NCBI GenBank assembly: GCA_035289645.1
Contig: DATDWL010000004.1
Span: forward strand, 29,614-93,613
Length of the DNA: 64,000 bases
Direction: 5' to 3'
DNA from: Candidatus Peribacterales bacterium
Lineage (GTDB): Bacteria; Patescibacteriota; Gracilibacteria; Peribacterales; Peribacteraceae
How positions within the stretch are numbered: position 1 is the first letter of the stretch; each line of letters begins with the position of its first letter. Made by a program: the position numbers and the translations under genes. Under the pieces are notes generated by a model that worked only from the letters and a program-made list of their open reading frames with translations, was not told the DNA's origin and ran no database searches. Of the stretch, positions 1 through 64,000 are shown piece by piece.

Positions 1-292
1 CACCATCGTTAATTTTATCTATCCACAATACGTGATGTTCATTTCCCCGAACGACTATCAGTTCCCAGCGTTTGTATTTATGGTGATGGCCATCGTTGCA
101 GGAAAACCGGGTAGCGTTCTCGGCGTTACGCTCTCCACTGTCCTCCTCATTGTCCTCAAAGAAGCACTCCGCTTTGTACCGCTTGCCCCCTCCATCCTTG
201 GACCCGTGAGACTGATCCTCTTTGGCCTCATTTTGTTTGGCGCAGTATATTGGAGAAGGGATGTGTTGTTTCCGCAGAGACGGAGTGTGTAG
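1..292 (+). CDS. Branched-chain amino acid ABC transporter permease (LivM-like), 3' part only
   Basis: Hydrophobic C-terminal segment FISP...MAIVAGKPGSVLG...EALRF...RLILFGLIL resembles the LivM C-terminus; truncated by the window edge. Confidence 0.7.
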   Translation, partial: TIVNFIYPQYVMFISPNDYQFPAFVFMVMAIVAGKPGSVLGVTLSTVLLIVLKEALRFVPLAPSILGPVRLILFGLILFGAVYWRRDVLFPQRRSV

Positions 293-328
293 GACATGGC
301 ACGCGTCCCATATGCTACTATTCCACCG

Positions 329-1297
329 ATGAACCTTGCGCAAGAGCTCCTCGGCATCCGCTTTAAAAACCCCACAGTCCTCGCCTCCGGCATTTGGGGC
401 ATTACCGCCAGCAGTTGGCAGGAAGTTGCACGGAACGGTGCGGGAGCAGTGACGACAAAATCGCTTTGGGCCAAGGAGCACAAGGGCAATCCCAATCCGA
501 CGATTATTTCCACCGAGCATTGGATGTTGAATGCCGTGGGTGTTCCAGATGCAGGACCAGAGAAAGCGCGTGAAGAAATTGGTGAATATATGAAGCAACA
601 TCCTGCTCCCTTGATCGCGAATATCATCGGACTCTCGGCTGAAGAATTTGCGGAGATCGCGCGCGCACTTGCACCACTAAAACCCGATGCATTCGAAGTG
701 AACCTCTCCACCCCGACTTTTCTCAAACTCCGTGGAAAACTGTTTGCAGAGGACGAAAAGGAAGTGGCAGAAATTCTCGGGAGTGTGAGGAAAGAAATTG
801 GTTCCATACCCATGTTCGTGAAGCTGACACCGAATGTTCCAAACATCGGAGAAATCGCGAACGCAGCAGTACGAGCGGGAGCCGATGGAATCACGGCGAT
901 TAATACTGTAGGTCCCGGCATGGCGATTGATCTAAAGAGCCGTATGCCAATTCTCGCCGCGCACAAAGGAGGACTCTCTGGTCCCGCATTAAAGCCGATC
1001 GCCATTCGCTGCATTGCAGAAATCTACGAGGCAACGGAGGGAAAGGTTCCGATCATCGGCACGGGAGGTGTGTACACGGGATTAGATGCCATCGAACTCA
1101 TGCTCGCAGGCGCATCGCTCGTTGGCATTGGAACAGCGATCGGCGATCGCGGTGCGACTATCTTTGCCGATGTCTGCCGCGAGATCGAAACATGGTGCGA
1201 TCAGGAAGGAGTGAATGACATCAAAGAACTTGTTGGCAGCATGCATGCAGAACTAAAGAAGCGCGGCATTGCAGGAACATCCATGAAGCACGCATAA
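329..1297 (+). CDS. pyrD: Dihydroorotate dehydrogenase B, catalytic subunit
   Basis: Motifs KNPTVLASG, GAVTTKS, VKLTPN, AINT, GGLSG, IIGTGGV; start placed at ATG 329 after TACTAT. Confidence 0.93.
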   Translation: MNLAQELLGIRFKNPTVLASGIWGITASSWQEVARNGAGAVTTKSLWAKEHKGNPNPTIISTEHWMLNAVGVPDAGPEKAREEIGEYMKQHPAPLIANIIGLSAEEFAEIARALAPLKPDAFEVNLSTPTFLKLRGKLFAEDEKEVAEILGSVRKEIGSIPMFVKLTPNVPNIGEIANAAVRAGADGITAINTVGPGMAIDLKSRMPILAAHKGGLSGPALKPIAIRCIAEIYEATEGKVPIIGTGGVYTGLDAIELMLAGASLVGIGTAIGDRGATIFADVCREIETWCDQEGVNDIKELVGSMHAELKKRGIAGTSMKHA

Positions 1298-1298
1298 C

Positions 1299-2204
1299 AT
1301 GGTGAAGGTGTCGCTTCAGAATAGGCTCCCCACCACCTACCGCGTCGCCGCCATACGTCAGGAAACAGAACATGTGAAGACCTTCACATTCCCCGTGAGT
1401 TTTGGTGCTCTTCCGGGACAATTCATTATGGTATGGCTCCCGGGGTTTGATGAAGTGCCGATGAGTGTTGCCATGGATGATGGCACGGTGACAAAAATGA
1501 CGTTTTTCGATGTCGGCGATTTGACGAAGGAACTTTTTAAGTTAACGAAAGGAGATCTGGTGGGGCTTCGCGGTCCGTTTGGTACGCACTACGAATGGGA
1601 GAAAAACCAGCATTTGATCCTTGTCGCCGGCGGTTATGGCGCCGCTCCCATGTACTTTGTCGCTCAGGAAGCAGTGAAGGATGGTTGCACAGTTGATTTT
1701 GTCGTCGGTGCACGCGGAAAAGAACACCTCCTCTATCTCGATGAAATCAAAGGGCTGAAGAATACGACGCTCCATATTGCAACGGATGATGGATCGGTGG
1801 GGCATAAGGGGTATAACACGGAGGTATTGGAGAAGTTGCTTCATGAAAATGCTTCGTCTCCGCGCCGCAGTGTCATGCTGAGCGAAGTGAGCGAAGCGAA
1901 CGAAGACGAAGCACATGTGCGGCGCTCCGCTCAGCATGACACTTTTTTATCAGTCTTCGCCTGCGGTCCGGAAATGATGATGAAGCGGATCTCCGTGATC
2001 TGTGCAGAACGAAATGTCCCCTGCTTTATGAGTTTGGAGCGCTACATGAAGTGCGGCTACGGCCTCTGCGGCAATTGCGTAGTGGACCCCTTAGGCATTC
2101 GCCTCTGTACTGATGGCCCCGTTGTTTCGAACGATATCATTCAAAGCATCAAAGAATTCGGCACATACCACAGGGACGCACTCGGGAAAAAACACAATTT
2201 TTAA
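1299..2204 (+). CDS. pyrK: Dihydroorotate dehydrogenase electron transfer subunit, with an in-frame palindromic insert
   Basis: PGQFIMVW, RGPFG, VAGGYGAAP, ACGP, and ERYMKCGYGLCGNC...LCTDGPV 2Fe-2S motif; adjacent to pyrD. Confidence 0.93.
   Translation: MVKVSLQNRLPTTYRVAAIRQETEHVKTFTFPVSFGALPGQFIMVWLPGFDEVPMSVAMDDGTVTKMTFFDVGDLTKELFKLTKGDLVGLRGPFGTHYEWEKNQHLILVAGGYGAAPMYFVAQEAVKDGCTVDFVVGARGKEHLLYLDEIKGLKNTTLHIATDDGSVGHKGYNTEVLEKLLHENASSPRRSVMLSEVSEANEDEAHVRRSAQHDTFLSVFACGPEMMMKRISVICAERNVPCFMSLERYMKCGYGLCGNCVVDPLGIRLCTDGPVVSNDIIQSIKEFGTYHRDALGKKHNF
1869..1943. repeat. Palindromic element, type A (GTCATGCTGAGCG ends), inside pyrK
   Basis: Perfect 16-bp inverted repeat agtgtcatgctgagcg (1869-1884) / cgctcagcatgacact (1928-1943). 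Confidence 0.9.
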
Positions 2205-2205
2205 C

Positions 2206-2304
2206 ACGTCATGCCAAGCGAAAGCACGCTTTTCTCGGGCGAGTGAATCCGCCGTGGTGGACGAATCAATCGAGAGACAATGTGCTGAAGCCAAAGCACA
2301 TCGC
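2206..2304 (+). repeat. Degenerate type A arm with a nested degenerate type B arm
   Basis: acgtcatgccaagcg ... aagcacatcgc encloses ttctcgggcgagtgaatccgccgtggtggacgaatcaatcgagagac (about 2232-2278), which resembles 25728-25775. Confidence 0.7.
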
Positions 2305-2322
2305 AACCGAAATAATATTCTC

Positions 2323-2655
2323 CTAAACCTTAGGCGATCCTTCGATTCCATCTGAATGATGGAGGAGAAAAAGCCTGCGCCATACATCCAGAGCGGCTGC
2401 TGCCACGATAAGAATCATCGCTGCGAACAGTACTCCAAACACGGCGCTCGAATTCTCTGTAACGGCATCACGCACCTGTATATACGACGCAGAATCCTTG
2501 ACGATAGAAGGCAATATCGAAGCACTCATATCCGTGGGGCTGACAGAAAATTGTGTATTACTTGTAAAGAGTCCGTAGAAGAAGAAAAGGACACCCGCAA
2601 CCGCAAGTGAAACCGCAGAGAGCCTTAAACGACGATCAACATCAATAGTGTTCAT
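2323..2655 (-). CDS. Hypothetical membrane protein (2 TM)
   Basis: 110-aa ORF with two hydrophobic segments. Confidence 0.55.
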   Translation of the reverse strand: MNTIDVDRRLRLSAVSLAVAGVLFFFYGLFTSNTQFSVSPTDMSASILPSIVKDSASYIQVRDAVTENSSAVFGVLFAAMILIVAAAALDVWRRLFLLHHSDGIEGSPKV

Positions 2656-2756
2656 GTGTGTGTTTGATATCGGGATATCATAGCAGAATCACCAGTTTTA
2701 GCCAAGAGGATGGGTACAGGAGAGTTTTACGGAGGATGCGATCTAGTAGATTTCCT

Positions 2757-2784
2757 TTGACATGCCCATTCGCTATGGCATAAT
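2757..2784 (+). promoter_or_regulatory. Sigma70-type promoter
   Basis: TTGACA (2757-2762), 16-nt spacer ending in TGg, CATAAT (2779-2784). Confidence 0.65.
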
Positions 2785-2868
2785 CGGGTCAACAGGATCC
2801 TTCGTCTAGTGCCAGTACGGTAACGGGAAGGAGAACTGTCACTCTTATTTTCCTTCTCTTTCTCTCGT

Positions 2869-3156
2869 ATGGCTGATCAGGAGATCACATGCCGCGACTG
2901 CGGCGCTACATTCACCTTCACAGAAGGTGAGCAGGAATTCTACGCGACGAAGGACCTCTCCGCTCCACAGCGGTGCAAGGCCTGTCGCGACAAGCGTAAG
3001 TCCGACCGCAATGGCGGTGGAGGACCACGCCAAATGCACGATGCCGTGTGTGCAAAATGCGGCAACTCGTGCCAAGTCCCATTTAAGCCACGTCCCGTGG
3101 AGGAAGGCGGTAAGCCTGTCCTCTGCCGCGACTGCTTTATGGCGGAGCGCGGTTAA
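2869..3156 (+). CDS. Zinc-ribbon / CxxC-x17-CxxC domain protein
   Basis: ITCRDCGATFTFTEGEQEFY...PQRCKACR and CAKCG...VPFKP...VLCRDCF. Confidence 0.88.
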   Translation: MADQEITCRDCGATFTFTEGEQEFYATKDLSAPQRCKACRDKRKSDRNGGGGPRQMHDAVCAKCGNSCQVPFKPRPVEEGGKPVLCRDCFMAERG

Positions 3157-3173
3157 TCACCACGATTCGTAAG

Positions 3174-3205
3174 AAAAAGAGGGACCGAAAGGTTCCTCTT
3201 TTTTT
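3174..3205. terminator. Rho-independent terminator, probably bidirectional
   Basis: aaaaagagggacc-gaaa-ggttcctcttttttt between convergent genes. Confidence 0.8.
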
Positions 3206-3324
3206 ATGAAGTGGTGTCTATAAGAAAAGAAGCTCAAAGATATTGAAAAAAAGCATGGCTTCTAACCATAGAGACTCCGGGGTTTCCCACTTATCCACTC
3301 TATCCGTCGTTCAGATGATAAAGC

Positions 3325-3885
3325 CTACCTCCTCTTCATCATAAAGAACGCCCCGATCGCATTCAAAAGAAATACGGTAAACGCCATGAGTGGAATCGTG
3401 ATGTAATCGAAACTGAAGAAGGGTGAGGCAGCACAGGAAACACCCGTATCATCACAGGGCTCCAACGCATCTACATTCCCTGCTTTGACTTCGAACACGG
3501 CTTGGATCTGCTCGGAGTAATGATATGCGGCGATGATTCCACCGATGACCGCGAGGATGAGGATGTACGGCGCAATGCCGCGATCCTTCTTCCAGAGTGC
3601 AAACCCAAGGAGCAGAACCTGCGGATACATAAATATTCGTTGGAGCCAACACAGCTTGCAGGGTGTCCACAGTGCGATCTCCGAGAAGTAGAGGCTCCCT
3701 GCGGTTGCGAGGGTGGCAGTGATGAGCATGAGGAGAAGTCCATGGGATGAAACCCACGAAATAACTGCGTCAGCGCGAGTGGATTTCTTTTGAAACAGGT
3801 AGGAGGCGATAAGAAGAATCGCAAGAACTTGGCCCACAATCGTGAGTATCGCGTACGACCGAACAATGACATCCGTCAGGAACAT
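3325..3885 (-). CDS. Disulfide bond formation protein (DsbB/BdbC family)
   Basis: GSLYFSE...PCKLCWLQRIFMYP, second Cys pair, TIPLMA. Confidence 0.9.
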   Translation of the reverse strand: MFLTDVIVRSYAILTIVGQVLAILLIASYLFQKKSTRADAVISWVSSHGLLLMLITATLATAGSLYFSEIALWTPCKLCWLQRIFMYPQVLLLGFALWKKDRGIAPYILILAVIGGIIAAYHYSEQIQAVFEVKAGNVDALEPCDDTGVSCAASPFFSFDYITIPLMAFTVFLLNAIGAFFMMKRR

Positions 3886-3999
3886 GCGACTATTCTATGC
3901 TCCACTGCGAAGCCGCTGCAACATGCGCTGTGTGCAGCCTCCTTGCCATGCTCTGCGTTTATGGAATATCGTACACAGGATTTCTTCCCCATCACTCCC

Positions 4000-4497
4000 A
4001 TGGATACCCCCAATGCAAATCTCACGGACGCTGCAACCAAACACATGAATGCCCTGGAATCATGGATGGCTCCGCTCTTCGCAAAAACGCCGCATCTCCC
4101 CGCTAATATCCGGGAAACATTGGCCAGCATAGCGCCATGGGCAGCACTCATCTTCGGCATTATGGGAGTACTTGGAATTTTCAGTATTTTAAGCTTCTTG
4201 CCCATGCTCACTTCAATGCCGTTCGTTGGCATGGCAGGCCTTGGAAAACTGTATCCTATGATAATCGTTGCCACTCTTATCGGCGGCTTAGCTGCGGTAC
4301 TTGATCTCCTCGCATTCAAACCGCTCAAAGCACGAAAGAAGAAAGGGTGGAGTCTGATCTTCTATGGGAATACGCTCTCCGCGCTTTCCGCAATCCTCAA
4401 CATCATCTTTGGGTACAGCGGCAACTTTGGAGGAATCATCACCGTACTCATTGGGTTCTGGCTCCTGTTTGAAGTACGCGATTTGTACCGGGAATAG
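4000..4497 (+). CDS. Hypothetical membrane protein
   Basis: Four hydrophobic segments; start chosen at ATG 4000. Confidence 0.7.
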   Translation: MDTPNANLTDAATKHMNALESWMAPLFAKTPHLPANIRETLASIAPWAALIFGIMGVLGIFSILSFLPMLTSMPFVGMAGLGKLYPMIIVATLIGGLAAVLDLLAFKPLKARKKKGWSLIFYGNTLSALSAILNIIFGYSGNFGGIITVLIGFWLLFEVRDLYRE

Positions 4498-4545
4498 AGG
4501 ATCTGCGTGATTCCGCGATTAGCAGAACAGCCGTATACTTCCGCC

Positions 4546-5235
4546 ATGTTTACGTACTTGCTCTCGTTCTTCCAAGGCCTTGCGGCCTCCATGCCGCTCG
4601 AATGGTTTGCATTCCTCGGATCGATCACAGAAGAAGTGATAGCACCGATCCCCTCCTTTGTCGTCATGGCAGTTGCAGGAATGGCCGCTACCGCTCAGCA
4701 GTATTCCCTCGCTGGCATTGTGTTCCTCGCGGTACTTGGCGCAGCAGGTAAAACTATTGGTGCGTGGCTGCTTTATATCCTCGGCGATAAGGCGGAAGAT
4801 TTTGTACTGGGACACTGGGGGAAAAAACTCGGCCTCTCGCATACGGCAGTGGAACACATGGGCGATCGGCTCGGGAAAGGATGGAAAGATGATCTCCTCC
4901 TCTTTTTTCTCCGTGCAATCCCTGCGATTCCAAGTGCGCCGATTTCGATCTTGTGTGGAGTTATTCGTCTACGACGACGAACATTCATTTTCGTGACGTT
5001 CCTCGGGTGCTTTGTCCGTGATCTTGCCTTCGTGTGTGTCGGATATTTTGGCACGGAAACTCTCATGGCAAACGCACGTCAGTTGGAGCAAATCGAAACG
5101 ATCCTCACTATCGGTGTCATTCTCCTCGTCATCGGTTTCATCGGCTGGTGCTACATGCGCCGGAGCCGCGGCAAGCCGCTCCCGTTCCTTGGAAGCCTGA
5201 GCAATGGGATAAATGGAGGCAAAGACAAATCATAG
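4546..5235 (+). CDS. DedA/VTT (SNARE-associated) family membrane protein
   Basis: EEVIAPIPS, GAWLLYILG, LRAIPAIP; TATACT 6 nt upstream of ATG 4546. Confidence 0.85.
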   Translation: MFTYLLSFFQGLAASMPLEWFAFLGSITEEVIAPIPSFVVMAVAGMAATAQQYSLAGIVFLAVLGAAGKTIGAWLLYILGDKAEDFVLGHWGKKLGLSHTAVEHMGDRLGKGWKDDLLLFFLRAIPAIPSAPISILCGVIRLRRRTFIFVTFLGCFVRDLAFVCVGYFGTETLMANARQLEQIETILTIGVILLVIGFIGWCYMRRSRGKPLPFLGSLSNGINGGKDKS

Positions 5236-5270
5236 AAGAGTATCTCAACACGTTATAATGTGTTCACAAA

Positions 5271-5478
5271 CGTCATGCTGAGCGGAGTGGAGCGCCCGAT
5301 AGGGCGCGGAGCGCAGTCGAAGCACATCGCGAGGGTGAATTATATCATCATCAGCCTTCATATGAATTATGGTACATACACCAAACGGTGATGTTTGATG
5401 GAAGTGAGTGATCAGTCGCGACGTGCTTCGACTTCGCCCTTCGTCCGCCATGGGCGGACTCGGGCTTCGCTCAGCATG
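5271..5478. repeat. Type A arm pair (REPIN/MITE-like) around an AT-rich spacer
   Basis: cgtcatgctgagcg...agtcgaagcacatcgcga [spacer] tcgcgacgtgcttcgact...cgctcagcatg. Confidence 0.9.
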
Positions 5479-5600
5479 GGCATCTCGGTCTAAAACTTTA
5501 CCTTTGAGTCCCAGACAGCGTTCTTGAGGATAGGGTTTTGGAGAACCGAGGGCAGCACGGTCGCAGCTCTAAGCCAAAAGAAAAAATCTAAAGAAAACGC

Positions 5601-5629
5601 TTGAAATACGTTTCTTCATAAAGTACCAT
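5601..5629 (+). promoter_or_regulatory. Possible sigma70 promoter
   Basis: TTGAAA, 17-nt spacer, TACCAT. Confidence 0.45.
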
Positions 5630-5673
5630 ATGTACGTATTTACGATCATTTGTACTTTATTCCACCATTCTCT

Positions 5674-6528
5674 ATGGATAACCGTGATCTGAAAATCTCA
5701 ATTTCAGGAGGAAACCTAAACTTTGAGAATTATATAGGGCTTTCTCAGGCAGGGCAAATTATGACATTTCTTGGTACTCAATCATACAGTCCGCAAAGTC
5801 AAAATTCTTCAGCAAAGCAGATGCCTGCGCAAATTGGTCTCCAGACAAATACCGTGAAACTTTCACCCAGGGAGTTTCTCGACGACTGCCAGGCGCGAAG
5901 TTATCCGCAAATCATACTTGCTCTTGGCAAATATTTCCTCACACATCGCTCTTCTGCTGGCGAGCAACATTTTTCAACGAAAGAAATTCAAGTTCTCATG
6001 CGCGAGGCGAAGGAACCACCCTCTACGAATCTCAGTAGAGATTTCGGACGAGCAGCTGAGGCTGGCTGGATTTCTGATGAAACAAAGGGGAAATATTGGA
6101 TCACGACAACAGGTGAAAAGGCTCTTGATTCCAAGTTTGAAGAACCCCGAAAAGCTGGCACTAGAAATTCAAGACCAGGTGCAGCACCCACAAGTGCTTT
6201 GCGTGCAGAAGTTGAGACCTTAGAAATCGTTGCCGAGATGGAAAATCTCCCCGAGTACTGGGCTTTCGGCAGCGAGAAGAGAGAAAAAATTCTATGGATT
6301 CTTGCTGCTGCTAAAAAACTCGGGATCAATGGCCTGACCGGTGCCGAAGTGAATTTCATTGCGACTAAAAAGCTCACCGACGAGCCATTCTCAAGTGTAA
6401 ATATGCTTGCAAAGAGTCTGCAAAAAGACAGCCTTGCCATCAACGAAAAGGGAACTTATCGGATCCTAGGCAAAGGAGAAAAATTGATGCAGGGCATAAA
6501 ATCTGAACTCCTCCCGTCGCATGAGTAG
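5674..6528 (+). CDS. Hypothetical protein, possibly two winged-helix-like modules
   Basis: Long AT-richer ORF with similar segments GKYWITTTGEKAL and GTYRILGKGEKLM. Confidence 0.65.
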   Translation: MDNRDLKISISGGNLNFENYIGLSQAGQIMTFLGTQSYSPQSQNSSAKQMPAQIGLQTNTVKLSPREFLDDCQARSYPQIILALGKYFLTHRSSAGEQHFSTKEIQVLMREAKEPPSTNLSRDFGRAAEAGWISDETKGKYWITTTGEKALDSKFEEPRKAGTRNSRPGAAPTSALRAEVETLEIVAEMENLPEYWAFGSEKREKILWILAAAKKLGINGLTGAEVNFIATKKLTDEPFSSVNMLAKSLQKDSLAINEKGTYRILGKGEKLMQGIKSELLPSHE

Positions 6529-6899
6529 TAAAAGAAAGAAATCACCGGGAGAAAATGGGGTGTGCGGCAGTACCAAATATGACGTTGATCGAGAGTTCTC
6601 AAAAAGTCATCCAAGGAAGTATTTCCTTATTCGCGTAGTTGAAGCGCTTGCAATGCCGTAGATACTTTGGTCATTAACAAAATTGCCTGCGATTGCTGCA
6701 ACATGGGAAACGGTTAAAGGTCATCTTTCTTGATGGTCTGGATCGACTATCTGTGCTCCAGAGGCAGCACGGTCGCGTGCACATGTTGGCTGACGTAAGG
6801 AGATTCTCATCTCTGGGTATCTCCCACTCAAAATCACTCAAAACCGTAACCATTCCCCTATTCAAACTCCAAAAATCGGGTAGTATGGGCGCTCTTTGT

Positions 6900-8693
6900 A
6901 TGGATATACGAAATATCGCCATCATCGCGCACGTCGATCACGGGAAAACCACCCTCGTTGATGCACTGCTGAAACAGGGCGGCGCGTATGCTGCGCACGA
7001 GGAGGCCAAAGAACTCGCGATGGACAGTAACGAACAGGAGCGCGAGCGCGGCATTACGATCTATGCAAAAAACACGTCGATTCGCTACAAAGATACGAAG
7101 ATCAATATTGTGGATACACCCGGCCATGCGGATTTTGGCAGCGAAGTAGAGCGCATCCTCCGTATGGTCGATTGCGTACTCTTGCTTGTGGATGCACAGG
7201 AAGGACCCATGCCGCAAACCAAGTTCGTGCTAAAGAAATCACTGGAACTTGGAATTAAGCCAATCGTCGTCATCAACAAAATTGATAAGCCCGCAGCAGA
7301 ACCACTGGAAGCTGTTGATATGGTGTTTGATCTCTTTGGGAAACTTGGCGCGAATGACGAGCAACTCGATTTCCCCTACATCTTCGCGATTGCGCGCCAA
7401 GGCATCGCCAAAAGAAAACTGGAGGACGAAAGCACGAACTTAAATCCCCTCTTCGATCTGATCCTCGAGCACGTACAAAAGGCGAAGCAGAACGTTGATG
7501 CACCACTGCGCATGCAACCGAGCAGTCTTGCCTACGATGAATACGTCGGACGCATGGGGGTGGGGAGAATTTACGAAGGCAAAGCAAGTGTGGGGCAAAC
7601 CGTCACCGTTCTTACGCCAAGCGGCGGCAAACGCACCGGCCGCATTACCAAAATGTTTCAGCCGATCGGCTTAAAGCGCATGGAGGTGCAGGAAGCTTTG
7701 GCAGGCGACATTGTGACGATCGCGGGCATTCCCGATATCTACGTGGGAGAAACAATTGCGAGTTCTCCCGATGTCGATCCCCTCCCGGCAATCACCGTGG
7801 ATCCGCCGACGATCAGCATGAATTTCCTCGTCAATAACTCGCCATTTGCGGGGAAGGAAGGGACAAAACTCACAACGCGCGAAATCCGCGCTCGGCTCGA
7901 GCGCGAATGCGAAACGAACGTGGGTCTCCATATCGAACCCGTTGCAGGATCGGATAGCTTTAAAGTCTCCGGCCGCGGCGAACTGCACCTTGCCGTGCTC
8001 ATCGAAGCCATGCGCCGCGAAGGATTCGAGCTACAAGTGTCGCGGCCGGAAGTGATCTTCCGTGAAATCGATGGAAAGATCTGCGAACCGATGGAACACG
8101 TGATTGTGGATACCCCGGAAGAATTTAGCGGCAACATCATTACCATGCTCTCTCGCAGGAAAGGCGAAATGCAGGACATGCGCACAAATTTGGGACACAC
8201 AAAGATGGAGTTCATCATTCCAACCCGCGGCCTCCTCGGGCTCCGTGGAGACTTTATCGTGGAGACAAAGGGCGAAGGAATTTTGAATCATTCGTTTTTG
8301 AAGTTCGAACCGGAGAAGGGTCCGATTCCCGCCCGCACTTCCGGCTCCATCATGAGCATGATCACAGGCGAAGCCGTGGCATTCGCGCTCTGGAACTTAC
8401 AGGAGCGCGGTCAACTCTTCATCAAACCGCAGACACAGGTCTACGAAGGCATGATCATCGGAGAATCGAGTAAATCCGAGGACATTGCTGTGAATCCGAT
8501 CAAAGAGAAGAAGTTGAGCAATATGCGCTCATCGGGGGCGGATGAAGCAATCAATCTGACTCCGGTGCAGGAGATGACATTGGAGCAAGCGCTCGAATAC
8601 GTCGCCGATGATGAACTCGTGGAAATTACGCCCACAACGATTCGCCTGAGGAAGAAGCTGCTGACGGAGAATGAGAGGAAACGAGCGAAATAG
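6900..8693 (+). CDS. typA: Translational GTPase TypA/BipA
   Basis: IRNIAIIAHVDHGKTTLVD, ERGITI, DTPGHADF, GRGELHL, C-terminal DELVEITP. Confidence 0.97.
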   Translation: MDIRNIAIIAHVDHGKTTLVDALLKQGGAYAAHEEAKELAMDSNEQERERGITIYAKNTSIRYKDTKINIVDTPGHADFGSEVERILRMVDCVLLLVDAQEGPMPQTKFVLKKSLELGIKPIVVINKIDKPAAEPLEAVDMVFDLFGKLGANDEQLDFPYIFAIARQGIAKRKLEDESTNLNPLFDLILEHVQKAKQNVDAPLRMQPSSLAYDEYVGRMGVGRIYEGKASVGQTVTVLTPSGGKRTGRITKMFQPIGLKRMEVQEALAGDIVTIAGIPDIYVGETIASSPDVDPLPAITVDPPTISMNFLVNNSPFAGKEGTKLTTREIRARLERECETNVGLHIEPVAGSDSFKVSGRGELHLAVLIEAMRREGFELQVSRPEVIFREIDGKICEPMEHVIVDTPEEFSGNIITMLSRRKGEMQDMRTNLGHTKMEFIIPTRGLLGLRGDFIVETKGEGILNHSFLKFEPEKGPIPARTSGSIMSMITGEAVAFALWNLQERGQLFIKPQTQVYEGMIIGESSKSEDIAVNPIKEKKLSNMRSSGADEAINLTPVQEMTLEQALEYVADDELVEITPTTIRLRKKLLTENERKRAK

Positions 8694-8765
8694 TGCTACA
8701 GAAGGCATCGATGCAATACTCGAGGAAGAAATTGAATACAACGGTATTTACGGTAGATTGCCTCT

Positions 8766-9644
8766 ATGCTCGGTCCCACTTCTGCCGCTGAGAGTGAATT
8801 GCCATTTGATATCGATACTGTGCTGCCAACAAGAGATTTTGATCATCATATAGGCGCAAAAAGAGCAAACCCCGCAGAATATTTCACTCCAACGCTAGAG
8901 CATGATGTTGTCATTACAGAGCGTCGACAAATCCTTGCAGAACATCCCGAACGTCACATAGGCATGGATGAAGACGCTGGAGATTTACTTGTGTCGACTA
9001 TTGTATGGGCAAAAGCAAATTCTATTTTGCCAGATGATGTAATACAAAAACTTGATAAGGAACAAAGCCTGCAGGAAAAACTTGCGATTCTTGCGTGTAC
9101 ATGGGAACCGGATTTTCTTCTTCTTGGACAAAATGAGAGCCAATTTTTTCTGAGGGGGGGGGTTGTCTGCTTTCCTTCAAACTGGGACTTTACACAAAAA
9201 ATTAATCATCCTCTCGAACAAATTCATCAGATTGTTCCTCGATTAAATGAATGTATAGGGAAGAATATCGCTACTTTTCTTGCTCGCATGAGGGACGGAA
9301 TATCTTGGCAACGGGTCAATTGGGGCATGAGCTCCTCACCAAAAAAAAATAATCACCCAGCATTAGGCATGCCGCGCCTACAAGCCTCAACGCCATTAGA
9401 TAGCGTGTCATTCCGAGTGGAAGAGCAATTACTGCAAAGTCTGCCATCAAACGGTCTGTTGTTTGGAATTCATGTACGACGAACAAATCTTCGCAATGTG
9501 CTCAATAATCCGAAAGCGGCAGCAGGCCTCAACCAAGCACTCGCAACTATGAATGAGGAAATGGCGCGCTACAAAGGCATCGCAGATATCCGGCAGACTA
9601 TTATTGATGATATCAACGAGCAGCCTCAAAAAAAACTGAACTGA
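8766..9644 (+). CDS. DUF3445 / heme-dependent oxidative N-demethylase alpha-subunit-like protein
   Basis: GGVVCFPSNW...KI..PLEQIH..VP, RVNW, FRVEEQ.L..LP...LFGIH. Confidence 0.75.
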   Translation: MLGPTSAAESELPFDIDTVLPTRDFDHHIGAKRANPAEYFTPTLEHDVVITERRQILAEHPERHIGMDEDAGDLLVSTIVWAKANSILPDDVIQKLDKEQSLQEKLAILACTWEPDFLLLGQNESQFFLRGGVVCFPSNWDFTQKINHPLEQIHQIVPRLNECIGKNIATFLARMRDGISWQRVNWGMSSSPKKNNHPALGMPRLQASTPLDSVSFRVEEQLLQSLPSNGLLFGIHVRRTNLRNVLNNPKAAAGLNQALATMNEEMARYKGIADIRQTIIDDINEQPQKKLN

Positions 9645-9671
9645 GTGGTCAAAAAATATTAAGAACTGACA

Positions 9672-10370
9672 ATGATCAAAACTGCTACACTGCAATCAGT
9701 CATGCACTCCCGCACCTATGCAACGGTGATGGCCGCGTTCGTCGCAACGGTGCTTGTGAGTAATATTAGCTCCGCGGCGAAGATTGTGGATTTTGGTGTG
9801 TCTCTCTACGGTATTCCACTCGCATTCGATGCCGGAACTCTCCTCTTCCCCTTAAGCTACATCTTCGGCGATATCCTCACCGAACTCTATGGATTTCGAG
9901 GATCGAGGAGGGTCATTTGGACCGGCTTTGTGCTGAGCGCCGCCATGAGCGCCTATCTCTTTCTTGTTGGCATTATGCCGGGGGAAGTAGCATGGCTCCA
10001 ATATGCGGGCAACGATGCCTATGCTGCCATTCTTGGAGGCGTGAGTTCCGGCGGCATTGTGATTGCAAGCCTGAGTGCATATTTGATGGGAGAGCTTTCG
10101 AATTCCTTCTCGATGGAGCGAATCAAACAATGGACTCAAGGAAAATTCTTGCCGCTGCGCACCATTGGCTCAACTTTGGTCGGGCAAGGAATTGATACTG
10201 TGAGTTTTGTGCTCATAGCTTGCACTTTCAACGTCTTCCCGTGGGAAATCGCGGTGAGTTTGATTCTTGCAAATTACATCTTCAAAGTTGGCATTGAGGT
10301 TCTCTTCACTCCCATGACGATTGTCGTCATCCGATGGCTTCAGAAGATCGAAACAGATCCGATTGCATAA
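9672..10370 (+). CDS. Queuosine precursor transporter (YhhQ/VUT family)
   Basis: AGTLLFPLSYIFGDILTELYG, RTIGSTLVGQGIDT. Confidence 0.9.
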   Translation: MIKTATLQSVMHSRTYATVMAAFVATVLVSNISSAAKIVDFGVSLYGIPLAFDAGTLLFPLSYIFGDILTELYGFRGSRRVIWTGFVLSAAMSAYLFLVGIMPGEVAWLQYAGNDAYAAILGGVSSGGIVIASLSAYLMGELSNSFSMERIKQWTQGKFLPLRTIGSTLVGQGIDTVSFVLIACTFNVFPWEIAVSLILANYIFKVGIEVLFTPMTIVVIRWLQKIETDPIA

Positions 10371-10387
10371 ACCGCGGACAGCATCAT

Positions 10388-10636
10388 TTATGTATCTGAT
10401 AGCGTAACGAGCTTTTCTTTTTCCGCCTTGCTCCACGTCTTCACCTCCGCCTCCCTGTGACGGGCATCTTTGAGTAATGCGAATTCTTCGTGGTAGATGA
10501 TGGCGATCGGTCTCCGAGAGCGCGTGTACTTGGCACCCTTCCCCTCGTTATGCTTTGCTTCACGGGCTTTAAGATCGATGCAGGATCCAGAGTAGAGCGA
10601 TGTATCGCTGCAGCGGGCAAGATAGAAGTAGGGCAT
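10388..10636 (-). CDS. Small GIY-YIG nuclease (UPF0213/YazA-like)
   Basis: YFYLARCSD.SLYSG...R...HNEGKGAKYTRSRRP...REAEVK. Confidence 0.9.
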   Translation of the reverse strand: MPYFYLARCSDTSLYSGSCIDLKAREAKHNEGKGAKYTRSRRPIAIIYHEEFALLKDARHREAEVKTWSKAEKEKLVTLSDT

Positions 10637-10692
10637 TGCATGAAGTATACAAGGCTTGGAATATCACATTTGTATCATGTCCTGCAGTAAAA

Positions 10693-12039
10693 TTACATGC
10701 AGCGGTGTTTTTGGGAGCAACGAGCAACTCCTTGAAACACAAGAAGGAATAGGAATGCAATAGGCAATGGAATGAGCGCCGTTTCTGGACTCAGAATATC
10801 CAACACAAACAGAGGGATGACACTCATAACAGCAAGGAAAAGACTTGCACCAACGGCTCGGTCATTCAAACGATAGGAAAAAGAGAGGAGAACGGCAGGA
10901 GCAATGGAAATCCCGATGCCACCAAGTGCAAAACCAATGGTAAGAATATCTTGGCTCACGATACTAATGAAGACGGCGAGGATAATGATCGTCACCATGA
11001 TGACTCGAGTGACAAATCGCATGGATGAATCTTTAAAGCGATGTGAATAGTTCAGAATATCTCGCGTGATAATCGACGATATGCAAAACGTCATCGTATC
11101 TGACGAAGAAAGCGAAACGGCGTACAGAAGAACCATGCCGAGCTCCATGAATCCAAGCGGCAGTAAGTGTGCAAAACCATGAACCAGCGCATCCTCTGGA
11201 ACAATGTTTGGAAAAAATTGTTTCGTTGCAAGGCCCATAATGCCAATAACAGCTGCAAGAAGCGGTATGAGGAGCGCTCCATACGTAAGCCCACGGCGGA
11301 GTGCGCGCTCATCTTTGGAGGCAAAAATACGCTGCCAAAGGTCTGGGCCCACAATGGCGCTGAGCGCGCCAAGGAAGAAGAAGCCAGTCAGATTACCGGC
11401 CCCAAGCGCCGTTGGATTAAAATCGGATGCTGAGAAGGAACTTCGTCCGACAAGAAAGAGCGCCACAGAAAGGCTCATGACAATCATAATGAAAAATTGA
11501 AAGACGTCGGTTTTGATCACAGCCTTAAGCCCTGCAAGAAAAAGATACGTGAGGATAATCACGCCTCCTGCTCCAACGGCGAGAGGATACGAAATGGGGA
11601 AGATGGTGGAGAGCACCTTACCGCTCACAATGAGGTTCACAACGAGGAGAAGTGAGAGCGCTATAACAAGAATCACCGAAAACATCACACCGCTCCACGA
11701 TCCTATGGTCTTATAAAAATACTCAGGGAGCGAATAAATGCCGCGCTCGTCGGCAATACGCTTGATGCGCGGTGCAAAATTTTTGAGCACAAGAAAACCA
11801 CAGCTGAATCCGACGAAGAGCCACAACGCGGATAAACCGAACTGATAGACATATGCGGTATATACCGCAATCGTTGCACCATCGAAAAATCCAGCGGTCA
11901 TGGTGATCGCAAGCGAAATCCCCGCCACTCTTCGATCAGCAATCATAAATCCTTCTTCAGTCTCATTCTTGGATGCGAACCACCCGATCAAAACGACAAT
12001 GGCGATGTAGAGAACAAAGAAGGAAATGCTGAGCGACAT
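10693..12039 (-). CDS. Sodium:solute symporter family protein
   Basis: About 12 TM segments; F.IADR, GLKAVIKTDVFQ, WQRIFASKD. Confidence 0.85.
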   Translation of the reverse strand: MSLSISFFVLYIAIVVLIGWFASKNETEEGFMIADRRVAGISLAITMTAGFFDGATIAVYTAYVYQFGLSALWLFVGFSCGFLVLKNFAPRIKRIADERGIYSLPEYFYKTIGSWSGVMFSVILVIALSLLLVVNLIVSGKVLSTIFPISYPLAVGAGGVIILTYLFLAGLKAVIKTDVFQFFIMIVMSLSVALFLVGRSSFSASDFNPTALGAGNLTGFFFLGALSAIVGPDLWQRIFASKDERALRRGLTYGALLIPLLAAVIGIMGLATKQFFPNIVPEDALVHGFAHLLPLGFMELGMVLLYAVSLSSSDTMTFCISSIITRDILNYSHRFKDSSMRFVTRVIMVTIIILAVFISIVSQDILTIGFALGGIGISIAPAVLLSFSYRLNDRAVGASLFLAVMSVIPLFVLDILSPETALIPLPIAFLFLLVFQGVARCSQKHRCM

Positions 12040-12136
12040 GCATGGATTGTATCATTCCAGATTGCATGATCAGCTGCGCGAAGCACACAATCGCCCCCTT
12101 AGGTCGCCCTAAGGCGACGCTTTGTACGCGCTCATG

Positions 12137-12169
12137 TTGGCAGCCCCAAGGATCCGGAGTGCAAACTCC
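12137..12169 (-). repeat. Partial duplication of the tRNA-Glu 3' end (att-like)
   Basis: ttggcagcccca (12137-12148) is identical to 13157-13168 and is followed by a degenerate cggag...aactcc. Confidence 0.6.
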
Positions 12170-12194
12170 ATAATTAGAGAAGTGATGCTTTGGT

Positions 12195-13112
12195 TTAATA
12201 TATTAACATCAATGGATGGACTAAATACCCTGCGGGAGTATACAGATAACATCCGATCGGGATGAGGCTGAACATCACAAAGATTACAGTCATCATTAAA
12301 TACCTGTTTCGTTTAACCTTAATAGAAAACAGTCCTGTTAATCCATAGGCAACTAGAATCGGCCATAACCAATATGAGGGAACGAGTATCTGCGGAGAGG
12401 TAAACATACGAGCGCCCCATTCGAGGGCATTAATCAGTCCACCACCTAAGTCATTGCGTAACTCATATACGACATCAGATGCAACAAAAGCATAAGTCGT
12501 AATTGCAAGCATTGCTATACCAATTGTCAGTGAAATTTTCTTCTTCAAAGCTGCAGCAATAGCGAAGAGGACTAGCAAAAAGACAGGAACTACTAAAATA
12601 CTACTAAAAGCCAGTAGTTCAGCTTTTTTAAAAATTTGTTTACTCCCGGCGAGTGTTTGCAATCCCGCTTCGTGCTGTTTCAAACATTGGAGACACGATG
12701 CAGAATCTCCTAACAATCCACATGCTTCTTCTGGCTGTAATTCTCGCCTGTCAGAAATGCTCTGATATATTTTCTTGTGTTCTGGAAACGCATCATAGGA
12801 AACAGTATACGATGGATCAAAAGCTGGACGATTTAAACTATACGGTTGCTGTCTTTCACAGTAACTTTTGCCGACTACGTATGCCTTAGTTACTTCATAT
12901 CTGCCGTGGTAATCGTTATAGATTGGAACTAACCAGACAAAATCATCGCCGCAGTATTGGCTCGTAAAACATGAATGCTTATCAGTGGTAGGCATTTTAT
13001 TCCACCCCAGGTTATTCAGACCAATGCTTAGCAGCAGCAATATTCCTGCTGCTAAGAGTGGTGATAATCCAACCGCAGTAAGCAATAAGAGATTTCTTTG
13101 AAAGAAACTCAT
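12195..13112 (-). CDS. Hypothetical membrane protein with a Cys-rich extracytoplasmic loop
   Basis: AT-rich ORF; start set at ATG 13112 because the longer ORF overlaps the tRNA. Confidence 0.7.
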   Translation of the reverse strand: MSFFQRNLLLLTAVGLSPLLAAGILLLLSIGLNNLGWNKMPTTDKHSCFTSQYCGDDFVWLVPIYNDYHGRYEVTKAYVVGKSYCERQQPYSLNRPAFDPSYTVSYDAFPEHKKIYQSISDRRELQPEEACGLLGDSASCLQCLKQHEAGLQTLAGSKQIFKKAELLAFSSILVVPVFLLVLFAIAAALKKKISLTIGIAMLAITTYAFVASDVVYELRNDLGGGLINALEWGARMFTSPQILVPSYWLWPILVAYGLTGLFSIKVKRNRYLMMTVIFVMFSLIPIGCYLYTPAGYLVHPLMLIY

Positions 13113-13157
13113 GGTTCCCACTGTAACACCCTGAGTATCTCTCAGCAATTTCGTAAT

Positions 13158-13232
13158 TGGCAGCCCCACGGAGAATCGAACTCCGATTAACGGATTGAAA
13201 ACCCGCTGTCCTAACCGTTAGACGATGGGGCC
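13158..13232 (-). tRNA. tRNA-Glu (TTC)
   Basis: Reverse complement GGCCCCATCGTCTAACGGTTAGGACAGCGGGTTTTCAATCCGTTAATCGGAGTTCGATTCTCCGTGGGGCTGCCA: acceptor stem, TTC anticodon, TTCGA loop, CCA end. Confidence 0.95.
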
Positions 13233-13288
13233 GTAGAATGAAAATGAACAGTAATGGATGCAATCGCCTTTCTGCGCTCCGCGCAGTA

Positions 13289-13366
13289 GTTAGACCCTCC
13301 TTCGCTCCTCGTTCCACTCGGAGCTTCGGACGGGCAGGCGATGGGGCCGTGGAATGAAAATGAACA
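13289..13366 (-). pseudogene. Duplicated tRNA-Glu 5' fragment plus upstream flank, interrupted by a 44-bp micro-element
   Basis: gttaga|cgatggggccgt(a/g)gaatgaaaatgaaca repeats 13217-13250, with 13295-13338 inserted. Confidence 0.75.
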
Positions 13367-13412
13367 AGTGGATTATACATCGTCGCCATCCCTCCGTGGA
13401 GAAAAAAGGGCT

Positions 13413-13988
13413 ATGATTCCAGCTGTGATTCTTGCAGATATCGTCCTTGTCGGCATTTTGATCCTCACGGTCATTCTGCTTGTCACCATGCTCACAAGCC
13501 TGTTTCTTTTTGTCCCCTACGTCCCAACGCCAAAAGCAGTGGTGGAATTCATGCTGGAAAGGGCAAATCTCAGCGGAAATCAAACAGTGTACGATCTTGG
13601 ATGCGGGGATGCGAGGCTGTTGATTGCCGCAAAAAAACGATGTCCGAGCATTCGCGCAATAGGGTACGAATTGCCGCTTGGAATATGGCTTCTTGCCAAA
13701 ATAAAAGTATTTCTCTCACGAAAGAATATTACTGTTCGGCTCGGTAATTATCTCCATGGGGATCTCCATGATGCTGATGTGATTTTTTTGTACCTTGTAC
13801 CGGAGGTGATGGGAAAATTGGTGAAGAAATTGGAAAAGGAACTCAAGCCCGGCACGCGCATAATCTCGCATGGGTTTGAATTGCCGGGACGATCACCAAA
13901 GAGCGTCGAACGATGTTCTCTCCCTTCGTGGCACCTCTTTAGGCCAAAGGGGAAGGTGGGGCCGCGGGTGTTTGTGTATGAGTGGTGA
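13413..13988 (+). CDS. Membrane-anchored class I SAM-dependent methyltransferase
   Basis: VPYVPTP, VYDLGCGDARLL, ADVIFLYL, ELKPGTRIISH.F. Confidence 0.88.
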   Translation: MIPAVILADIVLVGILILTVILLVTMLTSLFLFVPYVPTPKAVVEFMLERANLSGNQTVYDLGCGDARLLIAAKKRCPSIRAIGYELPLGIWLLAKIKVFLSRKNITVRLGNYLHGDLHDADVIFLYLVPEVMGKLVKKLEKELKPGTRIISHGFELPGRSPKSVERCSLPSWHLFRPKGKVGPRVFVYEW

Positions 13989-15510
13989 GGAATGGAATAC
14001 ATAAGAAGAGGATGAGCACCTCATAGTATCCCAACACATACACTCCGCTTACCCCTGCAATATTCATCGATGCATAAGGAAGATTAGAAAGAAATTGCGC
14101 AATGTTGATGACAAGCTCCAGCGCTCCGAAGCCGGGATATGCGATGAATCGCCCGAGGGGCTCCGAAAAGAAACCGACGAGCGTCCCAAGGAACCCAAAA
14201 AGCATCGCGAATGGAATGAGTGGAGCAACAAGCAAGTTCGCCAGTGGCGCAACGAGGCTGAATTTTCCGAAGAGGAGAATAACGAGCGGCACTGCGGAAA
14301 ATTGAGCAGCAAGAGTCATCGTGAGCGATTCGCGAATGCCGAGGAACACAGGGAAGAACTTCATCGGATGCTCGAGAAACGGCGACAAATACGCAAGCCC
14401 CAAAACCGAGAGGAATGAGAGTTGGAACCCGGCATCGTACCAAAGCATTTTTGGATTCCATGCGGCCATAAGCGCCGCAGTGAGGAGAATCACAATGAGA
14501 GAATGTTTCTCCCGCCCGACGTGGAGCGCAAAGAGCCCGAGCATCCCCATGAGTGCCGCACGGACAACAGATGGCGAAGCGCCAACAAAGAGTGTGAAAA
14601 AGAGAATGGCAAGAAAGGAAGGAAGAAATCTCCACTTGAGTGGCAGAAAGAAGAGCGATCCCGCGATCACTGCAATGACAATCGCAATGTTGTAACCACT
14701 GATCGCGATGATGTGCGTGAGCCCGGTTGCCTGAAAATCTTTGAGCAGGTGATCTGGAATCCCCCGCCGTGATCCTGTGAGGAGCCCCGCCATCAATGAA
14801 GCATGTGGCTCGGGCAGGAGACGATTGAGTGTGTATTCGAATCGGCTTTTGAGGTGATAGAGAAATGAAAAGAAACGAGAGCCATGCCCTGTGCTCAATG
14901 TCTCGATCTCTGCACGGTAGATCACGGCATAAATCCCATAGCGCGAGAGGTAACGATCGTAGGCGAAATCTTCGATCTGTGTCGGCTTTTCCAAGATTCC
15001 GGTGACGATGACTTCGTCCCCGTAGGCATGGAGTGGATAGAAGGCGTGATCGGTGACGAGGATTTTCCCATGTACTCGTAGGGACTCCATATAGGGCATC
15101 TCTACGATACCATTTATCTCATCCACCTCCACAACATACTTCGTCTTCATAGGCCGACGGTCCGGCTCATCGCTGATATAGCCATGAAGCATAACGCGCG
15201 GAAGATTGCCCTCCTTTGCATCGTGAGGACGATCAATGGCAAAAGAATCAACGGACTCGACGCTTGGAATGTGCGTCGTCTGCGAGACACGGAGGAATGC
15301 ACATACCGTACCAATGATAATGCACAAAAAAAGAAAGGCGATATTTGATCGTGCAATCAAACCAACACTTAAAAAGACGACGGCCGAAAGCAAAAGAATA
15401 ATCCAGATCTCTGCAGGAAACCGAGGCACCTGCCACCACTGGAGCGCTGCTGCCACGGCAAGGAATGTGAGGAAAAGCGCTATCGTGTACCAAGACTTTG
15501 GGATACCCAT
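13939..15510 (-). CDS. comEC: ComEC/Rec2 competence channel (no MBL domain)
   Basis: TGLTHIIAISGYN, PSVVRAALM, DAGFQLSF. Confidence 0.92.
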   Translation of the reverse strand: MGIPKSWYTIALFLTFLAVAAALQWWQVPRFPAEIWIILLLSAVVFLSVGLIARSNIAFLFLCIIIGTVCAFLRVSQTTHIPSVESVDSFAIDRPHDAKEGNLPRVMLHGYISDEPDRRPMKTKYVVEVDEINGIVEMPYMESLRVHGKILVTDHAFYPLHAYGDEVIVTGILEKPTQIEDFAYDRYLSRYGIYAVIYRAEIETLSTGHGSRFFSFLYHLKSRFEYTLNRLLPEPHASLMAGLLTGSRRGIPDHLLKDFQATGLTHIIAISGYNIAIVIAVIAGSLFFLPLKWRFLPSFLAILFFTLFVGASPSVVRAALMGMLGLFALHVGREKHSLIVILLTAALMAAWNPKMLWYDAGFQLSFLSVLGLAYLSPFLEHPMKFFPVFLGIRESLTMTLAAQFSAVPLVILLFGKFSLVAPLANLLVAPLIPFAMLFGFLGTLVGFFSEPLGRFIAYPGFGALELVINIAQFLSNLPYASMNIAGVSGVYVLGYYEVLILFLCIPFLTTHTQTPAAPPSPLA

Positions 15511-15562
15511 AAAGGGATGGACTGTAGCACGAGCATGCTTGGAACGTCACCCGGAGGATGGA

Positions 15563-17002
15563 TCAATACGCCTTCGCCCACAGAACCATTTCCTTCGCCG
15601 GCTTGCCTGAGTACATATCCACCATACCTTCCGCAGAAGGGCGCTCGGGGAGGAGCACGCGGATTGTTGCCTTCGTTTCCTTCTGCACTGCCTCGGCAGT
15701 TTCCACCGTACCATCCCACGGTGCCCAGATAAAGCCGGGTTTTTCTTCGAGTGTTTTTTTAAACTCATCGTAGGTCTCGACCGACGAAGTCTGATCCTCC
15801 ATAAACTGAAGCGCCTGATCGTAGAGATTTTCCTGCACAAGATCGAGCAGATTGGTAATGGCCAGCGCATCGCGTGCGGCATCGATGAGCATGTGTTCTT
15901 TTTCGCCGGTGTCGCGGCGAACGATCGTAACTTGTTTCTTCTCGATATCCTTCGGACCGATTTCGACTCGCAGCGGCACGCCTTTTACTTCCCACTCCGC
16001 GAATTTGAATCCCGGCCGTTTGCCATCGCGGCTATCGATGTGAACTCGAATCCCCTGCCCGCCCCATGCTGCTGCAAGATCTGCAGACGCCGCGAGTACG
16101 ATGTCTCGCTCGGCATCCGATTGATAGATTGGGACGATGACAACTTGGATCGGCGCAACCGCCGGAGGAAGACGCAAACCTTTTTCATCGCCATGAACAA
16201 CGATAATCGTCCCGATGAGCCGTGTGGAAACTCCCCAGCTCGTCATCCATGGGCGCTGCTCCTTTTGATTTTCATCAAGGTACGAAACGCTGTACGACTC
16301 CGAAAATCCTTGCCCGAGATTATGGGAAGTACCGGCTTGAATCGCTTTGCCATCGCGCGCCAAGGCTTCGGTTGTGAGCGTGTACAAGGCACCCGCAAAT
16401 TTATCGTGTTCTGGTTTTCGTCCATGGATCACAGGGAGTGCGAGCACATCGCGATCGAAATCCGTGTACATCTGGAGCGCCGCTTCCGCCATTTCATCCG
16501 CATCTTCCTTCGTCGCATGCACGGTATGACCCTCCTGCCAGAGGAATTCAAGCGTTCGCAGGAACGGGCGCGTGCGCATTTCCCACCGCACCACATTCGC
16601 CCACTGATTGATTTTTATGGGGAGATCGCGATACGAACCGACCCACTTTGCAAACGTTTGGTAGATGATCGTTTCCGAGGTCGGACGAATGTAGAGCTTC
16701 TCCGCAAGTTCTTTGCCGCCGCCATGCGTGACAACTGCGCACTCCGGAGCAAATCCCGCCACATGATTCGCCTCCTTTGCCATCACACTTTCTGGAATGA
16801 GGAGCGGAAAATACGCATTCTGCACGCCAAGATCTTTGATCCTCGCATTCAGCTCCTGCTGCATCATTTCCCAAATCGCATAACCATAGGGTTTAAAGAT
16901 GATACATCCCTTTACCGGCGCATACTCCGCAAGATCCGCCTGCTCGACGACATCCAAATACCACTGGGGGAAATCGTCTTTTTGGGAAGCAAGTTTAGAC
17001 AC
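15563..17002 (-). CDS. proS: Proline--tRNA ligase (archaeal/eukaryotic type)
   Basis: IRPTSET, QWANVVRWE, EFLWQEGHT, QAGTSHNLG, C-terminal AKAY. Confidence 0.96.
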   Translation of the reverse strand: MSKLASQKDDFPQWYLDVVEQADLAEYAPVKGCIIFKPYGYAIWEMMQQELNARIKDLGVQNAYFPLLIPESVMAKEANHVAGFAPECAVVTHGGGKELAEKLYIRPTSETIIYQTFAKWVGSYRDLPIKINQWANVVRWEMRTRPFLRTLEFLWQEGHTVHATKEDADEMAEAALQMYTDFDRDVLALPVIHGRKPEHDKFAGALYTLTTEALARDGKAIQAGTSHNLGQGFSESYSVSYLDENQKEQRPWMTSWGVSTRLIGTIIVVHGDEKGLRLPPAVAPIQVVIVPIYQSDAERDIVLAASADLAAAWGGQGIRVHIDSRDGKRPGFKFAEWEVKGVPLRVEIGPKDIEKKQVTIVRRDTGEKEHMLIDAARDALAITNLLDLVQENLYDQALQFMEDQTSSVETYDEFKKTLEEKPGFIWAPWDGTVETAEAVQKETKATIRVLLPERPSAEGMVDMYSGKPAKEMVLWAKAY

Positions 17003-17049
17003 TTGTACTGAGGGAAATGAAGTATGGGACTAGCATACAGCATGACGTA

Positions 17050-17490
17050 TCATGTACTGAGCCAAACACCTACCCACGTCACTACCGCCCCAAACACAAT
17101 TCCACCGAGAACTTCGATGAAGGAATGACCCACGCGAGTTTGGAACCTCTGCCAATGCTGGAGACGATTGAGAACTTCTGCCTGCAAACCGATCTCGCGG
17201 CGCGAGTTCATGGCATCGTAAAAAATGATGACGGCAAAAACCGCTGCGATCGCAAATTCCACGGAATCGAGTCCCGCCTTTTGCCACACGATGAAGAGGA
17301 GTGATGTCACAAACGCGGCATGCGAACTTGGGAATCCACCGGAGTGAAAGAAGGCATCGTAATCAACATGACCTTTCTTAAACGATGCAACGGTAAGTTT
17401 GGCAAACTCGCAGAGAAACCCAACGACAATCGGAATGAGGAAGATGTAGACAGAGAGGAGCGAGAGTGCGGTGTGGGAGGAGAGGGGCAT
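17050..17490 (-). CDS. Divergent PAP2 family protein (DUF212)
   Basis: SGGFPSSHAA, YDA...RR..G.QA..LN, GHS..EV.GG. Confidence 0.88.
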   Translation of the reverse strand: MPLSSHTALSLLSVYIFLIPIVVGFLCEFAKLTVASFKKGHVDYDAFFHSGGFPSSHAAFVTSLLFIVWQKAGLDSVEFAIAAVFAVIIFYDAMNSRREIGLQAEVLNRLQHWQRFQTRVGHSFIEVLGGIVFGAVVTWVGVWLST

Positions 17491-17498
17491 GGGAACGA

Positions 17499-17590
17499 GT
17501 TTGTTAGGTGTGTTAGGTTTATTAGGTTAGTGAGGTTCGATCAATCAACCTAACCCACTTAACCTACCTAACTCACCTAACGTACCAAAC
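17499..17590. repeat. Inverted pair of degenerate 9-mer tandem arrays
   Basis: gtttgttag gtgtgttag gtttattag gttagtgag ... aacctaacc cacttaacc tacctaact cacctaacg. Confidence 0.75.
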
Positions 17591-17633
17591 ATCATCCCAC
17601 AATCACAACTCTCCCCCTGCTACACTCTCACCC

Positions 17634-18188
17634 ATGATCCACATCCCCTCCCGCCTCGAGGAACGGCTGAAGAAGGTTTTCCCACGGGCCAAAGATCGTG
17701 AGGATTTCGTCAAAGACGCAGTGACGCAGGCACTCGAAGGGATTGAACGAACAGGTATGGATACCCTGCCCCAGGCAGTCGGCGGTACGCTCCACCTTTT
17801 TACGGATGGTGGATCGCGCGGGAATCCCGGGGAGTCGGCAATCGGCTGCGTCCTCGTGGATCCACTCACGGGAAAAGTACTGAAGGAACATAGCGAGACG
17901 ATCGGGGTTCAAACCAATAACGTCGCAGAGTATCGCGCGCTCATTGCAGGGCTTACACTGGCCAAAAATTTTCGTCCGAATCGGCTTGTATGCCATCTGG
18001 ATTCCGAGCTCATCGTCAAACAGCTCTCCGGCGCCTACAGAGTAAAAATGCAGACACTCCAGCCCCTGCTCGAGGAAATCCAAGAACTGCAGCAGGAGTT
18101 TGGGGAAGTGAGCTTTTCCCACATTCCTCGGGGGGAGAACAAACGCGCCGATCGGTTGGTGAACGAGGCGCTCGATGGTTTGAGGTAA
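17634..18188 (+). CDS. rnhA: Ribonuclease HI family protein with a short N-terminal extension
   Basis: FTDGGSRGNPG, TNNVAEY.ALI.GL, DSELIVKQ, HIPR..NKRAD.L.N. Confidence 0.9.
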   Translation: MIHIPSRLEERLKKVFPRAKDREDFVKDAVTQALEGIERTGMDTLPQAVGGTLHLFTDGGSRGNPGESAIGCVLVDPLTGKVLKEHSETIGVQTNNVAEYRALIAGLTLAKNFRPNRLVCHLDSELIVKQLSGAYRVKMQTLQPLLEEIQELQQEFGEVSFSHIPRGENKRADRLVNEALDGLR

Positions 18189-18195
18189 GATAGGA

Positions 18196-18273
18196 GTGTC
18201 ATGCTAAGCGAAGTGCCGCGAACATCGTGCCTCGTCTTTATCGCACTCCGCGCGATTTCAATCGATATGACAC
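18196..18273. repeat. Degenerate, internally deleted type A element overlapping the start of the VanW-family gene
   Basis: gtgtcatgctaagcgaagt ... gtgcctcgtctt ... atgacac. Confidence 0.6.
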
Positions 18274-19595
18274 AAGCGGCACGCAGACGGGGCATCTTCA
18301 TGACATGCATTTTTCTTTCCCTTTTTCCTTTTTCCCTTCTCCACGCCGCACCCGCATCACTCCAATATCAGTACGGTGAACAGGTCTTTACAATCGAACC
18401 GCAGAAGTCATGGCTGGAAGCGAAGGATGTACCGATGTATCGCGGCAGGGAACTTCGCTTTGCAACCGGAGAATCATTGCCACACGGCGTTGTGATGGAG
18501 AAGAAGCAAACATGGAGCAAAGCAAAAATAGCCTCCATGCTGGATCGGACCATCGGTGCGGTGATCAACCGAGAAGCGGGAAGCGTGCGCATTCACCGTG
18601 ATACAAATGACGCCATCGTCTTCGATGGTCTTGGCTTAAATGGCAGATTGCTTGATCTTGATCGAACAGCCGAACTCACGCTGCTCGCACTCGAACAGAA
18701 TATTTCCGTCATTCAACTCCCCATAACAGAAACCGAGCCAGAGGTTGTTGTGGAGGATCCGGAATTGCAGGCAATGGGAATCGCAGAGCTCATCACGATT
18801 GGCGAATCGGATTATGCGGGATCGCCGAAAAACAGAATTCACAATATCGCGGTCGGACTCGCGCGTTTTAACGGGCAAATTATCCCGAAAGACGAGGAGT
18901 TCTCGTTCGGGAAAATCCTCGGTCCTGTGAACGCGAAAACAGGCTACCTGCCGGAGCTGACGATTCTTGGAGACAAGACGCTGCCGGAATTCGGAGGCGG
19001 TCTCTGCCAAGTGAGCACGACCGCCTACCGAGGCGCATGGCGAGCGGGACTCCCGATTACGGCGCGCAGAAACCATAGCTATGCCGTGCGTTTCTACTTT
19101 CCTCCGGGAACGGATGCGACGGTGTACCCTCCATGGACCGATATGCGATTCATGAATGATACGGCGGGCGCTATTCTCGTCCAAACACATCACGAAAATA
19201 ACAAAGCATATTTCCTCTATTACGGAACAAAGCCGAAAGAACGGAGTGTCGAACTCGTTGGACCGTTTACATGGGATCCGATTGCCCCTCCGCCGGATCG
19301 CATTGAATACACGACAGAACTACCGCTCGGCGAATCACGAGTGCTGAGCAAACGCGTTCCCGGCATGAAAGCAATGTGGTACAGAATCATTACAGATGAA
19401 GGCATGGATGCGGAACCGGAGCAATTCGCGTCGTACTACGAGGCTCGTCCGTACTACGAGGAAATCGGCATGGGTGCATCTCCTCCCGGCATTGTGAAAA
19501 CGCCGGAGAAGAATGTAATTCGTCTGAGCGAAGAAACCACGATCACCCTTCCACGCGATGGGAGAACAGGACCAAGAATCAGAATACGGCGTTAA
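18267..19595 (+). CDS. VanW family protein
   Basis: NRIHNI, FSF..ILGP...TGY, GGGLCQVSTT.Y, R.NHS...Y..G.DAT. Confidence 0.9.
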   Translation: MTQAARRRGIFMTCIFLSLFPFSLLHAAPASLQYQYGEQVFTIEPQKSWLEAKDVPMYRGRELRFATGESLPHGVVMEKKQTWSKAKIASMLDRTIGAVINREAGSVRIHRDTNDAIVFDGLGLNGRLLDLDRTAELTLLALEQNISVIQLPITETEPEVVVEDPELQAMGIAELITIGESDYAGSPKNRIHNIAVGLARFNGQIIPKDEEFSFGKILGPVNAKTGYLPELTILGDKTLPEFGGGLCQVSTTAYRGAWRAGLPITARRNHSYAVRFYFPPGTDATVYPPWTDMRFMNDTAGAILVQTHHENNKAYFLYYGTKPKERSVELVGPFTWDPIAPPPDRIEYTTELPLGESRVLSKRVPGMKAMWYRIITDEGMDAEPEQFASYYEARPYYEEIGMGASPPGIVKTPEKNVIRLSEETTITLPRDGRTGPRIRIRR

Positions 19596-20214
19596 GCGCA
19601 GCCGGCGCTTTTAACGGATAGGAGAGGTGATCGCAGAGCAGCGAGTCGCACACGCGGAAGAGCGTTTGCTTCTCTGTATCATCAAGCTGCATCGCCGCTC
19701 GATCTTTGAACGAGCACGGTGCAGTAACATACGCATAAAATGCCGGCGAATGGGATGCATCGACAAAAGATGGCAAAAGACCAAGTTCCTTAAAAAGCAT
19801 CACTTGGAACGTTGGAAGTAGAATCTCGGTCGCACCAGAATGGCACTCCGCAAAAAAATCCAACGCAAGAGTAAAGATTGATTCCTGAGGTTGCGTGTCA
19901 TGCAAAAAATGAAGCAGGAGTTCGGCTCCGCGGTTCGCCAAAGAAAAGCATCGCAAATCCGAACGAATAGAATCGAAGGATTCCACGCACTGGGCAGAGC
20001 GAACGTAAAAACCGGAGGAGTGCTCTGCAAGATCAACACGAAGATGCCGAAAAGATTGCAAAGCTCCCGCGAGCTTGCTCTGCGCCTTGCGGGATCCCTT
20101 GGCAATGGCAGTCATGCGTCCGTCGGTTTTCGTGAGGAGGACGCAGAATCTATCCGCATCGCCGATATCGTATGCCTTCAAAACCAGCGCATCGGTCGTA
20201 CGAATGCGACTCAT
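19579..20214 (-). CDS. recO: DNA repair protein RecO
   Basis: ALVLKAYDIGDADRFCVLLT..DG....AKGSRK..SKL. Confidence 0.88.
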   Translation of the reverse strand: MSRIRTTDALVLKAYDIGDADRFCVLLTKTDGRMTAIAKGSRKAQSKLAGALQSFRHLRVDLAEHSSGFYVRSAQCVESFDSIRSDLRCFSLANRGAELLLHFLHDTQPQESIFTLALDFFAECHSGATEILLPTFQVMLFKELGLLPSFVDASHSPAFYAYVTAPCSFKDRAAMQLDDTEKQTLFRVCDSLLCDHLSYPLKAPAALNAVF

Positions 20215-21062
20215 ATCGCGCTCGTACGGAATAATGGATGCAGAGTGGAGGCAGCAACAAGAATGAGGAGCGCGCAAAACAAGACAGCCTCAGCGATAAT
20301 AGCAATAAAAAAATCGGTTGCGGTCGGCAACGCCATGCCGAGTGCGATCATTGCCACCCCCGCACCGATGATGGCACAGATCCACGCAGGAAGGAGAATG
20401 CGTGCGCCCTCGCGCATGCATGGAACAAGTGCCGTGCGCATACCAGCGCCAAAAAGTTGCAGGAGCCTGCTCTCGTTCACGCACTGCCGTCGCGCAATGT
20501 GGAAGAGGAGAAAAAGCGGAGTAAGGAGCAATGTCCCAAATGCAATAAATGATGCAAAGTCCGCCGTACGATTCGCATACATCATGCGATCCTCGGTTGC
20601 AACGCGCAGTGCAGGAAGAAGAGAGAGTGCGGAGGGAACAAGAATATCACGAAGTTCTGGCCGTTGGAGGAACGAAAATACCGTATCGAAATCCGCAAGC
20701 GAGCGAAGAGAAATTTCCACCTGATCGGTAGCGCTATCGACAGACCCGCCTGCGCTCGGCTCAATACTGGAGCGGGCATTCACAGTATGAATATGCGGCA
20801 ACGAAAGCAGCGCTTGCAGGAACATCTGCTTTTGTTCGGAAGTTATTCCAGAATCAAGCGCAACCACAAACGGAGTACGGTGAAGTGACCGAACCGCATC
20901 TTCACTGTGCGTTCTCATCGCGAGCGCGACATGGAAAATCGTGAGGAGGCCTGCAACAAAAAGAATCGATCCGAAAAACGCAACGCGAGTGGTTTGAGTT
21001 GCTCTTATATTTATATGACGCCGCGGAAAAATTTCGCGGAGCATTCGTTTGGAATGCCCCAT
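20211..21062 (-). CDS. FtsX-like permease family membrane protein
   Basis: TM, loop, three TM layout with E..LLQLFGA....LVP...EG. Confidence 0.55.
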   Translation of the reverse strand: MGHSKRMLREIFPRRHINIRATQTTRVAFFGSILFVAGLLTIFHVALAMRTHSEDAVRSLHRTPFVVALDSGITSEQKQMFLQALLSLPHIHTVNARSSIEPSAGGSVDSATDQVEISLRSLADFDTVFSFLQRPELRDILVPSALSLLPALRVATEDRMMYANRTADFASFIAFGTLLLTPLFLLFHIARRQCVNESRLLQLFGAGMRTALVPCMREGARILLPAWICAIIGAGVAMIALGMALPTATDFFIAIIAEAVLFCALLILVAASTLHPLFRTSAI

Positions 21063-21140
21063 GTCGGACCGCAACATGGCTGAGAGAATGGCTGGCACAG
21101 CGAAAGAATACCACGGCACAGCCAGGCGAACGAAGCCGCA

Positions 21141-21734
21141 TTAGATCGCCTTCTGTTCTATTCCTCGTATTCGCCTCATCTTCTCCAAACAATCTTTCGC
21201 GCGTTCATTCTCCGGCTCAAAATCAAGTACGCGTTCGAAAAGCGAATAGGCTTTATTCATATTTTTCGCCTCCATGTAGCACATGCCAAGATCGCATAGG
21301 CACAGCGTGCTCTCGGAATCCAAATTGAGCGCCCGCTCGAGCGTGACGATTCCCTGCACCTTCTCTCCTTTACAAAACAAAACCCACCCGAGGCAACGAA
21401 GGATCTCCGCATTGCTCGGCTTTAACTCATTCGCTTTCTTCAGTGCGGGTTCGGCCAGAACCCATTCCTTCCTGACCGAGGCAACGAATCCCAAGATGTA
21501 ATGTCCCATGTAACTTTGCGGATCGAGAGCCACGGCCTGTTTTGCTGCTTTCTCCGCACGATCATAGCGCTCGAGTGAGAGTTCGTTATCCGCAAGTTCT
21601 TCGAGTGCGGCAATATTTGCAGGATCATTAAGCAATAATCCCTCGAGCAAGGAAATTGATTCCTCATGCTGGCAACCGAGCTTTAACTTCTCCGCCTCCT
21701 CCAGAATGCGCACGGCTTGGTCATCGAATGACAT
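21141..21734 (-). CDS. Tetratricopeptide repeat protein
   Basis: Several TPR-like units (A..LDP, LG...A...L.KA..L.P). Confidence 0.88.
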   Translation of the reverse strand: MSFDDQAVRILEEAEKLKLGCQHEESISLLEGLLLNDPANIAALEELADNELSLERYDRAEKAAKQAVALDPQSYMGHYILGFVASVRKEWVLAEPALKKANELKPSNAEILRCLGWVLFCKGEKVQGIVTLERALNLDSESTLCLCDLGMCYMEAKNMNKAYSLFERVLDFEPENERAKDCLEKMRRIRGIEQKAI

Positions 21735-21886
21735 GCGTATTAGCGTAGGCTGCTGATGAAAGGGATGCAAGAAAAGAAGAGAAAAAATGAAAAATGCGGA
21801 ATTCTTAAGATTCCATTGCATACTCTATGCTCCAATCAAACTTCAGAACCCCTCTACCTCCAAACCTCTAAACCACCCCACCCCAC

Positions 21887-22684
21887 TCATCCAAGCGCCA
21901 TCACCGCTTCCCGGTATCCTGCAGGAGTCCCTGTGTCGTATCGCTTTCCTTCGAAAAGGTAACCGCAGACGGGTGTCTTCCCAAGCGATGCAACCAATCC
22001 ATCGATAATCCGCACTTCGCCTCCATGGGAAGTGCCAATGGCGGCAAGCGAATCGAATATGTTCCGCGGCAGAATATAACGACCCACAATGCCAAACGTA
22101 CTTGGCGCATTTTCGGGCAATGGTTTCTCGACCAATCCTCGAATAATTTTCAAACGGTTGTCCGATGGTTCCACATCCGCAATGCCATAGGACGATACTT
22201 TTTCGTGCGGAATATCCTCCAAGCAAAGTATGGCACCGATCGCACTATGATCTTTCAGTTGCACGAGACCCGGCGTCTGATGAACGATCAGATCATCGCC
22301 AAAGAGAACGGCAACATGATCCGATTCCACCCAGTCACGGGCTTGGAGAATGGCATGTCCATCTCCCAATTGTTCTTCCTGATACACCACATGAAAATTG
22401 ATGGAATTGTAGCGAGTCAACTCCTCCAGCAAATGGATCTTGCCGCGACGGGCAAGCTCCTCTTCCAGTGCGCTATCTTCATAAAAGTATTCCGCAATAG
22501 CCTCTTTGCCTTTACTGATGACAAAACAGATATCGGTGATGCCGGCCGAAATACATTCATCCACAAGCAGCGCCACAATCGGCTTATTGCCGATCGGCAA
22601 CATTTCCTTCGGCATGACCTTGGTCCATGGCAGAAACCGAGTGCCAAGTCCTGCAAGCGGGAGAATCGCTTGGGTGAGCTTCAT
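21887..22684 (-). CDS. galU: UTP--glucose-1-phosphate uridylyltransferase
   Basis: AILPLAGLGTRFLPWTK..PKEMLP, VEKP...APS....GRY. Confidence 0.92.
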   Translation of the reverse strand: MKLTQAILPLAGLGTRFLPWTKVMPKEMLPIGNKPIVALLVDECISAGITDICFVISKGKEAIAEYFYEDSALEEELARRGKIHLLEELTRYNSINFHVVYQEEQLGDGHAILQARDWVESDHVAVLFGDDLIVHQTPGLVQLKDHSAIGAILCLEDIPHEKVSSYGIADVEPSDNRLKIIRGLVEKPLPENAPSTFGIVGRYILPRNIFDSLAAIGTSHGGEVRIIDGLVASLGKTPVCGYLFEGKRYDTGTPAGYREAVMALG

Positions 22685-22708
22685 AGGAAGCCTATGGTAG
22701 CGGAAATG

Positions 22709-22801
22709 AGGGCTGGTGCTAGAGCTGGGGTTAGGGACACATATATAAACTGGACCGAGGCCATTGCATTTAGTTCAAGCCCTAGCCCAAGCCCTAGCCC
22801 C
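22709..22801. repeat. Inverted pair of degenerate 6-mer tandem arrays
   Basis: gggctg gtgcta gagctg gggtta ggg ... agttca agccct agccca agccct agcccc. Confidence 0.7.
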
Positions 22802-22824
22802 GTATTTATGATATAATACCTAGA

Positions 22825-24498
22825 ATGCACAAACCGAACCCAACGGCTCTCCGCGTCGCATACTTTACGATGGAAATCGGCCTCGAGAGTGATATTCCAA
22901 CCTACGCAGGGGGTCTTGGCATGCTCGCTGCGGATATCATGCGATCATGCGCGGATATGCATGTGCCGGCGCTTGGTATGACGATCTGTTGGCAACACGG
23001 CTACATGCGCCAGAAGATCAATCAGAATGGAACGCAGGCGTACGAAGATATCACATGGGACCCGTCCGGCTCTATGGAGCAGCTACAGGAGAAAGTCGTG
23101 GTAAAGATCGAAGGAAGAAACGTTGTGATTGGTGGATGGCGATATGCACTAAAAAATATCCCCATCATCTTCCTCGACACAAACCTTTCGGAAAATGCAC
23201 CGGAAGACCGCGCCATCACCGAGCACCTTTACGGCGGCGATGGCGCCATGAGGTTGAAACAAGAACTCGTCCTTGGCATCGGCGGCGTAAAAATGTTGCG
23301 CGCACTCGGCTATGGATCAGATGATGTCGGCACCTACCACATGAACGAAGGACATGCGGCTTTTCTTACGCTGGAACTTTTACGCGAGCGGGATTTTAAG
23401 GATGAGAATGTACGGAAATCCTGCGCATTCACGACGCACACCCCGATTGCAGCAGGACACGATTATTTTGATTACGACCTCGCATGGAGAATATGCGGCG
23501 ATATTCTGCCGTGGCACATTAAAAATCTCGCAGGTCAGGATCGCCTCGGTATGACACAGCTTGCGATGCACTTAAGCCATTACACGTGCGGCGTGTCGCA
23601 AGTGCATGGGGAAGTCTCCCGCAAAATGTTTCCGGGGGAAGCAATCGATGCCATCACCAACGGCATACACCACACAACATGGGTATCGCCCGAAATGGCA
23701 ACGCTCTTTGATGCACACACGAAGGGATGGAGGGAGGATCCGCTCGTTCTTGCAGCACACTGCCGCAAAATCCCTGATGCAGAATTGTGGAAGGCACACA
23801 TGAGCGCGAAGAAGCGCTTGATAGATGAAGTAAATAAACACACGGCCATTCCTTTTAATCCCGAAATCCTCACCATTGCCTCCGCACGCCGCATCGTGAG
23901 CTACAAGCGTCCCGAGCTCCTCTACGAAAACCTGGATCGCCTGCGCGAGGTCTGCCAAGGCAAGGTGCAAATCATCCACGCCGGGAACGCACACCCTGCC
24001 GATCGCTTTGCACAGGAAGTGATTCAGCGAATGATCGAGCGATCGCAGCACCTCAAAGGTGTTCTGCGCATCGTGTACCTGCCAAACTACAATCCCGATC
24101 TTGCGAAGCTCCTCGTGCAGGGGGCGGATATCTGGCTCAATACTCCCATGCGTCTGCATGAAGCCTCGGGTACCTCCGGTATGAAAGCATGTCTGAACGG
24201 AGTGATGAATTTGAGCACGCTCGACGGATGGTGGATCGAAGCGTACGAACAGGATCCAGAAGCCGGCTGGCGCATCGGTCCGCTTGCCCCTGCGCACGAT
24301 TCATCCGAACACAGGAAAATTGATGCAGAAGATATTTATACCGAACTCCAGTACCAAATCATTCCAGAGTACGAGTACGAAGGGAGAACGCGCTGGATTC
24401 GGAGGATGAAGCGCGCAATCGGACTCATCGGATACTTTAATACCAACCGATGCGTCGAGGAGTACCTCGATCGTGCGTGGAATACTCAGTCAAACTAA
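22825..24498 (+). CDS. glgP: Alpha-glucan (glycogen) phosphorylase
   Basis: YAGGLG.LA, HMNEGH, FTTHTP, EASGTSGMKA..NG. Confidence 0.94.
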   Translation: MHKPNPTALRVAYFTMEIGLESDIPTYAGGLGMLAADIMRSCADMHVPALGMTICWQHGYMRQKINQNGTQAYEDITWDPSGSMEQLQEKVVVKIEGRNVVIGGWRYALKNIPIIFLDTNLSENAPEDRAITEHLYGGDGAMRLKQELVLGIGGVKMLRALGYGSDDVGTYHMNEGHAAFLTLELLRERDFKDENVRKSCAFTTHTPIAAGHDYFDYDLAWRICGDILPWHIKNLAGQDRLGMTQLAMHLSHYTCGVSQVHGEVSRKMFPGEAIDAITNGIHHTTWVSPEMATLFDAHTKGWREDPLVLAAHCRKIPDAELWKAHMSAKKRLIDEVNKHTAIPFNPEILTIASARRIVSYKRPELLYENLDRLREVCQGKVQIIHAGNAHPADRFAQEVIQRMIERSQHLKGVLRIVYLPNYNPDLAKLLVQGADIWLNTPMRLHEASGTSGMKACLNGVMNLSTLDGWWIEAYEQDPEAGWRIGPLAPAHDSSEHRKIDAEDIYTELQYQIIPEYEYEGRTRWIRRMKRAIGLIGYFNTNRCVEEYLDRAWNTQSN

Positions 24499-24531
24499 AT
24501 TGATTGAAACCAATGTGCAAAGAAGCAGCTC

Positions 24532-25677
24532 CTATACATCAAGGAGCGCCTCCTGCATCCGCTTCATATCGCGCTTGCTCACTTCTGGTTTTGGTGCTGT
24601 TAAATCCTCGATTTCACGATCGCGCTCGTCGATATTGGCAATCAAGCGCTTGAGATCAGATGGCCGAAAGTTTGGGAGCCGCATTTTCTCCTTCTCGCGA
24701 TGTACTTCATCGGAAATCTCCGGATAGAGCTTTTTGGCATCGTAAAGCACCGCAGAGCCGCGCTGCGCCATCAAAACATCGAATGCGTTGCGCTCACTGA
24801 TGTGGTAGTCGAGCGATGCCACAAGATGGATGATCTTCTCGCGCTCTTGCGGATCAAGCTGTTCGGCAAATTCATAGGTTGTAATTTTCTTCAGTGATGC
24901 GAGGATCGGCTCAAGGCTCTCGGGGGAAATCACGTAGAACGTTAGTCCATTCTCGGTGAATGACAGTTTTTTGAGTTCGCTGATCGCATCCGTTGGAACG
25001 ACGAAGAATACGGTCGGATAGATGGAGACGTTCCCCTTGTACTTCTCGGCAGTCTTCTTCACATTCGTCGAAATATAATTTTGGAAGTTATCGGAACGGC
25101 TCACCTTGGCATCGAACACGATGTACTGCTTGAGGAACGCAATCATAAAATCAGGCTTCACGCTGCCATCAAACCCATCGGGAAGATTTTTATTATCAAA
25201 CCATGCGAAAGAGGTTTCCGGCTTTTTACAAAGATCGATGAGTGACGCAAGCACGTTTTGCTCATGATCGTTCCACAGGCGATCACGCTCCTCAAGCATT
25301 TTTTGTAAGCGTTCTTCATCGTCGTGGCGAATGCGCATCTTTTCATCCTCAAAACTCTTCTCCGCGCGATGGAGCTTTTGGAGTTGATCATCATGCTCGC
25401 GGCGGCGACGCTCCTCGGATTCTTCGTAGCGGTGGAGTGCGCTACTTTTCTCATCGCGCTCGCGTTGCAGGGATTTATGCTCTGCCTCCAAATCTTTGAA
25501 TCGAGAAAAGAGCTGCTTGCCATTGCCCGCGAGTTCATCTTTTTCCTTCTTTACCTCCTCGATCTGTGATTGGAGTCTGCCAATCTCGCGATTGACTCCT
25601 CCTTCTGTCGTTTGGGATTGTTTCCAAATGAGGAAAGCAAGTGCTGCAAGAATGAGGGCACTAAAAATATAGGTCAT
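24532..25677 (-). CDS. RmuC-like protein (TM anchor, coiled coil, PD-(D/E)XK-type domain)
   Basis: N-terminal TM, long coiled coil, KPDF......IVFDAK, FFVVPT; start at ATG 25677 after TACACT. Confidence 0.7.
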   Translation of the reverse strand: MTYIFSALILAALAFLIWKQSQTTEGGVNREIGRLQSQIEEVKKEKDELAGNGKQLFSRFKDLEAEHKSLQRERDEKSSALHRYEESEERRRREHDDQLQKLHRAEKSFEDEKMRIRHDDEERLQKMLEERDRLWNDHEQNVLASLIDLCKKPETSFAWFDNKNLPDGFDGSVKPDFMIAFLKQYIVFDAKVSRSDNFQNYISTNVKKTAEKYKGNVSIYPTVFFVVPTDAISELKKLSFTENGLTFYVISPESLEPILASLKKITTYEFAEQLDPQEREKIIHLVASLDYHISERNAFDVLMAQRGSAVLYDAKKLYPEISDEVHREKEKMRLPNFRPSDLKRLIANIDERDREIEDLTAPKPEVSKRDMKRMQEALLDV

Positions 25678-25723
25678 GGCGCGCAGTGTAGCACATGGTG
25701 AACAAATGTCCACCATAAATGAC

Positions 25724-26144
25724 ACTTTTCTCGAGCGAGTGAATCCGCCTTTGGCGGATGAACGAGTCGAGAGACAAACCGATGGTACACTGCATTCCTT
25801 ATGTCCACTGGACCCTATTACCTCTACATCATCGAATGTAGTAATGGAAAATACTACACAGGATCGACATCGAATATAGAAAAGCGATGGAAAGAGCACT
25901 GTGATGGGATGGGATGTACCTACACACGGAAATATCCACCAAAAAAACTTGCCTTTGTAAAAGAATTTCAAAGTATCTTTGAAGCTCGTGACAAGGAGAA
26001 GCAAGTGAAAGACTGGAGTCAGGAGAAAAAAAGGAAACTCATTACTGGAGAATGGGAGTAAATGACAAGTCTCTCGACTGCCCGTCACTTACATACATTA
26101 CCTCCATCGTCGGTCACATGTGATATGGATCGCTCGAGAAAAGT
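25724..26144. mobile_element. Putative mini mobile element: GIY-YIG gene between two inverted type B palindromic arms
   Basis: 15-bp perfect terminal IR acttttctcgagcga (25724-25738) / tcgctcgagaaaagt (26130-26144); 11-bp inner IR agtcgagagac (25765-25775) / gtctctcgact (26069-26079). Mobility is inferred. Confidence 0.7.
25801..26061 (+). CDS. Small GIY-YIG nuclease (UPF0213-like)
   Basis: YLYIIECSNGKYYTGST..IEKR..EH..G.G..YT.KY.P......EF.....A...EKQVK.WS..KK..LI. Confidence 0.92.
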   Translation: MSTGPYYLYIIECSNGKYYTGSTSNIEKRWKEHCDGMGCTYTRKYPPKKLAFVKEFQSIFEARDKEKQVKDWSQEKKRKLITGEWE

Positions 26145-26165
26145 TTTGTGTGGCATCAAATTAAT

Positions 26166-26975
26166 TCATCGCGCAGCCGAAGCATCGCAAATCCGCCGAA
26201 ACGGACATATCCTGCATTTCTCACGACTTGGCGTAGGAGCGTAGTCTTTCGAAGAAATCCGCTCAGTGAGGAGACTGATCGATTTTGCAGCGGTATGAAG
26301 CTCCCCTTCTCCGCGCGTTGTCGTCACTTCGACAAGACCTTCCTCCACAAGAAAGAGCATCGTGAGCTCGCTCACCTTTTTGCCAAACGCTTGCTCCGCT
26401 GCGATCGCATACACGCTGAGTTGCAGATCTTGATCGACCTCGGACTGAGAACGCATACTACCCGTTTTAAAATCGATGATACGGAGAGTGCTATCGGGAA
26501 GCTCTTCGATACGATCAAACCTTCCTGTGATGACATTATTGTCATCATGATCGATTGCCATTTTAAATCCCTTCTCCACCGCTACGACCTTCCTCCCCTC
26601 TCGCTTCCACCACTCAAAGAATTTTACGAGCAGCCTCTCGCCACGCGCACGATCAAAATCCACAGCAACTGTGGAATCGTAGCCGGCGATGACGAAGGAT
26701 TCACGCCACAATTCATGTAAGCGGTGAGCGGAAAGCAGGACGCAGTGAGCAGACTGAACACCGCTCTCTTCAAACAAGGTCGTTTGGCTATTAATCGCTA
26801 ATCGCTCTTCGCTTACCGCTTGTTCAATTTTCCCCCATTTTGAAAGGCACGAATGCATACTCACCCCAAAACATCCCTCCGGCGTTAGCGGAGCTTTGAG
26901 TTTTTTGATGAACTCGTACTCGAACTTACGTGGGCAACTGCGAAACGCAGAGAGCTGGGAATAACTGAAAGGCAT
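26166..26975 (-). CDS. PD-(D/E)XK nuclease (RecB/AddB/Cas4-like, 4 Cys)
   Basis: SYSQL..F..CPRK, GRFDRI, IIDFKTG, QL..YA, CRICPFRRIC. Confidence 0.9.
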   Translation of the reverse strand: MPFSYSQLSAFRSCPRKFEYEFIKKLKAPLTPEGCFGVSMHSCLSKWGKIEQAVSEERLAINSQTTLFEESGVQSAHCVLLSAHRLHELWRESFVIAGYDSTVAVDFDRARGERLLVKFFEWWKREGRKVVAVEKGFKMAIDHDDNNVITGRFDRIEELPDSTLRIIDFKTGSMRSQSEVDQDLQLSVYAIAAEQAFGKKVSELTMLFLVEEGLVEVTTTRGEGELHTAAKSISLLTERISSKDYAPTPSREKCRICPFRRICDASAAR

Positions 26976-27014
26976 GAAGACAGCATACCAAGCCTCACAC
27001 GCAATACGCTGAGA

Positions 27015-30000
27015 TTAAAGCGGATGCTTCTCGATCCACACGGGGTGCTCTACGAGAATCTTCTCGTAGCGCGCGAGCTTTTCCTTATTCTCGTCTCGCC
27101 TTTGACCTTGGAGATATGCATAGCGACCACCAGTGATCGGTGTTTTTGCAGCTTTTGCCACATCTGCACGCAACGACTCTATGTTTTGGAGCGCTTCCAC
27201 AAGCTCTTCCTGCTTCTTCTGGTATTCCTTAATAAGCGCAAGGCGTTCTACGTCGCTCGAAAGTTCTTCGAACCGTGCAGCGGGGCTACTGAGGGATGTC
27301 ATGATCGACATCTCCCCTTCTTTGAGGCGATTCCACAAGCCTTCGATAATATTCGCCCCTTTTGATCCTGCGGATGACGCTGCATCCATAACGGACTTCG
27401 CAAAAGCGTTCGACTCTTTCGCAATAAGCGGATCGAGTGCCGCAAGCGTATGGAGCTCCGTCCACTTTCCACGATCGCCATCCAACCCTGCGACAAAATT
27501 TGTTTCACGGGTCTTCACACGGAACGAGAGAACATGCGGCAGGCTCTTCCGATGCAAATACGTGATCATCTGCTGCCTGAGGAGTTCGTTGCCACCAGAA
27601 GCATCTCCTGATTCCATCGCGGCACTCGCTATTGCAAGCATGCCAGCAAGCATCTTTTTTTCTTCCTGCACTTCGTGCTCCTTCGCTTGGTCTTTAAGCG
27701 GAAGCGCTTCATCCGGACTGGATTCCATTTTCGATTTCTGCTTCGATCGATCGAGGACAATCGTATGCACATTTTCGATTGCAAACTTATTGTGTTGCAG
27801 TACGGCATATTCCTCGGCTTGGCTTAAGAGGAAACCAAGCTGCTCTTGTTTGCCCCCCGGTAAAAGCACTTCTTTTCCGTTCTCCCAGAGGTATTTGGTC
27901 TTCGCCTCTTCGTACACGCGCTTGCAATTATCGTAGTACATCACTTCGGCCGTATTGAGCGGACGCTCGGCGCCATTTGGATCGCGGACAGTGACCGGCA
28001 CTTTGATCATGCCGCTCTCATCCACAATTGCCCGTATTCTCTTTAGATGCATGTAATCAATTTCCGTCTGCTGCATGCTTCTTGTTTCCTCCGACTTCCA
28101 ACGATAGATCTTATCCCGAACAGGCTGAAGTGCGAGATCGAGGAAGGGCATACCGGTCGAAAGCGCCAGCGGCACCCAGTTATTATTTTTGAGGATGATG
28201 CGCGTCTCCTGTCCGACCACCTCTCCAAATTCAAGCTCGCGGATATCGACAAGCGATTCCTCGGGATCAAGTTCGCGCTTCCAATCTTCCACACTGTGCA
28301 CAAGCCCTTCCTCGAACTTATGCTTTTGGTAAAGCGCAGCGATAGACGCAGAAACAGGAAGAGTCAGGAGCATGACAGGTGTTGCAACCGCTGCTGCCGC
28401 TCCTGTCGCTGTAAGCCCCACAACACCGGCAACAAGACCAACACCTCCCACTCCGGCTTCGGCAGCAAGGTAGTAGTACCGTTCCTCATATTTTCCACGC
28501 AGTTCCGTGCTGCTCTCTGGCGTTCGAGCAATAAGCTGGTGTGTTTGGTATGCCTCGTATCCTGCAAACGCGATGGAGGCTGCATCTCCCACAATACCGA
28601 GGACATCCAGCGCTCGTGCGACTTTGCCGATGGCAGAGAGCTTCTGAACAGTTTTTGCCGCATCGCCCCCTTCGCCTGCAATCTCTGCAAGTTTCGACCA
28701 ATCTTTTGTGTCTTCGATGTGACTGAGCATCCGCACTGCATCATCACTGCCGGAAGCTTTTGCTTCCACAAGTACGGCTGTAAAAATCTCACGATGCTCT
28801 GCAGGCACGCGACTCAAGTCCGATACATGCTCGACCATGGCACCCGATGCTCCTACCGTATAGTCTCGAACAGCACCATCCGCACCAACAACACCAAGTG
28901 TGCGAGGCGGCAGAGGCGGTGCATCCGGAATAACATTCGTCTTGAGTGCTCCCGTTCCATCCGTCCGAGGAATCTCCGTACCACGAGCACTCGCTGCAAC
29001 ATCGGAAAAATCTCCTCCACGCCACCGAGGATCAGGTTTCGTCCGTGGTGATGGAGTGGGATTGCGGGATGGCGTTGATCCGACAGAACGAGACTTGCGA
29101 GGAGAAGATGTGGCGGGTCGCGGAGGCTCTCCCTCCATCGGTAGAACACCCGGCCTCTCCGGCGGAGTCGCAGAGGAAGCAGGCTTTGATTCTGGAAGCA
29201 CTTCGGCTTCGAGAACAACTTCCGCGGTGATCGCAGAATCCGCTTCCAGCATCTTATTGAGATCAGCTACCTCCTGTGCAGTCGTGTATCTTCCAGTCGT
29301 AGGATCATAGAACGCCGATTCTACAGCTGCGGCAGGAGCTTTCACCTCACTAAGAGGTTTCGCTGTTTCAGGAGATACAAATCTTCCAGTTTGTGGATCA
29401 AAGACTTCATCCACTACTTCTACTGCCGCAGCAGGTGGTGGTGTTTCAGCAGCTTTGGCGGCATCAGCAGCGGCATCCCACGTCTTGGTGGCATCCGACA
29501 CTCCAGCGCGCGCCGACTTCCCCACAGATTCTGCAGTGGCAGCTCCGCCTGCCGCTTCCTCCGTCACACCCATTCCAGAAAGAGCATTTTTTAGATTGAG
29601 ATCGCTAATATTGCCTTCTTTGATTTGAAGTGCGAGTGCGGGGTTTCTGCGAGCAAATGCTGGCATTTTTCCATTGGAAGTTTTATAGAAATCAAGGAGC
29701 GCCTTTTTAATTTCTTGTTCAATTTTATTCATATTCGCCTTCAAAGATTCCTTAAGCTTCGTCCCCGCTTTCTTGGCCGTTGCATCACTATAGAGTGATT
29801 CCATTCCTTTCCATTCCTCATTGAGAGCATCAATTGCCTCTTCCGACCATTGAAGTCCATTGCCACCCGTCAGGCGACGAGCAATACCATGTGTCACCCA
29901 GTTATGGATGAGAAAATTCTTCGTGCGTCGCGCATAAAAAAGAGGATGATGTACTAATGATTTCGTGTAGACGGGGATCACTTCGACATTGTCTTTTGTG

Positions 30001-31241
30001 GCCTTTAAAAATCCGTATGTCACAACGCCTTTCTTTACCACCTGATATGGCCACGTGATCGTCGTTCCAACAGCACGCAGTGCAGAGCCTGTGATTCCGT
30101 GCTTTGGGATCCTCGTGATAAAATCCAAGGCTGCAAAACTTGAGGCATACGCAACAGTGCCCTCTATGTATACGGAGATAAGGTCATTACGATCGCTAAG
30201 GCCAACAAGCGCCCCAAGGGCTGTTCCAACGAGTTTTACATCATCCCAAACAACCGTGACGCCAGATTTACCGATGTAGGCGATGCCATCGACAATAACG
30301 ATCCATAATCCATGTTCCACACACGTCTCGATAATGTCATCAACATTGCTTCCACAATCATCCAAAGCCTGATTCAGACCCTCTACATCATCTCCAAAGG
30401 TATTCGCAATTCTATCCTTCGCGCCTTTGAGTCCGGCATTGATACTTTGGCCGGCAGCACCTGCGCTTTCCAAGGTTCTCTCCATTGTTGTTCTTTCTTT
30501 CTTTTTCCATCCCATCCAATCATAGAACTCATCAATGATCTGCGTGGAAACTGATTTCTTTTTCGGATCATCCCCAGATTTTGGATCAGCACCTGACAAT
30601 TTTTCATAAAGATATTTTACAGGATCACTCGCAAACTTAGCTGCTTCGCTGCTCACACCTACGATTCCCCTGACCTTAAGCCACAAGTAATACCCAAGAC
30701 CGACAACAGGAATGGCAAGGAGAACGTTTCTTAAAAGATTACTTTTCCCCGATGCTCCGTTTTTACGATTAAAGAGGTAGTACAAAATTCCAAGACCGCC
30801 GACGGTCAGCGTGCCATACACTGCCAATTTTCCCACAGACAAACCTGTCACCCAGTTCTTCACTTTTTCGACGTTTTGCTTAATAAATCCCTCCTCCTCT
30901 ATCTTTGCCGGTACTTCCTTCGTCTTTTCTTCTGGAGGCTTCGTTGCATCTTCAACAACCTCATTGCATTTTTCTTCTGCCGTTTTCTTCTCCTTATTTT
31001 TCTCCTTCTCCGCTTTCTCCTTTGCTCGTGCAGCTGTCATCGCTTTGAGATCTTCGAGTGGCGTGTTTACATCGATTGCGACTTGCACCGGCAACGGCAA
31101 CACCGTCTTCAAAGATCCTTTAAGAAAATTGAGCAACATGTTCGTCTCCTTCGGTTTTTCCTCAGGCTTCTCGACATCTCTAAAGATGAGCCGCGCTTCG
31201 CGCGGGGAGAATGATTCCGGAGATGAGTGATGCAAGTACAT
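27015..31241 (-). CDS. Large hypothetical protein (1408 aa)
   Basis: Long ORF with hydrophobic hairpins and a Pro/Ala-rich linker; N-terminal REARLIFRDV. Confidence 0.85.
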   Translation of the reverse strand: MYLHHSSPESFSPREARLIFRDVEKPEEKPKETNMLLNFLKGSLKTVLPLPVQVAIDVNTPLEDLKAMTAARAKEKAEKEKNKEKKTAEEKCNEVVEDATKPPEEKTKEVPAKIEEEGFIKQNVEKVKNWVTGLSVGKLAVYGTLTVGGLGILYYLFNRKNGASGKSNLLRNVLLAIPVVGLGYYLWLKVRGIVGVSSEAAKFASDPVKYLYEKLSGADPKSGDDPKKKSVSTQIIDEFYDWMGWKKKERTTMERTLESAGAAGQSINAGLKGAKDRIANTFGDDVEGLNQALDDCGSNVDDIIETCVEHGLWIVIVDGIAYIGKSGVTVVWDDVKLVGTALGALVGLSDRNDLISVYIEGTVAYASSFAALDFITRIPKHGITGSALRAVGTTITWPYQVVKKGVVTYGFLKATKDNVEVIPVYTKSLVHHPLFYARRTKNFLIHNWVTHGIARRLTGGNGLQWSEEAIDALNEEWKGMESLYSDATAKKAGTKLKESLKANMNKIEQEIKKALLDFYKTSNGKMPAFARRNPALALQIKEGNISDLNLKNALSGMGVTEEAAGGAATAESVGKSARAGVSDATKTWDAAADAAKAAETPPPAAAVEVVDEVFDPQTGRFVSPETAKPLSEVKAPAAAVESAFYDPTTGRYTTAQEVADLNKMLEADSAITAEVVLEAEVLPESKPASSATPPERPGVLPMEGEPPRPATSSPRKSRSVGSTPSRNPTPSPRTKPDPRWRGGDFSDVAASARGTEIPRTDGTGALKTNVIPDAPPLPPRTLGVVGADGAVRDYTVGASGAMVEHVSDLSRVPAEHREIFTAVLVEAKASGSDDAVRMLSHIEDTKDWSKLAEIAGEGGDAAKTVQKLSAIGKVARALDVLGIVGDAASIAFAGYEAYQTHQLIARTPESSTELRGKYEERYYYLAAEAGVGGVGLVAGVVGLTATGAAAAVATPVMLLTLPVSASIAALYQKHKFEEGLVHSVEDWKRELDPEESLVDIRELEFGEVVGQETRIILKNNNWVPLALSTGMPFLDLALQPVRDKIYRWKSEETRSMQQTEIDYMHLKRIRAIVDESGMIKVPVTVRDPNGAERPLNTAEVMYYDNCKRVYEEAKTKYLWENGKEVLLPGGKQEQLGFLLSQAEEYAVLQHNKFAIENVHTIVLDRSKQKSKMESSPDEALPLKDQAKEHEVQEEKKMLAGMLAIASAAMESGDASGGNELLRQQMITYLHRKSLPHVLSFRVKTRETNFVAGLDGDRGKWTELHTLAALDPLIAKESNAFAKSVMDAASSAGSKGANIIEGLWNRLKEGEMSIMTSLSSPAARFEELSSDVERLALIKEYQKKQEELVEALQNIESLRADVAKAAKTPITGGRYAYLQGQRRDENKEKLARYEKILVEHPVWIEKHPL

Positions 31242-31265
31242 GGAGAAAAATGCAGAGTAAAAGAT

Positions 31266-32534
31266 TTACGAGAAGAAGCCGCGCTTTGCAGGAACAATGG
31301 AAATGACGCGATCACCAAGCGAAAGCGAGACTTTATCCTTCATGGTTTTGATCTCCCGCAAAGTGATGGAGGCGGAGGCTGCATCGTTCAGGCGGAGCAT
31401 CAGTGTTGATTCCAACCCATCCCCTGCTTTTGCGCGAAAGAGCACTTGTGTGTTTTCCGGCATATCCACGATGGAAAATGTTTTATCATTCGATTTTCCC
31501 TCGAAGAAAATCTTACCATTCTGTATGCGGCAGTATTCTTTATCTACGGGAACCAACTTCATACGCACGCCGCTTGCAGGAACGACGCGATGCGTTTCTC
31601 CCCACAGAGAATCAATGTCGTGATCCTTCTTGAGCGCTGCAAGTGATTCCGGAGTAACTGTGGATTCGTTTTTTGCATCAGCGGGTTTTGCAGCATCGGA
31701 TACCGCGGGCTTCGCTGCTTCCGGCGTCCCCGGAGCGGGAGTGACGCTGGGGAGCGGAATATCACTCATGGCAATTTCTCCTGTGAGCGCGGGATTTGCC
31801 TCCACATATTTCTTCGCAGTATCCTTGGCAAATTCCTTTGGGGTTTTTCCCGATTTTTGCTGCGCCTCTTTCCATTTTGGCCATAACTCCTGTTTCCATG
31901 TGATACTGATCTCGCGTTTCTTTGTTCGCATCTCGCGCACGAGCATAAAAAATCCCCCCTGCATTTCGAGCATGGCAATGGATTCGCGTGCGGATTCCGC
32001 TTGATCTTTAAATGAATCACCAATGTACGGAATTTTTCCAATGGCACCGTACATGCGGGCAATGATTTTATTCCACGCGATATCAGCTAATCGCAAAATT
32101 TCCTTCGCACCGTCTTCGGGAGTAATTTTAAGGATTTTGCTGACTCCCTCAAGCCCCGTGGCTCCTGCCACGGCCTTCGTAAGACCCAATTGAAGCTGCT
32201 CTCGTATCGGACCGGGAATGCCGGAAGGACCTTCCGATGCTCCGCTCATCGCTTCCATCACCTTTAATCTCGTGTCGATGACTTCCACCATGACTCGTTT
32301 TTCCGCTTCGGCCTTTACCTTCTCGGCATCGGGAAGTTTTTCGAATGTTTCGATGGTGAGTTTCTTCGCCTCATCAAGTTGTACTTTTTCTTTGAGCTCC
32401 GAAAGTTCCTGCCGCACTTCGGTCTTCACCTCATCCTTCCATTCCGGCGTACCCATCTTTCTGATCTTCGCCGAAAGCGACGCAGGAAGCCCTTCCGCTG
32501 GCACATCTTCGAAAATGAGTCTGTGTTCGCGCAT
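31266..32534 (-). CDS. Hypothetical protein (422 aa)
   Basis: Long ORF, N-terminal MREHRLIFEDV. Confidence 0.85.
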   Translation of the reverse strand: MREHRLIFEDVPAEGLPASLSAKIRKMGTPEWKDEVKTEVRQELSELKEKVQLDEAKKLTIETFEKLPDAEKVKAEAEKRVMVEVIDTRLKVMEAMSGASEGPSGIPGPIREQLQLGLTKAVAGATGLEGVSKILKITPEDGAKEILRLADIAWNKIIARMYGAIGKIPYIGDSFKDQAESARESIAMLEMQGGFFMLVREMRTKKREISITWKQELWPKWKEAQQKSGKTPKEFAKDTAKKYVEANPALTGEIAMSDIPLPSVTPAPGTPEAAKPAVSDAAKPADAKNESTVTPESLAALKKDHDIDSLWGETHRVVPASGVRMKLVPVDKEYCRIQNGKIFFEGKSNDKTFSIVDMPENTQVLFRAKAGDGLESTLMLRLNDAASASITLREIKTMKDKVSLSLGDRVISIVPAKRGFFS

Positions 32535-32595
32535 GGATTTGTTTGGATGTGTTTTCGATAAGAATTATACCATATTTGCCTCTTTTTATGAAGGG

Positions 32596-33060
32596 TTACT
32601 CGTGATGATACTTTCCTCCTCTTCCTCTATCCAAAGCCCTGTAGAGCGCCTCGAAGAAGATGAGTCGGCAGAGTTCGTGCGGCAAGGTCATGGAGGAGAG
32701 CCGAAGGAGGAGATCTGCCTTCTCGCGCACTCTCTCATCAAATCCATACGCACCACCGATCACGAATGTCACAGAGCGACCGAAATCTTTGTGCTCCACC
32801 AAAAACTCTGCAAAGGCATCGGTCGTTAAATCTTTCCCATGCTCATCGAGGAGAACGAGGACATCCTCGCCGCCAAATGATTTGAGCAGACGATCGGATT
32901 CTTCGCGTACCTGTCGCTCGGGTCTGTTTTCTTTGCTTGCAGGGAGCTCTTCCACATCGAACATGGCCATCGGGGAGAATCGCTTACGATAATCGCTGCA
33001 GCCATCACGAACCCATGAGGTTTTGAGCGTGCCAACGGTGATGAGGCGGATGCGTTGCAT
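32596..33060 (-). CDS. rlmH: 23S rRNA (pseudouridine-1915-N3)-methyltransferase
   Basis: LITVG.LK, LDE.GK, F.IGGAYG, LS.MTLPH.L.R....EALYRA......YH; start at ATG 33060. Confidence 0.93.
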   Translation of the reverse strand: MQRIRLITVGTLKTSWVRDGCSDYRKRFSPMAMFDVEELPASKENRPERQVREESDRLLKSFGGEDVLVLLDEHGKDLTTDAFAEFLVEHKDFGRSVTFVIGGAYGFDERVREKADLLLRLSSMTLPHELCRLIFFEALYRALDRGRGGKYHHE

Positions 33061-34589
33061 TATGGCTTTCCTCGAGCGAATGAATCCGAACGGAGTGAGG
33101 ATGAATGAGTCGAGAGGCCTCTCGACTCGTCCGTCGCGACGGACTCGCTCGAGGAAAGCAAAACACCCACCAATCCCCACACTGTATATGCCACAGCCGA
33201 ATCTTCCCACGCATGGAGGAAGAGCGACGCGATGCTGATTCCCAAAAATGCAAGAAAAGCCGGTGAAACATTGATGATGGAAAGCCGTTTGAGAATTATG
33301 AAGCAGAGCGCAAGAAAGAGCGCAAAACCAAGAATCCCAAGTTCGAGACCGATTTGAATGTACCAATTTTCCGGGAGAAGCGGACAATGACACTCTTTTT
33401 GATCAATGGTTGGCTGAACCTGGGTGCGGCCAATAAAAAGACAGAGATCAGACCGATCCTTCGCCCAGCTTGTATCCGCTCCTTCATCAAAGTACAAGCA
33501 TGTATCACTGACTCTATTACTCGCAGGACCAGCAGAACCAAGACCAAACCCGAGTGGATTCTGAATCATGGTCACGATCCCCTCTCGTACGCGCTCGATA
33601 TGATGGCGATTCGAAATACTGCGCTCGATAAGTGATGGCATCGTAGCCATGAGAGTGATAATCGCGAGTATCACAATGGAAAAAAGTGTCATCAATATGT
33701 GCATTCTCCGCTTTCCGTGAATATTCACACTGATCGCAATGACCGTGATCACAAATGCAGCAATCCATGCGGAGCGGGAGAAAGTGAGAAGGAGGGCGAA
33801 TGCGATGAGAAGAAGGAATGGAATGTTTCGTCTTCGGCGCGCTGTGTCATCCTGAGCGAAGCCGGAGCGAAGCGACGGCGAAGACGAAGGGCGGTACAGC
33901 GCGCCTTCGCTCAGCATGACACATAGTCCCACACTCCAAGGTATCAGCAGCCATAATCCAAATTGATTCGGTCCGGAAAACGTGGACTGGATGCGACGAA
34001 TGCCGGTATTCGAGATATGCTGAAATGCGGAAAGGGATGAGCCCGGCGCATAGATGGAATGCGCATCGCTGTAGCCGAGTGTCGTGAAGAATCCCTGCGG
34101 GAGGAAAAATGTAAGAATACCATACGCAGCAACAATTCCTCCGATGATGAATACAGCTGGATACATTCTCTTCTCTAAAAAATCCTGATCCCATGGGAGC
34201 CACGCGAGGAGGAGGAAAAAAATGAGCGGAATAAAATCATACTTAAACCCAAACACAAATTGTGTGAGTGACGATGGCGCGCCATTGATGAAAAGAATAA
34301 TGGCAACAGCGAGCAGACCAAGAATGCACCACGTCGGTGCATCGAGACGAAACTTCCATCGTCCACCCTTGATCATTATGAGAACACTCTTCCAATCTGC
34401 CATCGCAAGCTCAACAATGCCAACGAGAAAAATGAACGCAATAAGCACCTCCTTCCAGATTGCAAGAAGTGGCATCGGCGCATGGCCGTATCCTTCGATC
34501 AACCGAGTTCCCACTGTCACAAAGAGTGCATGGAGCGGGAGGAGGACGAAGAGGATCAGGAGGAAATGATGACGTAGTTTGCGGAGCAC
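33060..34589 (-). CDS. O-antigen ligase (WaaL/Wzy_C) family membrane protein with two palindromic inserts
   Basis: RI.STFSGPN..G, LTFSRSAW, P.G.GLG, ENWY.Q...E.G..G; GTG start 6 nt after TATACT. Confidence 0.85.
   Translation of the reverse strand: MLRKLRHHFLLILFVLLPLHALFVTVGTRLIEGYGHAPMPLLAIWKEVLIAFIFLVGIVELAMADWKSVLIMIKGGRWKFRLDAPTWCILGLLAVAIILFINGAPSSLTQFVFGFKYDFIPLIFFLLLAWLPWDQDFLEKRMYPAVFIIGGIVAAYGILTFFLPQGFFTTLGYSDAHSIYAPGSSLSAFQHISNTGIRRIQSTFSGPNQFGLWLLIPWSVGLCVMLSEGALYRPSSSPSLRSGFAQDDTARRRRNIPFLLLIAFALLLTFSRSAWIAAFVITVIAISVNIHGKRRMHILMTLFSIVILAIITLMATMPSLIERSISNRHHIERVREGIVTMIQNPLGFGLGSAGPASNRVSDTCLYFDEGADTSWAKDRSDLCLFIGRTQVQPTIDQKECHCPLLPENWYIQIGLELGILGFALFLALCFIILKRLSIINVSPAFLAFLGISIASLFLHAWEDSAVAYTVWGLVGVLLSSSESVATDESRGLSTHSSSLRSDSFARGKP
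33065..33159. repeat. Empty type B arm pair (no GIY-YIG), encoding the ligase C-terminus
   Basis: gctttcctcgagcga (33065-33079) / tcgctcgaggaaagc (33145-33159); centre gagtcgagag-gc-ctctcgactc. Confidence 0.9.
33843..33923. repeat. Type A element inside the O-antigen ligase gene
   Basis: tgtgtcatcctgagcgaag / cttcgctcagcatgacaca, one mismatch. Confidence 0.88.
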
Positions 34590-34637
34590 AACGAAAGTAT
34601 AGCGTGTCACAGTGTCACACAATTCCTAGCCCCAACC

Positions 34638-36023
34638 CTAGCCCACATTCAATCTCCCCTCCTCCGTCCTATACACTTCCCCACTTTCAAGCACCTTCAT
34701 CACAATATCGATCGATTTCTTGCTCACGTCGTTGCCATAAATCTTCGGCGCTTTCTTCATGGCCTCATTCCCCCACGCGTATTTGATAATATTCGCGATT
34801 GCGGTGGAATCGACCGGCGGCGCGATGAGGTTGCCTCCACCGAGAATACTCTCCGATCGATCCGATCCAAAGCGGAGCGTCACGCAGGGAATGCCAAGTG
34901 CATTCATTTCTTCCTGCATCGATCCGCTATCCGTTGCGCACACGGCGGCTCTGCTCATTGCAGCAATAACATCCACGTACTCCGGCCACACATCCGAGAG
35001 AATAAAGTGTGGATATTTTTTAGCAAGCATTTCGATTTCGGTGGTGAGCCCAAAGCGTTCGAATGCCATCTTCGTTTGATTCATGTTGATGAGGAGAACT
35101 TTTCTCCCCTCTTCGATGAGCATCTTCATAGCGCCATAGATCGCCATGAATCTCTTTTGATCTGTGCAGTTCTCTCGGCGGTGGATGCAGAATCGTACAA
35201 AGTCGCCGTCCTTGAGTATGGGATACCGATCAAACACCGTTGATTGATCGATACGACTCATCGCTTCCTCCATGGCATCGGCAACGGAATTTCCAACGAC
35301 AAAAATGCGATCCTCTGGAAACCCCTCCGCAAGCAGAAACTCTCGATCGAGTTCTACCGGTGCAAAATGGATGCCCGTCGCGCACTCACTGCAACGCGTA
35401 TTAAATTGCTCGGGATAAGGCTCGAGTGACCCACGCGTCCAGTTCTTCCGATCCATGAGGAATGTCCTCCACAAGTCGCCGAGCTCTACTACGTCATGCT
35501 GAGCGAAGTCCGAGGCATGAGCCGAGGACGAAGTCGAAGCACGTCGCGAGGACATCACTTTTTTCCACTCGCTGTAATCCGGCGTCAGTGTCCTAATCCC
35601 CGCCTCCACATGGACTGATGCACATTGATGGCAGTAGCCGGCATTACTTGCCGCCATCGCCGTTGTTGTATCGCCATGGACATACGGAATGACAATTTTG
35701 CCGCGAGCTTTGAGCTCGGCGATGATATGCCCAAGGCGTCCGATGATCTGCGAGACAACTTCGTGCATGTGCCCGCGCACATTCAAATTAAAATCCGGCT
35801 CCACGCCGAATTCTTTCAACATTCCTCCGCTTAAGTTTTCATCGTAGTGCTGACCTGTGTGGCCGAGGAGAACGCACGCCCCGCGCTTTTTGAGTTCTTT
35901 GTAGAGTGGGATTTGTTTGATGATATCCGGCTTCGTTGCAATCATGATGAGGTGCACATGGGCATCTGTATGATTGGCGCAATCATCGTAGAACCTCTGT
36001 GAGCGGTAGGTAATATCTTCCAT
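34638..36023 (-). CDS. wecB: UDP-N-acetylglucosamine 2-epimerase, with an in-frame insert
   Basis: ATKPDIIK, HTGQHYD, VHGDT, HVEAGIRT, PE.FN, HRREN, TDSG.MQEE. Confidence 0.9.
   Translation of the reverse strand: MEDITYRSQRFYDDCANHTDAHVHLIMIATKPDIIKQIPLYKELKKRGACVLLGHTGQHYDENLSGGMLKEFGVEPDFNLNVRGHMHEVVSQIIGRLGHIIAELKARGKIVIPYVHGDTTTAMAASNAGYCHQCASVHVEAGIRTLTPDYSEWKKVMSSRRASTSSSAHASDFAQHDVVELGDLWRTFLMDRKNWTRGSLEPYPEQFNTRCSECATGIHFAPVELDREFLLAEGFPEDRIFVVGNSVADAMEEAMSRIDQSTVFDRYPILKDGDFVRFCIHRRENCTDQKRFMAIYGAMKMLIEEGRKVLLINMNQTKMAFERFGLTTEIEMLAKKYPHFILSDVWPEYVDVIAAMSRAAVCATDSGSMQEEMNALGIPCVTLRFGSDRSESILGGGNLIAPPVDSTAIANIIKYAWGNEAMKKAPKIYGNDVSKKSIDIVMKVLESGEVYRTEEGRLNVG
35491..35549. repeat. Single type A arm inside wecB
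   Basis: acgtcatgctgagcgaag...gaagtcgaagcacgtcgcga. Confidence 0.88.
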
Positions 36024-36097
36024 GCAACAAGCAGAATAGCGGATAAAGTGAGGATCTTCACGCTTGAACCCACCAAAATGAAGGGCATACTCATGGC

Positions 36098-36436
36098 ATG
36101 GAAAATCAGTTCCGCATGAGGACCGTTATCATGACGGCAGAAGAATTGGGCGCGAGAATGGATAGGTGCATGTCGATTCATCCTACCCTTGTATCAAATG
36201 ATGACGCGAAAAGACCCCTCGAAAATCTTATTATGACCGCATCACTTTTAAACCGTCGAAATCAAATTTGGAGTTTTATGGGCGCTCATGCTGTAGAAAT
36301 TGCTGCACAATTGGATGGAGTAATGGAATTCACTGGCACGCGAGAATCGCTCTACAAACTTTTCCTCCTTCTCGAACAATTAGAATGGGGACCGTTTTCA
36401 CAAAAAGGAAACTCTGCATCTTCTTCATCCGAGTAG
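36098..36436 (+). CDS. Hypothetical protein
   Basis: 112-aa ORF filling the gap; CATACT 6 nt upstream of ATG. Confidence 0.5.
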   Translation: MENQFRMRTVIMTAEELGARMDRCMSIHPTLVSNDDAKRPLENLIMTASLLNRRNQIWSFMGAHAVEIAAQLDGVMEFTGTRESLYKLFLLLEQLEWGPFSQKGNSASSSSE

Positions 36437-36448
36437 AACACGTCATCA

Positions 36449-37966
36449 TCATCCCTTCATTTCTTTTGGGACTGGAATCTCCATCATCCGGAGAATGAGC
36501 GGAGCGATGTCTTTGAGACCAGTACATGATGCAAGTTGAGCGGATGAGGTGATAAGCGACGAGTGCACAAACGTTTGCACTTTGTTCTTCGAATGGCTCG
36601 GACAAATGAGATCTGTCCCCGGGTAGTACATTTCTTCCGCATTCCCGTGATCCGCAGTGATGATCCAGTCGTATCCCTCTTCTTGGAGAACGGGGAGCAG
36701 ACGAAGAAGATTTCGATCAACTGCTTCGCACGCGGAAACGGCTGCATCGATTCTCCCGCCGTGTCCCACGACATCTGGATTTGCAAAGTTCACAACAATC
36801 AGATCTTTGTCCCCTTTCTTCGCCACTTTAATCACAGCATCGCAGACATCGTTCGCCGCCATATCCGGCGCATCCGCCATATTGGGAACATCGGGCGTGC
36901 GCACATGAATGTGTTCCTCGCCGGGGAATGGATCCATTCTCTGTTGATTAAAGAAGTATGTCACATGGACGTATTTTTCGGTTTCCGAAATTCTCACTTG
37001 CTTCTTCCCCGCATTCGAAACAACTTCGCCAAGACTGTTGACTGCGGAAGTCGGTGGAAATGCGATCGGTAAATGTTCCGAATACGGACCCATGCACACC
37101 ACGTCTTTGATCCGCACAGGGCGCTTGAATTTGTCGAATGTTTCATCCGCAAGCGCGCTCACAATCTGGAGCATCCTGTCTTTGCGGAAATTGATTGCAA
37201 CAACAACATCGTCCTCCCGCATCGGTTGGTACTTCGATGTTTTGAGCGGACGGATATAGAGATCGGTTTTTTCGCTCTTTGGAGCCTGCGCATACCACGC
37301 CCTCACACCATCGCAGAAATCATCACAGAGTTCTCCTTTTCCCTGTGTGAGGAGTTCGTATGTTGCTTTCGTCCGCGTATCGAACCGAAGATCACGATCC
37401 ATCGCAAACCAGCGACCAATGAGTGATGCAAGCGTACCAAGGGCGAGCGTGGAAATCTCTGCTTTTAAAAGATCAAAGTCGACGCAGAAGTGTTGCTCTG
37501 CAACATCGCGACCATCCGAAAAGAGGTGGAGGAGAACCTTCTTGAGCCCGCGATCTTTCGCAAGTTTCAGCATGGCATGCCAGTGTTCTGTGGAGCCATG
37601 TACATTGCCCGTGGAATAGATGCCCATGAGGTGCAGTGGCACATCTTTCTTCTTGGCACGATCGCATGCAGCGACAAGCACCTCATTTTCGAAAAAAGCC
37701 CCCGATCGAATTGTGCGATTAATTTCCTCGAGCGGCTGCCATACAACGCGCCCGGCACCGATCGTCATATGCCCGGGCTCGGATGCTCCCTGTTGTCCCA
37801 CGGGAAGACCGACAGCATTCTCCGCCGCCTCCATGAGGCAATTGGGCGTCACCTCCTCCATCTTTTTGATTGTCGGCATCTCCGCGAGTGTCCGCGCATT
37901 CCCGGGACCCGGAGGCGCAACGCCGAAGCCATCGATGATGATGAGGCAGACTTTACTCACGTGCAT
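36449..37966 (-). CDS. gpmI: 2,3-bisphosphoglycerate-independent phosphoglycerate mutase
   Basis: IIDGFG, VGLP.GQ.G.SE.GH..IGAGR, DGRD, ETEKY.HVTYF, TADHGNAE. Confidence 0.95.
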   Translation of the reverse strand: MHVSKVCLIIIDGFGVAPPGPGNARTLAEMPTIKKMEEVTPNCLMEAAENAVGLPVGQQGASEPGHMTIGAGRVVWQPLEEINRTIRSGAFFENEVLVAACDRAKKKDVPLHLMGIYSTGNVHGSTEHWHAMLKLAKDRGLKKVLLHLFSDGRDVAEQHFCVDFDLLKAEISTLALGTLASLIGRWFAMDRDLRFDTRTKATYELLTQGKGELCDDFCDGVRAWYAQAPKSEKTDLYIRPLKTSKYQPMREDDVVVAINFRKDRMLQIVSALADETFDKFKRPVRIKDVVCMGPYSEHLPIAFPPTSAVNSLGEVVSNAGKKQVRISETEKYVHVTYFFNQQRMDPFPGEEHIHVRTPDVPNMADAPDMAANDVCDAVIKVAKKGDKDLIVVNFANPDVVGHGGRIDAAVSACEAVDRNLLRLLPVLQEEGYDWIITADHGNAEEMYYPGTDLICPSHSKNKVQTFVHSSLITSSAQLASCTGLKDIAPLILRMMEIPVPKEMKG

Positions 37967-38147
37967 TCAGCATACCCTGCAATAACTTTTTTGAATAGAA
38001 AGAGAGATGAAATGCTTCCTGTCAACGGAGGTTTGGAACATCACAAACAACGATTGATTGCATCGCACTCGGAAGAAAATGAGAAAAACAGGAAAAGTTT
38101 TCTCTTGGCATTCACGCAGTGGCTCAACGAGCAAAGAACTCAGCAAT

Positions 38148-38178
38148 AAAAAACGCCCTCGATTTATGGAGGGCGTTT
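38148..38178 (-). terminator. Rho-independent terminator downstream of hup
   Basis: aaacgccctc...gagggcgttt hairpin followed by a T-tract on the minus strand. Confidence 0.75.
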
Positions 38179-38200
38179 CTGATGACTACAAAAACAGCGA

Positions 38201-38476
38201 TTAACGAATGGCGTCCTTCAAAGTCTTTCCTGCTTTGAATGCAGGAACCTTCATCGCCGGGATCGAAATCCTCTGATTCGGATCGCGTGGGTTCACACCC
38301 ATGCGAGCTGCACGGTGTGAAACGCGGAATGTACCGAAGCCTGTGAGCGTTACCGGGTTACCCTTCTTGAGCTCGGAAGTAATGGTGCCCATAAGAGTCT
38401 CGAGCGCATCTGCGGCTGCACGCTTGGTGATGCCAGCACGCTTTGCGATGAGATCAATAAGATCCTGTTTGGACAT
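38201..38476 (-). CDS. hup: DNA-binding protein HU
   Basis: MSKQDLID, V.L.GFGTF....RAAR.G.NP, VPAFKAGK.LK. Confidence 0.96.
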   Translation of the reverse strand: MSKQDLIDLIAKRAGITKRAAADALETLMGTITSELKKGNPVTLTGFGTFRVSHRAARMGVNPRDPNQRISIPAMKVPAFKAGKTLKDAIR

Positions 38477-38798
38477 AGAGATGTGGGGAATGAGGTAGAA
38501 ACCGGAATTCAGTGTAATCCTCCTTTGGCATTCGAAAAGTACTCTTGGCTTGCAGAAGCGAAGGAAAGGCTGAGGAATGAAAGTACAGATTTATTGAACA
38601 CAAAATTTGTTCAAGAAATGAGGAATGTCTATAATGTCGAGAAAAGCATGATTATTGATATTTATTTGAATGATAGGAAAATCGAATGTCTCCAATTTTC
38701 CACATTTTCCCTCACTCTTCTGTTCAGCAATTTTGACAAACAAAATCCCTCCACCCTACCCTCCCCACTCGTTCTACCTTCCATACTCACTTTCTTAC

Positions 38799-41120
38799 GT
38801 GCCAGCGAATCTCGTCATTGTGGAATCTCCTGCAAAGGCAAAAACCATTAAAAAATTTCTTGGGAAGGATTTCGCCGTGGAAGCAAGCATGGGTCATGTG
38901 CGCGATTTGCAGGAGAAAAAATTGAGCGTCGATGTGAAGAATAATTACGAGCCGACCTACGAAATTCCCGAGGGGAAAAAAACAGTGATCAAAAATCTAC
39001 AGAAAGCGATGAAGACTGCCGAGCACCTCTGGATCGCGACTGATGAAGACCGCGAAGGGGAGGCAATCGGTTGGCATCTTCTCCACGCGCTCAAAGTGCC
39101 GGTGAAGGAACATAAGAGCGTCAAACGCATCGTCTTCCACGAGATCACGAAGGAAGCGATCGAAGCAGCGATAGGAAACCCGCGCACGATTGATCAAAAA
39201 CTCGTAGAGGCGCAGCAAGCACGGCGCATTCTCGATCGCTTGGTGGGGTACACGCTCTCGCCATTCCTCTGGGCGAAAGTATACCGAGGCCTTTCGGCAG
39301 GCCGCGTGCAATCTGTTGCCGTGCGGATTATTGTGGATCGCGAGAAGGAGATTCAAGCATTCAAATCAGATGAATACTGGACGATTGATGCGGAACTGCA
39401 AACGAGTGGTAAAGAAATTTTTCAAGCATCACTCACAAAGCTCAATGGAAAAAAGTACGTACCGGACAACGAGAAGGATGCAACAGCCGTAGTCGAAGCG
39501 GTGCAGGGGAAAAAGTTTTCCGTCCACGAGATCGAAGAAAAGAAGGTGCAGAAAAATCCTTCTCCTCCGTACACAACGTCCACTCTCCAGCAGGATGCTT
39601 CGAATAAACTTGGCTTCTCGGTAAAGCAAACCATGGTCGTCGCCCAGCAACTCTACGAAGGCGTGAACCTTGGGAAGGGCGAGGGGCAGACCGGTCTCAT
39701 CACCTACATGCGTACGGATTCCGTGAATTTGAGCGCGAAGGCTCTCACCGATTCCGAAGAGATGATTCAGAAACTCTTTGGACGCGAATATATTTTAAGC
39801 AAGCCCCGCACGTTCCAAACGAAAAGTAAAAATGCACAAGAGGCCCACGAAGCGATTCGTCCAACAGAGCTCCACAGAACGCCCGAAAGTCTTGCCGGAG
39901 TGCTCGATGATCCTCAACTCAAACTCTATACGCTGATCTGGAAGCGAACGATGGCAACGCAAATGCCCGCAGCGGAATTGAAGCGCGTGGGAGCCGATAT
40001 TGCCGCCGCGGAGTATATGTTTCGCGCAACGGGACAGACGGTGGAATTTGATGGGTATTTGAGGGTGTATGAAGAAGAGGATGATACCCAGAGCTTAGGT
40101 GAAAAATTCCTCCCCAAGCTTGCAGAGGGACAGGAACTCACGTGCACCGGAATACTGCCGGAGCAGCACTTCACTCAGCCGCCGGCTCGCTACACAGAGG
40201 CTTCACTCGTGAAGAAGTTGGAAGAAGAAGGCATCGGCCGTCCGAGCACCTATGCTCCAACGATCAGTACCGTTCAACAGCGCGGCTATATTCGGAAAGA
40301 TGGAAGACAGCTCATTCCAGAAACCGTCGCATTTACGGTCACCGATCTTTTGATCGCGCACTTCCCCGATATTGTCGACCTCAAATTCACCGCCAAAGTC
40401 GAGGACTCGCTCGATGAAATCGCAACGGGAAAAGTGGAATGGGTACCCTTTATGGATTCATTTTTTAAACCGTTTAGCGCCCTCATCGAAAAAAAGAAGG
40501 AGGAAGTAAAGAAGGAAGATGTCCTCAAAGAAGCAATTCTTGGCAACGATCCGAAGACCGGATTCGAAGTCATCGTGCGCACGGGAAGATTCGGCAACTA
40601 CGTGCAGCTTGGTCGGCCGGAAGATTACAAAGGCACCAAGAATAAGCCGAAGAGTGCATCACTCCCGAAAGGTATCGTGAAGGAAGAGGCAACGCTCGAG
40701 CAGGCGCTGTCGCTCCTCAGCTTCCCAAGAATCCTCGGGGAAAAGGATGGTCAGGATGTCTCGGCAAATCTTGGCCGCTTTGGTCCGTATCTGCGGTGGG
40801 GAACAGTGACAGTCACGCTGCCGCCCGAGGTCGATCCCACACATGTGACGCTTCAGGAGGCTGAAACATTGATTGCAGAAGCAGCGGAGAAGCGGAAGCA
40901 AATGGCTGAACCAATCCAGAAGCTTGGCGCTGATCCAACGAGCAGTGGAGAAATTCTGGTGAAGACCGGCCGCTACGGGCCGTACGTCACCGATGGCAAA
41001 ACGAACGCATCGCTTGGGAAGAAATTTGATCCGAAGACTCTCACCCGTGACGAAGCAATCGAGATCTTGGTAAAAAAGCGCGCCCGCGGTCCCGGAAGAA
41101 AATGGGGGAAGAAGAAGTAA
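38799..41120 (+). CDS. topA: DNA topoisomerase I
   Basis: LVIVESPAKAKTI, ATDEDREGE, SAGRVQS, ITYMRTDS, GRFGPY C-terminal repeats. Confidence 0.97.
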   Translation: MPANLVIVESPAKAKTIKKFLGKDFAVEASMGHVRDLQEKKLSVDVKNNYEPTYEIPEGKKTVIKNLQKAMKTAEHLWIATDEDREGEAIGWHLLHALKVPVKEHKSVKRIVFHEITKEAIEAAIGNPRTIDQKLVEAQQARRILDRLVGYTLSPFLWAKVYRGLSAGRVQSVAVRIIVDREKEIQAFKSDEYWTIDAELQTSGKEIFQASLTKLNGKKYVPDNEKDATAVVEAVQGKKFSVHEIEEKKVQKNPSPPYTTSTLQQDASNKLGFSVKQTMVVAQQLYEGVNLGKGEGQTGLITYMRTDSVNLSAKALTDSEEMIQKLFGREYILSKPRTFQTKSKNAQEAHEAIRPTELHRTPESLAGVLDDPQLKLYTLIWKRTMATQMPAAELKRVGADIAAAEYMFRATGQTVEFDGYLRVYEEEDDTQSLGEKFLPKLAEGQELTCTGILPEQHFTQPPARYTEASLVKKLEEEGIGRPSTYAPTISTVQQRGYIRKDGRQLIPETVAFTVTDLLIAHFPDIVDLKFTAKVEDSLDEIATGKVEWVPFMDSFFKPFSALIEKKKEEVKKEDVLKEAILGNDPKTGFEVIVRTGRFGNYVQLGRPEDYKGTKNKPKSASLPKGIVKEEATLEQALSLLSFPRILGEKDGQDVSANLGRFGPYLRWGTVTVTLPPEVDPTHVTLQEAETLIAEAAEKRKQMAEPIQKLGADPTSSGEILVKTGRYGPYVTDGKTNASLGKKFDPKTLTRDEAIEILVKKRARGPGRKWGKKK

Positions 41121-41123
41121 CCG

Positions 41124-41229
41124 CTTTTCTCGCCTGCCCGCCGAGGTGGGAGCGAGTGCTGAGCGAGTCCGCCTTTGGCGGACGAGTCGAAGAACGAGTC
41201 GAGAGACGGTGCAATCTCGCTCGAGAAAA
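41124..41229. repeat. Composite type B element with a nested inner arm and an 18-bp micro-element
   Basis: ttttctcg[cctgcccgccgaggtggg]agcgagt gctgagcg...agtcgaag aacgagtcgagagac ... ctcgctcgagaaaa. Confidence 0.85.
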
Positions 41230-41233
41230 ATTA

Positions 41234-41566
41234 TCAGTCGTGCACCCTCTCGATTTTGGTCACCTCCCACACCCCATCAACAGGTTTTGATTCCACAAGG
41301 TAATCGTAGGGAGCACACGTGAGTATGTGGAAGCGAGATTCCTCTGTGCTTTGGATTCGTTCTACTCTTGTACAATCTCGCAACATGAAGAGTCGAGCAA
41401 GATCGCTGCTATCTCCCGCACCAAGTACTTCCCCCGAAAGGCGTAATTCCGATCGCGAAAGTAGTGCAATCACGAAGACTGCAGCAACCGAAAGGAGCGA
41501 GATGCCGAGGAATTGCAGGCGTATTGCCTTGCGTGCGGGGATGTGTTTGGATCGTTTGTTTGTCAT
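41234..41566 (-). CDS. Hypothetical single-TM protein
   Basis: 110-aa ORF; TATAAT 6 nt upstream of ATG. Confidence 0.65.
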   Translation of the reverse strand: MTNKRSKHIPARKAIRLQFLGISLLSVAAVFVIALLSRSELRLSGEVLGAGDSSDLARLFMLRDCTRVERIQSTEESRFHILTCAPYDYLVESKPVDGVWEVTKIERVHD

Positions 41567-41622
41567 CTCCCCATTATATCACTTGACGGAGTTCCCCGCT
41601 ATTCCATAGAGTTCCCTGCGTT

Positions 41623-41751
41623 ATGCTCAGCAAAGGAAACAAACGCAAGCGGCACAAGCGGCACGGCTTCCTCACTAGGATGAAAACCAAGAAGGGGTCG
41701 CAGGTGCTCGGACGTCGCCGCAGAAAGGGTAGGAAGCGCCTCGGGCAATAA
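41623..41751 (+). CDS. rpmH: 50S ribosomal protein L34 (absent from the ORF track)
   Basis: Translates MLSKGNKRKRHKRHGFLTRMKTKKGSQVLGRRRRKGRKRLGQ; directly upstream of rnpA-yidC-jag. Confidence 0.93.
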   Translation: MLSKGNKRKRHKRHGFLTRMKTKKGSQVLGRRRRKGRKRLGQ

Positions 41752-41767
41752 GAGATACAATGCCTGT

Positions 41768-42223
41768 ATGCAGCTCTCGCACCTTCGTGGCCGCAAGATT
41801 GTTGATCGCGTACGCAGTAAAGGCGCACGTTTTCGCGGAAAACACATGAATATCACATATGTCATGGGAATGCCTCGCACGACAATGGGGAAGAACCTCT
41901 CGACTCACTCATCCTTCGACGGACGCTACGCGTCCGCTCAGGATTCGTTCGCTCCCACCTCGGTGGGCAGGCAAGGAAAGCATTTTTTCGTCGGCACCAC
42001 CGCTTCCACCAAGCTCGATAAATCTGCAGTGAGGAGAAATCGCATGCGTCGACGCTGCCGTGAAGCACTCAGACTTACTGCGAAAGAACGACAAAAATTA
42101 CCTGTATGCCAATTGCTCATCTCGCCGCGTTCCTCTAGCCTAGATTGCGCATTCCAAGAGCTCCAGCGCGATGCGGTGGAATTTCTTACGTCGCTGGAGA
42201 AGACGCATATACACCGTTCGTAA
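41768..42223 (+). CDS. rnpA: Ribonuclease P protein component, with a roughly 28-aa repeat-derived insert
   Basis: VG...STKLDKSAVRRNRMRRRCREA (RNR motif); position between rpmH and yidC. Confidence 0.92.
   Translation: MQLSHLRGRKIVDRVRSKGARFRGKHMNITYVMGMPRTTMGKNLSTHSSFDGRYASAQDSFAPTSVGRQGKHFFVGTTASTKLDKSAVRRNRMRRRCREALRLTAKERQKLPVCQLLISPRSSSLDCAFQELQRDAVEFLTSLEKTHIHRS
41896..41981 (-). repeat. Composite type B arm inside rnpA
   Basis: Reverse complement gctttccttg[cctgcccaccgaggtggg]agcgaacga atcctgagcg...gtcgaaggat gagtgagtcgagagg. Confidence 0.85.
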
Positions 42224-42248
42224 TTTGCACCATCTCTCCCCTCTCAGC

Positions 42249-43520
42249 ATGTCTCCACAGACCCACCCTCGCAATCAAAAGATCTTCCAGTTCCTTCTGA
42301 CCTTTGCCGTCGTGTATCTCGTGAGCACGCTCGGCCTGCAATTCCTCTTCCCCAATCGTTTCCAAAAGAACGCAGAGGTGCCGCAACTTCTCAGTTTTCT
42401 CATTCCCAAAAAAGCTGTTCCAATGGGACGCAATATCACCGTTATCGTGCAGAACAACGCGCAAACCGGTGTGACACTCGCGAATCGTTGTCCCGAGCCT
42501 CCGGTCATCATCGAACGTGAAATAGGGGACAAACTGTACCAAGTGGAAATGAAACAATCGAATGGTGCGTGCGTGCCACTCACCGAATTGCAGGGCAAAA
42601 AAAGTACGACGATAGATTTGAGTCCATGGAAATATTCCGCATTTGGCGAAGAAGGCGTCTATCGCATTTCTCTCCCCATCGAAAGCACGCGTCCATTTGC
42701 CGGAGAAGAAGTCATCAGCGGAAAACTAACGATCAAAAAACCGGGAGTATTTATCTCGCTCTTCCGTGCATTCATCAGCAAACCGCTTCTAAATAGCCTC
42801 GTCCTTATTGCATCGCTGCTCCCGGGGCATAGCCTTGGTTGGTCCATCGTACTCATTACCCTCCTCGTTCGGCTTCTCCTCTTCTTCCCAAGCCAACACG
42901 CGCTCCATAGCCAAAAGAAAATGCAATTGATCCAGCCAAAGATCGAAGAAATTAAACGCAAACATTCCGGTGATCAGCAGCGCATCACGAAGGAAACAAT
43001 GGAGTTGTGGAAGCGCGAAAAGATCAATCCCCTGCAGTCATGTCTTCCCACATTCATCCAAATTCCTATTCTCCTCGGACTCTTCTTCATTATCCGCGAC
43101 AGCAGCACGATCGAATTCTCTCGCCATCTCCTGTATCCCCCATTCCTTGATCTTGCATGGTCATTTAACACCGTGTTCCTCGGCTTTTTGGATCTCCACT
43201 ACATTCCTTTCGCAGGCTCAACGGGATGGATTCCCACGCCCACGAACCTCGCAATTATGATGACAAACGCGTGGATCCCGCTCACGATCGCGCTCCTTCA
43301 GTTCGCCCAGATGAAGCTCTCGTTTGCTATGAAGAAGGTGAAGACGCAGGATAAGAAGACGCTTGCAGAGAAGCTCGATACACAAACCATGATGACCTAC
43401 ATGCTTCCGATCATGATCTTCTTCATTGCAGGAGGCATGCCAGCGGCGATCAGTGTGTACTGGGGGGCATCGACCCTCTTTGGGATCGGGCAGCAGGTGA
43501 TTGTGAATAGGAAAAAGTAA
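42249..43520 (+). CDS. yidC: Membrane protein insertase YidC
   Basis: GWSIV.IT..VRL, MQLIQPKIEEI, INPL.SCLP..IQIP, YW..S.LF...QQ. Confidence 0.94.
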   Translation: MSPQTHPRNQKIFQFLLTFAVVYLVSTLGLQFLFPNRFQKNAEVPQLLSFLIPKKAVPMGRNITVIVQNNAQTGVTLANRCPEPPVIIEREIGDKLYQVEMKQSNGACVPLTELQGKKSTTIDLSPWKYSAFGEEGVYRISLPIESTRPFAGEEVISGKLTIKKPGVFISLFRAFISKPLLNSLVLIASLLPGHSLGWSIVLITLLVRLLLFFPSQHALHSQKKMQLIQPKIEEIKRKHSGDQQRITKETMELWKREKINPLQSCLPTFIQIPILLGLFFIIRDSSTIEFSRHLLYPPFLDLAWSFNTVFLGFLDLHYIPFAGSTGWIPTPTNLAIMMTNAWIPLTIALLQFAQMKLSFAMKKVKTQDKKTLAEKLDTQTMMTYMLPIMIFFIAGGMPAAISVYWGASTLFGIGQQVIVNRKK

Positions 43521-44093
43521 ATGTACTCTTCCTCCCCGATGCAGGACATAATCAAAGATACCCTCGGCACACTCCTCAAAGAGCTTCAACTCGAATTCTC
43601 CGAAATCACGGTCGATGCGAGCGATAGCTCGATGATCCGGGTAAATATCGTCTCTGCAAATCCAAGCCGCCTCATCGGTTGGCATGGGGAAACACTCAAT
43701 GCACTTCAGCACCTCATCAAATCAATCGCACGGACGAAGGAGAAAACAGAGAGGGCGCCATTCATTGTGCTGGATGTGGATGGCTACAGGAAGGATCAGG
43801 AAGAGAAAGTCTGCCGCATCGCAGAACAGAAAGTGGATTTTGTGCGGAGGAAGAAGACGCGCGTCGCTCTCCCACCCATGTCACCCTACTTCCGCAGGGT
43901 CGTGCACCTCTTTATTTCCAGCCACAAGGATTATCAAGACATCACGACGGAGAGCGTCGGCGAGGGCGAGTACCGTCAAATCGTGCTGAAGTTGAAGGAG
44001 GGTGGCATGGATGATGGCGAAGAGTTGCAACCGGTGATCTCGACGGGAGATGAGGGCAGCCTCGTGACTGGGTTTGATAATTTGGATATTTGA
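43521..44093 (+). CDS. jag: Jag/KhpB RNA-binding protein (KH + R3H)
   Basis: LIG.HGETLNALQHL, LDVDGYR, LPPM....RRVVH, TES.GEG..R. Confidence 0.9.
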   Translation: MYSSSPMQDIIKDTLGTLLKELQLEFSEITVDASDSSMIRVNIVSANPSRLIGWHGETLNALQHLIKSIARTKEKTERAPFIVLDVDGYRKDQEEKVCRIAEQKVDFVRRKKTRVALPPMSPYFRRVVHLFISSHKDYQDITTESVGEGEYRQIVLKLKEGGMDDGEELQPVISTGDEGSLVTGFDNLDI

Positions 44094-44138
44094 TTCACAG
44101 AGATGACACGCGCAGGAGCAGCCTGCTAGTCTTTCGCT

Positions 44139-44648
44139 ATGCAAGTCATCAGCCTTCTCCTCGGTGTTACACTCCTCGCCATCGTCGTCACATGGAATCT
44201 GAAGCTCTTTGGATCATCGATCGAGCAGAGCACAACAACATTGAATCCTCCTGCGGCTGAGGATTCAACGGCGAATGAGAGGAGAAAACCATCCCCCATT
44301 GCAGCCACACCCCTTCTCGTCCCCGGCATCGAATCGAGAAACGCAAGACGGCAATCGGATGTGAAGGCTATTCTGGATGCGCTCTTCCAATACTCTCTGG
44401 AAAATGGAATGTATCCCGAGGGAATCACTAACTCTTTCACAGAAATCTGCAAGCAGGGAGCAGCATCCTGTAGCGGTCTTATTGATCTCACTGTACTTTC
44501 GGATACGTATCTTGCAGCTCTCCCCGTCGATCCAAGAGCGGAAGCCAAAGGAAACGGAACCCGCTATGCCGTGATGCAAGTGGGATCTCGCATCACCGTG
44601 AGCGCTTTGGATGCTGAAGGGGGAGTGGTGATTGAGGGAACGCGGTAG
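44139..44648 (+). CDS. Pilin/pseudopilin-like protein
   Basis: N-terminal TM, RNARRQSDVKAI..AL.QY..ENG.YP, YL..LP.DP; no clear prepilin cleavage site. Confidence 0.6.
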   Translation: MQVISLLLGVTLLAIVVTWNLKLFGSSIEQSTTTLNPPAAEDSTANERRKPSPIAATPLLVPGIESRNARRQSDVKAILDALFQYSLENGMYPEGITNSFTEICKQGAASCSGLIDLTVLSDTYLAALPVDPRAEAKGNGTRYAVMQVGSRITVSALDAEGGVVIEGTR

Positions 44649-44650
44649 TT

Positions 44651-45130
44651 TTATTGCTTAAATAGCGTACGCATCTTCTCGGACATGCTGCGACTGCGAT
44701 GCGCAATGTGATAGATCGGCATAATGATAGCAATCACGACCGCGGTTGGCAGAGTGGAAAGCGCTGGTTCAGAAGATGGCTCTCGCAGGTATGGAATCCC
44801 TAGTTTATGTATGAGGTAGCATACGGACGTTGTGAGGACAGCCGGCACAACAATAGGAATGCACTCTTGAGTGAGTGTTCGAACTTTTCTTGCAAGAACC
44901 TCATGAATTTTTATAAGTGATGCAGCAGAAATTCCACTATGGATCATCTGATTCACAGCTGCATGCTGAACTTCGTTCCATCCATGATCAGCATTCATGA
45001 GGCCGGAAATCGCAGACATTCCTAATACTCCCGTAGCAGCAATAGCATACTTGTACTTTACAAGAAATTCACCAATACGTGCCGTGACGGAAGACTTTGG
45101 TTCACATTCATGCTGATCGCAATTGCTCAT
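44651..45130 (-). CDS. Hypothetical membrane protein
   Basis: 159-aa ORF with hydrophobic segments. Confidence 0.6.
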   Translation of the reverse strand: MSNCDQHECEPKSSVTARIGEFLVKYKYAIAATGVLGMSAISGLMNADHGWNEVQHAAVNQMIHSGISAASLIKIHEVLARKVRTLTQECIPIVVPAVLTTSVCYLIHKLGIPYLREPSSEPALSTLPTAVVIAIIMPIYHIAHRSRSMSEKMRTLFKQ

Positions 45131-45147
45131 AAGTGAAATAGTGTGCT

Positions 45148-46509
45148 CTACACCATCCTTTCTGGATCCAACATTTTCTTAAGTTTCGCTTTGGGAATAG
45201 TCGTTCTCCACGATGCAACCTCCAGAATCGTCTCTCCTTTCGCCATAGCCTCTTTCGCAATCTCCGCTGCTTTTTCGTACCCGATCAGAGGCGTAAGAGC
45301 TGTGACAAGCATTGGGCTCCTCTCCAGGCGATATTTGATACTCACAGAATTCGCTTTGAGCCCATGCATGCATTTTGTTGCAAAAACATGAGTGACATTC
45401 GTGAGAAGCATCATGGTGGTATGGAGCTTGGAAGCAATGACTGGATATCCTGTACAAAGCTCAAATCTGCTTATATACGCAATAGATTGCGTAATCGTAA
45501 CATCGCCCCCCATGATGAACGCAGCGACTTGCTCCACGCTTTCGCAGAGAACAGGGTTTACTTTGCCGGGCATGATGGAGGATCCCGCTTGAAGCTCTGG
45601 AAGGATGAGTTCGGCAATGGCATCCGATCCCATCAGGCGGATATCACTCGCAATCTTTGTGAGGACGATGGCGACTTCGATAAGAGCAGAGCTGAGAGAT
45701 TTGAGTGCGAGAGGACAGGACTGCGCTGCGATATGATCCTCGGCTTCGTCGAGCGGAAGCTGTGTCTCTTTTTTGAGTGCCGCAATGACTCGCTTTGCAA
45801 ACTGGGGATGTGCATTGATCCCTGTGCCAACCGCCGTACCGCCGAGCGGAAGAATGCAGAGCTTTTCTATAGCCTGTGTGAGTGATTCAATCACCTGTAC
45901 AAGGAGTGATGAGTACGATCGGAATTCATCGGAAAGCCGAATGGGGGCTGCATCCATAAGGTGCGTACGACCGACTTTGATGATGGGAGCAAACTCTTTC
46001 TCCTTCCTCGAAAGCTCTTTGATGAGGAGCATAAGCGCAGGAATGAGTTCATCACGAACCTTGAGTGCACTGCTGATCTGCAGAGCGCTTGGAATCACAT
46101 CATTACTCGATTGGCATCGATTTACATGATCGTTGGGGTGAATTTGAGCCGCTTTTCTCGAGCGAGCGAATCCGCCATCAGCGGATGAGCGAGTCGAGAG
46201 ACCTATCGACTGATTGGCAAGCTCTGCAATCACCTCATTCATATTCATATTCGTGCTCGTCCCCGACCCTGTCTGGAAAATATCCACAGGGAATTGATCG
46301 AGGTGGCTCCCTCTTTTGATCGAAGAAGCAGCCTTTGTGATAGCTGCAGCATGACTCTTTGGGATTTCTCCGAGCGCTCCATTCACCATCGCTGCATGCG
46401 CTTTTATAAGCGCAAGCGCCATGAGGAATTGGGGCGGCATCCGCCATCCGGAGATGGGGAAGTTCTTCATTGCAGCCTCCGTATGCTTTCCGTAGGGTTT
46501 TTTTGGCAC
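45148..46509 (-). CDS. fumC: Class II fumarate hydratase (FumC/AspA family), with an in-frame insert
   Basis: QTGSGTSTNMNMNEV, HPNDHVN..QSSND, GRTHLMDA, GSSIMPGKVNP. Confidence 0.88.
   Translation of the reverse strand: MPKKPYGKHTEAAMKNFPISGWRMPPQFLMALALIKAHAAMVNGALGEIPKSHAAAITKAASSIKRGSHLDQFPVDIFQTGSGTSTNMNMNEVIAELANQSIGLSTRSSADGGFARSRKAAQIHPNDHVNRCQSSNDVIPSALQISSALKVRDELIPALMLLIKELSRKEKEFAPIIKVGRTHLMDAAPIRLSDEFRSYSSLLVQVIESLTQAIEKLCILPLGGTAVGTGINAHPQFAKRVIAALKKETQLPLDEAEDHIAAQSCPLALKSLSSALIEVAIVLTKIASDIRLMGSDAIAELILPELQAGSSIMPGKVNPVLCESVEQVAAFIMGGDVTITQSIAYISRFELCTGYPVIASKLHTTMMLLTNVTHVFATKCMHGLKANSVSIKYRLERSPMLVTALTPLIGYEKAAEIAKEAMAKGETILEVASWRTTIPKAKLKKMLDPERMV
46151..46202. repeat. Single type B arm inside fumC
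   Basis: gcttttctcgagcgagcgaatccgccatcagcggatgagcgagtcgagagac, closely similar to 25725-25775. Confidence 0.9.
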
Positions 46510-46614
46510 AGAAGGGAAAATAAATGCTGCCTGATGGTACCAGAGTTGCTAATGTATTTTATAGAATAATTTGACATTTTTATCAAAAAATTGTATTATT
46601 CAACATAAAGGGAT

Positions 46615-47373
46615 ATGCATCACAAACACCACCATCATCACATTGGAGCTATTTCACTCGTACCGCTCCTCCTTCTCCTCATTGTACCGCAATGGGGCAA
46701 AGCGACGATGGCACCGACAATCGAACACTATCGCACACTCGCAGAGCGCGCGGAGCAGGAGATGCAGGTTCTCGATTTCACATTCGCCAACTTGCAGCGA
46801 TCAACAAGCCTCCTGAAAAATGCTGAGGAGACAGTCTCGTTCCCCTCTGTGGTACGGCAACACAACTTGCATTCATTTTCATCCGAAACAGATCGGTACG
46901 ATCTTGCATCGGCTCGAAATAGCACACTCAAACAGCGCATTGATGTGATGCGGAAACGACAGGAGGAAGAACTAGGGAATCTGCGTGGTATCTATATTGA
47001 TCTGAGCGAACAAGAAGCAACACTGTTTGATGAAAACGGCATCCGCACAAAGTATCGCGTAAGCTCCGGCGCCGCGGATACCCCCACTCCTCGCGGACAA
47101 TTTAAAATTCATAGGAAACAAACGCTCCGAGTGAGCAGCCAAGATGTCCCCTACCGCATGCCCAATTATATGGCATTTACGGAAAGCGAAAGTCATGGAC
47201 TCCATGCCTTGCCGTACCTTGGCAACGGACCTGAGTCTTCGGCATTTTGGCACGAAGCGCGCACTCACATTGGGCGACCTGTCAGCCATGGATGCGTGCG
47301 ACTATTGCCGGAAGATGCAGCAGCGCTGTTTGAATGGGCAGAGGTGGGGATGCCGGTGATTATTCATAGTTGA
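46615..47373 (+). CDS. L,D-transpeptidase (YkuD family)
   Basis: IDLSEQ, VSSG...TPTP.G.F, GLH, G.PVSHGCVRL. Confidence 0.9.
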   Translation: MHHKHHHHHIGAISLVPLLLLLIVPQWGKATMAPTIEHYRTLAERAEQEMQVLDFTFANLQRSTSLLKNAEETVSFPSVVRQHNLHSFSSETDRYDLASARNSTLKQRIDVMRKRQEEELGNLRGIYIDLSEQEATLFDENGIRTKYRVSSGAADTPTPRGQFKIHRKQTLRVSSQDVPYRMPNYMAFTESESHGLHALPYLGNGPESSAFWHEARTHIGRPVSHGCVRLLPEDAAALFEWAEVGMPVIIHS

Positions 47374-47376
47374 AAT

Positions 47377-47437
47377 GGGTATCTGGTATTAGGCAGGCAA
47401 CATGGATGATGCCTAATACTTAATACCTAATACTTAG
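47377..47437. repeat. Inverted pair of 7-mer tandem arrays
   Basis: gggtatc tggtatt aggca ... tgcctaa tacttaa tacctaa tacttag. Confidence 0.7.
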
Positions 47438-47466
47438 TCGCTCTTCGCGCTACACTACACACGAAT

Positions 47467-48270
47467 ATGCGCCGCATCTTCCTCACTATTATTTGGCTCA
47501 TAACAGATGCACTCATCTTCGTCGGTGCCTACAGCGTGGCATACTTCCTTAAGGTCGGTTGGATTTTTTCGAGTGATCTTCCGTTCGAAACATTTTTTAC
47601 AGCAACACTGATGACCGTTGGCGGCTGGCTGATCGTCATGATCACCATGCGTAACCTCGCGCTCAGCCGTATTCAAATGAGCCCGCGGAACTTCGCCTAC
47701 ATCGCCTATGCCTGCATTATTGGCATGGCAGGGTTCGCTCTTTCCTTCTATTTCCTCAAACAAACCTTATTCTCGCGATTGCTGCTCCTCCTCGCAGGAA
47801 CGCTCTCACTCATCTTTGTCTGTATGTGGCACATCCTCTTCGATCAGATTCAGCGGAGAATTTTAAGGATGAATCCCCCTACGTACCCTCTCCTTGTGAT
47901 CGGGACGAATCGCGAAGCAGAGCGACTCATCGAGAAGCTCCAAAGGAAGCGGTCTCCCATCGTTCCCGTTGCGATTCTGGATGGCAAAGGCACATCGAAA
48001 ACGAACATCGATGGGATCCCCGTGCTCGGGAAGCTCGATAAACTGGAGCAAACGATTGATGAGAAAAAGATCACACACCTCGTGCAGTGCGATCAGATCG
48101 AGCACTCGCTCAATCTTCTCTCCGTATGTCGATCGAAGGGAATTACCTACATGCTCCTCCCCTACACGCTCGGCATCATCGAAGATCGGGTCCCTGCAGA
48201 AGCACTCGAAGGAAAACAGGTTGTGGCGGTGCCACGGGGAACGTCACGACTCGGATGGTTCTTCCGGTGA
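47467..48270 (+). CDS. WcaJ/WbaP-like N-terminal membrane and Rossmann-like region without the catalytic transferase domain
   Basis: Four TM, FSRL, LLVIGT, GIPVLG.LD.L. Confidence 0.7.
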   Translation: MRRIFLTIIWLITDALIFVGAYSVAYFLKVGWIFSSDLPFETFFTATLMTVGGWLIVMITMRNLALSRIQMSPRNFAYIAYACIIGMAGFALSFYFLKQTLFSRLLLLLAGTLSLIFVCMWHILFDQIQRRILRMNPPTYPLLVIGTNREAERLIEKLQRKRSPIVPVAILDGKGTSKTNIDGIPVLGKLDKLEQTIDEKKITHLVQCDQIEHSLNLLSVCRSKGITYMLLPYTLGIIEDRVPAEALEGKQVVAVPRGTSRLGWFFR

Positions 48271-48285
48271 GGTAGACTGTCACTG

Positions 48286-49377
48286 ATGCACGCCTTCATC
48301 CTCGCCGGTGGATTTGCCACACGACTGTGGCCGCTCACGGAAAAGAGAGCAAAGCCTCTCTTGCCGCTTGCGGGGGTTCCTCTCCTCACCCATCTTGTCG
48401 AAAAGATTCCTGCAGGAATTCCAATCACAGTGAGTACGAATGCAAGATTTGCAGAGGATTTTGAGGAGTGGAAACATTCACGTCATGCTGAGCGGAGTGA
48501 AGCTTCGCAGAGCGAAGCGGAACGAAGTCGAAGCACGTCGCAAGGATCAGAAGAATCAGCACCGAACTCAATGCGAGATGCTTCGACTCCGCCCTTGCAG
48601 GGCTCCGCTCAGCATGACGTATCTATACTTATTGAAGACTCCGGCCACGAAGATGAAAAATTGGGAGCACTCGGCGCTGTTGCAAAATGGATCGTGGAGG
48701 AAAAAATCGATGATGATGTTCTGCTCCTCGCAGGGGATAACTACATGGGATTTTCGATTGCATCGTTCATTGAACGCTTCACGGGGAAACCTCTCCTTGC
48801 CGCATACGATATTCGATCAAAGGAAGCGGCAAAAAAGTTCGGCATTGTTCTTACGGAGAACTCATCGAATGCATCCGGGACAATTCGTGTAACGGGATTC
48901 CAAGAAAAACCGGCGGAGCCTCAATCGACTCTCATTTCCACTGGATGCTATTTGCTTCCTGCGGAATCGCTCCAAGAGCTCATGAGTTTTTCTCAATCGC
49001 ATCCCGATAACATCGGTGGTGTCTTCGAGCATTTCCTCAGCGAAGGAACGGAAGTGGAATGCGTCTCCTTTGGAGAACCGTGGTTTGATATCGGATCATT
49101 CGACGCATATTTGGAAGCAACAAAAGTTCTCGTGGGAGAGCGGGTGCTGCGCGGGGAAAAAACTCTCGAGCGCGATACGGAGTTCCACGGGAGCAATGTC
49201 ATCGGCGATAACTCCAAAATCGCCCGATCAACGCTCACGAACGTCGTACTGTTTGAACACTGCGAGGTGGAAGACTGCGTGCTCGAAAACTGCATCGTGG
49301 ATGATGGATGCATCCTGCGTGGGGTGGATTTGAGCGGAAAGATGCTACGGGCTGGAACACACCTTGTGCAACGTTAG
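48286..49377 (+). CDS. NDP-sugar pyrophosphorylase (nucleotidyltransferase), with a roughly 47-aa insert
   Basis: ILAGGFATRLWPLT...AKPLLP, AGDN, FQEKP, WFDIG, C-terminal hexapeptide repeats. Confidence 0.92.
   Translation: MHAFILAGGFATRLWPLTEKRAKPLLPLAGVPLLTHLVEKIPAGIPITVSTNARFAEDFEEWKHSRHAERSEASQSEAERSRSTSQGSEESAPNSMRDASTPPLQGSAQHDVSILIEDSGHEDEKLGALGAVAKWIVEEKIDDDVLLLAGDNYMGFSIASFIERFTGKPLLAAYDIRSKEAAKKFGIVLTENSSNASGTIRVTGFQEKPAEPQSTLISTGCYLLPAESLQELMSFSQSHPDNIGGVFEHFLSEGTEVECVSFGEPWFDIGSFDAYLEATKVLVGERVLRGEKTLERDTEFHGSNVIGDNSKIARSTLTNVVLFEHCEVEDCVLENCIVDDGCILRGVDLSGKMLRAGTHLVQR
48480..48620. repeat. Complete type A arm pair inside the nucleotidyltransferase gene
   Basis: 18-bp perfect IR acgtcatgctgagcggag / ctccgctcagcatgacgt; inner agtcgaagca / tgcttcgact. 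Confidence 0.92.
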
Positions 49378-49378
49378 C

Positions 49379-49556
49379 TACGTCATGCTGCCTGCCCTCC
49401 GGAGCAAGAGCGAAGGTGGGAGCGGAGCCCCGAGCTCGGCGAGAGGCGAAGTCGAAGCACCTCGCTAGGCTTACACCATTTCAGAAATCGCGACGTGCTT
49501 CGACTTCATCCTACGCATCCTAAACGGATGCTCCGGATTTCGCTCAGCATGACGTA
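49379..49556. repeat. Intergenic type A arm pair with a 30-bp micro-element in the left end
   Basis: tacgtcatgctg[49391-49420]agcgga...gaagtcgaagcac ... gtgcttcgacttc...cgctcagcatgacgta. Confidence 0.9.
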
Positions 49557-49612
49557 TTTGGTGTAGTTTCTGCGTTTCCTTCCATCCATTTTCCACTTAC
49601 ACTGTCCCAGAC

Positions 49613-52600
49613 ATGGTGGATTCCAAGCTCCGCACCTACGGCTATCCCGCGGCGATTATCCTCGTCGCACTATGGATTTCGGTCATCGCTCTGCCTTCGG
49701 GGTGGAAGGGGTCCGCACCGGCGTTCTTAAAGCCCTCGCTCCATTTGGGACTGGATTTACAGGGCGGAACTCAGCTTGATTTTAGGATCAGCGAGGCAGA
49801 AATGGAGAAGCAAATTGAGCAACTAAAGACGGAAATTGCCGCGATCGAGGCTGCCGATGGATCCTCAACGGAAATCGCCGATAAACGAGCGCAAATCAGC
49901 AACATCGAATACCAACAGCAGAATATCGTGGAAGCGATTCGCACTGTTTTGGAACGGCGCGTGAATGCCCTTGGCGTTTCGGAAGCGGTGATTACTCCGT
50001 CGTACTATGGGAACGAGAAGCACTTCCTTGTGGAATGTCCCGGCGTTGTGGATGTGCAGCAGTGCATCAATACCGTAGGGAAAACAATCCTCCTTGAATT
50101 CAAAGAGCAATTCGAAGGCGAGGATGAATCGCACATTGCGGCGATGCGCGCGCTCGCGGAAAAGGTTAATAAGCGCATCACGCAGTCCGGCGAGACGCTT
50201 GCAACCGCAGGACAGGATGTCAGTTCCACGCTTGGCGTGTTCTACACCGACGAAGCATCATTCTTCCGCAGCGAACTTCCGGAAAGCATTGCGGATGTAT
50301 GGAACCGCACCGTCGATTCGCCCATTCTGATGCGCGAAGTGAACCTGGGTCCCGTGCCCGTCGGTGACGGTACGGTCGAAAACAGAGGCATGATGTTTGT
50401 GGAGGTCACGGGCGGAAAAATCGAAGCAGAGCGCGCACTCTCCGATCCAATTGCTGCCATGGGCTATCTTGCGGAAATGGAGGAAGCAATCACATTGAAG
50501 AAACATACGAATGAAGATCCAGCATCAATCGATGCAAGCGTGCGCGCCACCCTTGGCGATAACACGGATGTCGGCACTCTGCTCAAAGCAGAGAACACAA
50601 AGAAGGAGCCCGTTGTCCTGCTTGTCACAAGATATGTGGAGCCGGTCGAAACAATCGAAGCAAGTCACATTTTGATTGCGTATCAAGGGGCAGTGCGAGC
50701 GGAGCCTACCGTCACTCGTGCAAAAGAACGAGCCGAGCAGCTTGCGCGGGAAGTGATGAAACGAGTTCAGAATGGCGAAAATTTCGAGAAACTCGCACGC
50801 GAATTGAGCGATGGTACTTCCGCCAAAGAATCAGGAAGACTTGGTGAATTCGGGCGCGGAGAACAGGCGTCAGCGTTCGAAAACGCCGTCTGGGATCTTG
50901 GCGTCGGAGATGTCACCGGTCCGGTCGAAACAGAATTCGGTTACCACATCATCCGAAAAGATCGCGGCATAAAGACGAAACCGGGTTCCATTGATTACGA
51001 GGAATTGGTCTTCACAGGAGAGAACGCCGCAACGCTTCAGGCGGATACCTTCACGAAGCTCCAAAACCGCGCTGTGACGAAGAAAGATGAACAGATGAAG
51101 CTTCGCACACTCTTCTTTTCGTTCCTCCCAACAGGATGGAAGGACACCGCTCTCGATGGCAAACATTTCCGCAGAGCATCGGTAACAACGGATCCGACAA
51201 TTGGCGTGCCTGTCGTCCAAATTGTTTTCGATGAGGAAGGCGGCAAACTCTTCCAAGAGCTCACGAAGAAAAATATTGGCAAGCCGATTGCGATCTTCGT
51301 TGGCGGCGAGCTCGTCTCGGCCCCCAATGTCCAACAGGAAATCGCGGGCGGCACGGCGGTGATCACGGGATCAAATAATTTTGATGAGGCGAACCGCCTC
51401 GCGCAGGATTTGAATACAGGAGCAATCCCCGCTCCCATTCACCTCATGGGGCAAACGACGATCGAAGCGTCACTCGGCGGCGCTGCATTGCAGAAATCAA
51501 TCATTGCGGCGCTCATCGGCTTTGCGCTTGTCGGTCTCTACATGATTGCTTCGTATCGCATCCTCGGCGTCGTTGCCATGCTCTCGCTGTTTGTGTACGC
51601 CGTTATTTACCTTGCCATCGTCAAGCTCCCGCTCTTCCTCTTTACGCAGCAATACATCGTTCTCACGCTCGCCGGTGTCGCCGGAGTCATCCTCAGCATC
51701 GGCATGGCTGTGGATGCAAATATCCTCATTTTTGAGCGCCTGAAGGAGGAACTGAGGAAAGGAAAACTCTTCACAACCGCAGTGGATATCGCATTCCGAA
51801 GAACATGGGCTCCCATCCGCGATTCGAACCTCTCCATCATCATCACCTCGGCAGTGCTCTTTTTGATCGGGACATCGATCGTGCGCGGCTTTGCGGTCAC
51901 ACTCGCCATGGGAGTGCCTATCTCCATGTTCACGGCAATCATCGTCACGCGCTTCTTCGTCTCGCTCCTCGCACATTCACCCATCAGCCAAAATCTTGCT
52001 GCGTTTGGAGTGGAACTAAAATCAGAAGAACAGAAAGTTGATGATGCCGCTCCGGTTCGCATCATCTTCGTCAAATTCGCAAAACTCTTCCTTCCTGTCT
52101 CCACAATCCTCTGCGTGTTCGCGCTCATTCTCCTCGTTTACCCGGGTCCAAAACTTGGGATCGAATTCATGGGAGGAACACTCATGGAAATTCAGATTGA
52201 TGCGGAAAATACGAAAGACGATCTTACCGCCTCCCTTGCTGCATTCCCGTCCGAAGATCCTCTCGATAATGTGTCGATCTTCGCAGCAGAGAATGCAGCG
52301 GGCCCCTCGTACCTCATGCGGTTCCGCCTGCTCACGAACGAAGAGCACCTTGCACTCCTTAAACACCTTGGCACGGAACTTGGCACGGTAAAGGAGCTCA
52401 AGTTCACAACAATTGGCCCTAGTGTCTCCGCGACACTCAAGGAGAAATCGTTCATCGCGCTTGCCTGTGCCTCGGCTGCCATCATTTGCTACCTCGCGCT
52501 CGCATTTAGGAAAATCCCTCGACGTCTGAGTTCGTTCAGGTTTGGTGTCGTCGCGATCGTCGCTCCACTCCACACGATTCTCCTCATGGTGCTGCTCTTT

Positions 52601-52972
52601 ACAGGTCTTAGCTACTGGACGACGTTCCAGGTCGATACGCTCTTTGTGACGGCGCTCCTGAGCGTTATGGGCTACTCGGTGAACGATGTCATCGTCATCC
52701 TCGACCGTGTGCGGGATAACGTGCTCGATACCCGCGGCAAGGGCGAGTTTGCCGAACTTGTGGAACGCAGCCTTCGTCAGACTCTGCGACGCACGCTGAA
52801 TACGGGCTTTGGCGCTCTCATCATGCTCTTTGTCCTTCTCTTCTTTGGATCCGAAAGTATCTTCTGGTTCATCCTCGCGATGATCGTCGGCACGTTCGTC
52901 GGCACGTACTCCTCGTACTTTGTCGCGACTCCCCTCCTCGTCCTGTGGCAAAAATACGGCAAGCAGCGATGA
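49613..52972 (+). CDS. secDF: SecD-SecF fusion with an internal parvulin-type PPIase domain
   Basis: LGLDLQGG, GMAVDANILIFER, GIEFMGG, GYSVND.IV..DR.R; parvulin ASHILI...FE.LARE.S...G.LG.F...ETEFGYHII. Confidence 0.93.
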   Translation: MVDSKLRTYGYPAAIILVALWISVIALPSGWKGSAPAFLKPSLHLGLDLQGGTQLDFRISEAEMEKQIEQLKTEIAAIEAADGSSTEIADKRAQISNIEYQQQNIVEAIRTVLERRVNALGVSEAVITPSYYGNEKHFLVECPGVVDVQQCINTVGKTILLEFKEQFEGEDESHIAAMRALAEKVNKRITQSGETLATAGQDVSSTLGVFYTDEASFFRSELPESIADVWNRTVDSPILMREVNLGPVPVGDGTVENRGMMFVEVTGGKIEAERALSDPIAAMGYLAEMEEAITLKKHTNEDPASIDASVRATLGDNTDVGTLLKAENTKKEPVVLLVTRYVEPVETIEASHILIAYQGAVRAEPTVTRAKERAEQLAREVMKRVQNGENFEKLARELSDGTSAKESGRLGEFGRGEQASAFENAVWDLGVGDVTGPVETEFGYHIIRKDRGIKTKPGSIDYEELVFTGENAATLQADTFTKLQNRAVTKKDEQMKLRTLFFSFLPTGWKDTALDGKHFRRASVTTDPTIGVPVVQIVFDEEGGKLFQELTKKNIGKPIAIFVGGELVSAPNVQQEIAGGTAVITGSNNFDEANRLAQDLNTGAIPAPIHLMGQTTIEASLGGAALQKSIIAALIGFALVGLYMIASYRILGVVAMLSLFVYAVIYLAIVKLPLFLFTQQYIVLTLAGVAGVILSIGMAVDANILIFERLKEELRKGKLFTTAVDIAFRRTWAPIRDSNLSIIITSAVLFLIGTSIVRGFAVTLAMGVPISMFTAIIVTRFFVSLLAHSPISQNLAAFGVELKSEEQKVDDAAPVRIIFVKFAKLFLPVSTILCVFALILLVYPGPKLGIEFMGGTLMEIQIDAENTKDDLTASLAAFPSEDPLDNVSIFAAENAAGPSYLMRFRLLTNEEHLALLKHLGTELGTVKELKFTTIGPSVSATLKEKSFIALACASAAIICYLALAFRKIPRRLSSFRFGVVAIVAPLHTILLMVLLFTGLSYWTTFQVDTLFVTALLSVMGYSVNDVIVILDRVRDNVLDTRGKGEFAELVERSLRQTLRRTLNTGFGALIMLFVLLFFGSESIFWFILAMIVGTFVGTYSSYFVATPLLVLWQKYGKQR

Positions 52973-53004
52973 TGATCGAGCGATCACAAGAATTGTTTGG
53001 GCGG

Positions 53005-53694
53005 ATGATCTTTGCTTTGCCTCTTTTTTTCCTTGTTCCCCTCTTCCTTTCTGCGTGCGCACCCAATGGAGAAGATGGAAATGATGAACCGGATATTATT
53101 TCATCATCATCGTCATCAATTGTGTCCTCCTCATCCTCTCAAAAAGAGGATGTAAAGCCTCCACTCACACTCTCCTCACTCGCTCCATACCTCACTGAAT
53201 GGACGAGTATATGGAGCGCTATGATCCCGGGGTTCACAGTCGAAAGCATGCACAAAACTTCGACGAAGGAGATGAAGGCGCAAATCTCTGATGCACTCGT
53301 GAATCACGAAGACATCCTTGCACGACAAAAGGAGCTCGATTATCCCATCCTCTTTCCCTCAAATGATGGCAAGACACTGATCTATATTTCTTCGGGAGAA
53401 GAGCCGGATTCGGAAGTTTCGATCATTCGACCGGATCTGAATCTCTACGAGCGTCACCTCTTCTGCGGCACGCCCTGCGGATTTGATTCCGCGGTGTGGG
53501 TTGATGATGATCATGTCATTATCACAGGCTTCAGCGAATACTATCCTCCCAATGGAGAACCACGCTGCAGCGAAGGGACGATCTGTACATTCGTTCCTGT
53601 TTTGTATCTCTTTGATCTTGGTGCGAAGACAATCACACGGTACGAAGGTGCAGAGGTGGAGGCGGCAATTTTCCTCAATATGGGAGTGGAGTAA
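53005..53694 (+). CDS. Putative lipoprotein
   Basis: Hydrophobic leader, LSAC lipobox, Ser-rich linker; exact start uncertain. Confidence 0.7.
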   Translation: MIFALPLFFLVPLFLSACAPNGEDGNDEPDIISSSSSSIVSSSSSQKEDVKPPLTLSSLAPYLTEWTSIWSAMIPGFTVESMHKTSTKEMKAQISDALVNHEDILARQKELDYPILFPSNDGKTLIYISSGEEPDSEVSIIRPDLNLYERHLFCGTPCGFDSAVWVDDDHVIITGFSEYYPPNGEPRCSEGTICTFVPVLYLFDLGAKTITRYEGAEVEAAIFLNMGVE

Positions 53695-53707
53695 TGCCAA
53701 ACATTCA

Positions 53708-53735
53708 TTGACATGCCACAAAAAATGTATAGAAT
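53708..53735 (+). promoter_or_regulatory. Sigma70-type promoter
   Basis: TTGACA (53708-53713), 16-nt spacer, TAGAAT (53730-53735). Confidence 0.6.
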
Positions 53736-54055
53736 GCTAATCACATAATGTGTATTGCAACGACAACCTACCGCTATTCCACTTCCCTTCACGCGAGGAG
53801 CAGCTAATCATGTACCTGTAGATCGTTGATATGCTCGCCTCCCCGCCGGAGGCATTTTTGTATTCTTTTTTCTCACCATGCTTTTCTGCCACTGTTCCAA
53901 TCGGCTGTATTACGCAAAGCACCTTCGCGGGAAGAGGGTGGCTCGTGCGTAAAAAAAGAATGCACAAAGCCGGTTCACCCCCTCTCCGCGAGGAGAGGAA
54001 TGTTTTCGGATGTTCCGAAAACAGTGTGTGATCGGTCTTTGAAACCACAGGAGAA

Positions 54056-54421
54056 ATGTATATGAGGATTGTCTTTTCGAAGCAGATGTTTGATGAGTGC
54101 GGATACATTATGGATCGCCTATCTCGGAACAAATCCCAGCCTTTCAAAGTAAAGGGGTTCAGTCGAAAAATTGAGGTTATGGTTATCGACGAATCGGATG
54201 ACGATCTCTTGAGCAGAGTCGGAGCAAGTCTTGATGGTGTTATTCTTCTCAAAACTGCATCCAGTAGCGAACAAGCGTTCAATCTACGAAATCTACTAAG
54301 AAGAGATGGCCCGATTCCATACCTCTTTTATTCAGGGAATTTGAAGGATGAGGAAAAAATGGCGCTCCACAAGTTTGCGCTCACCCTGATGGGATCAAGA
54401 CAAGTCTTCAGAGGGTATTAA
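54056..54421 (+). CDS. Hypothetical protein
   Basis: 121-aa ORF preceded by AGGAG. Confidence 0.5.
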   Translation: MYMRIVFSKQMFDECGYIMDRLSRNKSQPFKVKGFSRKIEVMVIDESDDDLLSRVGASLDGVILLKTASSSEQAFNLRNLLRRDGPIPYLFYSGNLKDEEKMALHKFALTLMGSRQVFRGY

Positions 54422-54446
54422 GTTTCTCTAGCATAAGGAAAAGATC

Positions 54447-54650
54447 ATGAAGCCTACGACTGACTTACAAACTGCCTTCTTTTGCATCATCGTCGATGCA
54501 AATGCCACAACAAATCTGCAGGATCATGCTGAAGAGCATGGTTCTGGTGCGTGGGGTTGGGAAGATAGTGACGATGACGATTATGATCCTGGTATGTGGG
54601 GTTGGGGAGATAGCGGTGACTGTGGAGAGGGGCCTGGCCTGAACTGGTGA
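54447..54650 (+). CDS. Small acidic Gly/Trp-rich peptide
   Basis: 67-aa ORF preceded by TAAGGA; G.WGW.DS.D occurs twice. Confidence 0.45.
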   Translation: MKPTTDLQTAFFCIIVDANATTNLQDHAEEHGSGAWGWEDSDDDDYDPGMWGWGDSGDCGEGPGLNW

Positions 54651-54700
54651 AGGCGAGACACCGATTCTACATGATATTAGTTAGATCGATCACACACGTT

Positions 54701-54738
54701 ACCCCGAGTCCGTCATGCACGGATTCGGGGTTTTTCTT
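54701..54738 (+). terminator. Rho-independent terminator
   Basis: accccgagtccgt-catgc-acggattcggggt followed by ttttctt. Confidence 0.7.
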
Positions 54739-55067
54739 ATACCCCTCCATCAAATGCGGAGAGCGTGTGGCACGGCATACCCGAGACTTAACATTAATCA
54801 CGGAGACATCTAATTCGAATAATGATCTCCGAGGTAGGCCGTGCAGAGCCAGATTGTCCCAAAGCGTAGATGGTGTTGTCTCTGCACGGGCCACATCGGA
54901 GATACAAGACCACGATGAAGTGCTGAAAAACTATATCTCCACTTTCGTGTGTCCCGTGACACACTTCATCAATCTTCCACGATGGGCTGTTAAAAAACAT
55001 CAATAAATCCCAAAAACTATCATTCCTCTATCTCGTGCCCGTGCCATACGCGCTACACTGCTCTTCC

Positions 55068-55676
55068 ATGCCGCAATTCAATGCTCACGTCCGGCAAGGA
55101 GCATATCTGCCCCACTGGACGAAGGAGGGGGCAACGTACCATGTGCGATTTCGACTGGCAGATTCGATGCCGCAGCACATCCTGAAGGAATGGCAGGAGG
55201 AAAAGAAGGAACTCCTGCTCAAAAGAGAGCAGAAAAAGGGAGGGCTTACAAAATCAGAGGAGGAGAGACTCCGTGAACTCTCATCCGAAAAAGTTGAGCA
55301 CTATTTGCATCAAGGATATGGCGCCTGTTTTCTCAGGCAGGATCTTGTTGCTAAGATTGTTGCAAATGCTTTACGAAAGAACGATGGAAAACAATACCGT
55401 CTTATCGCATGGTGCATCATGCCAAATCATGTGCATGTTATTCTCACTCCACTGACTCAGGAACTCCATCGAATTGTGAACACATGGAAAAGTGCATCCG
55501 CACGGAAATCAAACAGATTTCTCAAACGAGCAGGAGCATTTTGGCAAACTGAATACTTCGATCATTTGATCAGAAATGAGGAGAACTTCCATCATGCAAT
55601 CGAATACGTCTGGAATAATCCTACCGAAGCTGGCTTAAAAGAATGGAAATGGCGATGGAAAGCAGAAGAGTATTGA
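55068..55676 (+). CDS. REP-associated tyrosine transposase (RAYT)-like HUH Y1 transposase
   Basis: LPHW...GATY.V.FRLADS, WCIMPNHVH (HUH), FWQ.EYFDH.IR, Y..NNP. Confidence 0.9.
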   Translation: MPQFNAHVRQGAYLPHWTKEGATYHVRFRLADSMPQHILKEWQEEKKELLLKREQKKGGLTKSEEERLRELSSEKVEHYLHQGYGACFLRQDLVAKIVANALRKNDGKQYRLIAWCIMPNHVHVILTPLTQELHRIVNTWKSASARKSNRFLKRAGAFWQTEYFDHLIRNEENFHHAIEYVWNNPTEAGLKEWKWRWKAEEY

Positions 55677-55680
55677 TTAA

Positions 55681-56199
55681 TCACATCCCCTCGTTGATTT
55701 TGACGATCCGTACCTTGCGAGCCTCGTCCCTCGGAACGAAAATCTTTAGGACATTATCGCGACTGAATGTGGCACGGACTTTGGCAGGATTCACCGTGCA
55801 CGGGAGAGTCACCTTGCGCTCAAAATCGCCAAAGTAGCATTCACGGAGGATGTACTGCGCATCATCAACGACATCGGTCTGCTCTCTGCGGCCACGGATC
55901 GTGACGACATTCTCCGCAACATCGATATCAAGATCCCCCAGTTTTACCCCTGCAATCGGCGTCCGAATGATGAAGTATCCATCTTCCTCGAAGATATCGA
56001 CGGCAATTTGGCCTTTTTTCAATTGAATCGAAGTGCCTTCCTCCGCAAGCACGCTGTCATCATCCAAAACGGGGATAGAGGAAACTTCCCGTTTTAAAGC
56101 CGAGGAAACTCCACCAAGATTGGATGATTGCTCTTTGAGGAGCGCGCCGAAGATACCGTGCATTCGCGAATTCGCCATAGCGTGGTCATAAGGGTACAC
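55681..56199 (-). CDS. Hsp20/alpha-crystallin small heat shock protein
   Basis: AVDIFE, IAGVK, TIRG.R, ECYFGDFER.V.LP..V, VLKI.VP. Confidence 0.9.
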   Translation of the reverse strand: MYPYDHAMANSRMHGIFGALLKEQSSNLGGVSSALKREVSSIPVLDDDSVLAEEGTSIQLKKGQIAVDIFEEDGYFIIRTPIAGVKLGDLDIDVAENVVTIRGRREQTDVVDDAQYILRECYFGDFERKVTLPCTVNPAKVRATFSRDNVLKIFVPRDEARKVRIVKINEGM

Positions 56200-56366
56200 A
56201 AAGAAGAACAGGCAAACAAGGCATTTTGAATGAACGAGGGCGAGTGGGTTATGATCGATGATGAAATGATGATGGAGTACGAGCGGAAGAAATCACACTG
56301 CACCATAGAATCTTTATTTCGGAAACTGGCGATGAGAGCATAAACCGCCGAAACTCTCGGCTATAC

Positions 56367-57662
56367 ATGAGCTTCTACGACGCATTCATTCTTGGCATCC
56401 TGCAGGGAATGATGGAATTCCTTCCCATCAGTTCCAGTGGCCACTTGGTGCTTATGGAGCGATACCTCGGACTCAGTCTTGCGCCGGATGTTCTTTTGCA
56501 CTTCGACATTGCGCTTCATGGGGGATCGTTTATTGCTCTCCTTCTGTACTTTGGGAAAACATGGCTCGCGATTCTCCGATCGCCGTTCAAGCGGCAAAAT
56601 GATGGAGGCCCACCACTCCTCTTCCTCCTTGTCATTGGAACGGTTCCTGTTGGTATCGCAGGGTTCTTCGGAATAGATTGGATTATCGAGAATACGCGTG
56701 GAGCGCTCTTTGTCGCATTCGGCTTTATTTTTACCGGCGCCTTTCTCATCCTTTCCTCTTGGTTCGAATCTCGCTTTGCCGCGCGGGAAGGATTCGGATG
56801 GAAACAGGTAATCGGAGCAGGCATTGGTCAGGCTATTGCTGTATTCCCCGGCTTCTCTCGTTCTGGCATAACCCTCGCAAGCGGTCGGTTTATGGGACTC
56901 ACGGCAAGGAGTGCCACCGAGCTTTCGTTCCTCCTTGGGACGCCAGCCCTCGCTGGCGCACTCATACTCAGTCTCGCCGAAGGCAAAGATATGCTCACGA
57001 TCGTTGGTTCACTCCAAGTTCTTATTGGATTCACCGCAAGCCTCTTTGTCAGCCTTGCAGTCATCCATCTCTTCCTCATGACCGTCCGACGCTTTGGCGT
57101 ATGGCTCTGGGCTGCATATCTTTTCGTCGCAGCCGTCCTTATCCTCGCGGATGAGATGTTGCCACTCATCACAGCGCTCCCCCACATTATGGACAAGGTG
57201 GATGTTCCGGTTGTTGCCGGGGTGATTTTTATTGCCATGCTGCTCTCCTCTGCACCTTTTACATCGTTCTTCGTACCAAGTGCCGCAACACTCGCTGCCG
57301 CAACACTTTTTTTCCGGAATGAACCCATGAATATTGTTGCAATGATTCCGATTGCCAGTGTTGGAATGATTTTAGGAAATCTCCTCGGCTACATTCCGGC
57401 ACGACAGGCTCGCATGGTGATTCGGTGGAGCGAAGATGCGGACGAGCGACTGACACGCATTCAACATTTTTTCCGTAAGTGGGGAATTGCCACAGTCATC
57501 ATTGGGGAATTCTCCGCCTTCCTCCGTCCATGGATTGCGATTGCGGCAGGCATCGGCAACATGCGCCCACTCCCGTATGTTCTCAGCATGATCGTAGGAT
57601 CCATCGCTCTTGTTTGTGGCATCATCGGTATCACTGCTGCTCTCGAAAAAGTTATCTTTTGA
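56367..57662 (+). CDS. uppP: Undecaprenyl-diphosphatase UppP/BacA fused to a C-terminal DedA-like domain
   Basis: LGILQG..EFLPISSSGHL, PGFSRSG.T; C-terminal FFVPS, GNLLGY, FF.KWG, LRP....AAG...M. Confidence 0.88.
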   Translation: MSFYDAFILGILQGMMEFLPISSSGHLVLMERYLGLSLAPDVLLHFDIALHGGSFIALLLYFGKTWLAILRSPFKRQNDGGPPLLFLLVIGTVPVGIAGFFGIDWIIENTRGALFVAFGFIFTGAFLILSSWFESRFAAREGFGWKQVIGAGIGQAIAVFPGFSRSGITLASGRFMGLTARSATELSFLLGTPALAGALILSLAEGKDMLTIVGSLQVLIGFTASLFVSLAVIHLFLMTVRRFGVWLWAAYLFVAAVLILADEMLPLITALPHIMDKVDVPVVAGVIFIAMLLSSAPFTSFFVPSAATLAAATLFFRNEPMNIVAMIPIASVGMILGNLLGYIPARQARMVIRWSEDADERLTRIQHFFRKWGIATVIIGEFSAFLRPWIAIAAGIGNMRPLPYVLSMIVGSIALVCGIIGITAALEKVIF

Positions 57663-57765
57663 TATTGATTGAATAGATTATTATTACGCCCTTACTCAAC
57701 ATTCCTAGCCTACCAAACCTACTTAGCTCAATTCACCTCCCTAATCCCAGCCCTACCCCCACTTC

Positions 57766-59607
57766 ATGCCCCTCCTCCATCCGCGCTCCATCGTCATCCT
57801 CGACTTCGGCGGGCAGTATGCGCACCTCATTGGGAACCGTGTGCGCAAGCTCGGAGCGTTTTCGGAAATCCATGATCCGGAAATCTCCGCAACCGAACTG
57901 AAAGGCGCTGCCGGCATTATCCTCTCCGGCGGTCCGCAGAGCGTGTATGACCCGAACTCGCCAAAAACAGATCCAAAAATTTTTGACCTTGGCATCCCCG
58001 TCCTCGGCATCTGCTACGGCCACCAGTGGATGGCGCAGGCACTCGGCGGCGAAGTACATGAAGGAAAAATGAAGGAGTACGGCTACAGTGAAATTCAAAT
58101 AGTGGAAAAGGGTGGCGCACTCTTCGATGGACTCAAGACTGATTTTACCGTCTGGATGTCACATGGGGATGAAGTCACCAGACTTCCCGCAGGATTTGTA
58201 AAAACAGCGACTTCGGAGATCTGCACTATCGCCGCAATGGCCGATGAAAAGCGAAAATTCTTCGGTGTGCAATTTCATCCGGAAGTCGCACACACCGAAA
58301 ACGGATTGGAGATTCTTCGGAGGTTTCTTGATTACTGTAATGCAGCCCACTGGGAACTGAGTAACGTGCTCGATCATCTGGAAAAAGAGATTGAAGCAGA
58401 AACAAAAGGCCGCAATGTCTTCATCCTAGTTTCCGGCGGCGTAGATTCCACCGTGGCATTCGCCCTGCTCAATAAGACACTGGGGGTCGATCGTGTGTAC
58501 GGCCTCCTCATCGATCACGGACTCATGCGTAAAGGGGAAATGCACGAAATCGCAGATTCATTCGCAGAGCTCGGATTCACCAATCTCCATATCGAGGATG
58601 CTTCCGCGCAATTTCTGGAGAAGTTGAAGGGGATCACGGATCCCGAACAGAAGCGTCAACTCATTGGTGATACGTTTCTGGCGGTACAAGCGGAAGTGGC
58701 GAAACGCCTCAATTTGGATGGACCCCAATGGATGCTCGGACAGGGAACAATTTATCCCGATACCATCGAAACCGGCGGCACCAAACATGCCGATCATATT
58801 AAAACCCACCACAACCGCGTCGCAGCAATCGAAAAAATGATCGCGGAGAAAAGAGTGATAGAGCCGCTGAAGGAACTGTATAAAGATGAAGTGAGGGTTG
58901 TCGGCGAAAGCCTCGGACTCCCGCACCACCTCGTGCATCGGCATCCGTTTCCGGGACCCGGTCTTGGGGTACGCATCCTCTGCGCTCAAAAACCATCACC
59001 GCTTACGAAGAAGGAAGAAGATGAGATTGCCGTCGATTCAAAAATCTATGTCTTCCGTTCCCTTCCCATCCTCTCTGTTGGAGTACAGGGTGATAGCAGA
59101 AGCTACAAACATCCACTTGCCGTCTTCCTCCAAAAACCATTTTCGGATCTCCGTTCTATACACGGACTTGCAACGGCAATCCCCAACACCCACAAACAGA
59201 TTAATCGAGTTCTCGTTTGTGTTTCCCATCAGAAGGTTCCGGAATTCATCTTCACGCCCACCACAATCACCCGTGATCTCGCAGAGACGCTGCGCGAGGC
59301 AGATCACATTGTGAGTCGAGAAATGCGTGAAGAGGGATTGGAGGATAAGATCTGGCAATTTCCGGTTATCCTGATCCCCATTGGAGTAAAAAAAGAGGGA
59401 CGACTTGCCGGCTGCAGCTCGACGAGCGAAGGCCGGTCAATTGTGCTCCGCCCAGTGGAATCGCAGGAAGCCATGACGGCAAATGCATTCCACTTGACCG
59501 AAAAGTTCCTCGTGCGCGTGACGAAGAAAATCCTCGAAATCGAGGGGATTGATATGGTGTTTTATGACGTCACGAATAAGCCGCCCGCAACAATTGAGTG
59601 GGAATAA
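57766..59607 (+). CDS. guaA: GMP synthase (glutamine-hydrolysing)
   Basis: ILDFGGQY, LGICYG, QFHPEV, SGGVDS, IKTHHN, RHPFPGPGL, KPPATIEWE. Confidence 0.97.
   Translation: MPLLHPRSIVILDFGGQYAHLIGNRVRKLGAFSEIHDPEISATELKGAAGIILSGGPQSVYDPNSPKTDPKIFDLGIPVLGICYGHQWMAQALGGEVHEGKMKEYGYSEIQIVEKGGALFDGLKTDFTVWMSHGDEVTRLPAGFVKTATSEICTIAAMADEKRKFFGVQFHPEVAHTENGLEILRRFLDYCNAAHWELSNVLDHLEKEIEAETKGRNVFILVSGGVDSTVAFALLNKTLGVDRVYGLLIDHGLMRKGEMHEIADSFAELGFTNLHIEDASAQFLEKLKGITDPEQKRQLIGDTFLAVQAEVAKRLNLDGPQWMLGQGTIYPDTIETGGTKHADHIKTHHNRVAAIEKMIAEKRVIEPLKELYKDEVRVVGESLGLPHHLVHRHPFPGPGLGVRILCAQKPSPLTKKEEDEIAVDSKIYVFRSLPILSVGVQGDSRSYKHPLAVFLQKPFSDLRSIHGLATAIPNTHKQINRVLVCVSHQKVPEFIFTPTTITRDLAETLREADHIVSREMREEGLEDKIWQFPVILIPIGVKKEGRLAGCSSTSEGRSIVLRPVESQEAMTANAFHLTEKFLVRVTKKILEIEGIDMVFYDVTNKPPATIEWE
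59404..59436 (+). repeat. 33-bp micro-element in frame in guaA
   Basis: cttgccggctgcagctcgacgagcgaaggccgg resembles 49391-49420; removing it gives EGR|SIVLRPVES. Confidence 0.65.
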
Positions 59608-59698
59608 ACATTGTTGAGCATAATGACAAGCAAAGCAGTCCTTCGGCACTCCACAGGCGCTACCAAGCCATCCAGTTTCCGCTACAATAGTTGCCACT

Positions 59699-60730
59699 GT
59701 GGCACTGCTACGCACCACTTCCGCAACACGCGGTAAAACCGGAATCCTTGGCGCCGTTGCCATCATCGAACGCGATGGAAAAATCTTGCTGCAGCGACGA
59801 CGAGAGCACATTGCAGATTCCGGAACATGGGTGCTGCCGGGTGGCGCATGCAGAAAGGGGGAAGAAACCCGCGATGCGCTGGTGAGAGTCTGTGCAGAAG
59901 AACTTGGCGTGAGCGTACGGCCGAGCAAGGAAATTGGAATCATGATGGTGGCAGAGACCGCCTGCCCGGTTTGGCATGTGATTTGGAAGGGTGAAGAAAT
60001 AAAGTTTGTTGGAAAAGATACCGTTGGCATTGGATGGTTTACACCGGAGGAGCTTTTAGAACTCGAGCCTGTGCGTGAACAAGAAGCCGTGCGAACATTT
60101 TTAGAGGAGAACCAATCCCTCCAGAGTATTATTGCGGGAGCCTCACACCATGTGCATACGGAAGAACAGAAGGTGGAGCACGCTAAAATTCTTACGCTCG
60201 TTTCTAAAGCAAAAGAAGGAAACCATGAGGCATTCGCTGAAATTTACGATGCCTACGTGACCCCTATTCATCGCTACGTTGCGTTCCGCCTTCCTCCTGC
60301 AGTTGTGGAAGACATTGTCGCCGATGTCTTCGTGAAGGCATGGGAGAAACTCGATTCATTTCAAGAACGGAAAAATATCCCCTTCAGCTCGTGGTTGTTC
60401 CGTATTGCAAAACACGTCGTCATCGATTCCTATAGGACACAGAAGGAGGTTGTTGAGCTTGATGAGTTCCACATTGATGAGGATCGATGGAACGATCCCG
60501 CACTCAAAATTACGCAGGATGTTCAGGGCATCCTTTTGCGACAGGCAATGAATAAGCTGCCGCATCGCTACCGCGAAGTCCTACTCCTCTCTTTTATGAG
60601 CGGTCTTGATCATGCGGAGATTGCACGGACGATGCGCTCCCGTGAAGGAAGTGTGAGGATTTTAAAACACAGAGCATTAAAGAAATTGGGGGAGCTCTTA
60701 CCTGCGTCTATGAGAGAAGAGCTGCCATAG
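59699..60730 (+). CDS. Nudix domain fused to an ECF sigma factor
   Basis: W.LPGG....GE....A..R...EELG, then sigma2 (EDIVADVF.KAW, FSSWLFRIA) and sigma4 (LP.RYREV..L....GL...EIA). Confidence 0.88.
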   Translation: MALLRTTSATRGKTGILGAVAIIERDGKILLQRRREHIADSGTWVLPGGACRKGEETRDALVRVCAEELGVSVRPSKEIGIMMVAETACPVWHVIWKGEEIKFVGKDTVGIGWFTPEELLELEPVREQEAVRTFLEENQSLQSIIAGASHHVHTEEQKVEHAKILTLVSKAKEGNHEAFAEIYDAYVTPIHRYVAFRLPPAVVEDIVADVFVKAWEKLDSFQERKNIPFSSWLFRIAKHVVIDSYRTQKEVVELDEFHIDEDRWNDPALKITQDVQGILLRQAMNKLPHRYREVLLLSFMSGLDHAEIARTMRSREGSVRILKHRALKKLGELLPASMREELP

Positions 60731-60734
60731 ACGG

Positions 60735-60917
60735 ATGATGTGCGGAGATGATGTAAGGAAGGTAACGGAAGTAAGGTAAGTAACGGAAGTAAGGAAAATA
60801 AAGAACAGAACGAAAATCTCCTCCGTCCCACCTTCGTTACTCCCCCTACCCCCCTTACTCCCTCTACCTCGCCTACCTCCCTTACCGCATTTACCTCCGT
60901 TACCTTTCCTCACCTCC
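60735..60917. repeat. Inverted pair of 9-mer tandem arrays
   Basis: gtaaggaag gtaacggaa gtaaggtaa gtaacggaa gtaaggaaa ... about ten (t/c)tac-containing pyrimidine-rich 9-mers. Confidence 0.8.
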
Positions 60918-61005
60918 TGAATACAAAAAAGCCTCAAGAATCCCGACTTTCCCTGTAACGATCCCCCATCCGTTCCGTTTTACCCATCGCAAGAGCTCTC
61001 GAAAA

Positions 61006-62937
61006 ATGCCACGAGAACACCTCCTCGAGCGACATGCAAAAACCGCTTCACCAAGCGGAAAATCTCGCATGCGTGCTGAAGTATTGCAGCGCATCGAGGG
61101 AAGGCTCCTCACGAGCCTTGCCTCACGGCATTCATTAGATGAAAACAGATTGAAGCAAGCCATTCTCTCTCGCATTACCTCCCGCGGTACGGAGCGAGCG
61201 CTCCGTGATGTACGGACGATCTTCAGCCCATCATTTGCCCGCATGATGGAGCTCCGTGCGACAATCCTCGAACGCATCATCGATTGGCAACCCATTCCCA
61301 TCCCCCTTTGGCAAAGAGCGATGAGACCTCTTGCTGTGGCTGCGCTCTTTTTGTGCGTACTTCGCCTTGCACCGATCCCATTCCTCGCCACTCCGATTCA
61401 AGCCTCTTCAGAATCATTGCTGATGCCGACACAGGGAACAGTCTCTCTCACGGATGGCGCCGAGTGGAGCATCGTGACAGAAGAGCTCCCGCTGACTGAA
61501 TCTGTCACTCTGCGCACCGGTCCCGAAAGTGCGGCAACAATTGTCACGCGGGATACCATCATTCGCTTGGGAGAAAATGCAGAAATTACTTTAGGGCAAG
61601 CAGCGTTCGATTCCCATGTCCCAGGTCCGATCGCGCGTCTTGCTTACGGCGAAGCATGGGTCTCTGGCTTTTTGCCGGAGGCGCTCCTTTCTGGAATCAC
61701 GATTACGCTTCCCCAAGGCACCTTGGCGCTCAAGGAAGGAAGCGTGAGTATTCTTGCCGATCCGCAGCAAAGTACTGTGCAAGTCTTTGATCGCTATGCG
61801 CGGGTATTGCCGACCGGCGAAGAACCTATTCATCTCATCCAAGGAGATCAGCTTGTCTTGCTTCCAGATAGTAAAACACAGCGCCACCTCATTACTCCTG
61901 CCATGCAGAGGGAAGAATGGGTTCGCGAAAATCTCGCGCGCGATGCCTCACACAGGATCGAAATCGTCGAAAAGAGGCACCACGATGCGGAAACGGTTGC
62001 CGGCATTCTGCCGGATTCCGCATTCTACCTTCTGAAAATCGCTTCCGAGAACATCGATCTTGGACTCACTATCGGCAGCAAGGCTCGACAGGAAAAGCGT
62101 CTGCAGCATGCTGCAACCAGAATGAACGAAGCTGTCGCGCTCTTAAAGGCAGGCAAAAAAGAGGAGGCAAAACTACCGCTCGAAGCCTACAAAGAAGCAA
62201 TTCGCTCACTCGCCTCCGTGAGCGAAGATGAAGCCAAGGCACTCCTTGCGGAAACAATCGTGCTGTCGACAAGCGCTGTCTCCGACGCTCTCCCCCATTC
62301 CGATCTCTTCATTGCAAAAGAAGCCGCTCTCGAAACAGCTGCAGAAACAAATACCGCCGAGATTGCCGTTACCGATGTTGATCTATATCTCTTAAGCGAT
62401 GCCCTGCTCGAAATCGAGAGCCTCGTGACACAGGGAAGAATCACAGAAGCAAATATCGCATGGAACGGTATCGAAGGAGCTGTAGCAAGCGTGATCGATA
62501 ACCAACGATTAGGGGAAATGATTATCGAAAAAGATTCTCTGAAGGCTACGAAAACTATCCTTCGCTCCATTGCACTCAGCCTCACGCAGGCGGAAGAGAT
62601 CGTCCAAGGGAAACAGGCTGATCTTTTGGCAACGCTCCGCACAAGGATCGAGCACCTCTCCCCATTGCCAACGCCGATCTCAGTCGCCTCCATCCCACAA
62701 TTAACCGGCCCCTGCATGACGCTCCAGGATATTACGCGACAAACGAATCAGTTCCTTGCAGCAGTCTTCACCTACCAAACTTCCCGCGCACAAAGGAATG
62801 CAGTCCTGCAACAAATTGCGCTTCTCCCAGATTGTCCAGAGAGCGGCAGAGTCCTTTCCAAAGTAATGAACAAAGTACCAGTATTTACGCGAAGCTTCGT
62901 GTGGGAAGCTCTCCAAAAAACAGGAACCGACATCTAA
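61006..62937 (+). CDS. Putative anti-sigma factor (TM, FecR-like beta region, DUF5667-like domain)
   Basis: Follows the ECF gene; single TM; LRTGPESAA.I......IRLGENAEI; GILPDS.FY.LK...E.I...L. Confidence 0.65.
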   Translation: MPREHLLERHAKTASPSGKSRMRAEVLQRIEGRLLTSLASRHSLDENRLKQAILSRITSRGTERALRDVRTIFSPSFARMMELRATILERIIDWQPIPIPLWQRAMRPLAVAALFLCVLRLAPIPFLATPIQASSESLLMPTQGTVSLTDGAEWSIVTEELPLTESVTLRTGPESAATIVTRDTIIRLGENAEITLGQAAFDSHVPGPIARLAYGEAWVSGFLPEALLSGITITLPQGTLALKEGSVSILADPQQSTVQVFDRYARVLPTGEEPIHLIQGDQLVLLPDSKTQRHLITPAMQREEWVRENLARDASHRIEIVEKRHHDAETVAGILPDSAFYLLKIASENIDLGLTIGSKARQEKRLQHAATRMNEAVALLKAGKKEEAKLPLEAYKEAIRSLASVSEDEAKALLAETIVLSTSAVSDALPHSDLFIAKEAALETAAETNTAEIAVTDVDLYLLSDALLEIESLVTQGRITEANIAWNGIEGAVASVIDNQRLGEMIIEKDSLKATKTILRSIALSLTQAEEIVQGKQADLLATLRTRIEHLSPLPTPISVASIPQLTGPCMTLQDITRQTNQFLAAVFTYQTSRAQRNAVLQQIALLPDCPESGRVLSKVMNKVPVFTRSFVWEALQKTGTDI

Positions 62938-62938
62938 T

Positions 62939-63544
62939 ATGCCTCCCATTAACCACCAAGTAAGGCTTGTCATGAATAGGCTCGCACCTTGGATAATGAG
63001 CGTCGTTGCTTTCATGGCGGGCGCAAGAGTCCTGAAGCATTGGGGCTTCGGCGACATCATCGGCTTTCCCGGAGCGGCTTTCATTGGCATTGACAATCGG
63101 GGGTTCGACGAGACTTTTACAGCCCAGTTTATTACTGCACTTCTCCTCACATGGATGTTTGTGCTTCCCCGTTCTTCCATTGTTGCTTCGCTGGGAGTTC
63201 TTATCGCATCAGCACCGGTTCTACGGTGCTACTTTGGGCAGATAGACTGCGATTTTGGCATTGTGTTGTTCCCCATCTACAGTCTTGCGATTATCGGGTG
63301 TTACCGTCTCCGCAAGGATATCTCAAAGGAGAAGTGGTACGTTGGCTCCATCGCGCTTGGCATTGCTCCGCTGGCAATTGTCTTCCCGCTCACATTGCTT
63401 GCTTTAAACACAATGGGTGGTCTCTCACTGTTTGGAGAGTCCGCTAATGTGCTGATCCCGGTTGGGGCAGTAGCTTGGTTCGTCACCTCGATCTTCTGGA
63501 ATGTACAGACCCGGAGAAAACGATCCGAGACATTGTTACGGTAA
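62939..63544 (+). CDS. Hypothetical membrane protein
   Basis: 201-aa hydrophobic ORF starting right after the upstream stop. Confidence 0.65.
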   Translation: MPPINHQVRLVMNRLAPWIMSVVAFMAGARVLKHWGFGDIIGFPGAAFIGIDNRGFDETFTAQFITALLLTWMFVLPRSSIVASLGVLIASAPVLRCYFGQIDCDFGIVLFPIYSLAIIGCYRLRKDISKEKWYVGSIALGIAPLAIVFPLTLLALNTMGGLSLFGESANVLIPVGAVAWFVTSIFWNVQTRRKRSETLLR

Positions 63545-64000
63545 CAATAACTCCGCAAGGTCGACTAGCCATTCATCTAGCCGCACCGCTGACAGAAAAA
63601 TGATGCAAAAGACTATCATGCAAGAGTGTATGAGAGAGTATCCGATAACGGACGGCGTGATCGCAAATCGAGCGGTGAGTAGAAGTCTCTTCCAAACTGA
63701 CCAAATAGACTCTCGGAAATATGTTCAATAGAACTCAGAAGAATGACGCTTTTTTGCAGTCGATATGATTTTTTTAAAATAGGTTCAAAGATCCCCGCTC
63801 ATTTTGAGAGCTTCTTTATAGAACACACGATTTTCCCTTTTAGAATCCAATGGGATACCCATTGTGTTGCGCAACGATGAGCACGGCGAACGCTGCCTGA
63901 AGCAACGGAATAATATGGAGCGTCACGCGATGGATAGGAGAAAGAGCAGCGATCTGCTTATGGGATGAAGTGATGTTCATATTGGTGTTGGAATACTTTC

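What the first reader, a model, noticed from the sequence alone, without database searches (positions are those of the whole stretch)
25724..26144. GIY-YIG nuclease gene bracketed by the genome's dispersed palindromic repeat: candidate autonomous element of a REP-like system
Seen: a 421-bp cassette between two unrelated minus-strand genes. It consists of a left arm, a TACACT -10 box (25786), an 86-aa GIY-YIG ORF and an inverted right arm. It has a 15-bp perfect terminal IR and an 11-bp inner IR, with no obvious target-site duplication. The same arms occur without the gene at about 2232, 33065, 41124, 41896 and 46151. Established: GTAG-type REPs flank HUH RAYT genes, and UPF0213 GIY-YIG proteins resemble structure-specific nucleases such as Slx1 but are not classed as transposases. 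Inference: the gene-between-inverted-arms layout parallels RAYT/REP, so this nuclease may recognise the folded arms and spread the repeat family.
Basis: partly seen in the sequence, partly recalled or inferred. Interest (0 to 1): 0.9.

Follow-up and report, generated by a model that had tools for sequence, protein, structure and literature searches.

The report
Small nuclease gene inside mobile hairpin repeats
A tiny GIY-YIG nuclease gene sits between two copies of the genome's own dispersed hairpin repeat and has moved together with them as one unit, an arrangement already published in 2025 for the related Ssn nucleases but seen here with a different protein branch and different hairpins.

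Summary
An 86-aa GIY-YIG ORF (25801-26061) lies between two units of a dispersed repeat, with a 15-nt perfect outer IR and an 11-nt inner IR.

Two further paralogues in this genome have the same layout. One uses the same "AB" hairpin family; one uses the genome's commonest "PQ" family.

A same-genus genome has an empty site here: the two neighbour genes are 44 nt apart. The PQ cassette sits at different, reciprocally empty sites in the two genomes. So arms plus gene moved as one unit.

AB units occur 22 and 25 times in these two genomes, and once in 39 other relatives. They occur again in a Doudnabacteria and an Omnitrophota genome that carry the same protein type.

The idea is not new. Chenal et al. 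2025 (PMC11893778) showed that single-domain GIY-YIG "Ssn" nucleases are flanked by their hairpin repeats, bind them as ssDNA and cut beside them. They noted the likeness to IS elements and RAYT/REP.

This case differs from theirs. The protein is closest to UPF0213 structures, and the hairpins do not fit the published motif. Whether the nuclease spreads the repeats is untested.

The parts
25716..26165 (+). Segment present in this genome and absent at the orthologous site of the same-genus genome G001 (the whole insertion)
   Evidence: in G001 the orthologues of the two neighbours (76% and 53% aa identity) are 44 nt apart. Homology stops after ...TCCACCA (25715) and resumes at the stop codon of the PD-(D/E)XK gene (26166); a related contig in one public run also diverges right after 25715.
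25724..25775 (+). Left arm: one 'AB' hairpin unit. It has a pyrimidine box CTTTTC, an outer stem TCTCGA/TCGAGA, a GCGAG/CGAGT module that can form tandem G.A pairs, and an upper stem ATCCGCC/GGCGGAT
   Evidence: DNA fold -12.1 kcal/mol, z=-3.0; same unit type 22 times in the genome.
25783..25791 (+). Extended -10 promoter element TGGTACACT, ending 9 nt before the ATG (short-leader or leaderless mRNA inferred)
   Evidence: TGNTANNNT ending 3-15 nt upstream of the start in 7 of 37 small GIY-YIG loci against 13 of 1850 random positions. It is present at all three arm-bracketed cassettes of this genome and at L010 and L012.
25801..26061 (+). 86-aa single-domain GIY-YIG nuclease gene (UPF0213-like)
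   Evidence: PF01541 E=3.3e-19. Y9, Y19, G21, R29, H33 and E66 are invariant in 20 aligned relatives. Closest solved structures: UPF0213 BH0048 1zg2 E=4.2e-14 and EF2693 1ywl E=5.9e-8; Slx1 E=1.7e-6 by profile.
26069..26144 (+). Right arm: unit in inverted orientation. Its ends (GTCTCTCGACT ... TCGCTCGAGAAAAGT) match the family; its 50-nt interior is unrelated to the left arm
   Evidence: IRs; no significant fold on either strand. By eye, similar long-interior units lie at G000 C7:327174, C7:329324, C11:23656, C11:23760 and C11:33523.
25716..25724 (+). First copy of the 9-nt direct repeat TAAATGACA, directly before the left arm (unexplained)
   Evidence: family D2 (19 nt at 84% identity; the first 9 nt are identical). 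It lies inside the inserted segment by the G001 comparison.
26059..26067 (+). Second copy of TAAATGACA, overlapping the stop codon and lying directly before the right arm
   Evidence: family D2.
33066..33158 (.). Gene-less AB doublet: two units head to head, the same layout as the cassette without the gene
   Evidence: DNA fold -33.5 kcal/mol, z=-6.6.
2229..2278 (+). Gene-less single AB unit
46152..46202 (+). Gene-less single AB unit
41123..41230 (+). Composite gene-less unit of the same family
41896..41981 (-). Composite unit lying in frame inside the rnpA-like ORF; absent from the G001 orthologue

Best explanation
This is an Ssn-like nuclease/hairpin cassette. It holds a single-domain GIY-YIG nuclease gene with its own extended -10 promoter, enclosed by two units of a dispersed hairpin-repeat family. 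The whole block (arms plus gene, about 450 nt) is a mobile or recently mobile insertion. Gene-less doublets and single units of the same family are its non-autonomous relatives. Shown here: the layout; its recurrence with two repeat families; presence/absence of the complete cassettes between congeneric genomes; and co-occurrence of hairpin type with protein type in three separate lineages. Inferred from the published biochemistry of the related Ssn family: the nuclease binds the purine-rich strand of the hairpin when it is single-stranded (during replication, repair or DNA uptake) and cuts next to it. Inferred without direct support: these cuts, repaired or resolved by host replication and recombination functions, are what copy the units, doublets and cassettes to new sites. 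A GIY-YIG enzyme hydrolyses DNA and forms no covalent intermediate, so it cannot paste DNA by itself.
For: (1) Recurrence. Of 8 small GIY-YIG ORFs in the genome, three are tightly bracketed. The C4 copy (this one) has a 15-nt IR. The C7:207370-207621 copy (62% aa identity) has AB-type arms and a 15-nt perfect IR. The C2:3050-3298 copy has a 20-nt perfect IR of the PQ family.
(2) Scan not centred on the gene. Among 28 neighbouring '+ then -' unit pairs, 24 are 97 nt or less apart (gene-less doublets). The only same-family pairs with a larger gap under 4 kb (293 and 359 nt) each enclose exactly one GIY-YIG gene.
(3) Mobility as a unit. The site is empty in G001 for this cassette. G001 carries a PQ-armed cassette (protein 76% identical over 110 aa by tblastx) between genes that are adjacent in G000 contig C17. 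The G000 C2 site is cassette-free in G001, with a gap of 120 nt against 696 nt. None of the three empty sites holds a doublet, so the arms travelled with the gene.
(4) Specific pairing. The AB-unit pattern gives 22 hits in G000, 25 in G001 and 1 in the 39 other relatives; the reversed-pattern control gives 0, 0 and 1. Proteins at least 60% identical to this one occur only in G000 (2) and G001 (1) among those 41 genomes. The same pattern gives 26 and 11 hits in a Doudnabacteria and an Omnitrophota genome. Their 53%- and 49%-identical proteins (same DWSQ.KK.KLISG.W C-terminus, read by eye) lie among AB units.
(5) Wider association. Flanking IR score >=13 at 9 of 27 cross-phylum loci against 0 of 200 shifted control windows. 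IR score >=12 at 3 of 28 loci in relatives against 0 of 148. The arms of two of those cassettes are dispersed in their own genomes.
(6) Structure. Upper stems differ between copies but stay fully complementary, while the TCGAGCGAG...CGAGTCGAGA frame is constant (sequences listed).
(7) Published precedent. SsnA and three homologues bind and cut their flanking hairpin repeat only as ssDNA and only on one strand. 42% of homologues are flanked on both sides (PMC11893778; Results part 1 and section 10 read).
Against: No experiment or read-level evidence shows excision, insertion or cleavage for this element. Contigs of 4 public runs show no form that skips the cassette.
The right arm here is not a hairpin.
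Bracketing is far from universal: 25 of 28 loci in relatives and 18 of 27 cross-phylum loci lack a strong flanking IR. Five of the 8 paralogues in this genome lack such arms, two of them cut by contig ends. In several loci the flanking elements are direct, not inverted, copies (L010, L054, L055, L058).
The published SRM search sequence finds 2 sites in this genome against 3-14 in 10 shuffles, and none near a GIY-YIG gene.
Membership of the protein in the Ssn clade (cd10448) could not be tested.
G000 and G001 are one genus, so their agreement counts as one event.
RAYT-like Y1 genes exist in this genome (2) and in all 5 other repeat-bearing genomes tested, so another enzyme could move the hairpins.
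No target-site duplication or clean junction rule was found.
Confidence: 0.62

Rival explanations
1. The nuclease is a host-serving (domesticated) ssDNA nuclease, as proposed for Neisseria SsnA. It would restrict or modulate incoming or replicating single-stranded DNA at the repeats. The flanking units would serve only as its recognition or autoregulatory sites. The repeats themselves would be spread by something else, such as the RAYT-like Y1 proteins or replication and recombination errors at palindromes.
For: SsnA modulates natural transformation and is not shown to move DNA (PMC11893778, abstract and section 12). Two RAYT-like genes are in this genome, one of them in the window at 55068-55676 (NCBIfam REP_Tyr_transpos E=4e-18 on a 79-aa part). 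Y1 genes are present in all 5 other repeat-bearing genomes tested. A hydrolytic GIY-YIG enzyme cannot join DNA.
Against: The RAYT-like genes are not flanked by AB/PQ units or by any dispersed repeat. Their orthologue distribution does not follow the repeats. One has orthologues in G001 (with an internal TGA), G010 and G015. The other sits in roughly 1000-aa frames in 5 relatives and was not found in G001. AB units, by contrast, are confined to G000 and G001. The gene moves together with its arms into sites that had no repeat, which a purely host-serving gene need not do.
Confidence: 0.25
2. The GIY-YIG gene is a homing-type selfish gene. It would cut a pre-existing gene-less doublet and be copied into its centre by repair, so the arms would be just the two halves of its target.
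For: The gene sits exactly where the spacer of gene-less doublets lies. GIY-YIG homing endonucleases are a known class. There is a weak match to TIGR01453 (28.2 bits, cut-off 56).
Against: All three orthologous empty sites are short plain spacers without a doublet. The protein has no DNA-binding domain beyond the 86-aa catalytic domain. Arms of the paralogous cassettes differ in sequence, so there is no shared homology for repair-mediated copying.
Confidence: 0.08
3. Chance or generic function: the hairpins are ordinary terminators or insulators that happen to flank a small gene.
For: The units are common in intergenic DNA. The right arm is followed by a T-rich stretch.
Against: Three independent cassettes use two repeat families. 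There were 0 of 200 and 0 of 148 control windows with comparable IRs. AB units co-occur with this protein type in all three lineages where they were found. Many units lie in frame inside coding genes, where a terminator makes no sense.
Confidence: 0.03

Closest known systems
Ssn nucleases with NTS/SRM hairpin repeats (Chenal et al., Nat Commun 2025, PMC11893778)
   Same: A single-domain GIY-YIG protein of about 90 aa. The gene is flanked on both sides by a hairpin repeat that is dispersed in tens to hundreds of copies in the same genome. Each repeat has an orientation-giving box 5' of the stem. Protein and repeat co-vary between lineages. The authors themselves point out the IS-like NTS-ssnA-NTS layout and the RAYT/REP analogy.
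   Different: This protein is closest to the UPF0213 structures (E=4e-14). A relative with NTS-like CGTCAT arms (L029) matches them only at E=4e-4 to 6.5e-3. The AB hairpin has no CGTCAT box, and the published SRM search sequence does not find AB or PQ units. Several paralogues, each with its own repeat family, coexist in one 1.17-Mb genome. Many units lie in frame inside genes (the paper gives 2% of NTS inside genes in N. meningitidis). Presence/absence evidence for movement of whole cassettes is given here; I did not see such evidence in the sections I read (supplements closed).
RAYT / REPIN systems
   Same: A nuclease-type gene lies between inverted copies of a palindromic repeat. The commonest dispersed form is a doublet of two inverted units. 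The repeat family is specific to the gene family.
   Different: The enzyme fold and chemistry differ: a hydrolytic GIY-YIG, not an HUH tyrosine transposase with a covalent intermediate. The gene is multi-copy and sits at different loci in congeners, whereas RAYTs are described as single-copy and vertically inherited (abstracts listed). The genome's own RAYT-like genes are not flanked by these repeats.
Rickettsia palindromic elements (RPE)
   Same: Palindromic repeats inserted in frame into protein-coding genes.
   Different: As far as I recall, RPEs were described without an associated nuclease gene. PMC11893778 lists Rickettsia among genomes with more than 300 SRM elements, so the two may be related.
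IS200/IS605 'peel and paste' elements
   Same: Subterminal hairpins are recognised as ssDNA; there is no target duplication; there are no long terminal IRs of the DDE type.
   Different: There is no Y1 transposase in the cassette, and no defined target tetranucleotide was found.
UPF0213 proteins (BH0048 1zg2, EF2693 1ywl) and Slx1
   Same: The same catalytic domain and size; best sequence matches among solved structures.
   Different: No repeat association is attached to those entries in what I saw. Slx1 has an extra domain and a partner (Slx4) and acts on branched DNA (recalled).

Membership tests
Ssn / SRM system (PMC11893778) | Single-domain GIY-YIG protein of about 90-100 aa | tested here: met
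   86 aa; PF01541 covers residues 6-77.
Ssn / SRM system (PMC11893778) | Intact GIY-YIG catalytic residues | tested here: met
   Y9, Y19, R29, H33 and E66 are invariant in a 20-sequence alignment. Their roles are assigned from recalled knowledge of the superfamily.
Ssn / SRM system (PMC11893778) | Protein belongs to the clade nearly synonymous with CDD cd10448 | not testable with these tools
   No CDD was available. NCBIfam and the Atlas give only generic GIY-YIG labels. Indirectly, the best solved relatives are named UPF0213, which hints at a neighbouring clade.
Ssn / SRM system (PMC11893778) | Gene flanked 5' and 3' by a hairpin repeat that is dispersed in the same genome | tested here: met
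Ssn / SRM system (PMC11893778) | Repeats fit the published degenerate SRM search sequence | tested here: not met
   2 matches in the genome against 3-14 in 10 mononucleotide shuffles; none within 300 nt of any of the 8 GIY-YIG genes.
Ssn / SRM system (PMC11893778) | Strand-specific binding and cleavage of the repeat as ssDNA, not as dsDNA or RNA | not testable with these tools
   Needs purified protein. The asymmetry of the unit (purine-rich G.A module on one strand only) is compatible with it.
RAYT / REPIN | HUH Y1 tyrosine transposase | tested here: not met
   The cassette gene is GIY-YIG. The Y1 genes of the genome lie elsewhere and are not flanked by these repeats.
RAYT / REPIN | Gene flanked by its repeat; inverted doublets are the dispersed form | tested here: met
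Autonomous element with MITE-like derivatives | Terminal inverted repeats shared by gene-carrying and gene-less forms | tested here: met
   15-nt IR here; the same termini on gene-less doublets.
Autonomous element with MITE-like derivatives | Empty orthologous sites in relatives | tested here: met
   Three sites.
Autonomous element with MITE-like derivatives | Target-site duplication | tested here: not met
   No duplication of 3 nt or more at the one cleanly aligned junction. The other two junctions are too diverged to read.
Autonomous element with MITE-like derivatives | Encoded protein catalyses the movement | not testable with these tools
   Inference only.
Free-standing GIY-YIG homing endonuclease (I-TevI / Seg type) | Catalytic domain joined to a DNA-binding domain; family model score | tested here: not met
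   86 aa only; TIGR01453 28.2 bits against a cut-off of 56.05, matching profile positions 5-40 of 215.
UPF0213 | Sequence similarity to BH0048 / EF2693 | tested here: met
   E=4.2e-14 and 5.9e-8.

The most novel reading that the evidence does not exclude
UPF0213-type GIY-YIG cassettes are active autonomous mobile elements of a mechanistically new kind. A hydrolytic, hairpin-guided ssDNA nuclease would drive the copying of its own cassette and of gene-less hairpin doublets. It would do so across phyla (this small-genome lineage, Doudnabacteria, Omnitrophota, Bacteroidota) and into coding genes, where the doublets persist as in-frame inserts in RecG-, PriA-, UvrD-, UvrA-like and rnpA-like proteins.
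Probability: 0.3. Interest if true: 0.85.

Novelty: new variant of a known kind. Interest (0 to 1): 0.55.

Why it matters
The 2025 Ssn paper established that small GIY-YIG nucleases cut their flanking hairpin repeats as ssDNA. It left two questions open: what they do outside Neisseria, and whether the NTS-ssnA-NTS unit is or was mobile.

This locus and its relatives give comparative evidence that such cassettes move as units: there are three reciprocal empty sites between two congeneric genomes. They also show that the principle extends to a UPF0213-like branch with hairpins that the published motif does not detect. Motif-based surveys therefore undercount these systems.

In a 1.17-Mb genome the repeats have invaded DNA-repair and replication genes in frame. 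That bears on how reduced genomes tolerate selfish DNA.

Each new protein/hairpin pair is also a candidate sequence-specific ssDNA nuclease for tool development, the use proposed in the paper.

Tried and rejected
Rfam: no family near its threshold on 25000-27000; the best was Gut-1 at 17.2 bits against a gathering score of 50.

A second call returned only a format error and was not pursued.

Literature: searches found nothing linking small bacterial GIY-YIG genes to dispersed repeats. One search found PMC11893778. One passing mention of GIY-YIG gene transfer from Patescibacteria appears in PMC12455944 (one passage seen).

Expression: no RNA holder was listed for the stretch.

Population variants: contigs of 4 runs showed no joint skipping the cassette. 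These are contigs, so rare forms would be lost.

Reverse empty-site test for the G001 AB cassette (L010): inconclusive, because the neighbouring gene differs in length and context in G000.

Site 33066: G001 carries a different AT-rich palindrome at the same position, so no empty site can be read there.

Classification: NCBIfam, Pfam and the Atlas gave no Ssn-specific label.

Published SRM search sequence: no enrichment in this genome.

The count of units inside long open frames (33 of 84) is only an upper bound. It includes false positives such as the left arm of this cassette, which lies in a spurious 518-aa frame. Only the cases read individually are used.

The similarity among the long interiors of 'right-arm-type' units was judged by eye only.

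Not run: structure prediction, complex prediction, a covariance model, a family tree, and a strand-bias test against replication direction (contigs too fragmented).

Full report
**What is there.** The window is contig C4:29614-93613 of a 1.17-Mb, 19-contig, 50% GC genome.

There is a 15-nt perfect outer inverted repeat and an 11-nt perfect inner one.
- Between them lies an 86-aa ORF (25801-26061) that matches Pfam GIY-YIG at E=3.3e-19.
- TACACT at 25786 is part of an extended -10 element, TGGTACACT, ending 9 nt before the ATG.
- Both neighbours are on the minus strand. One is a 381-aa ORF with no Pfam match. The other is a PD-(D/E)XK nuclease (PDDEXK_1, E=1e-32).
- The left arm folds as a hairpin (z=-3.0). 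The 76-nt right arm shares only its two ends with the left arm and does not fold above chance.

**The arms are members of dispersed families.**

- Two arm motifs give 111 genome hits against 10-17 in shuffles.
- K-mer counting shows two main families. 'AB' has CTTTTCTCGAGCGA ... GAGTCGAGAGAC. The more abundant 'PQ' has ACGTCATGCTGAGCG ... GAAGTCGAAGCAC, with 53-70 copies of its terminus.
- With strict motifs I count 84 units: 30 AB and 54 PQ.
- The commonest composite form is a head-to-head doublet. There are 16 'P+ Q+ Q- P-' clusters and 3 strict 'A+ B+ B- A-' clusters, plus variants.
- The AB unit has a constant frame, TCGAGCGAG ... CGAGTCGAGA, around an upper stem. That stem differs from copy to copy but stays complementary (the 47 sequences listed).
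- On one strand the frame can form two G.A pairs between C-G pairs; on the other strand it cannot. The unit therefore has a functional strand.

**The gene-between-arms layout recurs.** The genome has 8 small GIY-YIG ORFs plus one GIY-YIG match in an 824-aa frame.

- The closest paralogue (C7:207370-207621, 62% identical) has an AB-type hairpin, TGGTAGAAT, the ATG, a stop, and an inverted AB-type hairpin. Its outer IR is a 15-nt perfect repeat.
- A third paralogue (C2:3050-3298) is enclosed by PQ arms with a 20-nt perfect outer IR and has TGTTACCAT before its start.
- In a scan not centred on the genes, 28 neighbouring '+ then -' unit pairs were found. Twenty-four are 97 nt or less apart. The two same-family pairs with larger gaps (293 and 359 nt) each enclose one GIY-YIG gene. 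One mixed-family pair (1512 nt) encloses ordinary genes, and one pair is 29 kb apart.
- The C7 cassette was missed by that strict scan and was found by the IR scan.
- With looser criteria, two other family pairs appear, with gaps of 793 nt and about 1000 nt. They overlap housekeeping genes (rpmH/rnpA and a nucleotidyltransferase) because units lie in frame inside those genes.
- The other five paralogues have no such arms. Two of them are cut by contig ends, one lies in a tRNA-Val region, and one has only an upstream hairpin.

**The cassettes move as units.**

- In the same-genus genome G001, the orthologues of the two neighbours (76% and 53% identical) are 44 nt apart with nothing between them. 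The segment present only here is 25716-26165. A related contig in one public run diverges at the same left boundary.
- G001 has its own PQ-armed cassette (protein 76% identical over 110 aa by tblastx to the G000 C2 copy) between two genes that are adjacent in G000 contig C17.
- The G000 C2 site is cassette-free in G001, with 120 nt against 696 nt between the same flanking genes.
- None of the three empty sites holds a gene-less doublet. This argues against simple homing into an existing doublet.
- No target-site duplication is visible at the one clean junction.

**Gene-less units are also polymorphic.**

- One lies in frame in the rnpA-like gene of G000 but not in that of G001.
- One lies in frame in the PD-(D/E)XK gene of G001 but not in that of G000.
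- Doublets sit in frame inside RecG-, PriA-, UvrD- and UvrA-like ORFs of G000. These names come from my reading of motifs in the translations and were not tested.

**Specific pairing of protein and hairpin.**

- The AB-unit pattern occurs 22 times in G000 and 25 times in G001. It occurs once in the 39 other relatives searched; the reversed-pattern control gave 0, 0 and 1.
- Proteins at least 60% identical to this one occur only in G000 and G001 among those genomes. This counts as one genus and therefore one event.
- Independent replicates come from a scan of species-representative genomes. A Doudnabacteria genome (protein 53% identical) has 26 pattern hits, including nested ones. An Omnitrophota genome (protein 49% identical) has 11. 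In both, the gene lies among AB units.
- Three other genomes have 43-52% identical proteins of a different C-terminal type and give no hits.
- More widely, strong flanking IRs are found at 9 of 27 cross-phylum loci against 0 of 200 shifted windows. They are found at 3 of 28 loci in relatives against 0 of 148.
- The arms of two of those cassettes are dispersed in their own genomes.
- In some loci the flanking palindromic elements are direct copies, so inverted bracketing is not a rule.

**A rival enzyme.**

- The genome has two RAYT-like Y1 genes, one of them in the window at 55068-55676.
- They are not flanked by AB/PQ units or by any dispersed repeat.
- The distribution of their orthologues does not follow the repeats.
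- However, Y1 genes are present in every repeat-bearing genome I tested, so they cannot be excluded as helpers.

**Comparison with what is known.**

- Six literature searches found nothing; the seventh found Chenal et al. 2025 (PMC11893778). I read Results part 1 and sections 10, 12 and 17; the supplements were closed.
- They show that a 94-aa single-domain GIY-YIG protein of Neisseria (SsnA, CDD cd10448) binds a hairpin repeat (NTS) only as ssDNA and only on one strand, and cuts upstream of it.
- They report that 71% of homologues have such repeats nearby and 42% have them on both sides. Three further homologues cut their own repeat.
- They state that the NTS-ssnA-NTS layout looks like an insertion sequence. 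They compare it with RAYT/REP and propose a domesticated element.
Its recognition half is experimentally established for a related family. Its spreading half remains a hypothesis there and here.

**What differs here.**

- The protein matches the UPF0213 structures 1zg2 and 1ywl at E=4e-14 and 6e-8. A relative with NTS-like CGTCAT arms matches them only at E=4e-4 to 6.5e-3.
- The published SRM search sequence finds 2 sites in this genome against 3-14 in shuffles.
- Several protein/hairpin pairs coexist in one small genome.
- Units are frequent inside genes.
- Whole-cassette presence/absence polymorphisms are documented.
- I could not test membership in cd10448.

**Verdict.** The case is best filed as a new variant of the Ssn-type nuclease/hairpin-repeat system, with useful comparative evidence for mobility.

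Noticed in passing
window 55068-55676 (+): RAYT-like Y1 (HUH) gene (PF01797; NCBIfam REP_Tyr_transpos E=4e-18 on a 79-aa part). It is not flanked by any dispersed repeat. Orthologues occur in G001 (with an internal TGA), G010 and G015.
   Followed up: partly
window 10415-10636 (-): A second small GIY-YIG gene in the window, of another subfamily (MPYFYLARCSD...), without recognisable arms. Relatives of this subfamily often follow a tRNA-Glu gene (L014, L016).
   Followed up: partly
window 41896-41981: A repeat unit of about 87 nt lies in frame inside the rnpA-like ORF and is absent from the G001 orthologue. With the unit at 41123-41230 it brackets rpmH and the start of rnpA.
   Followed up: yes
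G000 C7:275690-275827, C7:127212-127369, C7:233516-233646, C9:27508-27635: Hairpin doublets lie in frame in the middle of long ORFs that look like RecG, PriA, a UvrD-type helicase and UvrA (names from reading the translations, not tested). Another unit lies in the 824-aa frame holding the genome's ninth GIY-YIG match (UvrC-like by my reading). PQ doublets translate as ...HAERSE...SAQHD...
   Followed up: partly
L040 about 1870-1953 (G001 C58): A PQ-type palindromic element is inserted in frame in the G001 orthologue of the PD-(D/E)XK neighbour gene; it is absent in this window's copy.
   Followed up: yes
window 25716-25724 and 26059-26067: A 9-nt direct repeat, TAAATGACA, precedes both arms. 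The second copy overlaps the stop codon. Both copies lie inside the inserted segment. Its meaning is unknown; it could mark two equivalent cut sites 343 nt apart.
   Followed up: partly
window 33066-33158 and L078 (G001 C29 about 1322-1431): Where this genome has an AB doublet, G001 has an unrelated AT-rich palindrome of similar length at the same intergenic position.
   Followed up: partly
G000 C18:13445-13890: A 119-aa ORF resembling, from memory, the four-helix-bundle '23S rRNA intervening sequence' proteins is bracketed by 13-14-nt inverted repeats of another kind (GTAGCGCAGTAGG...).
   Followed up: no
L015 (G011 C1) and L004 (G000 C2:65367-68579): Some small GIY-YIG genes sit directly after a tRNA gene and are followed by a duplicate of the tRNA 3' end (21 nt in L015). 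In L004 the gene lies between a tRNA-Val and a tRNA-like copy that carries hairpin inserts.
   Followed up: no
L006 and L008 (G000 C17:34-246, C18:34-246): Two near-identical GIY-YIG copies lie at contig ends and share an in-frame TAG where relatives have a residue. They may be pseudogenes, and repeats may have broken the assembly here.
   Followed up: no
L092 (G000 C7:222373-223038) and relatives G004, G005, G015, G018, G022: The second Y1-like ORF lies directly upstream of a leucyl-tRNA-synthetase-like gene. In five relatives the homologous Y1-like part lies in open frames of about 1000 aa, as if fused.
   Followed up: no
G000 genome-wide: Other frequent words, GGTATTAGGTATT (18 copies) and TATACTATTCAATTGAA (about 15 copies), point to further repeat families.
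   Followed up: no
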